Positions 1 to 64,000 of a stretch of 64,000 nucleotides of DNA are shown one piece after another (positions within the stretch are counted from its first letter, which is position 1; every line of letters begins with the position of its first letter). The DNA comes from Histomonas meleagridis 2922-C6/04-290x. Its lineage: Eukaryota > Protista > Parabasalia. The notes under the pieces were generated by a model. That model was given only the letters and a program-made list of their open reading frames with translations. It was not told where the DNA came from and ran no database searches. The position numbers were made by a program, and so were the translations under genes. The stretch lies in the NCBI GenBank assembly GCA_020184695.1, contig JAANOX010000071.1, positions 118,313-182,312 on the forward strand, given 5' to 3'.

Positions 1-111
1 TCACATTATTTTTGTCCTTACGCAATATTATTCTAGTGAATAAATTTATATCAATAACGAAAATGTTAACTTATGGCATAACGTTGTACAATAACTAGTT
101 ATCTTCTAATT

Positions 112-928
112 GATAATAACTAAAACATAATCTTTTAAACAATAATAAGTGAATGATAATCTTCAAAATAATAATGAGAGAATGATAATCTTCTAAATAA
201 CAATGAGTGAATGATAATCTTCTAAATATTAATAAGTGAATGATAACCTTCTAAATATTAATAACTAAAACATAATCTTCTAAACAATAATAAGTGAATG
301 ATAATCTTCAAAACAATAATGAGAGAATGATAACCTTAAAAATAATAATGAGAGAATGATAACCTTAAAAATAATAATGAGAGAATGATAACCTTAAAAA
401 TAATAATGAGAGAATGATAATCTTCTAAATAACAATGAGAGAATGATAACCTTAAAAATAATAATGAGAGAATGATAACCTTAAAAATAATAATGAGAGA
501 ATGATAACCTTAAAAATAATAATGAGAGAATGATAACCTTAAAAATAATAATGAGAGAATGATAACCTTAAAAATAATAATGAGAGAATGATAACCTTCA
601 AAACAATAATGAGAGAATGATAATCTTCAAAATAATAATGAGAGAATGATAATCTTCTAAATAACAATGAGAGAATGATAACCTTCAAAACAATAATGAG
701 AGAATGATAATCTTCAAAATAATAATGAGAGAATGATAATCTTCAAAATAATAATGAGAGAATGATAATCTTCTAAATAACAATGAGAGAATGATAACCT
801 TCAAAACAATAATGAGAGAATGATAATCTTCAAAATAATAATGAGAGAATGATAATCTTCTAAATAACAATGAGAGAATGATAATCTTCTAAATAACAAT
901 GAGAGAATGATAATCTTCTAAATAACAA
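112..928. repeat. 29-bp tandem minisatellite, about 28 copies
   Basis: Unit ATAA(C/T)CTT(A/C)(A/T)AA(T/C)AA(T/C)AATGAGAGAATG repeated head to tail, with several variant unit types. Confidence 0.95.
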
Positions 929-1029
929 CGCTGGAACATCAATATATTATTCAACGTTTAGATTTTTATATAATTCATTTCCATATCACATAACTATTAC
1001 GAAACAAAATTTCATTCAATTAGATTTAA

Positions 1030-2649
1030 TTAACGCAGAAGTGTATAGTTGAGTGGGTATGCCACCGATGTGTCCACACCTTCAATCAACTGATATAGAA
1101 AATCAGAAGCATTTTTTTTATAGCTTGCGATTCTATTTGGCTCTGTTTCTGTTGTTTTTACCAACAGCGGGCCGAATATATTTGCCAATTCGTTACTTCC
1201 CAACTTGTTAAACTTTTCGAACTTCACAATATGTTGTAAGAATCCAGTCAAGTACATCAGTGTATGCATGTGCGTCTTTGGCAACGCGTTTGGGATATTT
1301 AAATATTTCCCATTTTCGCACAACAAATTAAATTCGGGCAAAAACGACATTGGTATTATTGAGTTTGTTAGTTGTTGGAACCATAACTTAATCAATGCGC
1401 ATAAGTCATATAAGTTCATCTTTTGTAAACATGACATATCTTCATTTGCCATATTTGCATTTAAGTTGATTAATTTCTCTTGCCCAGGCTCAATAAAGAT
1501 CCCTTCTTCACGTAGACCATTCTTGTTAATGAAGAGTTGAGTCATATAATATAAGATATATGGAATGGGACATAATGGGACTTTCTTGCGTTGCGACCAC
1601 ATAATTTCATAGATCGATGTATTGAATTGCTTTGAGTATTTGTCGGTTTCAAACAATTCTTTGATGCCATTTTGCTCAATGACATCATAGTCTTCAGCTC
1701 GTCCAATACAACACCGACTTTCGAAACGGATGTACGCAAGTTGGGCCATCTCTTTCACTTTCTGACTCTCGTTTTCATCAAGGGCAGTATGTGCAATATG
1801 TGATAAGATATATAATTGTGAGTCGCGTGTGGATGGGAAAAGTGATGCAACGACAAGGAAAAGTTCCCACGTACGTCGCAAAATATCTTGGTTAGGTGTA
1901 TTGGTCGTTTGAGATATGAGTTGGAAAAAAACTTCATCACGAAGGGCTGTGTATTGGCAGAGAAGCATTACTAGCTTGGTGAGTGCACGGTCTGCCTTTT
2001 CATCTGCATTTTTCTTGATGGTTATTACACGACTATATTTGAGAATGCACTTGAAAGCTTTGAGGGCAATTGGTATAACATCCCTAGGAAGACGACAAAG
2101 GATGGGTTTGGTGATTGGTTTTGATGTGAATTTGATAACATTATCAAATGAATACATCTTTCGGAAGAAGATGGATTCCTTTTTGTGTTGTTTGAAATAT
2201 CGCTCACGGAAATCAGGATCATTGAATGCATCAATACTTCGGAGAAACATGTTACGATCAAAGGATGGTGGAGCAGCACCATCTTTAGCTTTTTCTTTTT
2301 GTACATTTGCTGAAGCTCTAAGAAGTGATAGAGGCGTTGAAACAATACAGGAAAGCTCGAGCGATAGTTCAATGACACTTTCTCTTGGAGGATTGATTTT
2401 GGAATCTTCTTTTGGTACTTCAGGAATTCCAATTTTGCTTCGAAAAACTATTGGCTTATCATTTTCATCTACCCAATTTCCAGGAGGGACGTGAAGTAGA
2501 GATTTCGTATTTGGGTCAAAAATAAAACCATATGAAGGAAATTCGTAAGATACTGACGAATCACTTGAGTCATAATAATAGTATTGGCCATCCTCGTCTT
2601 TATATGCTAAAAAATCATGGATTTCGTCTTGTTCGCTCATGTTGTCCAA
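1030..2649 (-). CDS. MyTH4 + RhoGAP domain protein with WW-like N-terminus (ARHGAP39-like); likely ATG at 2640
   Basis: MyTH4 motifs (LRDEVFFQLISQTTNTP, WELFLVVASLFP), RhoGAP-like C-terminus (LIKLWFQQL, NKLGSNELANIFGP), and aromatic WW-like N-terminus (YYYY...SYEFP). Confidence 0.85.
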   Translation of the reverse strand: MDNMSEQDEIHDFLAYKDEDGQYYYYDSSDSSVSYEFPSYGFIFDPNTKSLLHVPPGNWVDENDKPIVFRSKIGIPEVPKEDSKINPPRESVIELSLELSCIVSTPLSLLRASANVQKEKAKDGAAPPSFDRNMFLRSIDAFNDPDFRERYFKQHKKESIFFRKMYSFDNVIKFTSKPITKPILCRLPRDVIPIALKAFKCILKYSRVITIKKNADEKADRALTKLVMLLCQYTALRDEVFFQLISQTTNTPNQDILRRTWELFLVVASLFPSTRDSQLYILSHIAHTALDENESQKVKEMAQLAYIRFESRCCIGRAEDYDVIEQNGIKELFETDKYSKQFNTSIYEIMWSQRKKVPLCPIPYILYYMTQLFINKNGLREEGIFIEPGQEKLINLNANMANEDMSCLQKMNLYDLCALIKLWFQQLTNSIIPMSFLPEFNLLCENGKYLNIPNALPKTHMHTLMYLTGFLQHIVKFEKFNKLGSNELANIFGPLLVKTTETEPNRIASYKKNASDFLYQLIEGVDTSVAYPLNYTLLR

Positions 2650-2663
2650 TTTTTTTTCTGATA

Positions 2664-2671
2664 AAAGTGAC
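2664..2671 (+). promoter_or_regulatory. AAAGTGAC (Trichomonas M2-like motif) near the RhoGAP start; also at 31680-31687, 33906-33913 and 58625-58632
   Basis: Exact 8-mer in intergenic DNA; three of the four copies lie within about 45 nt of a start codon. Confidence 0.5.
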
Positions 2672-3577
2672 GCTTTTTTGATTTCACTTTGGATAAAAGA
2701 ATTTTATTTTATGCAATGATCGGCAAATTTGTATCTTTTTGCCATTTTTCATTCAACCTGATGGATAATTTCGAATATATCGACATGAAAATTATGGTAC
2801 TAATTATTATATGTAAGATTTCGCGTAAAACCTGATATATATGCCAAAATGTGTTTATTTGTTTTTTCTTCATAAATAAAAGTCTTGTTATTCAAAAAGT
2901 TGATTTTTGTTTGAAACGCTCTGGAATTTTGAATACGAATTCAAAGAGGACAAACCCCCAACGCCAAACCCCAATTTGAAAACGATGCTTGCTACATGTT
3001 TAATTAATAATTTTCTATATCAGTCATATATCATTATGATGGTTATTTTTTTCTTAACTCCAATTAATAGGATCTAAAGAAAACCAAAATTAAGGATTAA
3101 TCCTTTATCAAACAAATAAAATGAATTTTTCTTATGAAAAACACTGGAATTTGCTAAATGATACAACAAAATACATCAATCATTCCTACAACCCGAATAC
3201 AATCCAAGGAGATTTTCATTAAAATCATTTTCTTGTTTATTCTGTAAACAGAGGGAATGAATCATATTTGAAAGAAAAACGATAAAAGGGATGACCCCAT
3301 TTATATAAACTAGTCAATCCTTCTTTGTCACTTTTCATCTTCGTCCAAATAAAAATCCTTCATACAAGAAGACTATGAATGAGAATTTTCTTTTGTCTTG
3401 TTGTTTCGAACAATTTTTTGATGAAGTTTTTCTTACTATACACTTTATAATATTATTGTATTCATGCATTTACATTAGAGCTAACTGATAATATAAATAA
3501 CAGAGATACAAGCAAAATATTAATACTAGTAAATAGGGTATAGTGTGTGTTATCGTTGGTATATATTTCAAATATCG

Positions 3578-3838
3578 TCAAAATGTGACATGAAGACAAG
3601 CGAATGATTTGATAACAAAAAAATGATATAGGATAAAATAATGAAAAATTTGTTCAATCATTTTCTCAATTAAATAATAGGATTCTTGTGTGTTCTTTAT
3701 AGATATACGTTTGATAAAATTTGAGATGAGTTTAACGATATTTTGATTAATTTCTTCTTCTTTCGTTTGGGATGTTTTTAAAAAATTTATGTCAATATCA
3801 GACACATACTTTTGTGATGAAAATGAATAATAAGCCAT
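3578..3838 (-). pseudogene. Remnant of the N-terminus of a DUF3447-type ankyrin gene
   Basis: INFLKTSQTKEEE...TQESYYLIEKMIE matches INFLKQIETKEKE...TQESYFLLDRMIK of the paralog at 29023-29988; the rest of the gene is missing. Confidence 0.6.
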
Positions 3839-4628
3839 GTTACTTATAATAAAAATGATATATATATTATTATTAGTTTTTAGGAAATTGGTTTTTTTTA
3901 AATTTTTTTTAAATAAAGAATAACAATATTTTCTTTTTTATATATAAAGGTAAAAACTATCTAATACTTGGAAATTATCTAAAGGTTTGGTGTAATTTTC
4001 CATTTTTCATTCAAATTAAAAATGTTAAATCTTTAAAATTATTCAAAATTCTTTTTTATAATTTCAAAATTTGATCTATTAAGTATTAAACAAACTATAA
4101 TTTAAATATATAATGATTTTCTCTGATAATTTTTATAAAGTATAATTATTAAATTAAGTGCTTGATAAAAATTATGATAAAAATCAATGATTATAATGGA
4201 AAACTAAACGCATTATTAAGCATATTTTATTTTCGTATTTCATAAATTTTTTCAATAATTATTATTATACTTATATATATGATATTTTTGAAATTTGTAG
4301 AAAGTAAATTTTTAAAATCAATTCAGGTATATCATTTATAAGATTCATTAAGTAACAAATACATAAATCAAATATATTGTTCCATGGAATATTTTCGATA
4401 AATATTGAATATTTTATTAATAAAAATTTGAAAAAAAGAAAAGAGAACGTTGTTAATTAATTAATTCGTCAAAAATCAGGTGAGGTGAGCATGGTTGTTA
4501 TAATTTACTTATAAAATTTCCAGGCGCCTGTGTCTTTAGAATATATCAACTTCAGCCTAATGAGAATGACACTATGCGTGTTTAAACACAGGGCCTGTTG
4601 CTAATCTGTAATCAGAATTTGACAATGT

Positions 4629-5300
4629 TTGTTTGAATTCAAATCCATGCTTCGAGGAAGCATATACACACAGTGCTGCAGTTTCACAACTAAGGTAATG
4701 AAAGACCCTCTCTCAGCACCATTTAGAGAACCAGTGTCTACAACATTAACAGAAAGTCAATATGCAGAATATAAACAATTGATTGAACATCCAATGGATT
4801 TAAAAACATTATACGGGAGGCTAAAAGAAAGAGATTACTATCAGACAGTTCAAAGTTGGGGAGAAGATTTTTGTTTGATTTTTGATAATGCAATTAAATA
4901 CAATTCTCTTGATTCCTACATATCAGGAATTGCATTATTTTTCAAAAAGAAATTTGACAAGTTTTATTCTCTTATTACAATGGGGTCTGCAACCATGTAT
5001 TCTCAAAGATTAAATTTATTATATTCACATTATCTAGAAGTATTAGCACATCCTCCTAAGAATTGCGATATTCACTCGTCTCAAGTTCCAATCGAAATGA
5101 TGAAAAACGGATTTGAAGAATCTTCATTAGCTATTTTGGCAGATAAACTTAATTCTGTCAATATCAAAAATAAAGAAGAAGAGTTGGGAAAGATCATTGA
5201 CATTGATCCGCAATCACGAAATGAAGTAAAAATCGATGTAGGGTCATTACCAGAAGAAAAGATCAAATCTCTCTGGAAATTTGTTCGCAAATTCACATAA
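4629..5300 (+). CDS. Bromodomain protein (likely ATG at 4647)
   Basis: PLSAPFREPV...YKQLIEHPMDLKTL...LIFDNAIKYN bromodomain signature; ET-like C-terminal tail. Confidence 0.9.
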   Translation: MFEFKSMLRGSIYTQCCSFTTKVMKDPLSAPFREPVSTTLTESQYAEYKQLIEHPMDLKTLYGRLKERDYYQTVQSWGEDFCLIFDNAIKYNSLDSYISGIALFFKKKFDKFYSLITMGSATMYSQRLNLLYSHYLEVLAHPPKNCDIHSSQVPIEMMKNGFEESSLAILADKLNSVNIKNKEEELGKIIDIDPQSRNEVKIDVGSLPEEKIKSLWKFVRKFT

Positions 5301-5455
5301 CTTTTCTTCTGATTTCCCTTTTGTAATGCATCGATAATGTAATAAAACATATTTCATATTTATTTTAAATAGTCGAAATTCAAAATCATATTTTCACTTT
5401 GTGTTATTAACAAAAATAAATAAAAAGTGTAATTGATGAGAATAAATCAGGATTT

Positions 5456-5863
5456 TTATTGTTCTTCCTTCTTCATTCTGCAGCCAGCATTGTAAACGAA
5501 GATATTCTTTTCTTGTGCAGCCTTTTCAATTTGACGGCGAAGCTTTCCTCCAACAGCATGATGAATAACTGCGCAATACTTTGTGTTGTTGGTGAACAAT
5601 GGTTCAAGTTCTTTTACATTATGAACGATAACTGGTCTGAAACCATTTGGAAGCATATACTTTGTTTCTTTATCGCTTCCATAACCGCATTTTGGATGTG
5701 CTGGTGTTCCGCGTTGGTTCTTACGAAATCTTGAATCAATACCACGAGTAAGACGCCAGCTAGACTTAACACGAACAAAAAGATCTGATTGGATACGATT
5801 GAACCTTGTCTTTTTCTTCTTTATGATTGGCTTGTGTTCAGCAGCAACAACGGTGGTAGACAT
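5456..5863 (-). CDS. RPL32: 60S ribosomal protein L32 (eL32)
   Basis: IIKKKKTRFNRIQSD...SWRLTRGIDSRFR...GYGSDKETKYMLPNGF. Confidence 0.97.
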   Translation of the reverse strand: MSTTVVAAEHKPIIKKKKTRFNRIQSDLFVRVKSSWRLTRGIDSRFRKNQRGTPAHPKCGYGSDKETKYMLPNGFRPVIVHNVKELEPLFTNNTKYCAVIHHAVGGKLRRQIEKAAQEKNIFVYNAGCRMKKEEQ

Positions 5864-5867
5864 TTGG

Positions 5868-5886
5868 AAAGGCTGACCAAACCGTT
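5868..5886 (-). promoter_or_regulatory. M3 + M5 core promoter of RPL32
   Basis: Sense AACGGTTTGGTCAGCCTTT just before the ATG; matches Trichomonas M3 (RCSGTT) and M5 (CCTTT). Confidence 0.7.
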
Positions 5887-6019
5887 TTTTGTATTGAAGT
5901 TAACGGTCGAAAAGTGTTCTCTTATAATTTTTGTGGTTACAATTTGTATAACTGAAAGAGGTGATGAATTAAGCAAATGATTTTATTTTCACGTATGCGA
6001 TAAATTGAGCAGAACGTTT

Positions 6020-6185
6020 GAAAATACAGAATTTTATGTTGAAAAAAGAGGCAGTCAAATACCAATTATTATATATGGAAATAGGTGTGATTTCAATGAA
6101 GAAAGGGCTGCATCTCAATCTGATAATAAAGCACAACATTTTATTTTTCATCAGGATGATGAAAAAACAAGCAAAAGAAAAGAAT
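6020..6185 (+). pseudogene. Deleted remnant of a Ras-like GTPase paralog
   Basis: ENTEFY..KRGSQIPIIIYGNRCDFNEER..SQ aligns with the gene at 13499-14035; downstream DNA matches its CAGAATGATGAGAAAA and ACAAGAGAAAG segments with large gaps. Confidence 0.75.
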
Positions 6186-6680
6186 CTGCCTACATATTAA
6201 ATATGTTTTCATATCTAAAATAATCTAATAAAAGATATTCTATCTCTTTCTATATGAAAAATAAACAAAATTATTGAGGTATCTTCATTTTTTTAAAAAA
6301 AATTTTATGATAATTTTATGAAATAATTTTTTATATATCTAATGTTTACTGTGGTAGTAATAGCATTACACATTAGTATTATTTTATAAAAAGTATGCTC
6401 AATGCATTTTAAATCAAATTAATTATGTATTAATCGACTTTTCATATTTCCCTTGTTCGAGTAAAATATTTTTCATTGGAAATTAATTATCCAGAATTTT
6501 AAGATATTTTTCTTGAACAAATTGAAAAGATGATTAATGATTTTTTTTCATATAGTAAAATGTTTTAAAAAATAGCAAGATTACATGCTTAACTTTCATT
6601 TTCATGTGTTTTATGACCATTTATTATATATTGCTGGAACAAGAACGAGATGGCATTTTGAATAAACGTTCATCTCAAAG

Positions 6681-9600
6681 ATGGAAAATCCCTTAATTTC
6701 AAGCGAAGAACTTGAAAAAATAAATGATCCTGATCAAAAAATAGAGTTCCTAAAGTCATGTCTTCCAAAGTTTATTCAATACTTCTCCTCCAAAATGAAT
6801 CAAATTCCATCAGAATCAGATTTACAAAGTATGAAAGATTTAGCAAACAAAATGTCAACTATCCTTGATCACTTAAATCCAGGAGATTATCGTACAATTG
6901 TCAAGATAATTTTAATTTTTAATCATTTTCATTTTCAATTCCTTTTTGATGTAAAACCATATGTAAATTTCTTTTTAAGTTCCATTCTTGATGACAGTTT
7001 GTGTAGAGAAAAAGATTTTCTTGAAGCTTTACATATTTTATTTTCAGATACAAATTTTTGTAATCAACTGCTTGAACAAGATGGTCTTGATCTTGTTTAT
7101 GACCGATGCTATTCAACAATTTCAAATGGTAGCCCTGGTCCACTTATTCATATTCTTCCATTATTTTATACCAAAGAATTAATTAATTCAATATCTTATA
7201 AGAAGCCACATTTTGTACTTGATCAAATATGCAAAATGCTTCAGTTTGCCACCAACGATACTTTATCAGTAATTCTTTATCATATTGATACTCAAAGATC
7301 CATATCAAAAACGAATGGTTTTCCTACGTTTACAAATGATTCGCTTGAGACAATCAATAATATATTAGTCCATAGTAATTATAATGTTATTTGGGAAATA
7401 TATCGTTCGATCTTATATGATTCCAAACATGTTAACTCTAATTTTTTACCATTTTTTAATTCTTTATATCAAATGCCTGAATTATCAACTGAAATTAAAC
7501 TTAAAATTCTTCAGAACATTGGGAATAAATCAATTTCATTAATAACTGATATTAATTTCGATATTTCGAATTGGTTTATACCTGAAATATGTACAGACAT
7601 TTTATTTTTTTTTGAGTTTAATAAAATATGTGGAATTTATTTAACGAATAAAACGAAAAACATTTCTTTGTTAATTAAAAAGTTTATTGATAATATTAAA
7701 TTACCAGTTAAAGAAAATGTTCTTTATAATCATATATTTAATTGGTTTATTGATTTAATACAAGTTTATGATATTAATTCAAATGATTTTAATGATAAAT
7801 ATTTCATTGATGTTTTCATATTAAATTTAAAAATTGATGAAATTTATAACATTGGTAATGTTTATAATGTTTTTTTGAGTTTGTTACAAATCATTTTTGA
7901 TATAAATCGAAATAAATATAATTTTGAGTCATATTATAAATATGTTGAAATTGTTATACATTTTAAATTAAAAATTAACTTAGAAATTACCGAAATAATT
8001 AAACAAAACTTTTCTTCTTTTTTTGATATAATCATTGATAATTTAAATAATAGAAATATACAAAAATTGTTACAGAAATTATTTATAAAAAAGGAATTTG
8101 TTGATGAATTAAAATATTGTGACTTAAATATATGTTTAAATAATGAAAACAATTTAATTAATTTTTTAACTTTTTTTAAAGATTATAATTATTATCATTT
8201 TATTGATGAATGGATTCAAAAACAATCGAAAAAAAGTTTAATATTTAAATTATCAAAAGAAATTATCGAAAATATTATAATATCATCGAATAAAATTTTA
8301 TTAATTCCTTCTTTGTTACCATTATGTAATGAAATAAATATAAACTTTGAATCTGATTATAATAATTATTTAATTGGAAGATATTCTATACCAATATATA
8401 ATAAACTTAAAATCGATTATACGAAAATATTAAATATGAATAATATAATGAAATGTTATATAGATCCAAATGATTTATTATATTTAATCGAAAATAAAAT
8501 CGATATAGTAAATGATTATTTTAATAATTATGAAGAAAAGTTTTCTGAATTTGAATTTTTTTCGAATAATTATGTTTTGTTTAATAAAGAATTTGATTCG
8601 ATTGTATTTGATTTAAAATTTATTGAACCGAAAAATGATGAAATGTATGAATTATTTATAATTAATAACAGTATTATAATATCAATAAAAAATAACTTTA
8701 TATTTGCGAATAATAAGAAAATCGCAATGATTAATTTTAACAATTGGATACAATTTACTATAACATCATCTAAAATGCCTTCAAAGACATTTTTTTATAT
8801 AAACAATAAAGCTATTTTTTATGAAAAAGGTACATTAAATGAAATAATAATTGGAAGTAAAAATAATAAATCAGCACATTTCTATCTTCGATCATTAATA
8901 TATACATTTCCTTATCAAATTGTTCAAATTAAACGTTTAGAAGAATATCAAACAAAAGAAAATATTACAAAAATTGATGAAACAAATTCGAATTTTATAT
9001 TCATACCAATATATTCATTATCTACTATTTTTTCTGATTTATATTATCTTAATAAAATATTTGAACTTTTTGATCATGAAACAAATGAAACTCAAAAAGA
9101 TAAAATATTAAAATTATGTTCATTAATATCAAAAGTTTTACCGAATTATTTACAACATTTCTATTTTAAACGATTTATATTTTCATTAACTAATATCGAA
9201 GGAACATTTCCATTTCAATATATATCATATTATCTTGATACATTAAATAATATTACTTCGATTAATGATCGAACTGAATATTTTTGTTATTTATTATTCG
9301 ACATTCAATTATTATTTTCAATGTCTAAAGATTTATTATCAGAGTTCTTTTATCATGGATTATTTCCAATATTATCAACAAAGAAAAAAATTTTAAATTA
9401 TGAAATTATTGAATCGAAAAATGTTTTTTTGTTTTATTATTTTTTAATTTTAATTTTCGATAATAAAGTAATTACACAACATATTATACCATTATTAACT
9501 TATATCGGTTCACAATTCCAAAGTTTTAATTTGTTAAAAGGATTAAAATCAATTATATTATATCAAAACTTATTAAATATTAGTTCATCTATTGATTGTG

Positions 9601-12600
9601 AACATATTAATTCTTTATTAAGTTTATTCTTCATTAAAAGTAATCATCAAAAAGAAATATTTATATTACTTGAAAACTTCCAAACGAATTGTAAATATCA
9701 AATCTTAAATGAAAAAGAGATTTTAATAATCGCTTTAACATCATCTAAAAAATGTATATTAAAGTTTATAATGCAATATTTAAAAAAATTAAGCAATTTT
9801 ATTAATATAAATCATTTGCCTTTAATTTGTAAAGTAATTCAAAGGTTTTATAAACATGAAATTATATTTTCTTTAATTATCGAATTAATAATCGATGGGA
9901 AATTTGATTTTGATAAGAATTATCATTTATTAACAATTAAAAAACCAATTTTTTTGCCAATTTTATATTCGTTTTTAATATCAGTTTCAAAAATTTCACC
10001 TTCGTTATATACACAAAAGATATATGAAGTTGTTTATATATTATTTGAAAATCAATATAATTTATTATATGATAAACAAAATTTACCATTTTTAATCGAA
10101 TTATTAAATGGAGGAATAATAAATATATTAAATACATTTAAACCAAAAATTTTCGATTATTCAAATTTGGTAACATTTACACAAAATGAAATTTTAATTA
10201 TGAATAATACATTTGATAATGGTTATAATATATTTTCATCATTATTAAAACAATTTCTTGATAAAATCATATTAAACAAACCTTTTCCAGATCAATTTCT
10301 CTTGTTTTTATCTAAATTATTTTCAAATTCATTAATATATTTCATTAATAAAAAAGCAACGACAAGTTTTATAAATAATTTACAACTTTTATGTAATTAT
10401 TCTGATCCACAAATCTTATTACATATAATATCAAATATATTTAAGAATTTAAGGAATTGTGATCAAATAATATATAAAAATTTATCATATTCGATTGATT
10501 TTTGTTTAGAGAAATATCAAAGTTATTTTAATAATGGAATGTTTTGGAGTCAAGTAATTTTATTTTGTTCGACTTCTCCAAAGATATTTATTGAATTTCT
10601 AAATGTTTTTATAAATAACTTTAATAATATTCCGAATGAAATGTTAACTTTATTATTCGATTTATTAAATGCAAACATTGAAACGTTTTTAGTTAAAAGT
10701 TATCGAATTAAAGCGATAATTTTATTATATTTGTTTCTAAAATCGAAAGTTAATCCACCACAAAACTTTACCAGTAAATTTTATATAATAATTAAACGAA
10801 TTGTTAAAGAAGAATATCCCGAAAATTCACAAAACATGATAATAAATCAAATTTCCATTTCTAATTCATATGAAGAACTATTACAAAAGGAAATAAATTT
10901 TGATGAATTCCAACAAATTTATTCAAATGATCAAATCGATCGAAAAATATTATTATCGAAGTATAAATTAGAAGAGCAAATCTTAAATCTATTACATGAA
11001 AATATTATAACAAATATATATAACATCGCTATAATATCATCCGTAAAATCATTACAATTAATTCGTGAGTTTTCAAACATTATAAATATAAACACACGAA
11101 ATTTAGAGAATACATATTCAATAATACAAATGTTCGAAATGTGTTCCAAAAGTTTTACATCAAAACCAAAATCATTCCGAATTTCGCCATTTGTTTCATC
11201 AACAAACATTTGTCGAAAGATTATATTACCATCGATTTTCCCAATTAAAACACCAAATGATTCAACAGCACAAGAAACAATTAAACCAAACTCAACAAAA
11301 TATTCATTTATGCATTTTAAAGCGATCATTGAAGAATATCCATCATATTTACCTAAAGACTTATTTAAATATTCACAAATATTCCAATGTGTATCAGTTT
11401 TACAACTTTTCTCGAATGTATTTCCTGGTTATAACCAAATAATTCCATGTAAAATCATTCGATTTGATTTAAATGTTCCGTCAATTATATTCAAATATGA
11501 AAATTCATTTCGAATATTATTAAATTGTAATTATAAAAATAATGACATCGAATTATTACCAAATTTATTAGTTAATTTGATTGAATCGATTTTATTAGGC
11601 GAATTAGGTCAATATTCAATGTTTTGTGGTCATTTCGTTTTAATAATACAAAACTTTAATATAATCTCTTTGTTGCCTTATAATTATGCATCAATCCAAA
11701 CATGTTATGAATTAACAACTGAAACTTTCGGCTCATTTATTATACAAACAAATAAATTTAAAATTCTTCCAGAAATTAAACAGAAAAATTTCCCTTCGTT
11801 ATCTATCGTAATGAATGATTGGATAAATGGAAAAATTTCAAATTTCGAATATATAAAATTCGTGAATCTTTTCGCGGGTCGTTCTTTTTCTGATTTATGT
11901 TCTTATCCAATATTCCCTAAAGTGATTAAAGATTATCAAAATGACGTCTTAACCTTCGACAATAATTTACGCGATTTTAATTACCCAATTGGGTCTGTTT
12001 TTAACCATAATGATCAATTAATCATAAGAAGATACGAAATGAGCAAATTCCATCACTCAGAAAACATATCAAACCCTTTAACGGTCTCGGGAACGTTAAT
12101 TAGAATTTTGCCATTTTGCAGAATTCAATGGTTTATAAATAAGGGGTGGGACATTAAGGAAAGAAACTTTTTCTCAATTCCTTTGGACTTTTCATTAAAT
12201 TGTACAACAAAATATGAATTCATCCCAGAGGTTTATTGTTTCCCTGAAATGTTTCTTAATTTAAACAATTTTGTGTTTCCTGATAATCAACCATATGATG
12301 TTAAAATGCCAAAATGGGCAAGTGATCCATTTAAATTCGTTGAGTTACATAAATATATTTTAGAAGATGAAAAAGTTCGTAAAAATTTAAATGTTTGGTT
12401 CGATTTAGTTTTCGGTGTATTAAACTTTGGTAACGAAGCTATTTCACATTTAAACACATTTTCAGAGTTATCTTATCAAGAACCAAATTGTTCACAAGAA
12501 AGAAGAGCACAAAAACATTTATGGATGACACAATGTGGACAATTACCTAATTTTATATTTGATTCGAAGCATCCGATTTCGAAGTCAATTCAAAACAATT

Positions 12601-13325
12601 TCAATGCAAAATACGTTTTAAAGTATTCAATGGCATATTCAAATTTCAATCCAAGTAAAATCAACGTAAATTATTCAAAAATTGCAGCAGAGTTGACGGT
12701 TTCAATTGACGAAATGTTTTGTGATATTTCATTTCCGTCATTTGAGTTCATCAACGATGTGACGGTTTCCGATGATTTAATTGCCGTTACAACAGCGGTT
12801 TCGACCGTTTATATAATGAAAGCTATTGTTTCGAATGAAACTTTAACTTTAAAAGGGCAAATTCAATTTCATATGAGGAATCCATTATTTTCTTATATAT
12901 ATCGTAAGTTTATGTTGTGCTTAACTGTGAATAATAAAGAAATATTGATTTGGTCAATTTCTTCAGGTTTTAAAATTTGTTCAATTGGAATCAAAAATGT
13001 GGAATTGGTTCGAGTTGACAAAGAAACAGATGCGCTATTTGTTGCATCAGGGAATATTTTGTATCAATATACATTAAATGGAACATTTATCCGGAAAATT
13101 GATGTTGGCGCAAAAATCACTGCGTTGGACACAGCAAGCTTCGGATTCACTGTGTTCACAAGGCCTGTGGTCGTCGGTCTGGTCGACGGCAATGTTTTGC
13201 TTGTGAATGTGTCGTTGGACAAAGGCGAATTTACTGTTGGCGAAAGAGCAAAAGTTTCATCGAAGCCAATAAAGGGATTAAATGTGTTACCAGAAAGCTC
13301 ATTGATAGAAGTGTTTGATAAATAA
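6681..13325 (+). CDS. Large BEACH-domain protein with degenerate C-terminal WD40 region
   Basis: 2214-aa ORF; WINGKISNFEYIKFVNLFAGRSFSDLCSYPIFP, EFIPEVYCFPEMF, NLNVWFDLVFG, GQLPNFIF. Confidence 0.92.
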   Translation: MENPLISSEELEKINDPDQKIEFLKSCLPKFIQYFSSKMNQIPSESDLQSMKDLANKMSTILDHLNPGDYRTIVKIILIFNHFHFQFLFDVKPYVNFFLSSILDDSLCREKDFLEALHILFSDTNFCNQLLEQDGLDLVYDRCYSTISNGSPGPLIHILPLFYTKELINSISYKKPHFVLDQICKMLQFATNDTLSVILYHIDTQRSISKTNGFPTFTNDSLETINNILVHSNYNVIWEIYRSILYDSKHVNSNFLPFFNSLYQMPELSTEIKLKILQNIGNKSISLITDINFDISNWFIPEICTDILFFFEFNKICGIYLTNKTKNISLLIKKFIDNIKLPVKENVLYNHIFNWFIDLIQVYDINSNDFNDKYFIDVFILNLKIDEIYNIGNVYNVFLSLLQIIFDINRNKYNFESYYKYVEIVIHFKLKINLEITEIIKQNFSSFFDIIIDNLNNRNIQKLLQKLFIKKEFVDELKYCDLNICLNNENNLINFLTFFKDYNYYHFIDEWIQKQSKKSLIFKLSKEIIENIIISSNKILLIPSLLPLCNEININFESDYNNYLIGRYSIPIYNKLKIDYTKILNMNNIMKCYIDPNDLLYLIENKIDIVNDYFNNYEEKFSEFEFFSNNYVLFNKEFDSIVFDLKFIEPKNDEMYELFIINNSIIISIKNNFIFANNKKIAMINFNNWIQFTITSSKMPSKTFFYINNKAIFYEKGTLNEIIIGSKNNKSAHFYLRSLIYTFPYQIVQIKRLEEYQTKENITKIDETNSNFIFIPIYSLSTIFSDLYYLNKIFELFDHETNETQKDKILKLCSLISKVLPNYLQHFYFKRFIFSLTNIEGTFPFQYISYYLDTLNNITSINDRTEYFCYLLFDIQLLFSMSKDLLSEFFYHGLFPILSTKKKILNYEIIESKNVFLFYYFLILIFDNKVITQHIIPLLTYIGSQFQSFNLLKGLKSIILYQNLLNISSSIDCEHINSLLSLFFIKSNHQKEIFILLENFQTNCKYQILNEKEILIIALTSSKKCILKFIMQYLKKLSNFININHLPLICKVIQRFYKHEIIFSLIIELIIDGKFDFDKNYHLLTIKKPIFLPILYSFLISVSKISPSLYTQKIYEVVYILFENQYNLLYDKQNLPFLIELLNGGIINILNTFKPKIFDYSNLVTFTQNEILIMNNTFDNGYNIFSSLLKQFLDKIILNKPFPDQFLLFLSKLFSNSLIYFINKKATTSFINNLQLLCNYSDPQILLHIISNIFKNLRNCDQIIYKNLSYSIDFCLEKYQSYFNNGMFWSQVILFCSTSPKIFIEFLNVFINNFNNIPNEMLTLLFDLLNANIETFLVKSYRIKAIILLYLFLKSKVNPPQNFTSKFYIIIKRIVKEEYPENSQNMIINQISISNSYEELLQKEINFDEFQQIYSNDQIDRKILLSKYKLEEQILNLLHENIITNIYNIAIISSVKSLQLIREFSNIININTRNLENTYSIIQMFEMCSKSFTSKPKSFRISPFVSSTNICRKIILPSIFPIKTPNDSTAQETIKPNSTKYSFMHFKAIIEEYPSYLPKDLFKYSQIFQCVSVLQLFSNVFPGYNQIIPCKIIRFDLNVPSIIFKYENSFRILLNCNYKNNDIELLPNLLVNLIESILLGELGQYSMFCGHFVLIIQNFNIISLLPYNYASIQTCYELTTETFGSFIIQTNKFKILPEIKQKNFPSLSIVMNDWINGKISNFEYIKFVNLFAGRSFSDLCSYPIFPKVIKDYQNDVLTFDNNLRDFNYPIGSVFNHNDQLIIRRYEMSKFHHSENISNPLTVSGTLIRILPFCRIQWFINKGWDIKERNFFSIPLDFSLNCTTKYEFIPEVYCFPEMFLNLNNFVFPDNQPYDVKMPKWASDPFKFVELHKYILEDEKVRKNLNVWFDLVFGVLNFGNEAISHLNTFSELSYQEPNCSQERRAQKHLWMTQCGQLPNFIFDSKHPISKSIQNNFNAKYVLKYSMAYSNFNPSKINVNYSKIAAELTVSIDEMFCDISFPSFEFINDVTVSDDLIAVTTAVSTVYIMKAIVSNETLTLKGQIQFHMRNPLFSYIYRKFMLCLTVNNKEILIWSISSGFKICSIGIKNVELVRVDKETDALFVASGNILYQYTLNGTFIRKIDVGAKITALDTASFGFTVFTRPVVVGLVDGNVLLVNVSLDKGEFTVGERAKVSSKPIKGLNVLPESSLIEVFDK

Positions 13326-13498
13326 TGTTCACATGCATTTGCGTGTAATAATATGTAATAAAAATCTAGTTTTTAAATATGTTTTTATGAAGAAAATTGT
13401 ATACAACTCATTGATAACATGCATAGCATCAAATAAAAATAAATACGAAAAAATGCGATAAGTAATAAATTCCATTTTTAGACATAAAAACAATGTAC

Positions 13499-14035
13499 TT
13501 AATGTGTAGTGCAGGTTTCTTTCTCTTGTTTGTTTATATTAGGTGGTTTTCTCATCATTCTGACAAGAATAGAAAATGCAGCTTCGATATTTATATCATC
13601 CTTAGCTGATGTCTCAATGAATTCTGCACCATATTTTTTTGCAAGTCGTTTGCCTTCAAATTGAGATATCTTCCTTTCTTCTTCGAGATCACACTTATTT
13701 CCACATATAACAATTGGTATTTGATTGCCTCTGTTTTTGATAATATTCCTACAATAATATTCTGCATTTTCAAACGTGGGGCGACAATTTATTGCATATA
13801 CAACAATAAAACCCTTTGCTGAAGAAATAATTATGTCCCTGACCTTTGCAAATTCACCACCGCCACCAGTTATATAAATATATAGTGACGCATTTACACC
13901 ATCAACTGATAAAGTTGGTTCAAAGTCATAAGGCAGGTCAGATCTATACGGTTCAAAAACTCCTTTACAAAGTCTTGTCCCAATTGCCAATTTTCCAGTT
14001 CCTGTATCCCCATAAATAACAACGAACGTAACCAT
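13499..14035 (-). CDS. Ras-family small GTPase with degenerate G1-G3 motifs
   Basis: GDTGTGKL, GNKCD, ETSAK, and C-terminal CTTH. Confidence 0.88.
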   Translation of the reverse strand: MVTFVVIYGDTGTGKLAIGTRLCKGVFEPYRSDLPYDFEPTLSVDGVNASLYIYITGGGGEFAKVRDIIISSAKGFIVVYAINCRPTFENAEYYCRNIIKNRGNQIPIVICGNKCDLEEERKISQFEGKRLAKKYGAEFIETSAKDDINIEAAFSILVRMMRKPPNINKQEKETCTTH

Positions 14036-14845
14036 TCAACAAAAGTGCATTTTTTTACACCAAATGTTCAACTCCCAAAAAATGAACCTTATTCTTAATA
14101 AAATCAAGTCAATTTTTTCTATGTTACAGAAGTACCTTAATAAATATAATTTTGTATTTTAATTTAAAAAAATTTGAAATCGCAAATTTATTGATTTTTT
14201 TTAAATTCTCAAAATATTGAAATATTTTTATTATAATTGAATATTTTGGCTCATTTATTATCAAATAATAGTAAAGTTAAAATGAAATTGTTTTTATATA
14301 AAATTTTGCACCATGTTTAATTTTTTTCATATAATATTATTTCGATTTGTTGCAAAAAATTCCACTATGAAATTTTAAAATTTGAAGTGTCATTAAATAG
14401 AATATAATCAATATTTTGTATTTATAAAGGTTTTATCAAAATTCTTTCGTACATTTTAGAGAAATTTCCCGTTTAAGCATTAACAAATTTCAATATAATG
14501 ATGTGACATGAGAACTGAAAACATTTTTAATTATAAATTTTTAAATTTTGATAAAAATAGAAAATAAATTGAATTCAATGACATTACATCGGCAACCTCC
14601 ATGTAAAAGCATATGTTGAATTTTTTTAGCATAAAACAACCACTTAAAGACAAGTGGTATAGAGTTTAATCTCTATGTTTATTAATATTTTCGAGTTATA
14701 TAAAAATCCCATTGTGGAATTTTTCGCTTACACTTAATCACCTTATTATTTTTTTAACTTTGGACGTTATACTCCCTATATTAATTAATATTTTTGTGTT
14801 TTATAATTATTATTTTTTTAAAAAAAAAAAGATATTAGATACAAT

Positions 14846-17800
14846 TTATGATAAAGGCGCAATTTGCGAGAAATCAACCTGCCTATCAGTATCTATCTCA
14901 GTTCCAAACAATATGGCAGCTCTTATTTTTCTTGCCATCCATTCTTTAGTTGAATATCTTGGGATTCTAATTGAAGATGAGCAAGTAGCTGCTGTAGGAA
15001 GTGGCATTTGCTGATCATCGATTGCATGTGCTTGCACCCATACTATAGATAGTTCGCTATGCCATTTCATTCCTGGTGGCGGTAATCCCATTCGACCAGT
15101 TGCAAACTTAATGAATAACATACGTTCTTCAGGAGAGAATCCTTCGAGCACTTCCCATAGCATTTGTGTTGAATGATCTTTCGCATCATATTTACAATGT
15201 TTTTTAAGATCATCAACTGATACTTTCATATCGCCACAAACAAGAAGTTCCAATTCCCATGGAGAGAGTAATGATGTGGCTTCTTCCGGGAAAAAATATC
15301 GAATTCCTTCTTTAAGACGATCCAATTGAAGTTTCATCTCATCAAGTCGGTACTTTTTGTAAAGCTGTGAATATTCTGTCAGTTTTTCTTGAGTGACTTT
15401 CACACTACTACCGCCAGGAAATAGATCTACTTCAGCTCCATGTGAATCAATTGCTGTGAATGTTAATCCCCTACGTTTAGCTTCTTCATCATTAATTTCA
15501 TTATTATCAATTTCTTTCATTAATCTTTCAAATGCATTATCAACTGCATAAATATCTTCTATAGTTAAGGGCTCGCCTGTTAAATAAGCCCATACAAATT
15601 CGGCCAATTTAAATGGCTGTTGTAATCTTGAAATGAAAGCAATTGTCATTAATAATCCAACGTATACGAATCTTTGTTGCATTTCTTCAGATATTGCATA
15701 AGAGTTTGGTATTAAAACTTCTTGATTTTCGCCTATGTTATTTCTTCTGTTTGGTGTTTCTATAAATAATCCTGTTATTGGGTTCATTACCTCAATACAC
15801 ATTTGAGAGAATATATCTCTAGCTGGTCCACCTGCGTCTGTTGCACCTTCACCTATTAATTCCACATGCCAAGGCACAGAATCTCTTTTTAATGTTTTAA
15901 ATGCTCTTTTTGGTACTTGTTTCATTAATTGTTCGATTAAAGGTTCTGCGTCCTGTCTTTCAGGATGTGCCATATATAAAGCCGCTTTACTTCTATTAAA
16001 CTTTAAGTTAAGTCTTGGGCCCTCATCAAGTTCACTCAGAACTTTTTCACGGAACATTGAAATTTTTCTCTGAGTCTTAACGGCCGCCTTCGCCGATAGC
16101 AGACAATTTGAGAGTGGCAGTTTTTCGGTTAAGTCGACACATTTTAGTAAGTTGTCAATATTATTATCAAGTCTTTGAATTAAATAAATTCTTTCGTCTA
16201 AGATTTGTTTAGGGATATTTTTTAATTTATTATTATATTTTAAAGTAGAGTTTAAATTCTTTAATAATAATTCGTCGAATTTTTTGTTCCAATTTTTCGA
16301 TATAAAACGAACATTTAAAGCGAATTGTTTAAAGTTATTAACAAAAGTTTTTTTACGAATATTTTGTTTTAATTTATGAATTGATATTTTAATATCAAAT
16401 TTTTGTATATTTGAAGGTATTTGTAATTTAAAATGATCAGAATTTACAACGAAATATTTCTCGCCTATAATTGGCTTAACAATTATATCATTTACATAAG
16501 CATAAATTCGATCGATTCCATCGAATTCGATTTTTATAGAAGAAGCATTTTGTAATATAATGTTACGAAACATGTCATTATTTAAATCATCTTTAACGAA
16601 GTCATTATAATTAGTTATATTTATGGTTTCGTTTTCATGATAAGAATTAATGAATAAATCGAAAATTAAAAACGAAGGAAATTTTGTGATGTAATTCCAA
16701 TCATTTGATAACGCTGAAACAATTACAAAATTTAAAACAATTTCATTAAATATATTTTTAGGCTTTTCATTATATTTATCATCTAAAATCTTAAAACAAT
16801 ATTTGATTTGTTGTTTCGTTGGAAAGTTTTGTTCTAAAATATCATAAATTTTTGTATTAATGATTGTCAAATCATAAATCATTTTAATTAATATCGAATG
16901 ATGTTCAGATGTATTTAACTTTGTCCATTTATTAATAGAAGTTTCAAATTTATTAAAATATTGAGAAAAAATGTTTAAATATATTAAATCATCATTTTTC
17001 CATTGAATAAATGATAATAAAGAAGCAATGAAATCATAACAAAATAAGTTACCAAATATATAATTATTATTTAATACATTAATAATTTTTGTTAAAAATT
17101 CTTTTTTAAAATAATCCATCACTTTTTGTGTAATGTTCTGATTTTTATAATTTAAAAAGAAAATATTTAACAAAAAATATAAAATTCGAATTGATGAATT
17201 AGATGTATATAAATTCGAATCATTTAATGTTTGATATATTGGAATAAATATCAATTTAAGATATTCAAATGTTTGAGTGAATTGTATATAACCTGAAATT
17301 GGAATTTGTTTTAATTCGATAAAACGAATGTTATCAATGTTCGAAGTTAATGTTATATTATTATTTATAAGAATTTTAACATTAAATGAAGGCGAAGTTT
17401 GTAATATTGGTATAAACCCAATAACGTTTTGATCATTCATTATTTCATTAATAGAAAATTTATTAAAAGTTTTATTTATTATATATTTAAATGAATTCGA
17501 TAAATTTTTTATTATATAATCAAATGAATCTTTATCTGATGAAATTGTATTTAATGAATTATTAAACATTAATAACAACAAATTTGATTTTTGTTCTGAA
17601 TGATAAAATGTTAATAAAATAGATTTTAATATATTTTGCATATAAAATTTATCAATAAAATATTCATTTTTATTAAAAGTTTCATTATTCTTTATAAAAT
17701 TAGGATAAAATTCATATAATTCAATAATTAAAATCGATAACAATTTAACAATTTCTTCTGAATCAAATGGAAAATTTATTGTTTTCGTTGTCAAATAATT

Positions 17801-20800
17801 TAAAATTAATAAAATGATATAACGTGACATTCGAATTGATATTAATTTTGTTAAATTATTTAGTTCTAAAATGATAGATAAATAATTCGATTGGAAATTA
17901 TTTGTTGGAATTTCATATAAATGTTTTTGATTAATAATTTGTAAACTTCCAAATGTTGTATAAATATAATTCCGAATTATTATATTAGACAAAAAACGTT
18001 CATCGAATATTATTAATTCATTTGTACCAACTTTCGGATCATAAAAATTAAGTTTTATTAAATTGTCATTAATTTCTTTAACAATTCCAATTTTTCCAAT
18101 TTTTTGTTTCATTGAAGTTGTTAATTTTATTGTTTCATTTGGTGATATATCTTTTGGTGATAAATGAATTCGTGAAACATAAAGTGGTAAACCAATTGTA
18201 GCTTTAACATTAGGATTAAAAGGTATAGCTTTAGCTATATAAGGAATTTGTTGTTTATCATTAATAATATTTATAATTTCAGTTATTTCATTTATATGTT
18301 TAAATTCTTTTTGACCGAAATTATATTCGAAATGAAAATCATTCGAATTTATTGATATAAATGGAGTCAAGTTATTAATTTTAGGATTTGGAATTGATTT
18401 TGTTATTTTAATTCCGTTTATAAAGAAATATATTCTTTCTTTATTTAAAAAAACACTTAAAATATCATTTTTATTAATGTTATGTTTAGGTTCATTAAGT
18501 TCAATGTTTCCTGTAATTGATGAAATTATTTCATTTGTAATTATATTATATGAAATTTGTTCATAAAATTGATTCGAATTTCGATAATATAAAAATCCTA
18601 ATGCTAAAGAATTTGTATTTTTTGTTTCTTTTATAATGATTTCATAATAAAATGTTTTCATGGAAGGAATTATTTTATCACTAATAAAAGTAGCAGATGA
18701 ATTAGTATAAGCACAAAATTTATTTATGTTACCATTACCATATAATAAAAACATTTTATACGGTGAAAAATTCCTTAAATTTAATGGTAAAACAGAATAT
18801 GTCAAAAAATTTTCTTTACTTTTTATTACTAAATTATTTTTATTAGATAATTGATATATACAATCATGAATTTTTAATGATATTTGAGATATTTTATATA
18901 AAAATGTTTCATTAGTTTCGAATATCGAAAACTTTAACCATTTTTCTATATTTTTTAATGATATGAAATTCGAAATTAAATCAGAATTTTGTAATAATAA
19001 TGGAATAAAAGTATAAAATGAAGAAATAGTTAAAAATATTAATGAATGATTTTGATATATTTTATTTGTATTTAATATATCAATTGATTTTTCATGAAAA
19101 CTTTGAAAGAATTCAAAATGTTCAATATTAAAATCGAAATATTTTTGATTGATTTGAATTCGTGATGTAGGTAAAACGTATTTAGATGAAATTGTTATAG
19201 AATCGAAATTTTTATTAATAATAATTCCATTAATATATTCGGAATATATTGAATAAGAAATTATTTTTATTAAATCGTTTTTATTTTCATCATTTGTTAT
19301 GATTCCATAACTTCCTTGAATTAAAGTTTGTAAACCATTACCAAATATTAATAAAAATCCTAAAAATTGTAAAAGTTTTTCTTTTTCATCGAAAATATTT
19401 TTAGTATTTATGATATCATTTAAAATTTGATTGAAAAATGTTTTAATTATATCTTTAGATTTACTTTTAGGATGAATTAATATTCTAAAAAATGATATTA
19501 ATTCATTAGATATTAATTGATGAGATTCTATTCCTAAATAAGATTTTAAAATTGGAATTTTCTCATAAATTTGTGCTAAACTTATATAAATCAAAAACTT
19601 GGAAAATAACTCAAAACAATTTAAATTCTCATTAAAAAAATTAATTTTATTATCAACATTTATACCGAATTTATAATAATAAAAAGAAATGAAATGTAAA
19701 ATATTAACAAAAAAATTCGGTGAAGAATTAGGTAATAAATCATAATAAAGTTGTATATTAATATCATGAAAATAATTTTCCGGTATAAATAAAGTTTCTA
19801 ATAATATAATTTTCGATTTAACATTTTCTTCATTTTCTTTCTCAAATAACAAATTATTTAATATTATACTTAATTCTTCATTTTTATATTTTATTATTAA
19901 ATTAGAAATTAATAACCAAATGATTTCAGTTAATGCAATTTCATCAAAAGTTTTAGGCTTAAATGTCGAAACAAAATTTAACAAAAGTTTTATATCTTCC
20001 AAATTTATTTTTTTATTCTTTTTAGGATATAATAAAATTCTTAATAAAAAAAGTCTTAAAGAATTTGGTGTCGAATTATTTGTTAATTTCTTAATGAAAA
20101 TTGTTTCGATTTCATTATAATTCTCATTATATTTATCAATTAAATCATTTGTAATAGTTAATATTAATGATTTATCATCAAATATTTGAAATGAATCGAT
20201 TAAAGATGATAAAAATGATATTGTTGAAGTTGTGAAATTATTTAAACTTAAAAATTCTTTTATTATATTCATAGCTTTAATTCTAATTTTAGCTCTTTTT
20301 TCTTTAATCTTTAATAAATTCTTAATTTCGATTAATTTAATATTCGATATGATAAATGTTAACAAAGAATTCGATGCATTTTTATATTTATTTTCATCAT
20401 AACATTCTTTACCATTTAATAAACTTTTTGTTAATAATAAAAACTTTGATTTTAATAACATTTCTTTAGCAAATTCGATATCATTTTCACGTAAGTTATT
20501 TAAGTTCCTTTTTATTTGTTTACTTTTTTGATAAGCGAAGAATAAATTAGTTCGAATATTATATAAAATTGGAACCAATTTTAATAATTGTATTGGTATT
20601 GGAGGCTTAGCAATACCAGTCGAGTTTGCATTAAATTGTATATATTCTCTTAACGTTGTTAAAACTATTTGGAACAAATCTAATTGTAATATAAATGAAG
20701 CTAAAACAAATCTTTCGACTAATAAACTTAAAGGAAAAGGTTTAATTCGTGAAGAATGTTGAGATTTATAAAGAATTTGTAACAATAAATTTGCAGGTTT

Positions 20801-23800
20801 TAAGTTATCTAATTCATTAGAAGTTAATTCATTTATTAATGTGTTTAAATTATAATTCTCTAATAATTGTGATACTGTTTGTAATGTATTAATATCATTG
20901 ATAAATTTCGATTCTGATTTAGATCTAATTACAGTATTTGTCTTAATATTCGAAATATTATTAATAAGTAAATAATATTCTTTCTCATATTTATATATAA
21001 TTTTCTTCTTTAAATTATTCGATAAGTTTTTTAATATCTTTAAATCTAATAAAATTTTAAATTCTTTCTCAAGTTTTGTCATCGGAAATGATATTAAACT
21101 TTGTTTTAATGATTTACCTATCGAATAACATATTAAGTTTATCATCGATAACAAATAATTAGGCTCAAATTTATTCGATTGTTTAAGTATATTCGCCGAA
21201 ATTATACATAATATACCCCAATCATTATTCGACTCATCAGAATGAAAAAAAAGACGACAACTATCAGATTGTATTATAATTTTCGTTGGCCAATTTTGTG
21301 AATTCGATGGCCCTGAAAGGTTTTTTGTTACTAATGAACCTCCTTCAGCTCGATCATATATTTGTAAATAATCAGTGTTTTGTTCAGTAGCACAACGAGG
21401 ATCAAACTCAATGATTATTTCTGTTGCATTCGGCATATTAATTTTCATTTCAATGTCTTTATTATCTTCATAATTATGTGTTGTTTCAAATCGTTCTGTT
21501 TTTATTTCAGTTGTTTGATCTTCTTCATATATTGTTGATTGTTCTTTATCGATATTTAAATCAAAGTTTGTTGGAATATAATTTTTTTGGAATTTCTTAT
21601 AAAACTTTAAACAACATTTAGAAAATGTTATTGAAATTATTGATGATGACTTTATAATAAGAATTTGTGATAAAATACGTAATATTAATGCAAGTGCTTG
21701 TTGCTTTCGTGAGAATATTTCAAAAAAACATAAATTCTTAATTAATGTTCGCATTAAAGTAGAAATATATTTAGAAATATATTTTTCGTTTATTAAAATG
21801 TTATTTTGTTTAATAAAATTTAATTCTGGTGTTAAATATTTTATTACATTTTTAGTTATATGAAATATATTTTGTGGTGTTAAATAATCTTTAAGTAAAT
21901 TTAATGTTTTCTTATTAAATATATAAAAAATTATTGGTGAATCATTTAAAAATGGAAATGTTAAAGATAATAATTTCGATTTATTTTGGAAATTGTTTAA
22001 TATAAATACATTAAAATCATTAAAATTAGGATAATATAAATAATGAAAAGAGATTTTTATAATATAAAAAGATTCGATTAATATATAATAAGTTAATAAA
22101 TCACTTGATAATATTAACTCAATAAATTCTCGTTCTTTTCTGATTAAATTAAATTCTTCTTCATCAATTTCATTTATTATATTAGAAAAATGTGGAATAA
22201 AACAAAAGTTATTAATTATTAATATAAGTAATATGAAATAAAGAATTTTTTGTCGAGTTTCAAATGAATATAATTTGGAATTTAATATTTCTAATCCGAT
22301 TTCAATTGAAATTTTAATGTTTTCTTTCGGCGAATAAGAAAAATATCGAAAATATTGTATTGTATTATGATTTAATGGTTGAAATATGAATTTAGTACAT
22401 TCATATAATGAATAAATTTTAGTTGAAATAATCTCAAAAATAAAATCTAAAAATGTATTAATTTTAATATCTTTTATTGTATTTGAAACTTTTATAAAAG
22501 GTATTAAATTTTTATCGAAAATTGGAAATGATTTTACAATAACATTTTCATTATTTTGTGTTACCAAATATGAAATTTTATTTGATGAAGTAATTAAATA
22601 AATATTTTCATTATTATTATCATTAATTATATTATTTAACTTATATTTAAATGATTTAATTTTTTGATTAACATATTTAAATGTTAAAATTGGTTCATTT
22701 GAAGCTGAATATAAACAAATTGAAGAATCGAAAACAAAAATAAATTTTATTAAATATGAAGTTTTAATATGTGTTTTAGTATCAACTAAAAAGTTATCGA
22801 TATCAATTACATATAAATCATATTCATATAAAAAATCTTCAATTAAAACAAATAAATATTTATTATCATAAGTAATTCCGATTATTTTTCCATTAATTTC
22901 TTTTAATTGTATAGTTTTCACATATTTAAAATCATTATAAATATCAATGGAATAATTTTCTTTTAATATATAAATTATATTTTGATTATTATAATTATTT
23001 ATAGTTATAAAATTATTTTTATTTGATTTTATGTTTTCTTTTTTAATGATTTTTCCTTTTTTATTTATCACATAAATGAAATTCGTTGTTAATAAATAAA
23101 GATTCCAATTTATATCAGTGGTTATGGAATATATTTCATCTTTTATATTTAAAATAAATTCATTGTTTATTATATTCATATAATCAGGTTTAGAAAATGG
23201 AAAATTTAGTAGAAAAAAATTATTCGAAAATTTTTGTTCAAATGTTGACGTTGGTTCAGCAATAACAGAGATATAAAGTGATGCTAAAAGATTATAAAAG
23301 CCACCATAGATATTAGAGATTATTATAAGGAAATTAATGATTTTCGACTTTATTAAATTGTTGGAAAGTTTCGAATTTTTCGATAATTCGATTAAAAATT
23401 GACAAAAATCATTCATTAGTTGCGGATTACTAGATGTATACGTTGAAAACTCTGGAAGCTCTGTAATACTTAATAAGTTATTTAAAAGATTGTCGATTTC
23501 ATCAATTGTTAATAAATTGATTTGATCTTTTAACTCGAAAAATAATGAAAAGATCGTTTGTAGAATAAATGGTGCTTGTGTCTGTGGTAATGCATTAAAT
23601 GTTAAGACTTTAATTTTTTGTTTTCTTTCATTTTCCATGCTTTTTAATTCTAAATGAACTTGATTTTGCACTATTTCTTCAATAAACTCAAACCTATATG
23701 AATATTGATTTGTGCTGATTAAAAATGGATTGATTTGGGAAACAATAATGTCAAAAAATTTTTCTCGAGTTGATGATACCCAATTTTTCGAATAAAATGT

Positions 23801-23995
23801 ACTGAGAAGCACCTGCTCGATATTTAGATCGAAAAGATCTGGATTAACGAAAATATCTGCTCGATTTGAATGGACATATTTTTTATCATATAAACTGAAT
23901 AATGCTGACAAATTTTTACGCTTAAAGTATGATTCACAAGCAGTTACATGAGCTTCCGGCACAGCGTTAGTGCTGGATGAATGTAGATTTCCCAT
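14846..23995 (-). CDS. Giant HECT E3 ubiquitin ligase with SPRY and CUB-like domains (HECTD4-like architecture)
   Basis: 3049-aa ORF; HECT (GEGATDAGGPARD, ELELLVCG, LPTAATCSS with catalytic Cys); SPRY (FYYEIII...FFINGI...FEYNFGQKEF); CUB-like ETTHNY...EFDPRCATEQNTDYLQIY. Confidence 0.93.
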   Translation of the reverse strand: MGNLHSSSTNAVPEAHVTACESYFKRKNLSALFSLYDKKYVHSNRADIFVNPDLFDLNIEQVLLSTFYSKNWVSSTREKFFDIIVSQINPFLISTNQYSYRFEFIEEIVQNQVHLELKSMENERKQKIKVLTFNALPQTQAPFILQTIFSLFFELKDQINLLTIDEIDNLLNNLLSITELPEFSTYTSSNPQLMNDFCQFLIELSKNSKLSNNLIKSKIINFLIIISNIYGGFYNLLASLYISVIAEPTSTFEQKFSNNFFLLNFPFSKPDYMNIINNEFILNIKDEIYSITTDINWNLYLLTTNFIYVINKKGKIIKKENIKSNKNNFITINNYNNQNIIYILKENYSIDIYNDFKYVKTIQLKEINGKIIGITYDNKYLFVLIEDFLYEYDLYVIDIDNFLVDTKTHIKTSYLIKFIFVFDSSICLYSASNEPILTFKYVNQKIKSFKYKLNNIINDNNNENIYLITSSNKISYLVTQNNENVIVKSFPIFDKNLIPFIKVSNTIKDIKINTFLDFIFEIISTKIYSLYECTKFIFQPLNHNTIQYFRYFSYSPKENIKISIEIGLEILNSKLYSFETRQKILYFILLILIINNFCFIPHFSNIINEIDEEEFNLIRKEREFIELILSSDLLTYYILIESFYIIKISFHYLYYPNFNDFNVFILNNFQNKSKLLSLTFPFLNDSPIIFYIFNKKTLNLLKDYLTPQNIFHITKNVIKYLTPELNFIKQNNILINEKYISKYISTLMRTLIKNLCFFEIFSRKQQALALILRILSQILIIKSSSIISITFSKCCLKFYKKFQKNYIPTNFDLNIDKEQSTIYEEDQTTEIKTERFETTHNYEDNKDIEMKINMPNATEIIIEFDPRCATEQNTDYLQIYDRAEGGSLVTKNLSGPSNSQNWPTKIIIQSDSCRLFFHSDESNNDWGILCIISANILKQSNKFEPNYLLSMINLICYSIGKSLKQSLISFPMTKLEKEFKILLDLKILKNLSNNLKKKIIYKYEKEYYLLINNISNIKTNTVIRSKSESKFINDINTLQTVSQLLENYNLNTLINELTSNELDNLKPANLLLQILYKSQHSSRIKPFPLSLLVERFVLASFILQLDLFQIVLTTLREYIQFNANSTGIAKPPIPIQLLKLVPILYNIRTNLFFAYQKSKQIKRNLNNLRENDIEFAKEMLLKSKFLLLTKSLLNGKECYDENKYKNASNSLLTFIISNIKLIEIKNLLKIKEKRAKIRIKAMNIIKEFLSLNNFTTSTISFLSSLIDSFQIFDDKSLILTITNDLIDKYNENYNEIETIFIKKLTNNSTPNSLRLFLLRILLYPKKNKKINLEDIKLLLNFVSTFKPKTFDEIALTEIIWLLISNLIIKYKNEELSIILNNLLFEKENEENVKSKIILLETLFIPENYFHDINIQLYYDLLPNSSPNFFVNILHFISFYYYKFGINVDNKINFFNENLNCFELFSKFLIYISLAQIYEKIPILKSYLGIESHQLISNELISFFRILIHPKSKSKDIIKTFFNQILNDIINTKNIFDEKEKLLQFLGFLLIFGNGLQTLIQGSYGIITNDENKNDLIKIISYSIYSEYINGIIINKNFDSITISSKYVLPTSRIQINQKYFDFNIEHFEFFQSFHEKSIDILNTNKIYQNHSLIFLTISSFYTFIPLLLQNSDLISNFISLKNIEKWLKFSIFETNETFLYKISQISLKIHDCIYQLSNKNNLVIKSKENFLTYSVLPLNLRNFSPYKMFLLYGNGNINKFCAYTNSSATFISDKIIPSMKTFYYEIIIKETKNTNSLALGFLYYRNSNQFYEQISYNIITNEIISSITGNIELNEPKHNINKNDILSVFLNKERIYFFINGIKITKSIPNPKINNLTPFISINSNDFHFEYNFGQKEFKHINEITEIINIINDKQQIPYIAKAIPFNPNVKATIGLPLYVSRIHLSPKDISPNETIKLTTSMKQKIGKIGIVKEINDNLIKLNFYDPKVGTNELIIFDERFLSNIIIRNYIYTTFGSLQIINQKHLYEIPTNNFQSNYLSIILELNNLTKLISIRMSRYIILLILNYLTTKTINFPFDSEEIVKLLSILIIELYEFYPNFIKNNETFNKNEYFIDKFYMQNILKSILLTFYHSEQKSNLLLLMFNNSLNTISSDKDSFDYIIKNLSNSFKYIINKTFNKFSINEIMNDQNVIGFIPILQTSPSFNVKILINNNITLTSNIDNIRFIELKQIPISGYIQFTQTFEYLKLIFIPIYQTLNDSNLYTSNSSIRILYFLLNIFFLNYKNQNITQKVMDYFKKEFLTKIINVLNNNYIFGNLFCYDFIASLLSFIQWKNDDLIYLNIFSQYFNKFETSINKWTKLNTSEHHSILIKMIYDLTIINTKIYDILEQNFPTKQQIKYCFKILDDKYNEKPKNIFNEIVLNFVIVSALSNDWNYITKFPSFLIFDLFINSYHENETINITNYNDFVKDDLNNDMFRNIILQNASSIKIEFDGIDRIYAYVNDIIVKPIIGEKYFVVNSDHFKLQIPSNIQKFDIKISIHKLKQNIRKKTFVNNFKQFALNVRFISKNWNKKFDELLLKNLNSTLKYNNKLKNIPKQILDERIYLIQRLDNNIDNLLKCVDLTEKLPLSNCLLSAKAAVKTQRKISMFREKVLSELDEGPRLNLKFNRSKAALYMAHPERQDAEPLIEQLMKQVPKRAFKTLKRDSVPWHVELIGEGATDAGGPARDIFSQMCIEVMNPITGLFIETPNRRNNIGENQEVLIPNSYAISEEMQQRFVYVGLLMTIAFISRLQQPFKLAEFVWAYLTGEPLTIEDIYAVDNAFERLMKEIDNNEINDEEAKRRGLTFTAIDSHGAEVDLFPGGSSVKVTQEKLTEYSQLYKKYRLDEMKLQLDRLKEGIRYFFPEEATSLLSPWELELLVCGDMKVSVDDLKKHCKYDAKDHSTQMLWEVLEGFSPEERMLFIKFATGRMGLPPPGMKWHSELSIVWVQAHAIDDQQMPLPTAATCSSSIRIPRYSTKEWMARKIRAAILFGTEIDTDRQVDFSQIAPLS

Positions 23996-24044
23996 AAAAT
24001 CTCCTATTTGTTGGAGAAGTTGATTTTCTGTGCTTTATGCACCT

Positions 24045-24053
24045 GGGGTGCCC
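24045..24053 (-). promoter_or_regulatory. Candidate upstream element GGGCACCCC
   Basis: Same GC-rich word, in gene orientation, upstream of four genes (see findings). Confidence 0.4.
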
Positions 24054-24087
24054 TCGTTCGCGTTATAAAATCCGTTAGTCTTTTTGA

Positions 24088-24903
24088 ATGTTTTACATAA
24101 ATTTTCAAATGATGGGTGTTGTGTTACGCAGTCCTGTTACTGGACGTAATTCTCAATATAGTGAACAAACAGAAAATCATAAAACAAGTAGTAGAATTCC
24201 TATAAAACAAAAATCAAATTTATCTTTAGAGCAGCGGAATTTTTTATCTTCTTTAGATAACTTAAATAGTGAACAAGTATACGAAATCGAAAGGAAAAAA
24301 CGACAACAAAAATTATATGAAGAGTCATTAAAAATACATCTCAGAAGAGCAGCTGCTCAAAAATCAAATGGACATCTCAATACTAATTTTTCACTTAGTT
24401 TTCAACCTCGTACATTCCATAATTATTCTCGTTCGTTAGAAAGTGGAAATACTCAATTTGATTCAAATGATCAAAAATTTACATCGGCTCCTTTAAGACG
24501 AATGAATTTATCAAAACGCGGAGAAAGATCTTTTTCCAATACAGAATCATACCAAGATCATAATGAAACATTTAGTACATCATCAGATTCACCATTTGCA
24601 CGTTCTGTTGTCGAAACGCCACCACGCGGCTTTTCAATATCTAGAGTGGGCCTGAACAAAACAGTACCACTGCCAGAGCTACCTAATCTTACCCAAACGA
24701 CAGAATCTTCACAGACTCAAACAACATCAAATCCAAGCAGCAGCAATCGAACGTTTAAAAAGAGATTCTTAACAAAGGAAATCACAGAAAAGAGTCATCA
24801 AATACCGTACGACGAGAATGGCGTTCCAATGGTGAGGTTAGGAACGTGCTCTGAGTTTGTGTATCCCGACGGGCATTTCGAAACTATAACTTCACCGCAT
24901 TAG
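24088..24903 (+). CDS. Hypothetical Ser/Thr-rich protein
   Basis: 271-aa ATG-initiated ORF with coding-like composition; no family recognised. Confidence 0.75.
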   Translation: MFYINFQMMGVVLRSPVTGRNSQYSEQTENHKTSSRIPIKQKSNLSLEQRNFLSSLDNLNSEQVYEIERKKRQQKLYEESLKIHLRRAAAQKSNGHLNTNFSLSFQPRTFHNYSRSLESGNTQFDSNDQKFTSAPLRRMNLSKRGERSFSNTESYQDHNETFSTSSDSPFARSVVETPPRGFSISRVGLNKTVPLPELPNLTQTTESSQTQTTSNPSSSNRTFKKRFLTKEITEKSHQIPYDENGVPMVRLGTCSEFVYPDGHFETITSPH

Positions 24904-25254
24904 AAATTGTTTGTAAAAGTTTGTTTTTAGTAATTTTTTGTCTTATTTCATATTTTTATTATATGTCCATTTAATGTATCACATAGCAATTTTTTCATCG
25001 CTTATTAAATTCATTAGATTGGATATTATACTTAATTCGACATTATAATTGAAACTCCTTCTTCTTATCACTAGACATTTATCTTTATGAATAATAAAAG
25101 GTTTAAAAAAAATGTCCAATATTTAATGATCATTTAAAAATTTGATGTTTTCAATACATGTACAGATTTTTAATCATTAAATTTTCTATGAAATAAAAAA
25201 CAAATAAAAAAAATATTAAACTATTGTTTACATTTGCGAAACTCAAACAAACAA

Positions 25255-26589
25255 TTACAATAAGGAGCAATGCTTTTCCTGTACGTTCTCCTTCCGTTTC
25301 TTTATCAGCTTGCATATCTTTAAGTACTCGGAGATGTTTCTTGCCGAAACTTTCATCATCAAAATTAGCTCTGTTTCCTCATTGTTATCATTTATGCTAT
25401 TCACGAACAATCCGCTGGATGAAGGGAATGCTATTTCAGCAAAATTATCATCATAATGCAAAGTATGCTGATGTGCTAATACAAAATTTGCATCAACCAA
25501 AACTCGCAAAACCGCATCAATTTGAAAGGAATCTAAGACCATAATTTGATCCTTTCGCGAATTTTTAGCAATTGCGAACGGAATAGGAATATTGTTCTCG
25601 ATATATCGCGGATATCGTTCTTTCAAATATTGTTGGATTCGGGCTAATTTCCGAGGAATGCTAAGGAAATACTTGTCAGAGACTTCGATGTCCATCGGCT
25701 GTGTGATGAATATTTTGTATTTTTGATATTTAAATGCAATAATCGAATGTGGCTTCTTGTCATAATAAATGGGTTGTTGGAAGAAGGAATGACGACCCTC
25801 GGAGTTGATATACATGCCTATTAGCCAGGTAAGGGATTGGTATGTAGTTTTTGGATTATGAAGAAATAGATGTGTAAACTTCCTTCGAAGCCCAAAAGCA
25901 ACAGCCCTGACACTCGTTGGGTCAAGGGAAGAGTATACGACCTTTTTTTGACAGAGAATTGTGATACTGTCAAACTCATTTAATTCTTTTCCATTTTGTT
26001 CAATCTTTAAATTAAGAACCCTCTGACAAAAATCTTGGATTTCAGATGGATCGCCATCCATTGGTTGTCTTTGGTAAGAATTAAATATGTATGTATCTAA
26101 ACTTATTCGATTCCAATTTATTGTAGCAAGAATGGATTCAAAGGCATGAGGAATTGCAACTAAAATTTTTGGATCAGCTGTCATTTGGTTTAAATTTTCT
26201 TCACGAGAATCTGGAAGTGGAACAAAATAATACGAAAACATCATCCTGCAATAATCAAGAATTGCTGATAAAAGCTCCCTATTATTCCTTCCATTATATT
26301 TAATTACAACAGCCATCCAAATTGGCCCAAAGAGCTCGAGAATTGATATTTCTTGCTTATCTGAAAGAATATAATCACATGGTTTATCACTTTTGAAACG
26401 ATTACAAAATGATATAAATGTTATGATTAACCCAGCTTGAATCATTTTTTGGTTGGAATCCGAATCATTTACTGAATGATAAAAATATACCGTTGGGTCC
26501 ACTCCTTCTTTTTTAGGAGGAATACAATTGAAAACCATGAACATGCGAAACAAGGACTCTTGGTCTCCATTAAACTTAATCGTTTTCAT
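25255..26589 (-). CDS. CCZ1-like longin-domain protein (Mon1-Ccz1 Rab7 GEF subunit)
   Basis: N-terminal FMVFN..KEG...YFYH...AGLIITFISFCNRF..DKPCDYI...IWMAVV pattern of Ccz1/Intu longin-1. Confidence 0.7.
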   Translation of the reverse strand: MKTIKFNGDQESLFRMFMVFNCIPPKKEGVDPTVYFYHSVNDSDSNQKMIQAGLIITFISFCNRFKSDKPCDYILSDKQEISILELFGPIWMAVVIKYNGRNNRELLSAILDYCRMMFSYYFVPLPDSREENLNQMTADPKILVAIPHAFESILATINWNRISLDTYIFNSYQRQPMDGDPSEIQDFCQRVLNLKIEQNGKELNEFDSITILCQKKVVYSSLDPTSVRAVAFGLRRKFTHLFLHNPKTTYQSLTWLIGMYINSEGRHSFFQQPIYYDKKPHSIIAFKYQKYKIFITQPMDIEVSDKYFLSIPRKLARIQQYLKERYPRYIENNIPIPFAIAKNSRKDQIMVLDSFQIDAVLRVLVDANFVLAHQHTLHYDDNFAEIAFPSSSGLFVNSINDNNEETELILMMKVSARNISEYLKICKLIKKRKENVQEKHCSLL

Positions 26590-27282
26590 AACCTAATAAA
26601 AGAGAGATGTGAAACGTTGAAAAAAAATTTCTTTTTTCGGCGAAAGCTCAGGGTGCCTTTTACCACTTTTCAATAAATTTTGTTTGGGCACAATGTCATG
26701 ACATGTGACATGTTTTATATGATTGAACGTTAAGTCACCTCACATTTTTTCATCTTCTTCTCATGGTTTGCTAAAATGTTCACTATATGTAAGATGTATC
26801 AAATTGTTTGAAATAGTAATTTTTTGAAAACATTGAATGGTTACAAAAAAATATAAATTTATCTCTCATTTAACTATTGATATATTGATAGAATTTCACG
26901 AATTCATTGTTGTTCATTACATGATATGGAGTAATTCTTATGAATGAATAACCTACTTGAAAATAGATAAGACACTTGCCCAATTGAAAAATTTATGTTA
27001 ATGTTACCACTATCAATTAGTGTTATTCCAACATCCAATTATTTATAGTTTTTGTATGTTAAGATTCTAATATCTTTTCAAAAACTCAGAATATAATTAT
27101 TGATACTTACATTTTCAAGATAAAACACGAATAAATTTTATTCCTAGTAATGTTTATTTTTATAATGTAAAAGATCGCCCAGTTAATATATTCTTTCTTA
27201 ACACATTTAGAAATGAAAATGATTTTTTGTGATTTCTGCTATAATTTTTTACATTTTTAATTGCACAGTGAATTACCAATAT

Positions 27283-29988
27283 TTATGCAGTTGGACATTT
27301 AGATGTTTTAGTTTTTTTGTCCTTTATTAATTTAACAATATTAGTATAATGATTTTTGGATGCAATTTGAAGTGCTGTTTTAAATGATTTGAATTATTTC
27401 CAAATATTATTTCGAAATTAAAAATTATTGAAATAAATTTTAAATAAAACAAATAAGTATCTTTTGCATTAATATCAATTTCTTCTTTTTCAAGAAGTAA
27501 TTTAACGATTTCTGTATTATTATTTTTTGCTGCTTTCATAAGTCCTGTTTCAAATAATTTTAATCATTTCCAAATATTATTTTGAAATATAAAATGAGAA
27601 AAAAAATAAATTTCATTTAAAACATATAAAAACCTCTAGCATTAACATCAATTCCTTCGTGTTCAAGAAGTAATTTAACCAATTCAGTTCTATTCCCAGT
27701 AATCGCTATCGAAAGTGCTGCATTAAATAATTTAAATAATTTCCAAATTTTATTTTGAAATTCGATATTATTCTATGAGAAATTTGACCATTTCTATTTT
27801 ATTCTTTTCAACTGCCAACATAAGAGCTGTTTGAAATAATTTAAATAATTTAAAAAAATTAGTTTAAAACCATATATTATTAAAATAAACCTTATTTTGA
27901 GATATTAAATAATTAAAATAAAAATTTTCTTTAGAATTAATATCAATTCCTTCATGTTCAAGAAGTAATTTAGCTATTTCTATATGAACATTTTTAGCTG
28001 CATACATAAGTGCTGTTTTGAAAAATATAAATAATTTCCAAATATTATTTTTGAAATATAAAATAATAAAAATAAATTTTTAATAAAACAAATCAATGTC
28101 TTTAGCATTAACATCAATTCCGTCTTTTTCAAGAAGTAATTTAACTATTTCTGTATAACCATTTTTTGTAACAATTATAAGTGCTGTTTTGAATTATATA
28201 AATAATTTCCAAATATTATTTTGAAATATAAAATAATAAAAATAAATATTAAATAAAATAAATTAATAATTTTAGCATTAATTTCAATTCCTTTTTGTTC
28301 AAGAAGTAATTTAACTACTTCTGCATGGCCATAAAAAGATGCATGTATAAGTGCTGTCCAAAATTTTCAAAATAATTTTCAAGTATTATTTTAATACTTC
28401 AAATTATTAAAATAAATATCAAATAAAACAAATAAATACCTTTAGCATTAACATCAATTCCTTCTTTTTCAAGAAGTAATTTAACTGTTTCCGCATGGCC
28501 ATAAAAAGATGCATGCATAAGTGCTGTACAAAATAATTTAAATAATTTCCAAATATTATTTTGAAATATGAAATTATTAAAACAAATATTACGTAAAGTA
28601 ATAAACAAACATCTTTGGCATTAACATCAATGCCGTTATATTCAAGAAGTAATTGAACTATTTCTGCATAACCCTCTTTAGATGCAATAATAAGCGCTGT
28701 TAGAAATATTTTAAATCAATCCCAAAAATTATATTAAAATTTCTAATTATTATGATAAAGATTAAGCATAACAAAAATACATTTAAAGCATTAATATCAT
28801 TTCCTTTTTGCTCAAGAAGTAATTTAACAATTTCTGTATGATAATTTTTAACTGCTTCTATAAGTGGTGTACAAAATATTTTTTTAAAACATCAAATTAT
28901 TTTTATAATTATTTTATAAAACAAACAAATCTTTTTCAAATTAGGGTTAATTTCTTCTTGTTCATTAAAAAAGTTCAGTAGTTTCATATTAATTGATTCA
29001 ATATTTGAAAACAATAAAAAATTTATAAGTTTTTTCCTTGAAAAATCAGCAATTTTATTTTCATATAAATAATAAAAAATATCATTTCGATGAACTCAAT
29101 TGCTGCTTCATATGCGCCTTCAAATGATGCTTTATTTTGTTCGCATATATGAATTATTTCTAGATTTCCACCTGCAACAGCAAATTTTGCTGTTTGCTTT
29201 AAGAGAAAACCATTTAACAGCAGATATTTAAAACATTTAATCGAGCCAAAAAATGCTGCATAATCAATTAATGAAACATTTGGTTTGTTAATAAATGAAC
29301 ATTTTTCATAAAGTGATGGGACAATTATTTGATTAAAAATAAACTTCGTTTGTGATGTTATTTCTCGAAGCTTTTCGACATTATCATTTCGAATTATTAT
29401 CGCAATTTCATTTGGATTAATTCCTTCTTCAACTAATTGCTTATGAAGTTCCCAATCATTTTTAGAAAGATTTTCGTAATTACTCATGAAATATGTAGAA
29501 AATAAAATTTTCCAATCTCTCTCTAAAATCTTTTTTAAATTCTCCATTTTTTTATCTGAAATATAATTAGCGAAATAAAATGTTATTTTATCATCAATAA
29601 AATTTGCTGGAATTAAATTTATTTTAATCATTCTATCAAGAAGAAAATAGGATTCTTGTGTATCTAAATGTTGAAGGAATTTGGTAAACGTGTTGAGCAT
29701 TTCATAATCAGTTTTATTGTTTTCTTTCTCTTTGGTTTCTATTTGCTTCAGAAAATTAATATAAATGTTATAATCATTCATTTTTGATTGAAATGCTGAA
29801 TATATAATTCGACTTAAAGCTAATTTAGGAAATGGATATGCATCATCATTAAGTAGATTTATTATCGGATCTACTGATTCATAAATATTTTCTTCAGTTA
29901 AATTAAAAACAATTTCTTCAAGTGACTCTAGTTGCTGTATCCATTTTCTTGATGATGATTCATTTGTTTTATTGGGATTGTTTTCCAT
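27283..29988 (-). pseudogene. DUF3447-type ankyrin gene with 10 insert-interrupted repeats; frameshift near 29094 and one truncated repeat (or assembly error)
   Basis: N-terminal IIRNDNVEKL...SLIDYAAFFGSIKCFKYLLLN; a one-base shift restores HRNDIF...EQEEINPNLKK; 90-nt TAL...DINAKD modules continue to a terminal module ending KTKTSKCPTA* at 27283. Confidence 0.75.
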
Positions 29989-30352
29989 GAAGAAAAAAAA
30001 ACAATATATATATATATATATATTTGTATACTTTATTAGTTTTAAAAGTCATTCAAATTCATTCAACAACAAATCATGATTTTTAAGTTGCATTTTTTAT
30101 TAATATGTTTGAATTATACATATAAATTTAATAATATTTTGACACCTTATAAATGTTGATACATTTCTGTGTTGAAGTTATTTTCTTGTTTACTATATCT
30201 TAAGATATTTTTATATAAAACAAATCAACGTATTTGAAATATTTATGCAAAAGTGCAGATGAACGTTATCCTCTTTCTGCCATTTTATCCTCAACATAAA
30301 AATAAAATATATAAAATCCTTTCATAAAAATTATTTTAGCACTAAGAATTAC

Positions 30353-31264
30353 TTAAAGGAAGTACGAGGAAATTCTGTCTGGAGGTACTTTTCTTTCATT
30401 AGCAGGCACCGCGGAGAACGTTAAGAACTTTCTTTCTCTTTTTTCATTTATCTTTAGAATGGATGCTATATTTCCGGCTCTATACATATAGTTGGGAGCG
30501 GACCATACTGTTACCAAATAATTTCCTCCAAAGTGATATGAGTAACCCTCATTCATCAGCTGATGAGCTCTTACAATGAGCGTGAGCCTGTTATTATGGA
30601 TGAATTCATTCGTTGGGTTACGGCCGTATAGCCATCCCGCGCCACGCATGTTACTGCCCCAATACAAAATGTCTTCAGGATCAGACCAGCAAATATCCGA
30701 CATTGGTCCAGAAGGTGGAATGTCATGGCGACGGTCAATCATCGCAAGTTGGTCAATTAATCTGATATCTGGTGATAATCCTCCATGGACGCAATAAATA
30801 GAATTGTCAATAAGAGCCGCCATTGGAAGCATATCAAATATTTCATTGCAAAGCTTCCAAAGGCCTGTATGACCATATCGTTGAATTATCTCATCATAAA
30901 ATCCATAAAGAATATTGATGCCACGACTTTCGTGGTTACCTCGGAGAAGGAAAAATGAATGAGGATATTTGACTTTATAGGAAATAAGGAGAGCAAATGT
31001 TTCTAAAGAATAATAACCGCGATCAACATAATCTCCTAAAAATAAATAGCGGGTAGTTGATGGATCACCTCCTATCTTAAATAGACGTAACAAATCGTAG
31101 AATTGACCGTGGATATCACCACAGATTGTTATTGGTAATGAAATATTTAAAAATGTGCCTTCTTCAAATAAAATCTCTTCTGCCATGCGGAGGACACATG
31201 TGAGATCGGCTTCTTCAATTTCTTTGTGCTGAAGAACATCTGAAATAAAATGATCAAGATCCAT
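30353..31264 (-). CDS. PPP-family Ser/Thr phosphatase catalytic subunit (PP2A/PP4/PP6 group)
   Basis: GDIHG, GDYVDRG, RGNHE and SAPNY motifs. Confidence 0.96.
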   Translation of the reverse strand: MDLDHFISDVLQHKEIEEADLTCVLRMAEEILFEEGTFLNISLPITICGDIHGQFYDLLRLFKIGGDPSTTRYLFLGDYVDRGYYSLETFALLISYKVKYPHSFFLLRGNHESRGINILYGFYDEIIQRYGHTGLWKLCNEIFDMLPMAALIDNSIYCVHGGLSPDIRLIDQLAMIDRRHDIPPSGPMSDICWSDPEDILYWGSNMRGAGWLYGRNPTNEFIHNNRLTLIVRAHQLMNEGYSYHFGGNYLVTVWSAPNYMYRAGNIASILKINEKRERKFLTFSAVPANERKVPPDRISSYFL

Positions 31265-31723
31265 CCTAAAATTTGTTTTCCAACGATTTAACGTTCTCGC
31301 ATAGTGATAACAACGTTCAAATTTTCAGATGTTTATTTATCTTAAAACTAGAATTACTTCTTTCTACCTGATTTGAGTAGTTTTGATCTTTTTATATAAA
31401 GAGTATTTTTTTTTGATAGCTATCCTAAGAAGTGTGGTCTTGAAATATCCAAAAATTAAATATTAATTTGCTAATTTTTTTTTGGAAATTATTTTAATTT
31501 GATATCAGTATATTGAACGCCTTTCGTAGTATTATGAACGCTGTGTTGTGTGATCTTTTTAGGAAAAGATATTCGAAAAAATCCAATATTTGCCCATTAG
31601 TCACCGATATCTCTCTATTGAAAAGTTTCAGAAATTAATTTATTTAATTCAAAACTTGTGACGTTTTTGCCAAACAATAAAAGTGACACGAAAATTGAGT
31701 TGGTCGGCTATTTATAATTATTG

Positions 31724-32164
31724 ATGAACATAGCTGTTCAACGCGAGCTCATTCAATATAGCGAAGACGATGACTTGAAATTTACAATTGACCCAATCGA
31801 TGATGACATTTCTAGACTTAGAGTTACTCTTAGTCCACCTGAAGGAACACCATATGAAGATGGAATTTTCTTCTTAATCATGACAATCCCATCTCAATAC
31901 CCATCATCCCCACCTTCAATTAAGTTCGAAACAAAGATCTATCACCCTAACATCAACGAAGAAGGAAAAATTTGCCTTGATCAATTAAAGAGCGAATGGA
32001 AATCAAATTATACATTAAAGCATGCTATCGAGTTCATATACTGCTTGCTTAAGGAACCAAATTGGGAAACACCTCTTGTTGCTTCAATTGGTGCTCAATA
32101 CCAAAAAGATCCAAAAGAATTCGAAAAGACCGCCCGCGAATGGACAGCTAAATACGCAATTTAA
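31724..32164 (+). CDS. Ubiquitin-conjugating enzyme E2
   Basis: PPEGTPYEDG, YPSSPP, HPNINEEGKICLD (catalytic Cys). Confidence 0.96.
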   Translation: MNIAVQRELIQYSEDDDLKFTIDPIDDDISRLRVTLSPPEGTPYEDGIFFLIMTIPSQYPSSPPSIKFETKIYHPNINEEGKICLDQLKSEWKSNYTLKHAIEFIYCLLKEPNWETPLVASIGAQYQKDPKEFEKTAREWTAKYAI

Positions 32165-32258
32165 CTAAAAAGGTAATTTCCCTATTTTTAACTTTTTAAA
32201 TTGGCATAAAGGATTGCATCTGTTTGTTTAACCTCCAAACATTTAAAAAAACAAAAAA

Positions 32259-32331
32259 CACACCTACGGGGACTCGAACCCAGAGTCTCCTCCTTAGAAG
32301 GGAGGCGCATTATCCATTATGCTATAGGTGT
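32259..32331 (-). tRNA. tRNA-Arg(TCT)
   Basis: ACACCTA/TAGGTGT acceptor stem, GCAT/ATGC D-stem, CCTCC-CTTCTAA-GGAGG anticodon arm, GGTTCGAGT T-loop, and a downstream T-run terminator. Confidence 0.93.
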
Positions 32332-32578
32332 TTTTCTAATTGGTTGAGTATGATATAACTTTATTATTTTTAATTGAATTTATTTTAGCAGTTGGGATTT
32401 AACAATAAGAAATAATCAAAATAAAACTTTAATGAATCTATTATATACAAATTTTTATCATTAAAAAAAATTACATTTGATATATCAATCCGAGGATAAT
32501 TTAAGAATAAATGATTTATAAATATTTTATAAGAATGCACACAGTATATCTTTTATTTAGACAAATAAATATTCTTCA

Positions 32579-33763
32579 TTAGTAGTAAACCATCACATAA
32601 ACAAAACATAATCCAACCAAAATTTTGTAAATATTCTTTGCATTCCATTTCAATCCATCTTCTGGCCAATTGTATCTTAACAACGCAAAAATTACCATCA
32701 ATGATAAAATTATGATTGTTATCTTATAATATCTTCTGTATTTTTGGAATTTATTCTTTGATGGCGCTGGGGTGCCCTGATCTGACGGTTTTGTATCGGC
32801 GTTGAGCTGCTCAATGTCTTTTCCGCAAACATCCTTAACAATTTGTTTGTACCAGCAATTGTAAAGAACATTAAACTCAGCAATCGTTTTGCTTTCAATG
32901 ATGCTCTTGACAAAAACAGATTCGCTCCAAACAATCTCGTAATACAAAATGAATTCAACAGAATCTCCATTATTGATATAAATCATTTGTACAAGAGGAT
33001 CAAAGTAAGCAGAATAAGGTGTAGCACCTAAATCTGAAAATGTACAAATAATATCCCTATCTTCAAAATGAAAAAGTTTATGAACTTCTGATACAAGAAT
33101 AAGGCTTTGCCCAATAACAGGAACAGAAACAAGTTTTTTGTATGTAAATGTTCTTTCATCGTGTGTCGGATATTGTGTCCAATCACTAATTACAACGTCT
33201 TCATCACCTGTTCCTTCGTATAGTTTTTGAAAAGATTCTTTTGTACATATGTATTGCATTACCTTTTCAAAAGGTGCTGGGATTTTGAATGAACATAAAA
33301 GATTTGGATTTTGGAGTTCCTCGTATTTCACTGTTTTTTGACCAAGTAATGAAAATCCATAAGTTGTTGATTGGCGAGTTTTTTGGTCTTTGAGTAGGTT
33401 GATGTATTCCTTAACTTGTTGAGCTTCTTGGAGAGCTGAAAAAACTAATGTTTTCTTTTGTGTATGAATTTCAAGGTTTTGAACTGTGTTTGCAAGATAC
33501 GCTTCAATCTTGATGTCTGTTATTTCAGAATATGGTATTTTTGACTCAGGACATTCTTCTCCATCAGAATATCTAAAAAGTAAGTTCTCTGTAAATAAAA
33601 TCAAGCTTCCATTGTGAGATACTTTTTGAACCAAAAAGCAAGGAAATTCCTGAATTGGAATCTGCGATGTCGAATCAGCGAAGCTCATATAAACTAAACG
33701 GTTGCCAATGCTGCCACTTTTTTGTAAATGCTTCCATTTCAAGAAATTCTGATTTAAATACAA
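32579..33763 (-). CDS. GRAM + VASt domain membrane protein (LAM/Aster-like); likely ATG at 33688
   Basis: GRAM-like FPCFL...GSLILFTENLLF; VASt-like DVVISDW...RTFTY...TPYSAYF...WSESVFVKSIIE; C-terminal TM helix. Confidence 0.8.
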   Translation of the reverse strand: MYLNQNFLKWKHLQKSGSIGNRLVYMSFADSTSQIPIQEFPCFLVQKVSHNGSLILFTENLLFRYSDGEECPESKIPYSEITDIKIEAYLANTVQNLEIHTQKKTLVFSALQEAQQVKEYINLLKDQKTRQSTTYGFSLLGQKTVKYEELQNPNLLCSFKIPAPFEKVMQYICTKESFQKLYEGTGDEDVVISDWTQYPTHDERTFTYKKLVSVPVIGQSLILVSEVHKLFHFEDRDIICTFSDLGATPYSAYFDPLVQMIYINNGDSVEFILYYEIVWSESVFVKSIIESKTIAEFNVLYNCWYKQIVKDVCGKDIEQLNADTKPSDQGTPAPSKNKFQKYRRYYKITIIILSLMVIFALLRYNWPEDGLKWNAKNIYKILVGLCFVYVMVYY

Positions 33764-34271
33764 TGCGTTTTATTTTGTAGTAAATCATTTGACTCAAATG
33801 ATTTAACCAAATAGTGCTTACCATTTTAAGTATTTTACCTTGGGCATTCAGATGCTACAAAAACCATACCGATAGATCAAGGGGGTTTGGTACCAGAAGT
33901 AGCAAAAAGTGACTACCTCCTACTGGTTGAAGTAAAAATCGAGCCAAAAAAACAATAATGGGATGCCTTTCCTGTAAAAAGCCGTTATCTTATGTGTAGG
34001 AGATGGTTTCAACTAAATGATAAAAATTTTGGGAAGGAACCATTTTGTCATGTCAACAAGAAATCCCTTTCAAAAATTTGCTTTACCAATGGTTCAACTT
34101 GCTTGGCAGTTCTTATTTCGGTTTTTTAACGGCATCGGTTCAAGGTTTGAATATGATGTAAAATGATATATTCACAAAATTGATAGGTTGTAAATGTAAA
34201 AGTCCTTCCAGTTTTGAGGGCTGAACAGTAAGCATATCAAAAAGTTTTAGATAGCCTCACTTAAACAAAAA

Positions 34272-36338
34272 ATGTTTATTTCCTGCTTTTTCCTTACATT
34301 TTCCAAAGAATTACAGCTATACGCATATTCTAATGACACATTTGCAAATGGGAAAGGCGGTGCTTATCTCAATTGGGAAGATAATGAAAAAGATGTTCAT
34401 TATAAAATATTTTTGAAAACGAAAGACAATCAGTGGGAACCACTCAGCACGCACAAGATTGGGACAGCCATAAAAGTTTTAAATATTTATCCATCAGAAA
34501 ATAAACTTGGTGCGAATGTGCAGTTAGATGAAGCAGTTAAAATTAATAATGTTACAATGAAATTTAATAAAGATCAAATGCAACACATATATCCAAAATC
34601 AGCTTCATTAAAAGTATGGATGGAAGGTGGATTCATGGATCAATTAACTCGGACCCCTTGGGTATTGATACCGAGTTGAAAGAGCAAATTATTGATGTAA
34701 CATTAAACTCAATTGATGAATTTGAAACGTCAGAAGAAAATTTTATTTATCAATTTGATGTTGTTGTTTTCGGATTTTGGGATTATAGCGGAGGTTTTTC
34801 TCTATCAACAGAAAAATCAAAAGGCATTGTAGAAAAATATATCAAAAATGGATATGGCTTTCTTGCTGGTCACGATTCAATCATTTTAGAATTCCTTGAT
34901 GATGATAATGATGATAAGCCAATCGGCTTAACCGCCATCAGAGATTTGTTTGGAATTGGTATCCACCAAAAAGAAGGAAGTTATGAAGGTGCGAAGTCTT
35001 CTGAAGTTGAAGTTCACAAACAAGGTCTCATCTTAAACTACCCGTGGGATCTTAATACAAGCCCAGAAGCAACAAATTTACTGGTCTCATACAGCGAAGC
35101 AAAATGCCGCTGGAGATATTTGGTATTCGTTTTCCGATAGTACCACTCAAATATCTGAAACAGAGAATTTTTATCTTACGACGTATGGAAACACAGCAAT
35201 GATCCAAACAGGACACAGCGAATGTAACGCAACAGAATTTGAAAGGAAAGTCCTTGCTAACACTATATTTTATCTTAAGCAAAGGACCAGTGAACACGAG
35301 TATGAAGAACATCACTATTCGATTGACAAAGCAAATCCAGAAATTATCAATATAACAATAGATCCAATTAATTATTTAGCAATAATTGAAGCATATGATG
35401 TTGGAACGTTATACACATTTAAAGTTGCATCATATAATAGTGAAGGCAAAGAAATTGATAATTCAGAAGCTGATGTTAATGTTACTACGGGAATCAAATG
35501 TTATAAATATCTAATTAACGAAAATTCTAAATGTGATGTAGAAACTATGGTAAACATAGCATATAATAATACTATTAAATTTACTACAGAAGATATTGTT
35601 TATCAAAGATATCTTCATGTTGCTCCTGTTGACAAAGCAGATAACATAGGAAAAGCCATTAGCATTCGACTTAATTTCTCTACGAATACATTTTCACAAT
35701 CGAATACATTTTCTCAATCAAATACATATACGCAATCAAATACATATACGCAGTCGAACACGTATTCACATTCAAATACGTTTTCCAGATCAAACACTTA
35801 TTCACAATCAAATACATTTTCGGATTCGAATACATTTTCTCAATCAAACTCGTTCACGGAGTCCAATTCATTCACTTCATCATTTCAATTTGGTGCTTCG
35901 CTCAGTTTTTCATACATTCTCACTATCTATTCATCCGACATAAGTTCACTTACACAAATCTTCCGCTCTCAGCATTTGTCAGGTTCGACCTTCATATTTT
36001 ATGAGTATTCGGTCATTCGCATGACGACGATCATTAGCTTTTATTCAGGCTATTACACAATTGTATTTCCGTCTTTGTATTACACGAATGATGTACCTGT
36101 TTTGGATAACAAAGGAGTGCTCATCGGTATAATATGTGGATCAATAGCAATTGTTTTGATTATTGTTGGAGTTATAATTTGGTTGTTTAGAATAGGTAAA
36201 AAAGATAATTCATACTCGGGAATGAACGAAAGACTGAGTGACTCATTTGGCTCCGATATACATAAGCAACAAGAACAACATGAAATGTTAAAAACCATTG
36301 GAGAAATGGCAAAGGAAGACGATGATCAATGGATGTAA
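34272..36338 (+). pseudogene. Type I membrane protein with a bacterial-like extracellular module (recalled as DUF5057-like), split by two frameshifts
   Basis: Three consecutive ORFs join into one protein: signal peptide, IKVLNIYP, SASLKVWMEGG, FDVVVFGFWD, AGHD, NTAMIQTGHS...ERKVLANTIFYLKQ, S/T stalk, TM helix GIICGSIAIVLIIVGVIIWLF. Confidence 0.75.
35682..35877 (+). repeat. 18-nt coding repeat (SNT[F/Y]S[Q]) forming an S/T-rich stalk, about 11 copies
   Basis: FSQSNTFSQSNTYTQSNTYTQSNTYSHSNT... Confidence 0.85.
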
Positions 36339-37298
36339 TCTATAGATTATAAAATAAAGTACATTTAGTGTTTATTCTTAATTTTGTTATTTGTTGTGTG
36401 CTAAGTATTAAATTTGAGTGATTGTTAATTTGTAAAATGGATTTGTAAAATTTTTAAAAGCTGGATAGGAATATGTTAAAAATTTATTTAAATTTACAAA
36501 TAAAATTTTTATAACGAACAGGAAGCAAGCATCCAGTAAAGTAAACGAAATATATATAAATTCTATTTTTCTAGATAAATATAAGAATATTTTTTAGTCA
36601 TAAAAAACATATCGTACTTTATTTCTTTCATCTTATGGTTTTTCATAGGTTGTAGAACCCAAAATTGATTCGAATTTTTTAATGATATGACAATTGGTTC
36701 ATATTTAGAATTTATATAAGTTTTCGATTTATTAGCTTATCGGCCCAGAACAATTAATATTAATGCTAGATATTCTTATCAGTTTTATTCAAAATCAATT
36801 TCTAGAAACAATATCTAAATTTGAGTTGAATCTCTCTTATTCATTTGAAATTCTGATTTATTTTTTTATTAATAAAAAAACGACTTTTTTAATTTTATTC
36901 GAGGTCATATACACAAGATTTGAATGAGTTATCAAATTTTAATACTTTACAAAAAAAATTTATCAAGAAAAAAATAGCGAGCTTGAGAAGGGTAAACACA
37001 ATACTTCCAGAAAAGGAGAAAAATTGAAGAGGAATTTAATTTCTTTGAACTACTGCTTTAGTGTTAGTTAAGGATATTAAGTCTTCTTCGATATGCGATA
37101 ATGTTCTTTTTTTAATAAAATTTATTTTTTGACTTTATAAAAAAAAAATAAAGAAAATTTGGTTACCAAAAGAACTTTTTTGTGTCATTTTCAGTTTCAA
37201 CATGTTAAGGGATTTGAAGATAATTTTCTGAGTTTTACGAAGCATATTTCACATGAACTCAAATTTTCTCTACTAACCGTTTATTAGGATTTTTAACA

Positions 37299-40200
37299 TT
37301 GGGAGGAAATATTTCACACGAGAAAGTTCAAACCAAAGGAATTGATAAAACGGAAGTTACTATAGAAGTATTACAGCAAATCGAAAAGCTTATTTTTGAA
37401 GTGAATGAAAATAATATTTCAAAAACAGTTGAATCAATATTAGTATTCGAAAATAATCAGTTTCCTTTTTCATTTAAACTTTTGATATGTCAAATGATAT
37501 ATGTATATTATATATCAGGAAATTATAATATTAACATAATTTGTGAATTTTTAAGACAATTTCAAATCAAAAAAGAAGAAAATAAAGAAACAAAAAATAA
37601 AATTATAAATATTTTTGAATATTTTCTAATTTGTACTGAAACACAAGAATCTTATTATATTCTTTATAAATTACTTGAAAATAAGTTAATTAAAGAAAAA
37701 ATGTCTGTAATTAAAAACTCATTATATTTTCTTCAATGCATTCCAAAAGAAGAAATATGTCAAACAAAATCCAATTTTCAAAATGAAATTATAAATAATT
37801 ATGAAAAACTTTCACAAAATGATTTTAAGCTTCATAAACAATTCATTGAAGAAGGACATAATCCAAATGAAATTGCAAAAATAATTCGAAATGATGAAAT
37901 TGAAAAACTTCAAGAAATAACATCGCAAAGTGATTTTAACATTAATCAAAAAATCGAACCATCACTTTATGAAAGATGTTCTTTTATTAATGAAGAAGTT
38001 TCATTGATTTATTATGCAGCATTTTTTTCATCAGTTAAATGTTTTAAATATTTACTTATAAATGGTGCTAAAACAAAATATATAGGCAAATATGCAATTG
38101 CAGGTGGAAATGAAGAAATCATTCATTTATGTGAACAAAATCATTCATCATTTAGAGGCTCATATGAAATATCAATAAAATTTCCTTCATTGGAAACAGG
38201 AAATATATTCATTCTACAATATTTCCTGAAAATAAATTCATTTCCATTAAATATTTACGATATTTCATCCATTTATAATAATAAAGAACTTTTTAATTAC
38301 TTAATTACTGAAAATATTTTTGATATTAATCAGAAAACTATATATTTCTTTCATTCAATGTTTATGTAAATGATTTATATAAAAATATTATTTGAAAATT
38401 CTTTAAATTTTTTGGAACAGCATTAATGTTTGCAATAGAAAATGGTAAAAATGAATTAGTTAAATTACTACTTAAACAAAAAGGGATTGATATTAATACA
38501 AAAAATATTTAATTTTTAAACTTAATGCTTGTTTTAATAATTTGGAAATTCAAAATAATATTTGGAAATTATTATAATTATTTAAAACAGCACTTATTAG
38601 AGCATCTGAAAATGGTTATACAGAAATCGTTAAATTACTTCTTGAACAAAAAGGAATTGATATTAATGCTAAAAGTATTTATTTGTTTTATATGTTATTT
38701 ATTTTAATAATTTAATATTTTAAAATAATATTTGGAAATTATATAAATTATTTTGGACAGCACTTATGTTTGCATCTGGAAAAGGTTATATAGAAATAGT
38801 TAAATCACTTCTTGAACAAAAAGGAATTGATATTAATGCTAAAGACATTTATTTGTTTTATTTAAAATTTATTTTAATAATTTTTTATTTCAAAATAATA
38901 TTTGGAAATTATTTAATTTTTTTACGGCACTTGTGAAAGCATCTGAAAAAGGTCATACAGAAATAGTTAAATTACTTCTTGAACAAAAAGGAATTGATAT
39001 TAATGCTAAAAGTATTTATTTGTTTTATATGTTATTTATTTTAATAATTTAATATTTTAAAAGAATATGTGAAAATTATATAAATTATTTTGGACAGCAC
39101 TTATGTTTGCATCTGGAAATGGTTATATAGAAATAGTTAAATTACTTCTTGAACAAAAAGGAATTGATATTAATGCTAAAGACATTTATTTGTTTTAATT
39201 AAAATTTATTTTTATAATTTGGAAATTCAAAATAACATTTGGAAATTATTTAATTTTTTTACGGCACTTGTGAAAGCATCTGAAAGAGGTCATACAGAAA
39301 TAGTTAAATTACTTCTTGAACAAAAAGGAATTGATATTAATGCTAAAGACATTTATTTGTTTTATTTAAAATTTATTTTAATAATTTTTTATTTCAAAAT
39401 AATATTTGGAAATTATTTAATTTTTTTACGGCACTTGTGAAAGCATCTGAAAAAGGTCATACAGAAATAGTTAAATTACTTCTTGAACAAAAAGGAATTG
39501 ATATTAATACTAAAGACATTTATATGTTTTATTTGTTTTAATTTTGATCATTATAATATTTTAAAAGAATATGTGAAAATTATATAAATTATTTAAAACA
39601 GCACTTATTAGAGCATCTGAAAATGGTTATACAGAAATCGTTAAATTACTTCTTGAACAAAAAGGAATTGATATTAATACTAAAAGTATTTATTTGTTTT
39701 ATTTGAAATTTATTTTAATAATTTCTTATTTCAAAATAATATTTGGAAATTATATAAATTATTTTGGACAGCACTTATGTTTGCATCTGGAAAAGGTTAT
39801 ATAGAAATAGTTAAATCACTTCTTGAACAAAAAGGAATTGATATTAATGCTAAAAGTATTTATTTGTTTTATTTAAAATTTATTTTAATAATTTTTTATT
39901 TCAAAATAATATTTGGAAATTATTTAATTTTTTTACGGCACTTATTTTAGCATCCTCAAGTGGTCATACAGAAATCGTTAAATTACTTCTTGAACAAGAA
40001 GGAATTGATATTAATGCTAAAGACATTTATATGTTTTATTGGTTTTAATTTTGATCATTATAATATTTTAAAAGAATATGTGAAAATTATATAAATTATT
40101 TGAAACAGCACTTATGTTTGCATCTGGAAAAGGTCATATAGAAATAGTTAAATTACTTCTTGAACAAAAAGGAATTGATATTAATACTGTTAATACTTAT

Positions 40201-41382
40201 TCTTTTCCTTTCATATTTATTTGAATAATTTTGGATTTCAAAGTTTGATTCAATAAATGCTCAAAATATTTGAAACAGCATTAACACTCGCATCTTGTAA
40301 TGGCCACACAGATGTAATCGTAATGCTTCTCAAACAAAAAGGAATTGCTGTTAATACCAAAAATATTTCTTTATTTTATATAACATTAATTTTAATTATT
40401 TTATATTTCAAAATAATATTTGGAAATTATTTAAATTATTTAGAACAGCACTTATGTTTGCATCTGGAAAAGGTCATATAGAAATAGTTAAATTACTTCT
40501 TGAACAAGAAGGAATCGATATTAATATGAAAAATGTCTAATTAAAATGTAAAATATTTCAAATATAGTTTTGATATAACATAAAATAATATGGAAATTAA
40601 ATTAAATTATTAAAACATCACTAATATGTGCAACAGAAGAAGGATATATTGAAATAGTAAAAAATCTTCTAGAACAAAAAGGAATTGATATTAATTCACA
40701 AGATATTATATTAAATAATAACGAATCTCAAAAAATATTTTAATGATATTATTAAATGTTACATATTTAAATTAATTAAATAAATCATCACTTATATTGG
40801 CATCAGAAAAAGGTTATTTCGAAATAGTTCAGATACTACTTGAACAAAAAAGGATTAATATTAATATAAAAGATGTTTCAATGGATTAATTAATATTTCA
40901 ATTAACAATTTTGTGATTTAAAAGAAAATTTGGAAAGTATTTTCAATATATTTTACTCCACTTATTTGGGCATCTATTAATGGACATTTCAAAATAGTAC
41001 AAATATTACTTAAACAAAAAAGCATTGATATTAATGCCAAAAATTTATGCTTTTTCTTATATAATATTTATATGAATCTTTTTATATTTCCAAATTATTT
41101 TTGGAGTTTCTTTAAATATTTGAAAACAGCTCTTATAAAAGCAATTGAAAATGAACATGTTAAAGTCATTAAATTACTATTAAAAAATGATAATATTGAT
41201 ATAAATATTAATGATGTTAAAATGATTTAAATGATTTTCATATTAAATATTTAAAATTTTAAGATAATTTTTGGAATTTATTAAAATTAAAAGAAACGGC
41301 TCTTATGCATGCAACAAAAAAAGGAAACACAGAAATTGTCAAATTACTAGCAAAATATAAACGAAAAACAAGTAAAAAATAA
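37299..41382 (+). CDS. DUF3447-type ankyrin protein with 18 insert-interrupted ankyrin modules; start codon uncertain
   Basis: DUF3447-like region (IIRNDEIEKLQE...YYAAFFSSVKCFKYLL), then 17 stop-free 90-nt modules and a terminal module ending KRKTSKK* at 41380-41382. No in-frame ATG near 37299. Confidence 0.65.
38340..41295 (+). repeat. Tandem array with 167-171 nt period (90-nt ankyrin module + 77/80/81-nt AT-rich insert)
   Basis: Modules start at 38417, 38587, 38757, 38924, 39094, 39261, 39428, 39598, 39768, 39935, 40105, 40275, 40445, 40615, 40785, 40955, 41126 and 41296. Confidence 0.95.
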
Positions 41383-42067
41383 TATATTTTATATATATGA
41401 AAATGTCTTTATATAAAAATTTTGTATTTAAATAGATCCTACTTTAATTCAAAATGTTTAACAACACATTGCAAAGATACATGTTTTTTCAATTGAAATT
41501 GACGTAAATTTACATATAAATCCCAAAATATAAGATAACAATATTTTTGATCTATTAGAAAATCATTTAACAATTAAAAATTCAACGAATGGGAATCAAC
41601 ATAATGGATAGAGCTTTTGCTCGTGGAATTTCGAACATAAATTAGGTACCTACATTATAACTACATCAAGATTAACTAACATGGTTGGACGAAAAATTAC
41701 TTCAAGACATCATACAAAATTAGGTACCAAGTAAAATTCTTTTCAATCTTTTCTTTATATTGTTTGTGAATATTATATATCAAGGAATTGATTCGTTATT
41801 CCTTATATCCTAAAATAATCATTATTTTGCTTTTAAAAAGTGCTATATCTTTGATAAATTTAAAGGAAAGTGACAAAATTCAAATGAAGTGGAGAAATTT
41901 TAAAAAATCATTATATCTTAATCTAAATTTGTTTAAATCTATTTATATGCTATTAATTGAAATACACTTGGAACAATATAAATAATTTCGAATTTTCAAA
42001 AAAATCTATAAGAAAGAAAATTGGTTGGCACCTTTTTGTAATGAGTTGAAATGACTCATTTTTCCAC

Positions 42068-43300
42068 ATGAAACGAAAGAAACATTGCAACTGGGAAACA
42101 CTTTTATCAATAAATCAAGCAATTTTTGGTTTGAGCGAAGAAAATTTCTCTAGATCTTTAGGTTTAATAATCAACAAATTTAATGAAATCCATCCATTAT
42201 CTTATGATTTAATGATTATATTATTCCTTTGTAATTAAAAATAATAATGTGGATTTATTTTTGAATATTATAAAAGAAATAAGAACATTTGAAGAAAGTC
42301 ATAAAATCAAATCCAATATATTTGATATATTTGGGCGATTTCTTATCAAACATACATATGAATCAGAATCATCTTATCTTCTTGAAGTTATGATTGAGCA
42401 TAATTTTCATGAACCAAACATTGTAAAAAACAGCAAGAGTGCTTATTTTGTACATTATATGTCTAAAGATAAATTAACAATCCATTTAAGGGATGATAAA
42501 TTTGTTAGAGCCTTATCAAATTATGAAGAACTTTCAAAGAATGATTGGGAATTACATTTGCAATTAATTAGAGAAGGACATAATCCAAATGAAATTGCAA
42601 AAATAATTCGAAATGATGAAATAGAAAAACTTCAAGAAATATCATCACAAAATGATTTTAATTTTAATCAAACAATTGAATCATCACTTCATGAAAGATG
42701 CTCTTTTATTAATACTTATGATATTGGATTAATTACTTATTCAGCATTCTTTGGATCTATTAAATGTTTCAAATATTTACTTATGAATGGTGCAAATGTA
42801 GAAAACACAGGTAAATATGCAGTTGCATGTGGTAATGAAGAAATTATTCATTTATGTGAACAAAATCATGCATCATTTGAATGTGCATATGAAACAGCAA
42901 TCAAATATCATCGAAATGATATATTTAAATATTTTTATGATAATAAATTAAAAGAAATCAATAATTTGGAAGAATTAGGTGTTAAATGTATTTTATATCA
43001 TAATTATGAAATATTTTCATTTTTACTTAAAGAAGGAATGAAAATCAATGATGATATTATTAATGAAGCAGCAATTATTGGAAATATTTTTTTAGTTGAA
43101 TATTTTCTTAAAGATCATTCAATTCCGCATGATATTTTGGTGTTTTCAGCTGAATCAGTAAATATTGAACTTGTTGAATACGTTTTAAAACAAAAAGGAA
43201 TTGATATTAATGCTTCAAATATTTGTTTGTTTTATTTGAAATTTATTATAATAATTTCTTATTTCAAAATAATATTTGGAAATTTTTATATGATAATGAA
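42068..43300 (+). pseudogene. DUF3447-type ankyrin paralog; frameshift near 42228; loses family similarity inside its first insert
   Basis: ATG at 42068 opens family-like QAIFGLSEENF; the main ORF 42249-43484 has the DUF3447-like core and ends GIDINASN followed by insert sequence. Confidence 0.7.
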
Positions 43301-43788
43301 TTTGAATTCTGAATTTTTTATTGATATAATTTCATCAAATCAAAACAAGAAAACTTATATTGCTGATGATAATTTTAATATTGGCTGTAATTTATGTTTT
43401 TTTCTAAATGAATTAATAATCTTTCATATGAATTACCAAAGGAATGTATTCGACATTATGAAAACGTTACCAAATTTATTGTAATGCATTATTTTTGGGA
43501 TTAATCCAAAATTTATCTTTATACATTTAACTGTTTTCCTGTTCAAATTTCTTAAAAAAGAGACTCTATCAAATGAACCAAGAGTACCCAACATAATGCG
43601 CCCTATGAATATTTCAAAAAAGAAATCTTTGTGTTTGCATTCTCATCAATTTTTTTTTTTGTTTCCTAGAATTATCATATAATTAATGAACTAAATATAG
43701 AACTAACGAAAGTTTTGGACACACAAAAAAATCAATTATTAAAATTTGTTATTAAAATAAAGTCAATTTCAAATTTTAAAAATTAAAA

Positions 43789-45021
43789 TTAACTCGATCT
43801 ACCTGAAAAATCTTTTGATTTTGATCGAAACATAAAATATATGACCCCAGCGATTACAACAGCTAGAATAGCTGTCAATATGCTAACAACAATTATTATG
43901 GTTTTTTTGTTACTTTTCTTTTCCTCACCATTCATTAGGGAAGGATAGTCATCTGGGTCATATAATTCTATTTCTTCTGGGTCATCTGGGTCATCTGGTT
44001 CATCTGGTATTTCTCCCGAATAAAATTCAAATATATCATCTTGCTTTACCATACCCAAAATATTTTCTGGAACACTACTCACGTCAAAAAATTTTTCTGA
44101 TCTTTTGGTTGTTGCTATGTTCACTCTAAGTTGGGAATCATCCCATTTCGAATCATCAGGTTTAATTTGAAGAGATGGAAGTGGAATTTCTGCTAGGTAA
44201 TTTGGCATAACTACTTTCATATCTGAAGGCTTCAAAAATCCCCAAAAAAAACTATCATAAAAATCCTGTATAAATATATCAATTGATGAATCGACTTTAC
44301 AATTCTTTTTTAAAATCATTGGAATACTTATTGTTTCATATTTATATGGATTTACAACTATACCAATCTTATCTTTATATTTGATCATACAATGATCAGA
44401 CCCAAGACCAAACTTTACTTGTATATACTCTGCATGAATACTTATTTCATTTATTTGATCAAAATATATTTGCTTTTGAAGTGCTACAATATTTCTAAAT
44501 GTTGTTTGAGAAGTAATAACTCGATTAGCTTTCGCACTTCCTTCTTTGATCTCATGAATAAAAAGAGTATCTGCTGCAAAATTTTCAATAAAATGAACAA
44601 AACCTCTAAGGACAACAACTGGAATTGTATTTGATACATCTATTCCTTTTATATATAAATCAGTAAGTGTAGGGCTGGTAATACATATTTTTTTGCATGT
44701 AACTTTAGATAAATCGAATGGAAAATGGGTATTGGGTGAAGAAACCAATATAAGTGCTGTTTCAGCACCAGAAAGATGTTTATCCATATATTTTATTTCA
44801 CTTAATTTATAATAAGAAACAATATTATCAAATCCTTCAATTGCTGAATCGGTTTTTATGCATTTTCGTTCATTTTCTTTATCATTACATTTGGCAGCAT
44901 ATATCAACTTTATTTTTTCTAGATTTGGAAATTGAATATTGTGTTTTGGGTCTTTGTAAACTATTATCCTATGTTTTGATTCTTCGTTGCAAATGATTCC
45001 TGGTATTAAAAGAAGAAACAT
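43789..45021 (-). CDS. Type I single-pass membrane protein with acidic PDD stalk
   Basis: N-terminal hydrophobic signal, PDEPDDPDDPEE repeat, TM helix IIIVVSILTAILAVVIAGVIYFMF. Confidence 0.8.
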   Translation of the reverse strand: MFLLLIPGIICNEESKHRIIVYKDPKHNIQFPNLEKIKLIYAAKCNDKENERKCIKTDSAIEGFDNIVSYYKLSEIKYMDKHLSGAETALILVSSPNTHFPFDLSKVTCKKICITSPTLTDLYIKGIDVSNTIPVVVLRGFVHFIENFAADTLFIHEIKEGSAKANRVITSQTTFRNIVALQKQIYFDQINEISIHAEYIQVKFGLGSDHCMIKYKDKIGIVVNPYKYETISIPMILKKNCKVDSSIDIFIQDFYDSFFWGFLKPSDMKVVMPNYLAEIPLPSLQIKPDDSKWDDSQLRVNIATTKRSEKFFDVSSVPENILGMVKQDDIFEFYSGEIPDEPDDPDDPEEIELYDPDDYPSLMNGEEKKSNKKTIIIVVSILTAILAVVIAGVIYFMFRSKSKDFSGRSS

Positions 45022-45731
45022 AAAAAATGATCTAATTACATATTATAAAATATATAATTTCGCTTTTTGAATAATTTTTTCGAAAAGATTAAAACTAAGT
45101 TGAATTCAAAAAACCATTTAACCTGGGTGTATTTTAGAAATTTTTATATCATTTGATAGTTTTTTATATTATTTTTTTTACATAAAGTAGTATTTTTATT
45201 CAAATAGCTTTTAAAGAATAATAAAAGTATTATAATTAATTAGGTGAAAAAATCAAGGTTTTCGCAAATCAAAATGTTTCATACTCCTTTGTAAAGAGGC
45301 CAGGGGAGGTCAAAACTAGCAAATTATCATGAGCTTGGTTGCAAAATCAACACACAGGCACTAATGCCAAATGAAACTTTTTTATAGCCATCGTTCATTC
45401 TAATCACCAAACCATCTATAGTATAGAAAATATCTGATCATTCGGGTGCAAGAATCAATTTGTCATAAAAACTGTAAATTCATAAAAAATAATATATTTT
45501 ATTTCTGATTGTAATAGAGAGATAAGATATGAAAATCATATTCACTTTATCATACCGCATAAATATATAGGTTAATAAATTGATTTTCCTTAGCGATCAT
45601 AATGATATTTTTGGTGCACATAGTTGGAAAAAAAATTAATTTCTCTCTACAACATCTTTAGAGTGAACTAAAATTTTACATTCAACATGAATACGAAAAC
45701 GCTTACAAGAATTATAAAAAATATTTATTCA

Positions 45732-46892
45732 TTATCTCCAACTTTGAAAACATTTTACATTATCAACATCAACATCAGTTATATCAAACCTCAAATCTTC
45801 TTTTACAATTACTTGTTTTACAATTGGAATTGCGTAGTATAAATATTTACACGCCAATCTGTTATATAAAAATGTTAATATCATTTGGAATGTTTTGGAA
45901 ATATAAAAAGGATATTTTTTGATTATCAAAGTATTCGGAAAGAATCGATCCATCTCTACATCATTAATGAAATTCCAATTAATATCATATTGACGTAAAG
46001 GAATTTGTTTTAATGATTCATTATTTAAAACATTAATGAATTCTTTTTGTGTATTTGACCAATTTATTGAAATCGATAAATCCGAAATAAATATATCTTC
46101 ATCAACATCCCTAAATGTTGTTTTATCATTGACAGATGTAATTTGAATGTTTGGCGATTCATAAGAACAATTATAATAAATAGAAGTTGATGCAAAATGT
46201 CCATATGCAGAAAAACGAAATTTTGGTTTGTCGATTGTCATTTGCATAACTTCATTAACATATTCATCATATGTCAGAGAAGAACGAAAAATTCTTGTGC
46301 ATCCATTAAACTTACCCATAACACAATAAGTGTTATATATTGGCATTAAAAGAAATAATGGAATAGAACAGAACCAAAAAACTTCATTTCCAGATCCATA
46401 AAATGCTGAAATGCATGAAAATAAAAATATAGGAACAGAATAATGATAAAGAATATCAAACGTAGAAACTTTGGGGTAATTAGAATTGGGATATTGACAT
46501 TGTGTTGATTTGTAAATGGAATATGTGATGATATGTGATAAAATGGTAAACAAAGTAACAAAAATTTGAATTGCACTGAAAAATTTGTGTGACCTCCACC
46601 ATTTGATATAACTTGAATTATAAAATCTTAAAAATAGTGCAAAAATGTTTTTTCCAAAAAAAAGCATTTTGGAACAATTTACATCATTGCGTTTTGGGTT
46701 GCCTTTAATTTCTTTACTTGAGCTGTCCGTTGTTGTTATTGCCTTTTTTTGGGCTAAAGGTTCTCTCTTCATAAATGGCAGTTTGCAACAACGGTTTATG
46801 AACTTTGGCAAAAATTTTGAATTCAAAATCAGAATTGAGTGAACTTTGTCAATAGTTTGAAAATTTTGAAAATTCAATAAGGTGCACCCCAT
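45732..46892 (-). CDS. Multi-pass membrane protein, TMEM151-like (tentative); true start probably downstream of the annotated one
   Basis: Two or three hydrophobic helices followed by KPKFRFSAYGHF and a C-terminal soluble region. Confidence 0.55.
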   Translation of the reverse strand: MGCTLLNFQNFQTIDKVHSILILNSKFLPKFINRCCKLPFMKREPLAQKKAITTTDSSSKEIKGNPKRNDVNCSKMLFFGKNIFALFLRFYNSSYIKWWRSHKFFSAIQIFVTLFTILSHIITYSIYKSTQCQYPNSNYPKVSTFDILYHYSVPIFLFSCISAFYGSGNEVFWFCSIPLFLLMPIYNTYCVMGKFNGCTRIFRSSLTYDEYVNEVMQMTIDKPKFRFSAYGHFASTSIYYNCSYESPNIQITSVNDKTTFRDVDEDIFISDLSISINWSNTQKEFINVLNNESLKQIPLRQYDINWNFINDVEMDRFFPNTLIIKKYPFYISKTFQMILTFLYNRLACKYLYYAIPIVKQVIVKEDLRFDITDVDVDNVKCFQSWR

Positions 46893-46906
46893 AAAAATCG
46901 GTTTTT

Positions 46907-46925
46907 TGCGGTTTGGTCGACCTTA
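46907..46925 (+). promoter_or_regulatory. M3 + M5-like core promoter of RPLP2
   Basis: TGCGGTTTGGTCGACCTTA 7 nt before the ATG. Confidence 0.65.
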
Positions 46926-46932
46926 GTATTTC

Positions 46933-47244
46933 ATGAAGTACATTGCAGCATATCTTCTTGCACAAGCTGGCGGCGATGCAACACCATCCAAAGAAAAGAT
47001 CACAGCAATCCTTGAAAGCGTTGGTATTCAAGTTGATGCTAAAGCAATTGATGCCCTTCTTGAAAAATTAAATGGAAAGAACATTGAAGAACTCATCAAA
47101 GAAGGTTCTTCTAAACTCGCCGTTGTTGGCGGTGGTGCAGCTGCTCCAGCCGCTGCTGCAACAACAGAAGTCAAGGAAGAAGAAAAGAAGGAAGAAGAAG
47201 AAGTTGTTGAATTAGCAGGTGGTTTTGATGATCTCTTCGATTAA
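46933..47244 (+). CDS. RPLP2: 60S acidic ribosomal protein P2
   Basis: MKYIAAYLLA...ILESVGI...GKNIEELIKEG, Ala-rich hinge, acidic tail GGFDDLFD. Confidence 0.96.
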   Translation: MKYIAAYLLAQAGGDATPSKEKITAILESVGIQVDAKAIDALLEKLNGKNIEELIKEGSSKLAVVGGGAAAPAAAATTEVKEEEKKEEEEVVELAGGFDDLFD

Positions 47245-47277
47245 ATTAAAATGGATTATTCAAAACAAATCTTTTTA

Positions 47278-47787
47278 TTATATTAATTTATATTTTATGT
47301 TCCAATTGGGATTGATTTTTGGCACTTCTGATAAAAAAGGAAGCTTCATTTGATCAATGAGTTCTTTTTTTGATGGATTTTCTTTAAGAATGGGAATAAT
47401 ATTTCTGGTTGTAGGTTCTGATAATTTGATGACTTTTATTATGATTTCAAGATTTTCATTTCCTTTTGAAGCATAATGCAGTGCCTTTATAAAGCTCGGT
47501 GATCTAAACCTTACCCAGCGTGAAAAGAAATCTTTTGAAGAAAAGTCATCGAAATCTCCATACAAATCTTTGTGAAATTCAAGGACTTGACGAGGAATTG
47601 GGGATCCTTTTGGTTGGTAGTGATATAAGCAAAATGCTGAATAGAGTCTGTATTGAGCTCTTTGAACACAATCTACAATATTATTTGTCAAAATCTCAAT
47701 TTGTTTATAAGAATCATCAAACGAAAGATTTTTAAATTGGTGGTGGAGAGAAATAATTGCTTTGAGATTTTCTTTTCTTACATTCAT
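47278..47787 (-). CDS. Hypothetical protein
   Basis: 169-aa ATG-initiated ORF convergent with RPLP2; no family recognised. Confidence 0.65.
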   Translation of the reverse strand: MNVRKENLKAIISLHHQFKNLSFDDSYKQIEILTNNIVDCVQRAQYRLYSAFCLYHYQPKGSPIPRQVLEFHKDLYGDFDDFSSKDFFSRWVRFRSPSFIKALHYASKGNENLEIIIKVIKLSEPTTRNIIPILKENPSKKELIDQMKLPFLSEVPKINPNWNIKYKLI

Positions 47788-48023
47788 ATCCTATTTGAAG
47801 GAGTACGTTAAAATTCATTTATTATTTTCTTCTCCAAAAAATATCAATATAATATTATTTAATATCACAACATCATTTTTAAGTAAGTACTAAATGGATT
47901 TTCTTATACGCCTTTAATTCATTTATAATGAACTAATCTAAAAGATTATTATTCAAAAAAAAAAAAAAAAAATTAGTGAAATAGAAAAAAGAAAAAAAAG
48001 AATGATGTCTTTAATGCGGGTTT

Positions 48024-48551
48024 TTAGAATCCGCAAACTGTTGGACGTTTGCTGGCAAGAATCTTCTTTTGTGAAGCATGGGCAGGGCGAATTTCTCTCT
48101 TGAGGATTGGGAATTTAACATTCTTGGCAAGGAACATGCGGAGGTTATGGTGAACAACATCCTCATCTTTTATTTCGCTAACACGGATAATAGAGATGTT
48201 CTTAGCTTGAACATTATGTGTTCCAGCCATTTCTTGGTAAAGGCGAAGAACAGCACCTTCTGTTGTTGTGTCACGAAATTCCTTGTAAATGTTGTTGATT
48301 GAATTTGTTGAACGATATGTTAACCAAATTCCATAGTTCTTAACACGCTCTGGTTCTGGTTCAATAACGTGCTTAACTGCAAGAATTTCACCGTGAGCTT
48401 TCTTAAGACGAGCAATACGGCGTGCAACACCCCAGAATTTAGACTTTGCAATAACTTCATCAGGAGCAAAAACTTGAACGCGGATAGCAGCTGGGTTTGG
48501 AACTGCTTCAGTTGGGAGTGGGCGTGCAATAACTTCGTAATTCTTCAGCAT
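48024..48551 (-). CDS. RPL18A: 60S ribosomal protein L18a (eL20)
   Basis: FAPDEVIAKSKFW, VKNYGIWLTY, NIYKEFRDTT, LYQEMAGTH, KRPT; ATG at 48551. Confidence 0.96.
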   Translation of the reverse strand: MLKNYEVIARPLPTEAVPNPAAIRVQVFAPDEVIAKSKFWGVARRIARLKKAHGEILAVKHVIEPEPERVKNYGIWLTYRSTNSINNIYKEFRDTTTEGAVLRLYQEMAGTHNVQAKNISIIRVSEIKDEDVVHHNLRMFLAKNVKFPILKREIRPAHASQKKILASKRPTVCGF

Positions 48552-48557
48552 CACAGA

Positions 48558-48576
48558 AAAGGATGGCCAAACTGCT
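48558..48576 (-). promoter_or_regulatory. M3-like + M5 core promoter of RPL18a
   Basis: Sense AGCAGTTTGGCCATCCTTT 6 nt before the ATG. Confidence 0.65.
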
Positions 48577-48927
48577 TTTTCGATTGAAAATTATTGAATA
48601 ATTTACATATCCATGCAATAAATATCAACAAAGTTTCATGCTTGTTTCAAGATATTTCTCATAATTCTTTAAAAACCTCATTTAAATATAAATTTGACAT
48701 TGATTAGTTGGTAAAAGATTGTTAAATAATTTAAAATATAGATATTTCATTAAATTTAATAAAATCTGCTTATAAAATTTCTTGATTGCTCGAAGTAGAC
48801 ATAAAAGGCTTCTTAATAATAATACTTTAATTAGTAAAAAATCGTGTTTCTTTCTTCATAAAAAACTAATTTTGATTCTTTTTTGATTCAGAAGTTATTT
48901 AGCCGAATTCTCTTTTATTTAAATCGG

Positions 48928-51330
48928 ATGGGACCTGGAATTTCTAGTAATTATGATAACATTAATTATGTTTTTACAGCAGGTTGTTGGAAGGTTCATT
49001 CAGCAGTTCATAAAAGAAATAATGAACGTGTTTGTCTTTGGCAAATTGATAAAGATGAACTAGAAAAATTGATTTATGATCCCTCAGACCAAGCAGAATA
49101 TTTGCAAAACACTCTTAATAGTATCCAGAAAGCAAGGAAACTCAGGCATCCCCAAATTCTTAAAATCCTAGAAGTTCAAGAACAAACAACAAATCTCGCT
49201 TTTTCATCAGAACCTGTTTCATCTTATCTAAGGGCATTTATTGGTGAATTAGAAATATATGATTCTACTTACATCGGTTATCAAATATTAAAAGGGTTAT
49301 CATTTTTACATAATGATGCCAAAATGATTCACTTGGGTCTTAAGCCTTCTATCGTATTTCTTAATGAAAGTTTAGAAGTCAAATTATTAGGATTTGATTG
49401 GTCTGTTTCATACATTCCTGATTCTGGTCCAACAAATCTTCCATTTCCAACTCTTCGTATTAGCCCCTCCCATCCTGACATTAAATACGTAGCTCCTGAG
49501 ATAGTTAAATCACATGAATGTTATCCACAATCTGATATATTTTCATTTGGTTGTCTTTTTTACGAAATTCTTAGCTCCAAACTTCCACGCCCAGTTCGAA
49601 ATCTCAATGATGTATGTGTTCCCATCACATTAAATCCATTACCGCGCGATATCAATGGTGAATTTTATCGGTTAATTTCCCAATGTCTTCAACAAAATCC
49701 AGCCTCCCGACCCACAGCTTCCACTCTTCTCTCTCAAGAAGCCTTCCAATCCACCCAATTGAAAGTTTTACGATATCTTGATATGATAATTACCAAAGAT
49801 GCTAAAGACAAATTTGGCTTTTTCAAGGGCCTTTCCAAGATTATACATGATTTTTCACCCATGATAATCAAAGTAAAAATTTTACCAATTTTAATATCAG
49901 AATGCAAGTCTGACATTCGATTTGCGCCAGTTCTTTTGGGAACAATATTTTCGGTATCCGAGAAGTTCACTGTTTCCGAGTTCACCAACGAAATCTTTAA
50001 AAAACTTTCATTCCTTACAACAGTTGAAGATCCACCACAAGTCACAATAGCGTTAGTGCAGTCATTGCCATTATTATTAGAGAAGACAGAGCCATCGCTA
50101 CATAAAGATTGTATCTATCCGATACTATTTCGGTCATTACAATCGAATAATTTAACATTACGTAATGAATGCATGAAGAAACTTCCGGGAATCATAAAGA
50201 AACTTCCGGAGAATATAATAAACACAAAATTATTACCACAAATCGTCGACTTACTTGCGGATATTAAGAATTCACAGGATATAAATCCATTGCTTTCATC
50301 AATTGCGATGTGTTTGCCTCAAATTGATTGCGACGTGTTTCTACTTGAACAATTTCCAAAAGTTTTCTACGCATGGAAAAAGAATCAAACAAAAGAATCA
50401 ACTGAAATGATGATGGAAATCATCGAAAACTTAAAGGGTAACGAAAGGAATATTATGGCAAGAGCTATGCAAGTCGCGGCAAGCATCGTGTCAGCAAATG
50501 TCGCGGAGCCTTACGTGAAGAAGAGAATGTGCAATTGGATGATTAACACGATCGAAAGGTTTAAGGCAGTGAACGCATTGGATAGAGCGTACAACAAGCC
50601 GGAGATCGCGATGCCGGCTAAAAAGAGGGAGAACCGAATTGAAGACTTAACTAAAAGCAGCAACAACGTGCAGCAGATTGAAAACAGCAACATCTTCCAA
50701 CCACAAAATAGCAATAACATATCATTTAATAGTAATAATATGCCGTTTAATAATAGTAATAATAACATATCATTTAATAGTAATAGTAATGCGTCGTTTA
50801 ATGGTAATAATAATTCATCATTTAATAGTAATAGTAATGCGTCGTTTAATGCGAATTTCCAACCGAAAAATAACATAAATCAAAGAAGTAATGACGCAAT
50901 GTTTAATAGTAATTTCCAGCCACAAAACAATTTTAATGATTTTGGCCAACGAAATAACAGCAATTTAATGTTCGGCAATGTAAATTCGCAACAAAGCGCA
51001 AACAACTTCAATGACTTCGTACCAAACAACAGCAGCAGCAACGCCGCGTTTGGATTCCCACAGCAAAAGAGCGCGAAGAGCCAGGACTTCCAATACAGCA
51101 ATAGCTCTTCGCAGGGCGATCTGTTGTTTGGTAGCTCGAACACGAGTTCGCAGGATTTGATGTTCAATAGCGCACAAAACGGATTCGGATTTAGCGGAAG
51201 CAACGACTTTGCGTTCGACGCACAACATAGGAACGTAAAGCCAACGCCCGGAAGAACTATTAGAGAAACGCCTGCAAATGGAATGCAACTTCCAGCGCCA
51301 AAAAGTAATGATTTACTTGACTTATTTTAA
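48928..51330 (+). CDS. SCY1-like pseudokinase (SCYL2/CVAK104-like) with HEAT repeats and Asn-rich tail
   Basis: LRHPQILKIL, FSSEPV, FLHNDAKMIHLGL, lacks DFG/HRD, HEAT-like middle, C-terminal DLLDLF clathrin-box-like motif. Confidence 0.88.
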   Translation: MGPGISSNYDNINYVFTAGCWKVHSAVHKRNNERVCLWQIDKDELEKLIYDPSDQAEYLQNTLNSIQKARKLRHPQILKILEVQEQTTNLAFSSEPVSSYLRAFIGELEIYDSTYIGYQILKGLSFLHNDAKMIHLGLKPSIVFLNESLEVKLLGFDWSVSYIPDSGPTNLPFPTLRISPSHPDIKYVAPEIVKSHECYPQSDIFSFGCLFYEILSSKLPRPVRNLNDVCVPITLNPLPRDINGEFYRLISQCLQQNPASRPTASTLLSQEAFQSTQLKVLRYLDMIITKDAKDKFGFFKGLSKIIHDFSPMIIKVKILPILISECKSDIRFAPVLLGTIFSVSEKFTVSEFTNEIFKKLSFLTTVEDPPQVTIALVQSLPLLLEKTEPSLHKDCIYPILFRSLQSNNLTLRNECMKKLPGIIKKLPENIINTKLLPQIVDLLADIKNSQDINPLLSSIAMCLPQIDCDVFLLEQFPKVFYAWKKNQTKESTEMMMEIIENLKGNERNIMARAMQVAASIVSANVAEPYVKKRMCNWMINTIERFKAVNALDRAYNKPEIAMPAKKRENRIEDLTKSSNNVQQIENSNIFQPQNSNNISFNSNNMPFNNSNNNISFNSNSNASFNGNNNSSFNSNSNASFNANFQPKNNINQRSNDAMFNSNFQPQNNFNDFGQRNNSNLMFGNVNSQQSANNFNDFVPNNSSSNAAFGFPQQKSAKSQDFQYSNSSSQGDLLFGSSNTSSQDLMFNSAQNGFGFSGSNDFAFDAQHRNVKPTPGRTIRETPANGMQLPAPKSNDLLDLF

Positions 51331-51580
51331 TAAAACTATTTGATAATTAAATGTCTTTTTACTGAATAATATTTTAGTTTTATTAAATTCTAATGTATGA
51401 ATTGCATTTGCAGTATTTCAATTAAAGAAATAAAATCGATTAACATATTTAAATGAGTGTACTCATAAGGGCAAGTTCTGGAAAATCCAAAGGAAGGATA
51501 AATCTGTTTAAACATATTATTTTGAACATTTAAATAACAATCATGGAACAGAATTTTTTTGATTATTTATATGAAGATAT

Positions 51581-52060
51581 TTAATAAGGAATTAATTCCC
51601 TATTATTATGTCTTTTATAAAATATTTCCATCATCATATTGTATTCCTTCTCCTTCCAAAAATAATAAAAGTTCGTAATTACCACTAGTAATACAGATTT
51701 TTTGGAAATAATTAAGCATTGTTTTATCAGCTTGGATTGATTTATCAATAATTTTATTTTCATAAAGATATTTAAATAAATCATTTTGATGAAATTTAAT
51801 TGCAGTTTTATCTACATCTTTTAATGATGAATGATTTTGTTCACATAAATGAAATATTTCTAGATTTCCACCTGCAACTGCATATGCTAAATGATTTTGG
51901 TTTTCTTCTTTTGCTTTATAATGTGCAAAATATTTTGATTAACGAATGAAATATTTTGATCGTTTACTTGTTAAAATATTTGCTTTAGTTAAATTTTGTT
52001 GAATCAATATTATATATATATATATATATATAATATGCTTCTTGTTTTTCCATTTTCTAT
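51581..52060 (-). pseudogene. Collapsed remnant of a DUF3447-type ankyrin gene
   Basis: Minus strand reads AYAVAGGNLEIFHLCEQNHSSLKDVDKTAIKFHQNDLFKYLYENK; the upstream part is broken by (AT)n and deletions. Confidence 0.75.
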
Positions 52061-52645
52061 ATATAATCTGAAAAAATTGTAACGATATTAGGTATATTTT
52101 CATTTATTTCTTCTTTTTTCATTTGAATCAATTGAAAAAATTTCAAGTATATATCAAATTAATTTCATTTTGTAATTGCAAAGTACTATTTTATTAACTC
52201 ATTTTAATTCCATTTCGCTTTTGTTCAATTTGTTGCTGCATATATGTATTTTGCGAGTTCATTGTTTTGATTTTATTTTGTAACTTAAAAATATTATTCT
52301 TCGATTCATTGATTTCAGATATACTTCGATTTGCTGAATTTTTGTATATTGTGGGTTAATTTTATTATGTGATTGCAAAATATTATTTCTTAATTTATTA
52401 TTCAAAAATTTGCTTTATCAGACTAAAATATTCCCAATCATTTTTTTCTATTAATTTGTATTTCAGAAGTATCGCTTTGTAAAAATACAGAAATCAATTT
52501 TTAACGATCATTTTCCGATCAATTTTCACGTGCAAACTAGGAGAAATGTTAAACGGAGTAATCCAAAAAAAAATGTTTGGTTTCATTTAAAATAGCTTTA
52601 AAAAACGATTATATTAAGCGTACATGACGCTTTGTTTTTATTTAT

Positions 52646-53044
52646 TTATATATCATCATCTGTATCAAAATCATATGTTTCAGGCTGTTGATACTCTAAG
52701 TGTTGTGAAGCAAGAACTTTTCGAACAAAGGAAACATGGTCGCTTGTTGCACCGTATCCAGCATTTCTTAAAGCAACAATTTTTTCATGTTTGATTTTAT
52801 TTAAATTGTCTATGTAGTCTTTTTTTGCATTTGCTAGAAGTATATTTAAATGCCTATTTTCAAGTGCGTTGAATATGTCTGATGGTGTTAAAGTATTTGT
52901 GTTCTTTAGTTGTATAGCATCACCAACAATCTGTTCAAAAAAACGATTTAGAATGCAAGCAAGGGCGTCAGAGGTATCTTGACGAAACTCTCCTTTCTTT
53001 TTAATTAAAGTTGTCCATTGGTTCCATAGCTCTGTTTCTTCCAT
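52646..53044 (-). CDS. Histone-fold-like protein (NC2beta/NF-YB-like, tentative)
   Basis: FRQDTSDALACILNRFFEQIVGDA...TLTPSDIFNALE resembles histone-fold helices 2-3. Confidence 0.55.
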   Translation of the reverse strand: MEETELWNQWTTLIKKKGEFRQDTSDALACILNRFFEQIVGDAIQLKNTNTLTPSDIFNALENRHLNILLANAKKDYIDNLNKIKHEKIVALRNAGYGATSDHVSFVRKVLASQHLEYQQPETYDFDTDDDI

Positions 53045-53127
53045 TTTGGACAGCCGTTGATCTATCGTTTTTATAAACTATAGAAAAATTGGTGTGGTGT
53101 TTATACGTTAATAAATACCATTCGAAA

Positions 53128-53667
53128 ATGTTTCAACAAACAGCAAATGCATATTTTATTGGAAGAATCATCGGATCTACAGGTTTCAAGGATGGATCTT
53201 TTTGCAGATGGTGGATTGTTGCCGGACAACAATGGAGATTAGTTCAAGGAATTGATCGAGGACAGACCCAAACAGATAGTCCAAATGATTCATCTGGTAG
53301 GTGCATTTGGAGCCATCCAATTGATACATATTATGAATTCACCGGAATTCAAGGTTGGCCAAAAATATCTTTTGAAGTTTGGGAACATGATTCACTTGGA
53401 CGTTCATTTATTGGTGGCTACGGATTTTGTTCATTGCCAATGTCACCCGGAAATCATGATATAAAAGTTCACTTATGGCGTCCAGTGGGAACTTTTATAG
53501 AAGATTTAACAGCTAATTTCATTGGTGGATCTCCACACTTAAGAAGCCAAGAACTTGTTCATACACCAAATGACAGATTCCGTTTAAAATCAGAAAGTTC
53601 TGGTATTGTTCATCTCAATATCAATGTAATATTAGGAAAAATTGGAAGCTTTGGTGTTGACTTTTAA
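53128..53667 (+). CDS. B9D2: B9 domain ciliary transition-zone protein (B9D2-like)
   Basis: FIGRIIGSTGF, WRLVQGIDRGQTQTD, WSHPID, GWPKI, GYGFCSLPMSPG, WRPVG. Confidence 0.9.
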   Translation: MFQQTANAYFIGRIIGSTGFKDGSFCRWWIVAGQQWRLVQGIDRGQTQTDSPNDSSGRCIWSHPIDTYYEFTGIQGWPKISFEVWEHDSLGRSFIGGYGFCSLPMSPGNHDIKVHLWRPVGTFIEDLTANFIGGSPHLRSQELVHTPNDRFRLKSESSGIVHLNINVILGKIGSFGVDF

Positions 53668-53814
53668 TACTTTTTATTGAATGAATTAAAGCAAATATTG
53701 TAAACAGACAGGATTATCAAATCTTTTTTTATAAAAAAAATTCGACAATTTCTAAAAGGTCGATAAAGAATTCAAAACCGCGAATAAGGACAAAAGAAAA
53801 AGTGAAATAAAAAA

Positions 53815-55674
53815 ATGGTTTTACTGGAAGATGTGCTTCTTCCAAGCGCGATAGTTCATGCAAAAGAAATCATAATTGTTCAAGATCTTATGATGTCTAT
53901 TTCTGAAGACAAAGTTCAAGAAGCAAAAAATACAATATTAAATCTTTCTTTAATTCATACTTCTGATGGGATATTATCACTTTCAAATAATGCCTATTTT
54001 GCTGTACTATACCGTCCAAATTTAATACATCCACTTTCAAAATTAATTATTAGTTTATGTAATAGTTCAAATGATGAAAACAAGTTATCAGAACTAAAAG
54101 AAAAGTTCCTTGATCTACCACAAAAAATTCTAGAACAAAAATGGAAAATAGCTCTTCTCCATTCGCTTTATTATCATGGATTATATTCCGATGATGAACT
54201 TTTTGAAGTCTTAAATAACTTTTTAGAAAAGCATCCAATTATTTCCAACTTACCTTTTTGGAAGAATGGATGTCGACAACAATATTTAATCTTTATTTGG
54301 TTTGCACCACTTCTTTTTAAGAAATCACCGAAAGTTTTTGATAACATTTTTAATCACTTAAAAGAAAGTGTTTCTAAAAGAGATTTAACTGATAACTATA
54401 ATAACTATTTAGAACTATTTCCAAAGCTTATGGAAAATGATTGGGAAATTTATAAAGAATGGTCACATGATTTATATTTGAAAGATTCACTTGCATATAT
54501 TATAAAGAATGATGATGTTGAAGAACTCAAAAAAATTCCAAGCTTGAGTCCAAATGATCGAATTCTTCCGACTGTATTTGAGTTTTCTTTATTTTTAAGT
54601 CGGAAACCAAATCTGTTCCATTTTTCGGCATTTTATGGATCGGAGAAATGTTTTAATTATTTGGTTACATTAGGCGGCGATATGAAAGCACAAGATTATG
54701 GAAAACGAAACTTAATACATTTTGCTTTATTCGGTGGAAACATGAACATAATTCAAAGGTCAGTTAAAGAAATATCGAATTATGATCTTGTTACTCGACT
54801 TGCTGCCGAATTCCATCGTTTTGATTTATTTAAATTGTTTTGTGAGACGAATAAAACTGACATTAAATCAAACGACTTAGAGAACGGCTCAATTTTTCAT
54901 GGAATTGCTGCTTCGAATCATATCAAAATGATTTTGTATTGTATCGAACAAAATTGTGACGTTAATTTAAGAGATGGTTTTTGTATTAATGTTTTGATGT
55001 TTTTTATATGTTTTCGGCGTTTAGTTTTACGTTTTTGGGCTCCACTTAATTGTGCTATTGATTATTGTGCTCTTGATGCTATTCATGTTTTACTTGCTCA
55101 TAAAGATATTGATGTTAATATGCAAGATGAATATGAATGATTTTATTCTTTTGGAGTTTTTTGATGATTTTTATTTCGCCGTTGATTAGAGCGACTATTA
55201 ATGGAAATGCTGATGTCGTAGAGATACTTTTAAAGCATCCAAAAATTGAGATCAATGCTTATGGAGTTTCTTCCAAATTTCATTTAGTTTATTCATAATA
55301 ATTTATAATATTAATTCATTTCATTTCAAACTGCGCTTCATCGTGCTGTTCAATCAAATGCAATCGATGTTATTAAAGTTTTGTTATCAGTGAAAGAAAT
55401 TGACGTGAATTTGGTCGACGTTATTTTTATGATTTTTCATGTTCATTTGTTTTGTTTCAAGTTTCTTGCGTTTTTTGAATGTTTTAATATCAATTTTCGG
55501 ACTCCTTTACATTTCGCTGTGCAAAATCGTTCTAAAGAAGCTGTTAATTTGCTTTTATCAAATCCAAATATCGATAAATCTGTCGTTGATATTAATTTAA
55601 TAATTTTGATGTTTATATATTTTTTATGGTGTTCATTTTATGTTTTTCTTCTTCAATCAATTCTTAATGAATAA
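53815..55674 (+). CDS. Divergent DUF3447-type ankyrin protein with insert-interrupted C-terminal repeats
   Basis: IIKNDDVEELK...FSAFYGSEKCFNYL; intact modules APLNCA, SPLIRA, TALHRA and TPLHFA continue past the ORF stop, separated by AT-rich inserts. Confidence 0.75.
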
Positions 55675-56231
55675 ACAAATTAACACAAAAAAAATTTTCC
55701 TATATTTTAATTGGTTCTTAAAATATATTCGACTGTGCAAATAATTATAATTATGTTTGAAACATTTTAAAATTAATTTATTTATTAAATGTTTAAACAA
55801 ATAGTTATTTAGAATTTTCTTAATAAATTTTGCAACATGATTCATGTTAGTTTTTTTAGTGCACTGGTTTCCATAAAAAAATAACCATTATTGAAGGTTG
55901 TGATTAAAAAAAGTTTAATTACACAATTTGCGAAAATATTCTATTTGATGATATATGTCTCCATTAAATTTATTACAATATTGTAATAACTGTTATGAAA
56001 GATAATTTGATTGTTTCTTTATACTGAGTAAAGGCACATAATAGAGAAAACAAACCAATGTTTATATAATATATTTGGAAATTGTATACATATGAATTAT
56101 TTTTTTAAAATTTAAAAAATAAATTTAAGAATGAAAAAATTGCTATTACACATGAGAAGAGTTCAAAATTTATAGGTTTCTTTTGGAAATTTCTATTTTT
56201 AATGAAACAGAATAAAAATTTAACAGAAATT

Positions 56232-56894
56232 TTACAAAAGTTGATAAAATGTTTGTCCATTTTCTTCAAAAGAGCTCATCCTATTTAGGGAAATTAGTGC
56301 TCTAGTAAATGCATTTAATCGACTGCTTGTGAGTGGGACGGTTTCTGCTAAATCATCTGATGATATTTTCATTATTCCATTTTCTATTATCTTTTGATAG
56401 TGTTTATTCATTTCCTCAATCTTGATTAAAAGTGGTATAATGGAAGGAAGAGATTGAAATTCAGAAGCAGTAATTTCACGAAACATGGGTTCATTCGGTT
56501 TTGTATTCCGGATTGGTGTTGATTTTTTAATTGGCATTGGAGATGAAATTGGTGTAACTTGTTTTTCTACTTGCGAATTCCGAGGATATGTTATTTCATT
56601 GTTAGGAGCGAGTGAAATAGGCATTCCGCATAAGACTCCATATTTTTTCAATTCGTCAAGGGCATATCGAGTATTGGAAACAATATCGCCTAAGCCATCG
56701 AGACTATTTATTATTGATGTCATTTTTGAAATTTCTTGAAAATGTTCATCAATGCTTTGATTTAATGTGTCCATAAAATTTTCTTCATCACTTTGGCATT
56801 TTTCCCATCGCTTAGTTTCAGAGATTTCAGAAATTAACTTAAGGCCTTGATCAATGTAGATAGCTAGTTCTTTTAACTGCGCAAAGGTTTCCAT
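56232..56894 (-). CDS. Ska1/Ska3-like kinetochore protein (tentative)
   Basis: N-terminal coiled coil, Pro/Ser linker, FREITASEFQSLPSII...EEMN...LISLNRM winged-helix-like C-terminus. Confidence 0.5.
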   Translation of the reverse strand: METFAQLKELAIYIDQGLKLISEISETKRWEKCQSDEENFMDTLNQSIDEHFQEISKMTSIINSLDGLGDIVSNTRYALDELKKYGVLCGMPISLAPNNEITYPRNSQVEKQVTPISSPMPIKKSTPIRNTKPNEPMFREITASEFQSLPSIIPLLIKIEEMNKHYQKIIENGIMKISSDDLAETVPLTSSRLNAFTRALISLNRMSSFEENGQTFYQLL

Positions 56895-57419
56895 TTATAT
56901 TTATAAACGTACATTAGCACCCAAAATTAAATTTATCTTTTTCCGAAAAAATTCCTTAAAGGTCTCATCAAATACCAGAGTTTTACCTGTGATCAGTAAA
57001 TTCAACAAATATTAATTTGCATGGTGCTCATAAATATCAATTGTATTAATCAATTTTCTCAAAATTCATTAAAAGAATTGGTATTTTGTCATAACATTCC
57101 AAACTATTCGTTTTTTAATTAAAGTGTATATATTGGATTCTCTGATAAATTTTATTTAATTTGATTTTTTGTCATTTCTTTATTTCTATTTTATTTCACT
57201 TAAGCATAGAAAGCAGTTGGCTTTTAAAGAAGATCTCATTTTTTTGATGTTATATTAGTAATAAGCTCGTTCTTGTAGTAAACATTATATTTGTTGTAAT
57301 GATTACATAAATTCATCAAAAAAAATTTGAGGAAATAGAAAATGAAGGCATTTATTATAGCTGTTGCTATGATTACATGAAGGAATCAAAAATGTTCATG
57401 AGGCAGAAGAAATAAAAAT

Positions 57420-57660
57420 TGTATGTTGCCTAAGGATATTAAAGATACATTTGTAACTCTTGTAACAATTATTGTCATATAACCTTCCGTGTGCTTTTTG
57501 ACCTCAAAGCAGATGAGAAATTGCCAAATCAAACCCTTATGACATACAAGTTGCCCAGTAAAAGTGTGAAGCTATTGCAGTAAGTTCTTTTTCTGTTTTG
57601 ACATCCCAGAAACAAGAAATAAGAGATTTCATCATTGATTCATAATTGAAAGCAGAGAAA
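57420..57660 (+). pseudogene. Degenerate inverted duplicate of the neighbouring Rho-like gene
   Basis: LKADEKLPNQ...DIQVAQ*KCEAIAVSSFSVLTSQKQEIRDFIIDS* vs LRSDEKLPNQ...DIEAAMQKSEAISARSFSIVTTQMQEIRDFIIES. Confidence 0.8.
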
Positions 57661-58065
57661 AAGGACCGTAATAAAACAAGATAAAGTATTAATGATGAAA
57701 AAGAGAACTATGATGATTTTGTTGTTAGAAAAAATCCTTATGATTAGTTATAAGAATAATATCTCTATTAGCTATAATTATTATTCTTGTTCTTATTGTA
57801 ATTTTTGTGACTTTTGCTATAATTACACGAAAAAATCCACGATGAAAATGAAGCACAAGAAATAAATAATTATGATGAGAAAAGACTTTGCATAATTGGG
57901 AAGACATAAATGCAAATGTTTTAAAGAGAAAATGTTTACTGCAAATATTTGAATTTTTGTTTAATAAATAAAAACAATATTAAATTAATTGGTTTGCAAT
58001 TTAGAAATACAAATTATTCACGTCAATCTATTGCCGCTCAGATTATTGTTTACTTGAATAAACAG

Positions 58066-58618
58066 TTATTTCTTCTTTCTTTTGATGCTTTCGAAGTATG
58101 ATTCAATGATAAAATCTCTGATTTCTTGCATCTGTGTAGTGACAATTGAAAACGAACGAGCTGATATAGCTTCACTCTTCTGCATCGCTGCTTCAATATC
58201 AAGATGATTCGGTGGTATCTGATTTGGCAGTTTCTCGTCTGACCGAAGACCAGCAAGAACACATGGAGACTGAGGACAAGCTAATTTAATATACGGAACA
58301 AATCTATCAATAGTAGAGTTTAAGGAGTTAATATCGTTAGCTGCATAACAGATCATTACTAAAGATTTTGCCCAATACTGTAATTCAGTAATTGGTCTTG
58401 AACACAGACGAGGATCATATGTGTCCCAGAATCCAACGCAAAGACGATTGTTGTTTATCGAGTGTTGCCATATAGAGCCATAGCCATCAACAATGGTTTC
58501 AACATTACTATACGGTATTGTTTGTTTGATGTTTCCTGCTAGATTTAATATGCTAGTTTTTCCTATTCCTTTTTTGCCTATAACAAGCAAGTTACAATGT
58601 TCTATTTTTGTTATTCAT
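58066..58618 (-). CDS. Atypical Rho-like small GTPase; ATG at 58618 with a one-base frameshift in an A-run near 58606
   Basis: GKKGIGKT P-loop, FWDT, ICYAAND, VLAGLRSD; removing one A gives MNNKIEHCNLLVIGKKG. Confidence 0.7.
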
Positions 58619-58829
58619 TTGGGAAAAGTGACATATACTCAAATTTTCTATCGTTTCCATTTTTTCTTGAAAGAACGATCACTCGGTATAAATAAAGTTA
58701 TGAAAACCAAATATTGAATAATTTACATTATGATAGTGAAATGATTGAATGATGTTCACCAAGCATAATTTCTCTAAGCAATCATTATTTATAATGTTAG
58801 AAGAACAAAAGGTTTAAAGTGTAACTAAT

Positions 58830-59189
58830 ATGGAAGAAGCAATCCGTTATCATCTTGTAAAGGGATTCAAGAATTGGAATGATGGATATAATAGGTGGTT
58901 ATAGTGGTGTAATGCGCATTACAATGTCTATGGTCACCGCTTATTATTGCAACAATATAAATATATGATGTGCCAACTTTTCCAACATTACATCATGGAA
59001 CTTGGAGCATTTGATAATATGATTATTAAAGATGATTGGACAGCTATTTGCTACAGTGTTAAAGTCAATAATCTTGATACGAAGGAAGAAATATTGCAAC
59101 ACACTATGAAATTTGTTGACTTTAAACAGAATCCAAATCCCATAGGTGTGCGCGTTGTTGAAGGTTGGGCTCTTTCAGCTAAACATTAA
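58830..59189 (+). pseudogene. SnoaL/NTF2-like small protein of probable bacterial origin with an in-frame TAG
   Basis: MEEAIRYHLVKGFKNWNDGYNRWL*WCNAHYNVYG...QYKYMM...DDWTAICYSV...VRVVEGWALS in one frame from ATG 58830. Confidence 0.6.
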
Positions 59190-59449
59190 ATAAAACACTT
59201 TAAATCAAAGATGATTTTATTTTATTATATTATTATAATATTTGTAACAATTTATTCAAATCTTAAATGATTTTCATGGATAAATAAAGATAAACTACAA
59301 TGAAGAAAAGTTTTTTTTTTTATTATTATTCATTTTGTTGTTAAAATCCAAATATTAACGAATAATGTCAATAAACATTAAAATAAATTAATATTATTAT
59401 TTATTATATATTTCGAACAGTTTTATTCTATTTTATCACATAAATATCG

Positions 59450-60463
59450 TTAATCTTTAATTTCATCTCGAATTGGATCAAAGAATGGATGCTGCAACGC
59501 TTCTGATGCTGTAATCCGTTCTTCATGATCAATCGTTAATAATCGCTTTAGTAATGAGACTGCGTCTTGATCCATTTTATGTTGTTTGATCGAATTAATC
59601 GCTTTCTGCCAGCCCGGGCCGCGATTCGGCGGCAATGACGCTGAAACTGTTTGCGGCATGTTGAGGCCGTACTTGTCGACATATTGCAACAGCGATGTCG
59701 TGCCGCAAAGTGTCGCAACTTGAATGATCATTTCATCAATGTTCCGCCCTTCATTAAGCATTTCGGCTAAGACACACCCAACGCCCCAGACGTCAATACC
59801 ATAATCATAATATTGATAATTAAGTAATAATTCAGGCGCTTTATATCGTAACGTAGAAACTCGAACTGTATATGCATGCCCTGGAAAATATAAATCTGCA
59901 AGACCCCAATCAATTAATTCTAATTGTTGATGATCACTCGAAATTAATAAATTACCTGGTTTGACATCACGATGCATAATGCCTTTTTGTGCACATGAAT
60001 CTAATGAAATAAGTAAACGATATATTAAAATTCGAATTTCTTCAAGTTTAAGTTTAGGATACAAAGAGCGTGGATTTTCACTTTTAACATAATCAGTAAT
60101 AAGAGAAATAGTAGATGTTAATGGATCTCGAACAACTGATATTAAATGAACACAATTAGGAAGTGTAGAAACTTGTTTGAGTAACCAAATTTCGCGTTGA
60201 ATTTTAACAAAAGGTACATTTTTAAGTGTTTTAATAGCACATAATCGTCCTCCATCATATCGACCTACAAATACTAATGAATATTTACCACTACCTATGG
60301 GTCCAATAACTTCAAAACGTTCAATGTTATCATACTCAATTTGATAACTACCAAAAAAATCTTCATCTGGTGATTTGTCTGAATTCGCATTTTTATAAAT
60401 TTTTGATGTCGAAATAATTCGATAAATTGGTGTTTGAAGTTTTGTTTGTCTTGTCTTGTTCAT
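59450..60463 (-). CDS. Casein kinase II alpha-like (CMGC) kinase
   Basis: GSGKYSLVF, AIKTLK, HRDVKPGN, IDWGLADLY, YTVRVSTLRYKAPELLLNYQYYDY. Confidence 0.92.
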   Translation of the reverse strand: MNKTRQTKLQTPIYRIISTSKIYKNANSDKSPDEDFFGSYQIEYDNIERFEVIGPIGSGKYSLVFVGRYDGGRLCAIKTLKNVPFVKIQREIWLLKQVSTLPNCVHLISVVRDPLTSTISLITDYVKSENPRSLYPKLKLEEIRILIYRLLISLDSCAQKGIMHRDVKPGNLLISSDHQQLELIDWGLADLYFPGHAYTVRVSTLRYKAPELLLNYQYYDYGIDVWGVGCVLAEMLNEGRNIDEMIIQVATLCGTTSLLQYVDKYGLNMPQTVSASLPPNRGPGWQKAINSIKQHKMDQDAVSLLKRLLTIDHEERITASEALQHPFFDPIRDEIKD

Positions 60464-60694
60464 TGAAGAGACGTTAAACTACACGGGGTGCCCCAAAAAC
60501 CGAAAACTTGATATTTAAAAAAAAAAAAATTAAAAAATATTTTGTTACGAAAGGTTGAGAATCATTGGTATCATAAATATTTATTAAAACTGTTTTATTA
60601 TCGATATGAATTAAAATCAGGAACAAATCCTTTTCAACAATTCGCATTGTGATTGCGAGCATGCTTTGAATCTTAAAAGGGATTAACAAAGTTT

Positions 60695-61135
60695 TCATCT
60701 TTTGCTTTTTGGGAAATTTTGAAGTGATACTTTCACAGTAGTTGTCTTTGGTTTGACAACTGTTGGTCTTGATCTTAACATTTTTGTTTGCGCTTTGCGT
60801 TGTGTTGTCATTTGATTTCGTTCGTTTCCTTCGTGTTTTTGCTTTGGTGAATATTTGGTTTGTTGATTTTCTTCTTCTTCTGTCTCTTCTTCAATTTCTT
60901 CTTCTTCCTCTTCTTCTGACTCTTCTTCTGAATATTCTTCTGATCCAAAAGCATTATAACTTTCTGCTTCTTCAAGTTCATTTGCTGATATTGGCACATC
61001 ATCATCTGGTTGACCAATTTGTAATTCAACATATTTCTTAATTTCTTTAACAAGTTCATTCCTTGGATAACGTTCTAAAATAATATTACATAAAATTATC
61101 GCTTTAGAATAATCCTTTTCTTCTAATGTTTTCAT
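60695..61135 (-). CDS. Hypothetical protein with acidic tract and basic tail
   Basis: 146-aa ATG-initiated ORF; TPR-like N-terminal helices (KAIILCNIILERYP). Confidence 0.7.
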   Translation of the reverse strand: MKTLEEKDYSKAIILCNIILERYPRNELVKEIKKYVELQIGQPDDDVPISANELEEAESYNAFGSEEYSEEESEEEEEEEIEEETEEEENQQTKYSPKQKHEGNERNQMTTQRKAQTKMLRSRPTVVKPKTTTVKVSLQNFPKSKR

Positions 61136-61401
61136 TAACTATGATTAGAATAAAATAATACGATTTGAAGTGCTTGTGGTGATTCTTTTGAACTTCCATT
61201 CATTGAACATTTTTGACTGTTGTGTGAAATTTTGTTAAACGATACAATCAAAATTAAACGGTTTCAATATTTATCATCATTATTATTATTTTAATATTTC
61301 TAATTTCGTTGATATTTTTCATGAATGTTTTATATAATATTTATTGAAAAATATATTGGTAAAGAGTAAATAAATTTTTTTTTATTTCAAAAATGTTGTT
61401 T

Positions 61402-62104
61402 TCATTCTTCTGTTGGACATATTGAATCATATATATGACATGAAACTTCTCCATTACTTATTTTTGATATTTGATAATTAAATTCATCAAATTTCCCTGG
61501 AGATATAGAAATATGAACAATTACATTTTCTGGATTATATTCTTGATGAAGAACATTCGCCATATTATAACACATATTAATAATTTTACCTAACCATTTA
61601 TTCGGTATAACAATTATACACTCTATTTGATGTTCAGAAAGACGAATGATTGTTGTTAACTTTGGAAGAAGTGATCGAACAATTCTTTCTGCACTTTTAT
61701 CAATATCATATTGTGCTTTTATCTCTTGAAGTGCACTTTCAATACGAGATACAGGATGTGGCTTTTTCGTTGTTGGCTCAATAAAGTTTTGATGAATAAA
61801 ATTAATAACTTGAAGTTTTTTTGTTTCAATCATATCTTTTTTTTCTTGTGCTGTTAATCCATATTTTCCTGTCTTCATTATTAATTCTAATAATTCTCTC
61901 CCATTAATACCAATCTTCTCTAGATCTGTTTTACTTACAATATTGCCCTTTGATGCACTTGTATAAATCTTATCATCAATAATTGCATCTTCAAAGTGAA
62001 CNTAATCCTTCACGATATTTAGATACCATTCCTGGGATAGCAATTATTTCAACTTTAACACCATTCTTTTGGAAATTAACAATTTGATATTGTGTGTTTT
62101 GCAT
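61402..62104 (-). CDS. SBDS: Ribosome maturation factor SBDS/Sdo1; the N at 62002 is a spurious insertion
   Basis: Dropping the N gives MQNTQYQIVNFQKNGVKVEIIAIPGMVSKYREGLVHFEDAII...SKG...KPHPVSRIESAL (233 aa). Confidence 0.9.
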
Positions 62105-62861
62105 TAATTTATATTTAGATTTAGTTCTTATTTAAATTCGAGTTTTTATATATACTTTTTATATAATTTATCCATCTTTTTTTACGATTTAGCTATAATC
62201 TTTTTTGAATTCATGTTTTATCACTTTTGACGTATTTTTAAATATTAAATATTATATTTGATATTGTTCTTGTTAGTTGATAAAATGTTTCTCAAATAAA
62301 AAAAAAATTATAATAAACTAAGATTTATTTCTATCTTATAAAAATTGTATAATGCAATCAACAATATGCAATTATATCCAATAAATATCGTAAAAAAGTT
62401 TACAGAAACAATTTGCTTTTTTATAGTGATTTTTTTTTTTTTATTCCATAATATAATAATTTGAAGCAATTGTTTTTATATATAATTTTTGATATCAACA
62501 TGAAACATAATCAGGCGAAATGAAAGTGTTGGATCAATCATCCTTTGTATTTTGAATGTTTGATGAAACAAGAAAAATAAACAAATCTGTTGGTGCATTA
62601 CAGTTTTTGCAGAAATTCACAAAATCAGTTAATGAAATCTTAAGATCAAATTGCAATTTTGATTTGTTCATTTATGTTTGTAAAAGCGCTATACGAAGAG
62701 TTCTCATTTGGTGTAAAAACGATGTTTTGCAGTGTCAAACAGTTTTTTGTATCAAAATCATCATTTTTATTTTAATGTCTATGTATAACGAAAGAAAATG
62801 TGAATATTTTTATATTAAATATTAAATATGATGAAAATATTTATCGTCATCAAAATCTTTC

Positions 62862-63144
62862 GCAAATGGTTTAATTGATACTAAATAGTAAATAGCATTC
62901 GTAAGAAGTTGTCGTTCATATAATGATGCACTTGCTAATGTATCACCGTTCGAATCATCGCTGTGTTTTTGTGTGGATTACCATATCTTAATTCTGAATA
63001 CCCGTCAAGTTCCCATGTAAATGATTGGGCTTCTGTAAAACTTCCATAAGTTACAACAGAAAATTCGCCTAATTCAGCCCAAACATCACTAGTTACTGCA
63101 CTTGTGTGTGTTATATTTATTGGTAAGACGCCTGACGGTACCAA
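62862..63144 (-). pseudogene. Fragment of the same bacterial-like family as 34272-36338
   Basis: LPINITHTSAVTSDVWAEL...NTAMIRT, then after a one-base shift DTLASASLYERQLLTNAIYYLGIN*, matching NTAMIQTGHS...FERKVLANTIFYL. Confidence 0.65.
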
Positions 63145-63582
63145 ATAAAAACTCAGATGATATTTTTAACTTTATAACTTCTTCTCGATATTTTAAATAA
63201 TTTTGAAGAAACATTTAAAGTTCTTCTTCTTGGAGAAATTATTCTATAATTCTCATTTTAATTTTGCTTATGCATAGACATGTATAAATACGAATAAGCA
63301 CAAACCAATTCATATTCAAAAGGCGTTGTAATCAACGTTTAATTGTACACTGTTCGATTATATTTTTGTGTTGGGAATCAACTGAACACAATGGACAAAT
63401 GAATTATGTATTCCTTTGAAATTTATTACTGAAAATGTTGACATCATCAATATAAATCCTTTTGAACTCCATCATTGAACATTTTTGACTGTTTAGTGAA
63501 ATTTTGTTAAAACGATACAATAAAAACTACAAAAATTTATACAAAATATTTTTTCTTTCTTTTTTTCACCATATCAAATTGT

Positions 63583-64000
63583 TTATTCTTTATTTTCTTG
63601 AAGATTTTGTTCAATACTTTCTTCTTGAGTATTTGAAAATGGCTGATCTTCTGCTTGAAGAGTAGCGATTGGCCTAATTTCAGTTTGATTCTGTAACGCT
63701 TTTTTCTGTAGAAAGTTATACCTAAAGCGACATTGAACATCGCTTCTGTTTCCTAGCTCTGAAGATATGCGTGTCCACGCTTTATTTCCAAATGATTTGA
63801 CTGCTTCAATTAATTTTTCTTCTTCTTCTTTCGTCCAATTGCCTTTGTTGATTTTGGATCAAGCACTCGCCTCCACCTTTGGCTACATTGCGATTAGTTC
63901 TTCCTCCTCCAACAAATGTTTGCAACTATGGTCAATTATCAGAACCATGTACCTGTATAGCAGCTCTTAACCTTTCGTCTTCTTCTTCTGTCCAAGGACT
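63583..64000 (-). pseudogene. Myb-repeat transcription factor (3' part) with a stop and several indels; runs off the window
   Basis: PWTEEEDERLRAAIQVHGSDN*, ..SQCSQRWRRVLDP.., WTKEEEEKLIEAVKSFGNKAWTRIS..RSDVQCRFRY spread over shifting frames. Confidence 0.8.

Follow-up and report, generated by a model that had tools for sequence, protein, structure and literature searches.

Single codons alternate with 17-nt AT-rich spacers in an ankyrin-repeat gene of Histomonas meleagridis

In an ankyrin-repeat gene of the poultry parasite Histomonas meleagridis, we found that each residue of the loops linking successive repeats is written as a lone in-frame codon, and that these codons are flanked by 17-nt AT-rich spacers (rarely 18 nt) that appear to be missing from the RNA. 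We found this intron-like layout described in no paper. The gene (hereafter gene 1; 37299-41382, + strand) lies in a 64,000-nt stretch of contig JAANOX010000071.1 (assembly GCA_020184695.1, positions 118,313 to 182,312 of the forward strand), referred to here as the window, whose first letter is position 1. A preliminary description made from the sequence alone had reported ankyrin modules of fixed length separated by inserts of fixed length, and our analysis confirmed that observation. We recovered 17 stop-free modules of exactly 90 nt (30 codons, T/S..D/N/S) between 38417 and 41215, which start at 38417, 38587, 38757, 38924, 39094, 39261, 39428, 39598, 39768, 39935, 40105, 40275, 40445, 40615, 40785, 40955 and 41126. 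A terminal module of 28 codons with a basic tail (41296-41379) is followed by a TAA stop codon (41380-41382). The modules are separated by 18 gaps of 80 nt (12), 77 nt (5, including the first) and 81 nt (1), which are 80-95% A+T. Nine of the 18 contain no AG dinucleotide. The diverged gaps at 40195, 40535, 40705, 40875 and 41216 are each 80 nt, as had been stated. A single module is recognized as an ankyrin repeat by Pfam (PF00023/PF12796; 24.4 bits for PF00023 against a cut-off of 21.1), and all 18 modules keep T-A-L, A, G, the hydrophobic VxLL motif and the D/N positions. The array is preceded by an N-terminal exon (37299-38339) of the DUF3447-type parabasalid ankyrin N-domain kind, which is open from a TTG. 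Nine homologues (P0001-P0009) are 37-50% identical to this domain and start with MG at this position (i.e., they have ATG where gene 1 has TTG), so this particular copy may not be translated.

The gaps are not single blocks. Each consists of four spacers alternating with single codons, and the hairpin is read from the triplets at gap positions 18-20, 38-40, 58-60 and 78-80. Gap 1 (38340-38416, 77 nt) reads spacer, AAT, two adjacent spacers, GAA, spacer, GGA, giving the hairpin T-NEG-TAL. The 80-nt gaps carry four codons each: N, G, G, K in gap 2 (38507-38586); V, N, G, W in gap 3 (38677-38756); V, N, E, W in gap 5 (39014-39093); V, N, E, K in gap 8 (39518-39597); E, L, G, W in gap 9 (39688-39767); V, N, E, E in gap 11 (40025-40104); H, W, N, E in gap 12 (40195-40274); N, Y, G, R in gap 13 (40365-40444); N, D, G, K in gap 14 (40535-40614), whose first spacer starts with GT; R, N, H, K in gap 15 (40705-40784); N, C, G, F in gap 16 (40875-40954); and D, K, G, E in gap 18 (41216-41295). 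The other 77-nt gaps carry three codons: K, F, G in gap 4 (38847-38923), where the fourth spacer abuts the T codon (the x3 codon is absent); K, G, G in gap 6 (39184-39260); K, F, G in gap 7 (39351-39427); and K, F, G in gap 10 (39858-39934). In the 81-nt gap 17 (41045-41125), the first spacer is 18 nt and is followed by codons N, Y, G, K. Gene 1 thus holds 72 spacers and 67 single codons, which when joined give normal ankyrin hairpins such as N-NDGK-TSL, N-NYGR-TAL and D-NCGF-TPL.

Every gap in four genes of the window could be parsed as 17/18-nt spacers plus codons. Of 139 spacers, 134 are 17 nt and 5 are 18 nt, and gap lengths of 77, 80 and 83 nt differ by whole codons. The spacers are about 90% A+T. 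Their consensus start is A or G followed by TTT (R-T-T-T), and they mostly end in TT. Among 105 distinct spacers, 46 start with AT (44%) and 23 with GT (22%), AA accounts for 14%, and none end in AG.

We next sought to determine whether the isolated triplets behave as codons. None of 143 predicted hairpin triplets tallied is a stop, and GC content is 0.31 at triplet positions against 0.07 in spacers. All four Gly codons occur at the Gly position (GGA 25, GGT 3, GGG 2 and GGC 1). A hairpin-centred ankyrin HMM built from 618 contiguous repeats of unrelated proteins ranked this register first of 20 for the whole gene (516.5 bits, against 479.3 for the next register and 239.1 with no hairpin), so the D-x-x-G-x-T hairpin expected between ankyrin repeats is present only if the single codons are joined. 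The same register ranked first in 14 of 22 distinct gaps, while an HMM anchored at the repeat ends could not separate the registers. Shifting the spacer boundaries by one base either turns Gly into Arg or loses the R-T start. Among young units, which were clearly amplified in tandem, the triplets differ three times more than spacers or modules (0.455 against 0.148 and 0.168 differences per site), suggesting a link to diversification of the ankyrin binding loops. The units in 40100-41450 are unique. The dN/dS among modules, a measure that had been proposed beforehand as a test of constraint, is only moderately below 1 (about 0.57).

The same layout occurs in three other ankyrin genes of the window, in another Histomonas locus and in gut-metagenome contigs from relatives, with unrelated spacer sequence but the same length. 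It was found in gene 54300-55680 and the minus-strand array 27283-28930 of the window, in the second Histomonas locus (L017) and in metagenome contigs L002, L003 and L006. Twenty diverged gaps from four sources aligned over 92 columns without a single indel, which is far from what neutral A+T-rich DNA would give.

To ask whether the spacers are present in RNA, we compared the share of sampled 31-mers held by sequencing runs with the share expected with and without spacers. Four RNA runs hold 0.28-0.33 of the 31-mers of the array and 0.37-0.45 of those of 37200-43800. Modules and exons alone predict 0.312 and 0.484, whereas unprocessed RNA predicts 1.0 and 0.79. The inside/outside ratio is 0.54-0.58 in three runs and 0.84 in one, where exon-only predicts 0.54 and unprocessed 1.48. 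DNA runs hold 0.68-0.75 of the array words, although one DNA run of lower quality also holds only 0.33. This evidence is indirect, because such shares show which fraction of words is held and not which words, and they do not display a joint in any read or cDNA. No processed product was found in the protein collections searched. A homology search with the ORF that reads through the 81-nt gap gave no hits, and a search with the N-terminal ORF found only genomic or metagenomic ORFs that stop at the first spacer. A search of protein representatives with one module returned only generic fungal and bacterial ankyrin giants, and a metagenome scan for a contiguous GIDIN-hairpin-TAL pattern found 10 unrelated ankyrin genes.

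We therefore propose, with moderate confidence, that gene 1 encodes a protein of about 950 aa with an N-terminal domain and 18 ankyrin repeats, in which the helical part of each repeat is one 90-nt exon and the four beta-hairpin residues (x-x-G-x) are single-codon exons. In this view, the array is transcribed as a whole and every spacer is removed from the RNA, joining D|x|x|G|x|T in frame. The removed piece appears to be defined by its 5' R-T-T-T and its length (i.e., by an AG-independent, length-measuring process) rather than by a 3' AG. Our analysis establishes the DNA layout, its conservation and the coding behavior of the triplets; the absence of spacers from RNA assemblies has indirect support, while removal of the pieces one by one, and the enzyme responsible (a relaxed spliceosome or something else), are inferred. 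Three-nucleotide exons in series are unprecedented, and no known excision machinery is an obvious fit because the spacers lack GT-AG or AT-AC termini and have no conserved structure. More tentatively, Histomonas and its relatives may have an RNA excision system that is not conventional splicing, which recognizes a short 5' R-U-U-U signal, cuts out exactly 17 nt without any 3' AG and works on elements only 3 nt apart. Such a system would let hairpin-tip residues be stored as separate, rapidly varying single-codon cassettes, present in thousands of copies genome-wide.

The interpretation offered in the preliminary description was partly supported. Its inferences that coding modules and insert length are both constrained, that GT-AG splicing cannot remove the inserts and that about 68 nt per insert must disappear all hold, as does the idea of length-selected, non-GT-AG removal. 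However, the 68 nt are not one block but four separate 17-nt pieces, and the predicted junction D-I-(L/Y)-F-x-T is wrong: of the AAA TTA TTT NNN at the insert 3' ends, only the last triplet before T is kept. Of the three mechanisms suggested (non-canonical splicing, translational bypassing and programmed DNA excision), RNA-level non-canonical excision fits best, while the other two fit the 31-mer shares of the RNA and DNA runs poorly.

Among the alternatives, the least unlikely is that each whole 77-81-nt gap, or a ~68-nt core, is removed as a single non-canonical intron, such that the internal TTTGGA and the 20-nt periodicity are splicing signals and not codons. The 31-mer shares cannot tell one joint from four, and the motif TTTGG sits at a fixed distance from the T codon. 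However, this reading is opposed by the use of all four Gly codons at a fixed position, by the far lower profile score when modules are joined directly, by gap lengths that vary by whole codons or whole 20-nt units (47, 60, 63, 77, 80 and 83 nt) and by the concentration of variation in the triplets, and the D-I-Y-F-x-T junction has no ankyrin glycine. It is also unlikely that nothing is removed and the arrays are decaying or satellite-like ankyrin pseudogenes whose periodicity comes from internal duplication of a 20-nt unit. The TTG of gene 1, the truncation of gene 2, a truncated module in the minus-strand array and the tandem amplification of young units are consistent with decay. Against this, all modules stay open across units with about 35% nucleotide divergence, spacer length is invariant while spacer sequence is randomized between loci and between organisms, the triplets read as ankyrin hairpins, and the RNA runs hold nearly all module words by the indirect 31-mer measure, so the array is transcribed.

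Translational bypassing, in which ribosomes would hop 17 nt after each single codon of an mRNA that keeps the spacers, is very unlikely. In its favor, the gap length is fixed, and 30 of 105 distinct spacers give an in-frame stop if read through. However, there are no matched take-off and landing codons, since spacers end mostly in TTT whatever codon precedes them, there is no conserved structure, 72 successive hops in one protein would need near-perfect efficiency, and RNA assemblies hold no more words than the modules can supply. Programmed DNA excision is equally improbable: although the spacers are short, A+T-rich and precisely bounded, which recalls Paramecium internal eliminated sequences, DNA runs and two independent assemblies carry them, their boundaries are R-T-T-T...T-T and not TA/TA, and nuclear dimorphism or DNA elimination is not known in parabasalids.

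The closest described elements are ultra-short, length-constrained spliceosomal introns, such as those of Mikrocytos mackini (16-17 nt; PMC10245619), heterotrich ciliates (15-16 nt) and chlorarachniophyte nucleomorphs (18-21 nt; both as cited in PMC10245619), and the type B introns of Trichomonas vaginalis (23-25 nt; PMC12316389). Like the spacers, these are tiny and A/T(U)-rich, with an extremely narrow length distribution and a length constraint stronger than the sequence constraint, and they are removed from RNA, as is proposed for the spacers. The known ones have GT-AG ends and sit singly in many kinds of genes between ordinary exons, and those of T. vaginalis carry a branch-site motif (PMC12316389). 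In contrast, no spacer ends in AG, up to four lie 3 nt apart, and in this window they occur only in ankyrin hairpins. The T. vaginalis 3' motif ACTAACACACAG (PMC12316389) had no match in the window even with one mismatch allowed. With regard to a branch-point adenosine near the 3' end, A is enriched at spacer positions 11 (59%) and 14 (66%), and TAA occurs in the 3' part of 58 of 105 spacers, but this is a weak signal in DNA that is 90% A+T. Many spacers begin with AT, as U12-type AT-AC introns do, but they have no ATATCCTT donor, no TCCTTAAC branch site and no AC at the 3' end, and their consensus start is R-T-T-T and not ATATCC. Euglenid nonconventional introns also have non-GT-AG borders and are presumed to be removed from RNA, but they vary in length and rely on pairing of the intron ends, whereas spacer length is fixed and RNAalifold predicted 0 pairs in the 20 diverged gaps, so a covarying hairpin is not supported at family level. 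There were no Rfam matches, and neither a euglenid-type nor a BHB (tRNA-type) pairing of cut sites was found. Bypass elements such as those of T4 gene 60 and the Magnusiomyces mitochondrial byps likewise place short non-coding gaps, unmarked by splice signals, inside an ORF, but the RNA data here point, indirectly, to physical removal. Microexons of animals and plants can be a single codon long, but they are rare and lie between long canonical introns, whereas here 67 lie in one gene, each between 17-nt elements.

If the spacers are excised, gene 1 alone holds 72 of the shortest intron-like elements known outside ciliates and mikrocytids, and 67 single-codon exons in series; neither the AG-less ends nor this arrangement is described in the literature we could search. 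Excision would overturn the published statement that introns are scarce in H. meleagridis (PMC8529796). It would also show that the deposited annotation truncates ankyrin genes at the first spacer, as in P0010, a protein annotated as a 398-aa 'caskin' whose array continues downstream. The array would then offer a natural system for asking how a 3' cut site can be chosen by distance alone.

GT-AG, AT-AC and TA-TA boundary models applied by hand to several units either break the frame or lack the required dinucleotides. A scan for isolated 17-nt spacers joining long ORFs gave four hits, of which one lies inside an intact 2214-aa ORF, one was unconvincing on examination and two were judged to be chance from their position alone. 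Finally, the overlapping ORFs at 34272-36338 are plain frameshifts, not spacers.

The window lies on contig JAANOX010000071.1 of assembly GCA_020184695.1 and carries a PP2A gene whose product is identical to one found on that contig. This is one of the two Histomonas meleagridis assemblies of Palmieri et al. 2021 (PMC8529796), a paper that reports 43 Mb, 28% GC and scarce introns, and that does not mention ankyrin. The window has 27% GC and long uninterrupted ORFs of up to 3049 aa. The regular spacing of ankyrin modules and inserts noted in the preliminary description was confirmed. Following an N-terminal ORF (37299-38369, of which the exon ends at 38339), we found 17 modules of exactly 90 nt and a last module at 41296-41379, which has a basic tail and is followed by the TAA stop codon at 41380-41382. 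One module alone passes the Pfam ankyrin threshold. The 18 inserts measure 80 nt (12), 77 nt (5) and 81 nt (1), are 80-95% A+T, and nine of them contain no AG. Tandem Repeats Finder detects the young part of the array as a 170/337-nt repeat.

We next sought to determine what the inserts are, and tested whether they are built from 17-nt pieces lying between single codons. Every 80-nt insert splits as 17+3+17+3+17+3+17+3, while the 77-nt inserts lack one triplet and the 81-nt insert has one 18-nt piece. When joined, the triplets give ankyrin hairpins between the D/N/S that ends one module and the T that starts the next, for example NDGK, NYGR, NYGK, NCGF, ELGW, VNGW and DKGE. The gene carrying this array (gene 1) holds 72 spacers (71 of 17 nt and one of 18 nt) and 67 single codons, and the joined product would be about 950 aa.

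This layout is not peculiar to one array. Within the window, a second interrupted array of 9 modules on the minus strand (27283-28930) gives NEGL (with GGG), NYGK, KLGK and VNHGC, and in the last of these 83 nt is an 80-nt gap plus one extra codon. One module of this array (27830-27771) is cut after 20 codons and followed by a 26-nt A+T-rich piece, which also keeps the frame if removed, and the gap at 27926-27831 is an irregular 96 nt. The distantly related ankyrin gene at 54300-55680 (+ strand) has gaps of 63, 47, 64 and 81 nt, which parse as three, two, three and four spacers and give D-GDGW-APL, D-EYGI-SPL and so on. Most spacers of this gene begin with GT. After its last module come three more spacers with codons D and G, and then a short tail ending at a TAA near 55674, whereas its non-canonical N-terminal repeats have contiguous hairpins. 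Chains of three or more spacers at 20-nt steps, searched for on both strands, occur only in the ankyrin arrays of the window.

The same layout was found outside the window. A second Histomonas locus from the other strain's assembly (L017) gives KYGV, HFGN, KDGN and EYGN, and also has one hairpin with a single spacer. The deposited H. meleagridis protein at this locus (P0010, 398 aa, named a caskin-like protein; L017 6001-7197) ends at the first spacer, and at least six more ankyrin modules with 17-nt spacers follow it unannotated, downstream to about 8450. Gut-metagenome contigs assembled independently from short reads (L002, L003, L004, L005 and L006; ENA metagenome assemblies ERZ25039391, ERZ2861xxxx) carry homologues whose N-terminal domains are 37-50% identical and that have the same spacer layout, giving HDGS in L002, SSGY and YGGE in L003, and DLGN, SDGR and NDGC in L006. 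A Histomonas-like organism with this system is therefore present in those samples. By contrast, more distant parabasalid-type homologues (proteins P0013, P0016, P0017 and P0022) encode the hairpin contiguously. Twenty gaps from the interrupted loci align over 92 columns with no indel, although their spacer sequences are largely unrelated.

To test if the triplets behave as codons, we examined their composition, register and variation. Of 139 spacers, 134 are 17 nt and 5 are 18 nt, and none of the predicted triplets is a stop. GC is 0.31 at the triplet positions and 0.07 in the spacers. The Gly position uses all four Gly codons, which points to selection on the amino acid and not on an RNA motif. 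We then built an HMM centered on the hairpin from 618 contiguous repeats of unrelated ankyrin proteins. Among the 20 possible registers of a triplet in the 20-nt unit, the proposed register scores best for the whole gene (516.5 bits, compared with 479.3 for the next best and 239.1 for modules joined directly), and it ranks first in 14 of 22 distinct gaps, including those from the other loci. Among the young units the triplets differ at 0.455 per site, against 0.148 for spacers and 0.168 for modules, which is the pattern expected for variable hairpin-tip residues embedded in constrained or homogenized spacers. Among diverged modules dN/dS is about 0.57, which is weak but consistent with coding.

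The spacers themselves are 90% A+T. Position 1 is A (60%) or G (27%), positions 2-4 are mostly T, A is enriched at positions 11 and 14, and the last three positions are mostly T. None ends in AG or AC. We detected no conserved secondary structure and no Rfam family, and the T. vaginalis-type 3' motif is absent from the window.

Evidence from RNA is indirect and rests on shares of sampled 31-mers in sequencing runs presumed to be RNA, which do not locate the joints. For 37200-43800, these runs hold 0.37-0.45 of the sampled words, where, counting distinct 31-mers, an exon-only transcript (words that lie wholly inside exons) predicts 0.484 and an unprocessed transcript predicts 0.79. For the array at 38507-41295, the runs hold 0.28-0.33, against expectations of 0.312 for exon-only and 1.0 for unprocessed RNA, while two DNA runs hold 0.75 and 0.68 of the array words. 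The ratio of array share to outside share, which does not depend on overall coverage, is 0.54-0.58 in three runs and 0.84 in one, where exon-only predicts 0.54 and unprocessed predicts 1.48. These indirect data suggest that the array is transcribed and that the RNA assemblies carry essentially no spacer-containing words.

Together, our analysis demonstrates the DNA architecture, its conservation and the codon-like behavior of the triplets, and it supports the loss of the spacers from RNA only indirectly. That each spacer is cut out separately, defined by R-U-U-U at its start and by a length of 17 nt with no 3' AG, is an inference, and the activity responsible could be a relaxed spliceosome or something else. 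Parabasalid and diplomonad introns place the 3' site at a fixed distance from the branch point. Searches of the literature on parabasalid or Histomonas introns, ankyrin, 17-nt introns and single-codon exons found no description of this arrangement. The closest precedent is the class of ultra-short, length-fixed introns, namely those of Mikrocytos at 16-17 nt (PMC10245619) and of T. vaginalis at 23-25 nt (PMC12316389), which are reported as spliceosomal. The known introns of this class have GT-AG ends. They occur singly in many kinds of gene.

Some copies in this neighborhood may be decaying, even though the system as a whole is conserved. Gene 1 has TTG at 37299, where the homologues P0001 and P0002 have the ATG of an MG... 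(myristoylation-like) start, which could be a near-cognate start, a sequencing error or an inactivating change. Gene 2 (42249-43312, + strand), a DUF3447/ankyrin paralogue, lacks the conserved MG start (its ORF begins at a GTG) and has one hairpin with four spacers (43221-43297, codons E, L, G) followed by E-F-E-F and a stop, and is probably a truncated copy. The truncated module of the minus-strand array is a further sign of this kind. At 34272-36338 (+ strand), three ORFs that overlap or follow one another closely, in frames 0, 2 and 0, look like one gene with two frameshifts near 34650 and 35140. No A+T-rich spacer lies there, and the disruption could be an assembly indel or a pseudogene. 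Finally, the window carries a tandem array at 127-925 with a 29-nt period, 27.6 copies and 92% matches, the period of which is not a multiple of three.
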